Positions 1 through 6,027 of a DNA stretch of 6,027 nucleotides are shown here, piece by piece. A program made the position numbers and the translations under genes. Source of the stretch: Perkinsela sp. CCAP 1560/9 (lineage: Eukaryota > Protista > Euglenozoa: Kinetoplastea); the NCBI GenBank assembly GCA_965644495.1, contig CBFFSA010000101.1, positions 1 through 6,027 on the forward strand, given 5' to 3'. Position 1 is the stretch's first letter. Each line of letters starts with the position of its first letter. The notes below the pieces were generated by a model, which was given only the letters and a program-made list of their open reading frames with translations, searched no databases and was not told the origin of the DNA.

Positions 1-2
1 TC

Positions 3-2624
3 AGCGCAAAGTTCATCCCATCTGTTGTGGCCATATATCGCGACATAATCTGTACGTACAGCAGCAGTGATCATAACCATAATAGAACTTGGAACTATCA
101 TAATAGAACTTGGAACCGCGTACTTTCTGCCATGAAGCTTTCCCTGGCAACAGTTCATAAAGCCAACATGAAACAATGCAAGCGCCGACCATTTCACTTG
201 AAAAGCGAACAACAGGAAACGACGGGAGACACAAGAGCTGTAAAACGAGCTCAGCGCTTAGTTCTAGAAGGGAATGCCACCAAAGCTGCGAAAGTTTTGG
301 ATCAATCCTTTCTACCAAGCACGCTCCGTGACGAGGAAACGCTGGAAAAGCTCAAAAAACTACACCCGGATTTCCCAACTGACATGACTCTGCCAAAGGA
401 TGCACCGATCATTGCCGGAATCACGCCCGACGAATTGAGAAGTGCTGCAAGACGATTGGCGAAAGGTGCGAGCCCAGGGCCAACAGGAACAACTGACGCC
501 ATCGTGCGACTGCTAGTGGATGATGAGATATGCGGCACAAATCTATGTCACATGATGGGTGATTTACTGAACGGTTTCTTATCGACAGAAGTTATGCGGC
601 GATTAAACCGTGCGCGACTGGTTGCGATCCCGAAAGCGAATGGTAGCGTGCGACCAGTTGCTATGGGCGAGGTCCTAACCAAGTTGGCTGGTATGATTCT
701 ACTTCAGCGATATGAAAACACTCTTGAGCCATTATTCTCCCCAATTCAACAGGGTGTGATGTCAAAAGCAAGGTGCGAACGCGTAGTTCATAAGTTAAGC
801 AGGCTTCATCTTGAGGGCCATTCTATTTTGTCGGTGGATATTAAAAACGCATTCAATTCACCGGACAGAAGGGACATTGCTCGTCACGTGTTTGCTTTTG
901 CTACACTCCGTCCTTTTCAGCGGTTTTTCTTTTTTGAATATTCCCAAGCTTCGGAGCTGTTGTACTTTGGATCTGAAGGTAGGTTCGTTGAGGCGATACC
1001 CAGCACTGCGGGGTTAAGACAAGGATCTCCTTTGGCTACTCTCTACTTTTGCGCCTACCTACAACCCATACTCGAAAGAATAGCGCATGAGTTTCCAGAG
1101 GTCACGGTCAACGCATTCATTGATGATATTACCCTCGCTTCTAAAAATCCAGAAATGCTTGCAAACGCATTTACAAGCCTGAGAGAACTATTGACGGAGA
1201 AACGTTTAGAATTATCAACCGAGAAATGCGTCTGGTTCGGTGGAATCTACAAGAAGACCATTCCGCAGACACTTAGAAAGGAAGGAGTGCAAACAGAAGA
1301 TGACGCAACTAAGATTTTAGGAGCCTTCATAGGGGATACTGACAACGTAGACAAATGCCTAGTTCATACACTCGAAGGGCATGACAATATTTTTCGTCGT
1401 CTAAAAACAATGGGAATGTCCAATGTTTCGCTCAGCTTACTAACAAAATGCGTCAACGTGCGACAGCAATATCAAATGAGAGTACATCACCCTGACGCCA
1501 CCGAGCGCGTATCTGAGAGATTTGATAAGAACGTTGAGGCAGTGTTGGAATCGTGGTTGGGCAAGCTTCGGACACAACAAATTGAGCTTGCTAGATTACC
1601 CCTTAAGAAAGGTGGTTTGGGGCTCACCGCGTGCAAACCCACGCGGGAAGCTGCTTACAAATCGTCTCGATATGCGGTCTTTGGGCGCCAAAAGCCTTCT
1701 ACAGCTCAAAGTGGCATATCAGGGCAAATGCAAGTCAGCAACGAGCAACAAATTCCACCGGAAGACGAGATCACGACAGCTGCAAAACTACACGAAAAAG
1801 CTTGGCAAAAACTAAATCAGGGTCCTCACATGAATTCGATTCTTAAAAACACGTCCAGGAAAGGTAGTTACGACTGGATTACAGCTGCGACACGATACGT
1901 ATCACCACATGTCTTCTCTTTATCCGTAATGCCTCGGCTTGGAATCTCACATCCGAAAATCCCACAGAATTTATTGTGTCCCGGGTGCCGGAAAATACTG
2001 GACGGACGAAGCGCCCTGATACATATCCCAGGCTGTGTGCAATGCCCAGGCTTTAACGCGACATCGAAACATAACGCCCTCGTAAAGTATATCTATGATC
2101 TATGCATCAAAACGGGGATCCCCTGTGAAAGAGAGCCACGACATTTCAGCACATGGACATGCCTCACATGCAAACGAACCGTTGACCAAGATAATCATCA
2201 ATTGCACCATAAAACATGCAGTGGCAAAAATTATCACCGCTCAGGACCAGATATCGTCATATACTGGAATACGGGAGCTGTTTTCTACGACTTAACCGTG
2301 ATTCACGAATTGGCAGCCACACACGCGAAGAGCCATCCAGGACAACTGATGAAAGAAGCGACTGAACGTAAAATAGAAACGTATGTCCGATCAGGTATGA
2401 TATCCGAAGAGTCGTTTCTTTGCCTACCGGTGCTCTCCTCTGGGTCACTCCACGCGAACACGTTAAACCTGATTCACGAACTTGCAGATGCGTCGCTTAC
2501 GGACAGGAACAATGCCATCTTATCATTTAAACTATTGCTACAAGAGCTAAATGAGTCACAAATTTATGCTCAACTGCGAAAGTTCTTAGCAGTAGATACG
2601 GAAGCGTCTCAAAAGGCAATTTAA
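3..2624 (+). CDS. Retrotransposon polyprotein: reverse transcriptase + zinc knuckle + restriction-like endonuclease (5'-partial)
   Basis: The frame is open from base 3 (SAKFIPSVVAIYRD...), so the GTG at 27 is not a real start. RT motifs: RPVAMGE (651), VDIKNAFN (~834), GLRQGSPL (1011), FIDD (1116-1127), LSTEKC, KILGAFIG. Thumb: RLPLKKGGLG (1593-1622). Knuckle: C-x2-C-x11-H-x3-C (1977-2036). RLE: KHNALV helix, GPD (2244-2252), FYDLTV, RKIETY. Stop is TAA at 2622-2624. Confidence 0.95.
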   Translation, partial: SAKFIPSVVAIYRDIICTYSSSDHNHNRTWNYHNRTWNRVLSAMKLSLATVHKANMKQCKRRPFHLKSEQQETTGDTRAVKRAQRLVLEGNATKAAKVLDQSFLPSTLRDEETLEKLKKLHPDFPTDMTLPKDAPIIAGITPDELRSAARRLAKGASPGPTGTTDAIVRLLVDDEICGTNLCHMMGDLLNGFLSTEVMRRLNRARLVAIPKANGSVRPVAMGEVLTKLAGMILLQRYENTLEPLFSPIQQGVMSKARCERVVHKLSRLHLEGHSILSVDIKNAFNSPDRRDIARHVFAFATLRPFQRFFFFEYSQASELLYFGSEGRFVEAIPSTAGLRQGSPLATLYFCAYLQPILERIAHEFPEVTVNAFIDDITLASKNPEMLANAFTSLRELLTEKRLELSTEKCVWFGGIYKKTIPQTLRKEGVQTEDDATKILGAFIGDTDNVDKCLVHTLEGHDNIFRRLKTMGMSNVSLSLLTKCVNVRQQYQMRVHHPDATERVSERFDKNVEAVLESWLGKLRTQQIELARLPLKKGGLGLTACKPTREAAYKSSRYAVFGRQKPSTAQSGISGQMQVSNEQQIPPEDEITTAAKLHEKAWQKLNQGPHMNSILKNTSRKGSYDWITAATRYVSPHVFSLSVMPRLGISHPKIPQNLLCPGCRKILDGRSALIHIPGCVQCPGFNATSKHNALVKYIYDLCIKTGIPCEREPRHFSTWTCLTCKRTVDQDNHQLHHKTCSGKNYHRSGPDIVIYWNTGAVFYDLTVIHELAATHAKSHPGQLMKEATERKIETYVRSGMISEESFLCLPVLSSGSLHANTLNLIHELADASLTDRNNAILSFKLLLQELNESQIYAQLRKFLAVDTEASQKAI
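78..116 (+). repeat. In-frame tandem duplication (period 21 nt) inside the ORF
   Basis: CATAATAGAACTTGGAAC occurs at 78-95 and 99-116, encoding HNRTWN-Y-HNRTWN. Confidence 0.9.
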
Positions 2625-2707
2625 TACTATGAACATACGATGAGATATTTCTTATATCAATACTACACAGATTTAGATATAGAGCTTACAAAGACGCGTA
2701 AACTCTT

Positions 2708-2820
2708 AGTTTTTTTACCTCCCCATCATAATGGGGGGTAGCGCCAGAACAGAAAACTTTTTAATCTAAGGTGTGAAGATGTTCAAGGGAAAATATTAAC
2801 CCCTTAACTGATTATATCAG
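2708..2820 (+). other. Structured 3' UTR of the retrotransposon (three consecutive stem-loops)
   Basis: TACC(T)CCCCAT-cata-ATGGGGGGTA at 2716-2740, enclosed by AGTTTT/AAAACT. GTT(C)AAGGG...CCCTTAAC at 2781-2808. CTGAT-tat-ATCAG at 2808-2820, directly against the tail. Confidence 0.6.
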
Positions 2821-2840
2821 TGTTGTTGTTGTTGTTGTTG
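2821..2840 (+). repeat. (GTT)n microsatellite, probable 3' tail or target of the element
   Basis: TGTTGTTGTTGTTGTTGTTG immediately follows the 3' UTR hairpins. Confidence 0.85.
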
Positions 2841-2966
2841 AACTATGTTTGTGCAAAAAAAAAGACAACGGGAAGAGGCTAACACGGCTGGGTACAAGTT
2901 CGCGGCAATGGTAGTAAAAAAAAAATATCAAGAAACTATCATAATACCGAATATTGAATTTCAATA

Positions 2967-3890
2967 TTATAATTCAAAAAAAAAAAGAAAAAAAAATATG
3001 GAACAGATTCTGATTTTGCTTGTCTGCGGAAGGTAAAGGAATCCACTTGAACCTTCGCTGCCTTGGGCTGGTGCATATGAAATCTTGATTTTTATTAGTC
3101 CTTTGCGAGATGTTCTGCCTACGACGACTCCCTTCGATACGTAGTTTGTCGTTTCCTGACGGAATCCCCATTCGATTATGCAAGATGTGCCTTTACCCCA
3201 CTTTGCTACGACATTGTGCACATGATCCGGTGCTTTGGAAACGGCGCCCCGATTTGCAAGCTCTTCGATGGCCCCACAATCGCTGTAAAGGGACATCTCG
3301 TCACTTTAATCTTCAGAGAGTTGCTCATCATTTTCGATATCGCGCTGGATCAGTCTTGAGTCTTGAGTCGTTTCGATATCCGACGTTTTTGTTTGTTGTG
3401 GGTCGCAGGCTGATTGGGCGTTTGAAGGCGTGAATCGAAAAGTTTTAGGCTTGATTTTAATGATATTGTCGGAATGCTCGCCGTGTTGTTCGCCATGGCC
3501 AGCCCAATCTTTTGGCAGTGCTACAGATCCTTCTTCGGAGTTCTGGTTTCCCTGGAGGTAATTGGCCTGGTCAGTCCCGTGGTCTGCCCAAATCTTTGAA
3601 AGAAGAGGTTCTCCTCCGACGATTCTGATGCGTGGCGTTTTCTTCGGTTTGGTCGGTGGGGGGGTAGATGCTTTTATTCGAGGTATGCGCGTCTTTGTCG
3701 TGGTGGGGGGAATAGTCTCATCAAAAGTGTCACCCGAAACGTCATTGACTATGCACTTTTTCTCACTGTTCTCTTGGCCCCTCTTGTCTTGCATTCGTGA
3801 TTTCACTTTTAGTCTACCTGTTTTCAGGCCCAAGCCTTTCGATGTCTGAGAGTCTGCTCGAGCAAGGCGTGCGTGGGCAAGGCGTGTCAT
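2967..3890 (-). pseudogene. Interrupted ORF of unknown function (MTRLAHARLARADSQ...), possibly the N-terminal/ORF1 region of an SL-associated retroelement
   Basis: The track ORFs 3306..3932 and 2967..3296 are in the same frame, separated by one TAA at 3306-3308 within an acidic run (EQLSED*SDEMSL). The ATG at 3890 follows an SL fragment. A K/P/T-rich disordered region precedes a beta-rich segment (CIIEW...KGVVVG...IKISY...FLYLP) that runs into a T tract near 2996. Confidence 0.55.
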
Positions 3891-3913
3891 AGCGATTAAA
3901 TCAAAAAAAAAAA

Positions 3914-3928
3914 AACAAGGTACAGAAA
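3914..3928 (-). other. Spliced-leader exon 3' fragment (SL relic)
   Basis: The minus strand reads TTTCTGTACCTTGTT, an exact 15-nt match to the SL-like copies at 4325-4368. It continues as a T run, then GATTTAATCGCT and the ATG at 3890. Confidence 0.7.
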
Positions 3929-4177
3929 GCACCCATCACCGAAGAAACAAGCTACAACCACTCGAAAGTGTGTGCTGGTAGACAGACTCATCGCAATGGG
4001 CCTGATTTGGTTATCCATTGGCAAAGCGGAGAAATCTACTACGATCTGACCGTCATTCATGAGCTAGCGCCGTCGCGAATTCAACAAAAATGTGGACGCC
4101 TCATTAATGAAGCCATTAAACGGAAGCAAGCAACGTACGTCGCATCCGGATTGATTCCCGCATTATCTTTTCAGTGT
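3926..4177 (+). pseudogene. Internal fragment of the RLE endonuclease from a second, related retrotransposon family (truncated at both ends)
   Basis: KAPITEETSYNHSKVCAGRQTHRNGPDLVIHW...YYDLTVIHELA...RKQATYVASGLI...SFQC aligns without gaps to the main ORF (32/60 identical from GPD to SFxC, hand count). Similarity stops abruptly after the Cys codon ending at 4177. Confidence 0.9.
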
Positions 4178-4292
4178 CGCCTTTCACCAGGTCTTTGTTT
4201 GCCTGAAACTGGTCCCATGAACCGAGCTTGTGCGCGCCCGCTTCGCGATCAAAGTTGGATTCCTGTTTTGCTTTAGAGCGAGTTAGAACCAT
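4178..4292 (-). pseudogene. Truncated 5' fragment of an ORF downstream of the SL (MVLTRSKAKQESNFDREAGAHKLGSWDQFQANKDLVKG)
   Basis: The ATG at 4292 follows the SL pair and a 32-nt pyrimidine-rich 5' UTR. After about 38 codons it runs into the antisense of the RLE fragment. It is absent from the supplied ORF track. Confidence 0.5.
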
Positions 4293-4324
4293 GGAACGTG
4301 AGAAAGATTAAGAAAAGAATTGCT

Positions 4325-4378
4325 CAACAAGGTACAGAAACTGTATCAACAAGGTACAGAAACTGTAGCTTTATCGTT
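4325..4378 (-). other. Euglenozoan spliced-leader (mini-exon)-like sequence with an exact 22-bp tandem duplication; exon only, no SL intron
   Basis: The minus strand reads AACGATAAAG-CTACAGTTTCTGTACCTTGTTG-ATACAGTTTCTGTACCTTGTTG. It has the CAGTTTCTGTAC core and TTG end conserved in kinetoplastid/diplonemid SL exons (consensus recalled from memory). No GT donor follows either TTG. On the plus strand TCAACAAGGTACAGAAACTGTA occurs at 4324-4345 and 4346-4367. Confidence 0.8.
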
Positions 4379-4388
4379 AACGCCGCTG

Positions 4389-4620
4389 TTTTTTTCTTTT
4401 TTTTTCTTCGTTGCCTTCGCCCACCCCTCGCCACCCCCTTGGTCGCCCTCTGTTGCCCCCTGCATCGCTCTGCCGCGCCGCTTTTCGCCCCCCCACCCAC
4501 TGCGCCGTCCCCTTCGCCGCCTATTCCCCCTCCCTCCCTGCTCCCACCTGCGCCACTCTTTCCCTTCCCACTCTTTCCCTTCATCCCCTCTGCTACCCCC
4601 TCACGCTGCATCTCGAAGAA
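4389..4620. repeat. Low-complexity C-rich (+) / G-rich (-) tract bounded by a T-rich tract
   Basis: Many C3-C6 runs occur between about 4420 and 4600, and the T/C tract spans 4389-4408. Confidence 0.75.
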
Positions 4621-4643
4621 TGGCGCCGCCCGGTACCGAATAT

Positions 4644-4682
4644 AACAAGGTACTAAAAAACTAGGGTAGGCGTCATTCACGC
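4644..4682 (-). other. Degenerate copy of the SL-like unit
   Basis: The minus strand reads GCGTGAATGA-CGC-CTAC-CCT-AGTTTTTTA-GTACCTTGTT, versus GCGTTAACGA-TAAAG-CTAC-AGTTTCT-GTACCTTGTT at 4383-4348. Both are preceded by an A-rich tract. Confidence 0.5.
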
Positions 4683-4769
4683 TTTTCTTTTCTTTTTTCT
4701 TTCTTTCTGCGGCTTGCAACTAGCCCATGATAACGGGGCTAGGGTAACAATTTGGAGAGATACGAGCTT

Positions 4770-4881
4770 GTTGAAGCTGAGGTTTGGCCTGTTGAAGCTG
4801 AGGAGCCAGTCCGCTCGAGGGGATACCACCCTAGAAGACTTGGTCCGTTGAAGCTGAGGTGCTAAAACCGTTGAAGCTGAG
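4770..4881 (+). repeat. Four interspersed direct repeats GTTGAAGCTGAG(G)
   Basis: Copies at 4770-4782, 4791-4803, 4847-4859 and 4870-4881, with unique spacers of 8, 43 and 10 nt. Confidence 0.9.
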
Positions 4882-5143
4882 AGTCGACACTCCCAAACTA
4901 TGCCAGCAAGCAGGCAAGGGGTCAAGGAGCACTGCTTTTTTCCAGTGTCGGGGTGTGGCGAACCCCACTCTCCTAGCTAATCCAGCTTCCCGCAGCGGAC
5001 TTTCAGTCTGCGCGTTAGCTGGATCGGCTTGCATTGGCTCTGTGCTGCAATCCTTTTAGGTCTGCGCATGGGTCGTGCGGGTCGGAGCTACCTTCGGCTC
5101 TCTCCGAGGAGGCAACACCCCGTCTACGGGGTTTTTACCTGAA

Positions 5144-5163
5144 AAACAAACAAACAAACAAAC
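5144..5163. repeat. (AAAC)5 / (GTTT)5 microsatellite
   Basis: AAACAAACAAACAAACAAAC lies at the boundary between the RNase H-like ORF and the structured non-coding segment. Confidence 0.9.
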
Positions 5164-5164
5164 A

Positions 5165-5481
5165 TTTGCCGTCTCAAGTATACATTGCGCCTTATCACCA
5201 ATTTTCTTTAATAGATCCGCATTTTCGAGTGTTGTATAACCATCTAGTTGAAAACTGATGCGATGTCGATGCCAAAACTGCCATACGTGCTCGGAGTCTA
5301 CATGCACCACGAAGTCTCCTTCTTGTTGATGTCCGATTGTCAAGGCTTGTAGAAAAGCACGTAGTTCTGCTCGTATGGGGGTTCGATCTTGTTTTGAGAG
5401 TTCTTGTTGCTCTATAAATGTACATCTTATATAGTGGGAAAAGGTCTGGAACCAGAATATTTTCGATGTATAGATGATCAT
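5165..5481 (-). pseudogene. Ribonuclease HI-like domain, partial or degenerate
   Basis: RTPIRAELRAFLQAL matches helix A (TNxRAELxAxxxAL), FVVHVDSEHV matches the xxxTDSxYV strand, and DGYTTLENADLLKKI matches the basic protrusion/helix D (GW...KNxDLW). The core spans about 5385-5200. The first catalytic Asp (DG) and the C-terminal H...NxxAD motif are not visible. Confidence 0.7.
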
Positions 5482-5613
5482 GGGGGCCGAGTTTACTATA
5501 GAAGGGGGGTCGGCCTTTACATGTAAACTAGCTTTAATAGCAGAACAAACATGCATTTTCCTGTCTGATTAAAAACGAGAGGGAGATCATCTCTTTTGGT
5601 CCACTGTCTGAAC

Positions 5614-6027
5614 TTATATGGTGTATTGTTCTTCCTTGTCGGGAGTTAAATATTTTTGCATCTGCAACAGAACTATGTTCCCGTTCAGTTCTTGGAGGTA
5701 CAGGGCAAAGTCTTCTAATATATGTTGCCGTGAAATAAGGCAACGATCTGCTAAAGCTGTTAATAGACGTTTTGTATGCTTATGTAGCGCTCCACCCGAA
5801 AGGACAGGGATACACATGAAACGATCATTCGCAATCATCCCAGAAGTTACGTAACGGTCGCGTTTCTTCGTGATGACTTCGTTCATCATTTTTTGAGGCG
5901 TTTTGTTTATGTGAGCTGCTGAAAACTCGTGAACTACAGTTAGGTCATAATACATCGGACCGTCTGCCCAGTAGATCATAAGGTCGGGCCCAGATCTGCG
6001 GACACTGCCGCGACAGCTGCGCTGGTG
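5614..6027 (-). CDS. C-terminal RLE endonuclease of a third related non-LTR retrotransposon family (5'-partial, runs off the window)
   Basis: The frame is open from 6027: HQRSCRGSVRRSGPDLMIYW...YYDLTVVHE...KKRDRYVTSGMI...FMCIPVLSGGALH...LQELNG...KYL. It is colinear with the main ORF's C-terminus (28/60 identical from GPD to FxC, hand count). Stop is TAA at 5616-5614. Confidence 0.92.
   Translation of the reverse strand, partial: HQRSCRGSVRRSGPDLMIYWADGPMYYDLTVVHEFSAAHINKTPQKMMNEVITKKRDRYVTSGMIANDRFMCIPVLSGGALHKHTKRLLTALADRCLISRQHILEDFALYLQELNGNIVLLQMQKYLTPDKEEQYTI

Follow-up and report, generated by a model that had tools for sequence, protein, structure and literature searches.

A doubled, intron-less spliced-leader sequence at the head of a retroelement fragment in Perkinsela sp.

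The stretch of DNA investigated in this study (the window, 6,027 nucleotides from Perkinsela sp. CCAP 1560/9) carries on its minus strand what we identify from its sequence as a DNA copy of a spliced-leader (SL) exon of the kinetoplastid or diplonemid type, extended by a repeat of its 3'-terminal 22 nucleotides. The site is the head of a retroelement fragment and not an SL RNA gene. We tentatively ascribe the repeat to a duplication of the kind known from R2 elements, formed at an integration junction or by a template switch, a reading that we find plausible although it falls somewhat short of probable. What we infer here is threefold: the RNA-borne origin of the leader, the order of events and the mechanism acting at the junction.

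Intron-less copies of an SL in DNA provide a natural tag of RNA-mediated copying, which in the literature searched has been described for dinoflagellates and not for Euglenozoa. In the present case, the tags appear to be shared by an entire community of R2-like retroelements, whose host has an SL variant that had not been recorded before. They suggest that these elements move as RNAs bearing the leader and accumulate head-to-tail, each behind the poly(A) tail of another. The leader would constitute a hot spot for junction errors, as tandem repeats of its segments, here termed stutters, recur across the sampled loci. Among these, the doubling in the window offers the cleanest case in which to ask if a relic leader may function once more as a splice acceptor, and an integration scar appears to be the more likely answer.

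The doubled leader and its gene

The features of the window that are relevant to the argument are listed below by their position, strand and nature, with RT denoting reverse transcriptase and RLE a restriction-like endonuclease.

27..2997, plus strand: element A, with an open reading frame (ORF) of 865 residues (27-2624) that contains RVT_1 and a C-terminal CCHC and PD..D..K endonuclease region
3003..3902, minus strand: 5' part of element D, with a 5'UTR, an ATG at 3890 and an ORF starting MTRLAH..., 78% identical to locus L007 at 3241-3634
3903..3928, minus strand: 5'-truncated SL relic heading D (TTTCTGTACCTTG), beginning at exon nt 23 directly behind the second AG, together with T13
3929..4177, plus strand: internal fragment of an RLE domain, about 250 nt, inverted with respect to the SL-led heads
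4178..4292, minus strand: first 38 codons of the ORF of element E (MVLTRSKAKQESNFDREAGAHKLGSWDQF...), an LsmAD-like retroelement, 99% identical to locus L012 from 3452
4293..4324, minus strand: 5'UTR of fragment E, 32 nt, pyrimidine-rich
4325..4346, minus strand: SL relic copy 2, covering exon nt 17-38 (22 nt) with no deviation from the consensus
4347..4380, minus strand: SL relic copy 1, covering nt 5-38 (34 nt) of the 38-nt exon as defined by the gene on contig L016
4381..4412, minus strand: A-rich tail of module F with an 8-nt spacer (CAGCGGCG) that touches copy 1
4413..4679, minus strand: module F, SINE-like, non-coding and highly repeated, with an SL-like head AGTACCTTGTTATATTCGGTACC at about 4643-4660
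5614..5979, minus strand: C-terminal RLE region of element B, located upstream in the chain read along the minus strand

Read along the minus strand, the A-rich tail and the spacer CAGCGGCG are followed by copy 1, copy 2, AGCAATTCTTTTCTTAATCTTTCTCACGTTCC and an ATG at 4292..4290. Copy 1 (TTAACGATAAAGCTACAGTTTCTGTACCTTGTTG, 4380..4347) is without the first four exon nucleotides, ends exactly at the splice-donor position and shows a single deviation from the consensus, a C at 4368 in place of an A (AAAGCTACAG in copy 1 versus AAAGATACAG in the genome consensus and copy 2). Copy 2 (ATACAGTTTCTGTACCTTGTTG, 4346..4325) begins immediately behind the site of the first AG in the exon (AAAG), as had been stated in the original prediction. 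A repeat search of the window describes the arrangement as an exact tandem of 2 x 22 nt at 4324-4367, with a unit of TACAG...TTGA in that register, and the 20-mer ACAGTTTCTGTACCTTGTTG, which is common to both copies, matches the window twice with no mismatches while giving no match in 200 shuffles. The bases 3' of the two copies are AT and AG, and GT follows neither of them. In the public run X1, which possibly represents the source sample of the window, one contig of 145 nt covers positions 4292-4436 with zero differences and zero gaps, the doubling thus being present in DNA reads and not the result of an assembly slip. A search of Rfam found nothing that reached the gathering score, whether in the window or in L001-L007, with matches at chance level only near the site.

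The window sequence, the repeat search and the X1 contig therefore agree with the original prediction of an intron-less leader and a 22-nt second copy, followed by a 5'UTR and an ATG and devoid of a GT donor. The predicted borders (4325-4383) hold for the doubling, but their last three bases (4381-4383) are not part of the SL, and copy 1 starts two nucleotides (TT) further 5' than in the sequence given by the original prediction. The 5'UTR and ATG proved to be real, since the 32 nt lead into 38 codons of a retroelement ORF, which is broken off at about 4178.

This ORF spans 58 residues in the window, of which the first 42 are identical to the start of P0025, a protein of 787 residues with an LsmAD match on record. 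Its relatives P0022, P0023 and P0027 carry RVT_1 and E is thus the 5' end of a retroelement. The minus-strand ORF that opens with this ATG represents the true N-terminus of a retroelement and is not antisense to anything, and the plus-strand ORF at 3968-4276 is real only up to 4178, where the homology of E to L012 ends. The full-length copy in L012 consists of A19 TC, a full SL, GTTGATTTA and TTTTCTTAATC, with one SL and not two. Its identity to the window is 99% from TTTTCTTAATC to 4178, and the first 8 nt of the 5'UTR read AGCAATTC in the window versus GTTGATTTA in this sister copy. A third junction variant, with 3 nt missing at 4320-4322, is found in contigs of the runs X1 and X2, and X1 contigs suggest further copies of E with a TTG|AGCAATTC junction, the depth at 4320 amounting to 466 versus 65.8 for the tandem contig, which is the only contig spanning the doubling and the one of lowest depth in X1. 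Since the sister copy of 99% identity contains one SL and the spanning contig is the shallowest, the doubling looks specific to the window copy of E.

The N-terminus of E belongs to an LsmAD-like family (HK.GSWDQF..N..L..STY.E.LYTTP) with members in the window (4178-4292, minus), L012 (3452-5815), L006 (20035-21603, minus) and L007 (14661-15419, minus). It seems that an RNA-binding module of the ataxin-2 type was recruited as the N-terminus of a retrotransposon.

The conserved core CAGTTTCTGTAC and the TTG at the 3' end reflect the identity of the leader, and an AAC start is seen in L016 and in the relics that are preceded by poly(A). All 14 published euglenozoan SL consensus types contain ACAGTTTCTGTAC (TCAG in one of them), start with AAC and end with TTG (PMC3795323), in support of the assignment to a kinetoplastid or diplonemid type in the original prediction. 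Their common ending is CT(T/A)TATTG, none of them closing with CCTTGTTG, the 3' end found here, and the Diplonema type displays AACGAT..AAAGCTACAG in its 5' half, with the consensus AACCAACGATTTAAAAGCTACAG (PMC3795323). Searched as 19-mer or 15-mer, the 3' end had no match in the literature either, and its unfamiliarity, which the original prediction had pointed out, extends to the published types and to the literature searched.

A scan of metagenome contigs with the 19-mer identified L016, an environmental contig whose species may differ from that of the window, in which the exon AACTTTAACGATAAAGATACAGTTTCTGTACCTTGTTG is followed by GTATGAGAAGCTTCG. We take the latter to be the start of an SL intron of the trypanosomatid kind. 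The exon comprises 38 nt, is identical to the relic consensus and leads into a GTATGAGAAGC donor. The contig (JGI metagenome contig Ga0316204_10168667, positions 1-1785) represents a unit of about 1.8 kb containing the SL RNA gene and a 5S rRNA gene at 450-568 on the opposite strand (98 bits); ARAGORN found no tRNA in L016. The two ends share an overlap of 7 nt, and the contig probably corresponds to a single repeat of a tandem array. In the RNA fold predicted after joining the ends via this overlap, a stem across the donor precedes UUCAUUGGAAAG in single-stranded form, a terminal hairpin of 14 bp and a UUAUUU tract, where the Sm-like site is assigned by eye only and the 3' part depends on the joining of the contig ends. 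L016 indicates that this exact exon belongs to a true SL RNA gene, and the main refuting condition of the original prediction did not apply. The copy followed by GT, which the original prediction had expected of such a gene, is found there with donor, hairpin and T tract, and not at the window locus. Six other matches of the 19-mer in contigs from metagenomes and genomes (L013-L015 and L017-L019) were discarded as chance, with the rest of the exon missing and at least two of them (L018 and L019) residing in bacterial MAGs.

In the public runs, which are stored as contigs and of which none is registered as RNA, the SL bin is 100-170x deeper than its neighbours. In run X5, whose origin from RNA is a guess and which consists of contigs and not of raw reads, the SL continues at TTG into at least three distinct sequences, at depths from 17 to 1448. 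Another contig, of high abundance in each of the four runs and with a depth of 1180 in X5, reads ...GGCATGTACACGG|TAACGATAAAG...TTG|ATTTTTTCATCTTAC and has loose ends at 4379 and 4345; it represents no L016-type gene and corresponds to none of the fetched loci.

The retroelement nest and its leader relics

Along the minus strand, the window is composed of a chain of element B, module F with its A-rich tail, the SL with its 22-nt repeat and 145 nt of E, the inverted RLE piece, the truncated SL with about 900 nt of D, and the poly(A) end of the oppositely oriented element A. In the latter, the C-terminus of the protein harbours two CCHC knuckles and the PD..D..K motif, and the 3'UTR contains (GTT)6 and poly(A) at 2975-2997. 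A structural model of the last 265 residues has a pLDDT of 84 and its best seven PDB matches are all R2 proteins (E 2e-6 to 5e-4); the window elements are thus predicted to encode an R2-like RT combined with an RLE. The closest database relatives of the window RT protein all originate from the same assembly as the window, and no named CRE or SLACS sequence was among the matches. The D-family ORF in L007 carries RVT_1 and this copy is headed by a full SL at 3222-3256, and the original view of a retroposed setting is supported by a window copy that is intron-less and placed among RT/RLE retrotransposons.

Several further observations concern the neighbourhood of the site. Contigs of the public runs break at both ends of the inverted RLE fragment (3929-4177), which is 100% identical to another genomic copy with a different continuation (X1 record 4); twin priming was considered for this fragment and rejected, as the inverted sequence would have to be on the other side of the direct one and is not derived from E. 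Module F (4386-4679 with its tail) combines a diverged SL-like head with a G/A-rich body and is also present in L007 at 2661-2752, 2803-2849 and 16936-16990, the depth of its head being about 20x that of its neighbours. Downstream of the RLE ORF of element B, an ORF of 166 residues (5056-5556, minus) gives a weak match to RNase H (E 0.045), and a gene of 166 residues with PF00075 on record is located at L003 16714-17214, where it ends in an SL relic. The poly(A) of A meets the body of D at ATCAGAATCTGTTCC (2975-3015), 12 of 15 positions matching the SL core, and this junction may be an off-target insertion at an antisense look-alike of the SL. Minisatellite arrays of 17-19 nt (e.g. AAAGAACACCTTTTTTAT) are found at L007 17194-17521 and L002 6440-6619 and in L004, L005, L008 and L010.

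A census of leader relics covered the window and 12 loci of the same assembly (about 222-228 kb), which were fetched via relatives of the RT and LsmAD proteins and are biased towards retroelement-rich DNA. This sample contains 17 complete intron-less SL copies, 16 of them outside the window. All but one of the 17 end exactly at the splice donor and then diverge, the next two bases being AA, AT, TC, TA, CT, TT or GT, and SL intron sequence (GTATGAGAAGC...) was found behind no SL copy in about 228 kb. Every complete copy heads a retroelement unit, in which a UTR of 15-54 nt is followed by an ATG, and 8 of the 17 are located directly behind the poly(A) tail of another element. The exon is constant from C3 onward, with positions 1-2 being variable when no poly(A) precedes, and at L005 9468 and L002 9847 partial 5' pieces of the SL lie ahead of full SLs. 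The exact end at the donor, the variable cap-proximal end and the natural 5'UTR behind the leader argue for its arrival on RNA. The relic leaders most likely stem from trans-spliced transcripts, a duplication of a cleaved SL gene at the level of DNA being less likely. That all SL heads would be target-site copies of a cleaved SL gene was rejected in view of the exact donor ends, the variation of exon bases 1-2 and the fact that no chain ends in the intron.

Relics that are truncated at their 5' end start after one of the two AGs of the exon in 4-6 of about 16 cases, which is commoner than expected by chance (P ~0.01 or less), and most of those starting at exon nt 23 have no SL upstream. Starts exactly at nt 23 (TTTCTG..., after ACAG) with unrelated DNA upstream are found in the window (3903-3928, minus), at L008 ~15976 (minus) and at L004 8245-8261 (plus), and could reflect a second nick site of the endonuclease, a stop of the RT or the 5' end of an RNA. 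A mosaic at L002 13357-13500, consisting of poly(A), a C, 66 nt of a D-family ORF from its ATG, a 13-nt 3' piece of the SL and the 5'UTR and ATG of another family, looks like the product of serial template switching.

Origin of the 22-nt repeat

Exact short tandem duplications (7-40 nt, satellites excluded) occur 51 times in 214 kb, several of them in the window. Eight of the 51 are located at SL 3' ends, where 0.25-0.56 would be expected, an enrichment of over tenfold that derives from five or six independent sites (P 3e-4 to 7e-6 for five independent events, the counts being small). The stutters are distributed as follows.

10 nt: L004 22229, L006 7507 and an array at L004 7409-7456
8 nt: L008 2656
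7 nt: L005 14618
4 nt: L012
22 nt: window 4325-4380, minus strand

Each stutter at an SL 3' end has one register that ends at the last exon base. Two more duplications are found at the SL 5' end; at L005 9468-9513, a 23-nt tandem comprises 5 nt of non-SL flank and SL nt 1-18.

In the reading that we tentatively favour, an E RNA carrying the leader of the organism would have been copied into DNA inside a head-to-tail nest of R2-like elements, with the extra 22 nt made at integration and not by splicing. A cDNA containing only the last 22 leader nucleotides would have been attached immediately after the 3' end of a different full-length SL. The latter might have been a relic residing at the target, or the RT might have reached it by jumping to a second template with an SL. 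Among RLE elements, R2 has been investigated most thoroughly. For R2 RNA with upstream target sequence, the 5' junctions are mostly uniform with a minority showing tandem upstream duplications of 13-26 bp (PMC3774820), and non-templated bases and microhomologies are common at R2 junctions (PMC2718515). The geometry of the window, with a full SL, its 3'-terminal 22 nt and then the element, is of this kind, and the stutters of 4-10 nt are built alike. It counts against this reading that a jump onto the exact last SL base would require a cleaved target or a free exon as acceptor, and that the start of copy 2 after AAAG would be a coincidence, for which the chance per event is about 2 in 37. The excess of truncated relics starting after an AG likewise counts against it. 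Neither an empty target site nor a second E junction is visible, because E is cut off after 145 nt. The idea that copy 1 might be the missing upstream half of the SL of D, set apart by a 15/16-nt target duplication, is weakened by an X2 contig that joins the same truncated head of D to different DNA (3929 to 4488).

The start after AAAG would find a direct explanation if an earlier copy of E with a single relic had been transcribed within a longer precursor, trans-spliced at the AG of the relic (AAAG|ATACAG), reverse-transcribed and inserted, an origin by recycling that we regard as possible but rather unlikely. Since a retro-copy is without the original acceptor, its re-expression depends on another AG, of which the relic offers two; in the diverged tandem at L004 8227-8261 the second copy starts after the other AG, and the truncated relics described above show the same preference in 4-6 of about 16 cases. 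The copies of E with a TTG|AGCAATTC junction suggested by the X1 contigs are possible sources, and tandem relict SLs are established in dinoflagellates (PMC6050394). The remaining stutters speak against this origin, as five of about seven independent ones in about 228 kb start at non-AG positions (after CTG, GTA, TAC and CTT), leaving the window copy and the diverged pair in L004 as the only starts after AG, and at least one AG start among seven would be obtained by chance with P = 0.32. Recycling also needs an SL upstream, which most relics starting at nt 23 are without, and no pyrimidine tract precedes AAAG. Such a tract ahead of the acceptor AG is a requirement of trypanosomatid trans-splicing, which may not be that of this organism. 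Finally, it is the upstream copy 1 that bears the sole substitution and the shortened 5' end while the downstream copy conforms to the consensus, a weak argument as it concerns one substitution. The two rounds of SL addition proposed in the original prediction thus retain the AG start of copy 2 in their favour, and have against them the start of most other stutters, the single SL of L012 and the deviation in the upstream copy.

Recycling might be part of a wider loop resembling the one in dinoflagellates, in which SL-capped element RNAs of this euglenozoan are reverse-transcribed, land next to earlier relics and are re-spliced at their AGs. We consider such a loop unlikely, by a shade more than the single event at this locus; if it existed, one round of transposition after another would have left its trace in the tandem relics and in those truncated at an AG.

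A local duplication of 22 bp after insertion, caused by replication slippage or by fill-in of staggered nicks of an SL endonuclease in the absence of an insertion, is distinctly unlikely in our view. It would account for the exact 2 x 22 nt (TACAG...TTGA) with no need for a later mutation if the C variant came first, and short exact tandem duplications are common in this DNA. The duplication at L005 9468-9513 includes non-SL flank, so splicing cannot produce that one, and repeated nicking by SL-targeting enzymes would result in an enrichment at SLs. However, there is no flanking microhomology in the present sequence, which makes plain slippage unlikely for a 22-nt unit, and the common boundary at the exact SL 3' end is unexplained unless a nick site is located there. 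To our knowledge, insertion-free fill-in duplications by RLE enzymes have not been documented.

Very improbable, and refuted for this locus, is a disrupted SL RNA gene whose repeat is the target-site duplication of a classical CRE1, SLACS or CZAR insertion into the exon. The neighbouring RT and RLE elements are of the broad kind that includes the CRE clade and SL sequence is present at element boundaries. Yet no element lies between the two copies, no SL intron follows any copy in about 228 kb, the copies head 5'UTRs that lead into ORFs, and the duplication affects the exon's 3' end, not the surroundings of nt 11/12. None of the 17 relics is a CRE-type insertion inside the exon of an SL RNA gene, all of them heading elements and being without the SL intron. 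The original alternative of a 22-bp duplication by an SL-targeting element of the CRE1/SLACS type consequently had to be given up, with neither insert nor intron nearby and an R2-related junction mechanism providing the better fit.

An artefact in form of cDNA contamination, a chimera of an SL-primed library or an assembly error is hardly credible, for even though tandem SLs can arise in SL-primed cDNA libraries, and the end of an X5 contig with an inverted SL pair looks like such a product, the window is part of an assembly of long-read style that is full of interrupted, inverted and decayed elements, its flanks are mosaics unlike transcripts and the X1 contig reproduces 4292-4436 exactly.

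Whether the doubling is a junction scar or a re-used acceptor, either answer would inform on the formation of 5' junctions by site-specific retrotransposons, which is of practical interest for R2-based gene insertion.

Comparison with known systems

With the CRE clade (CRE1 and CRE2, SLACS, CZAR and NeSL-1 of nematodes), the window elements share their nature as non-LTR retrotransposons, an endonuclease C-terminal to the RT, the association with SLs and poly(A) tails; the RT with a C-terminal CCHC motif and a restriction-like endonuclease of the PD-(D/E)XK type is found in the window. In contrast to the window elements, which carry a complete exon at their own 5' end and outside of any SL gene, members of the CRE clade interrupt SL RNA genes. 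SLACS and CRE elements insert at a fixed exon position, nt 11/12, and are flanked by target duplications of 29-49 bp.

With the SLs of kinetoplastids and diplonemids, the exon shares the core ACAGTTTCTGTAC, the TTG end and the AAC start, its 5' half resembling the Diplonema type AACCAACGATTTAAAAGCTACAG. The likeness extends to the SL RNA gene, as L016 shares the GTATGAGAAGC donor region, the hairpin and T tract and the linkage to 5S. It differs in length, the known SLs comprising 39 nt and the L016 exon 38 nt, and in its 3' end CCTTGTTG, and the copy in the window is an intron-less relic and no gene.

The DinoSL relics in retrogenes of dinoflagellates (Slamovits and Keeling 2008; review in PMC6050394) have in common with the present case an intron-less SL in DNA at the 5' end of retroposed units and an occasional tandem of an SL and a truncated relic, and the truncation here also falls after an internal AG. 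Dinoflagellates belong to a different phylum with a different SL, and the tagged units are cellular genes there and retrotransposons here. Their 5' copies are cleaner, whereas the 5' copy in the window deviates from the consensus, a weak distinction that is due to one substitution. Unlike in dinoflagellates, most stutters found here do not start after an AG and the relics are strongly associated with the poly(A) tails of their neighbours.

A close parallel to the junction is offered by R2 (and R1), which share with the window elements the R2-like RT with its CCHC motif and RLE and the tandem upstream duplications, spanning 13-26 bp in R2 compared to 22 nt here. In R2 and R1, these duplications are variable and confined to a minority of copies, and non-templated bases are found at the junctions (PMC3774820, PMC2718515). 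The repeated sequence in R2 is 28S rDNA, which is carried on the RNA by co-transcription and ribozyme cleavage, whereas in the window it would be the SL, probably acquired via trans-splicing.
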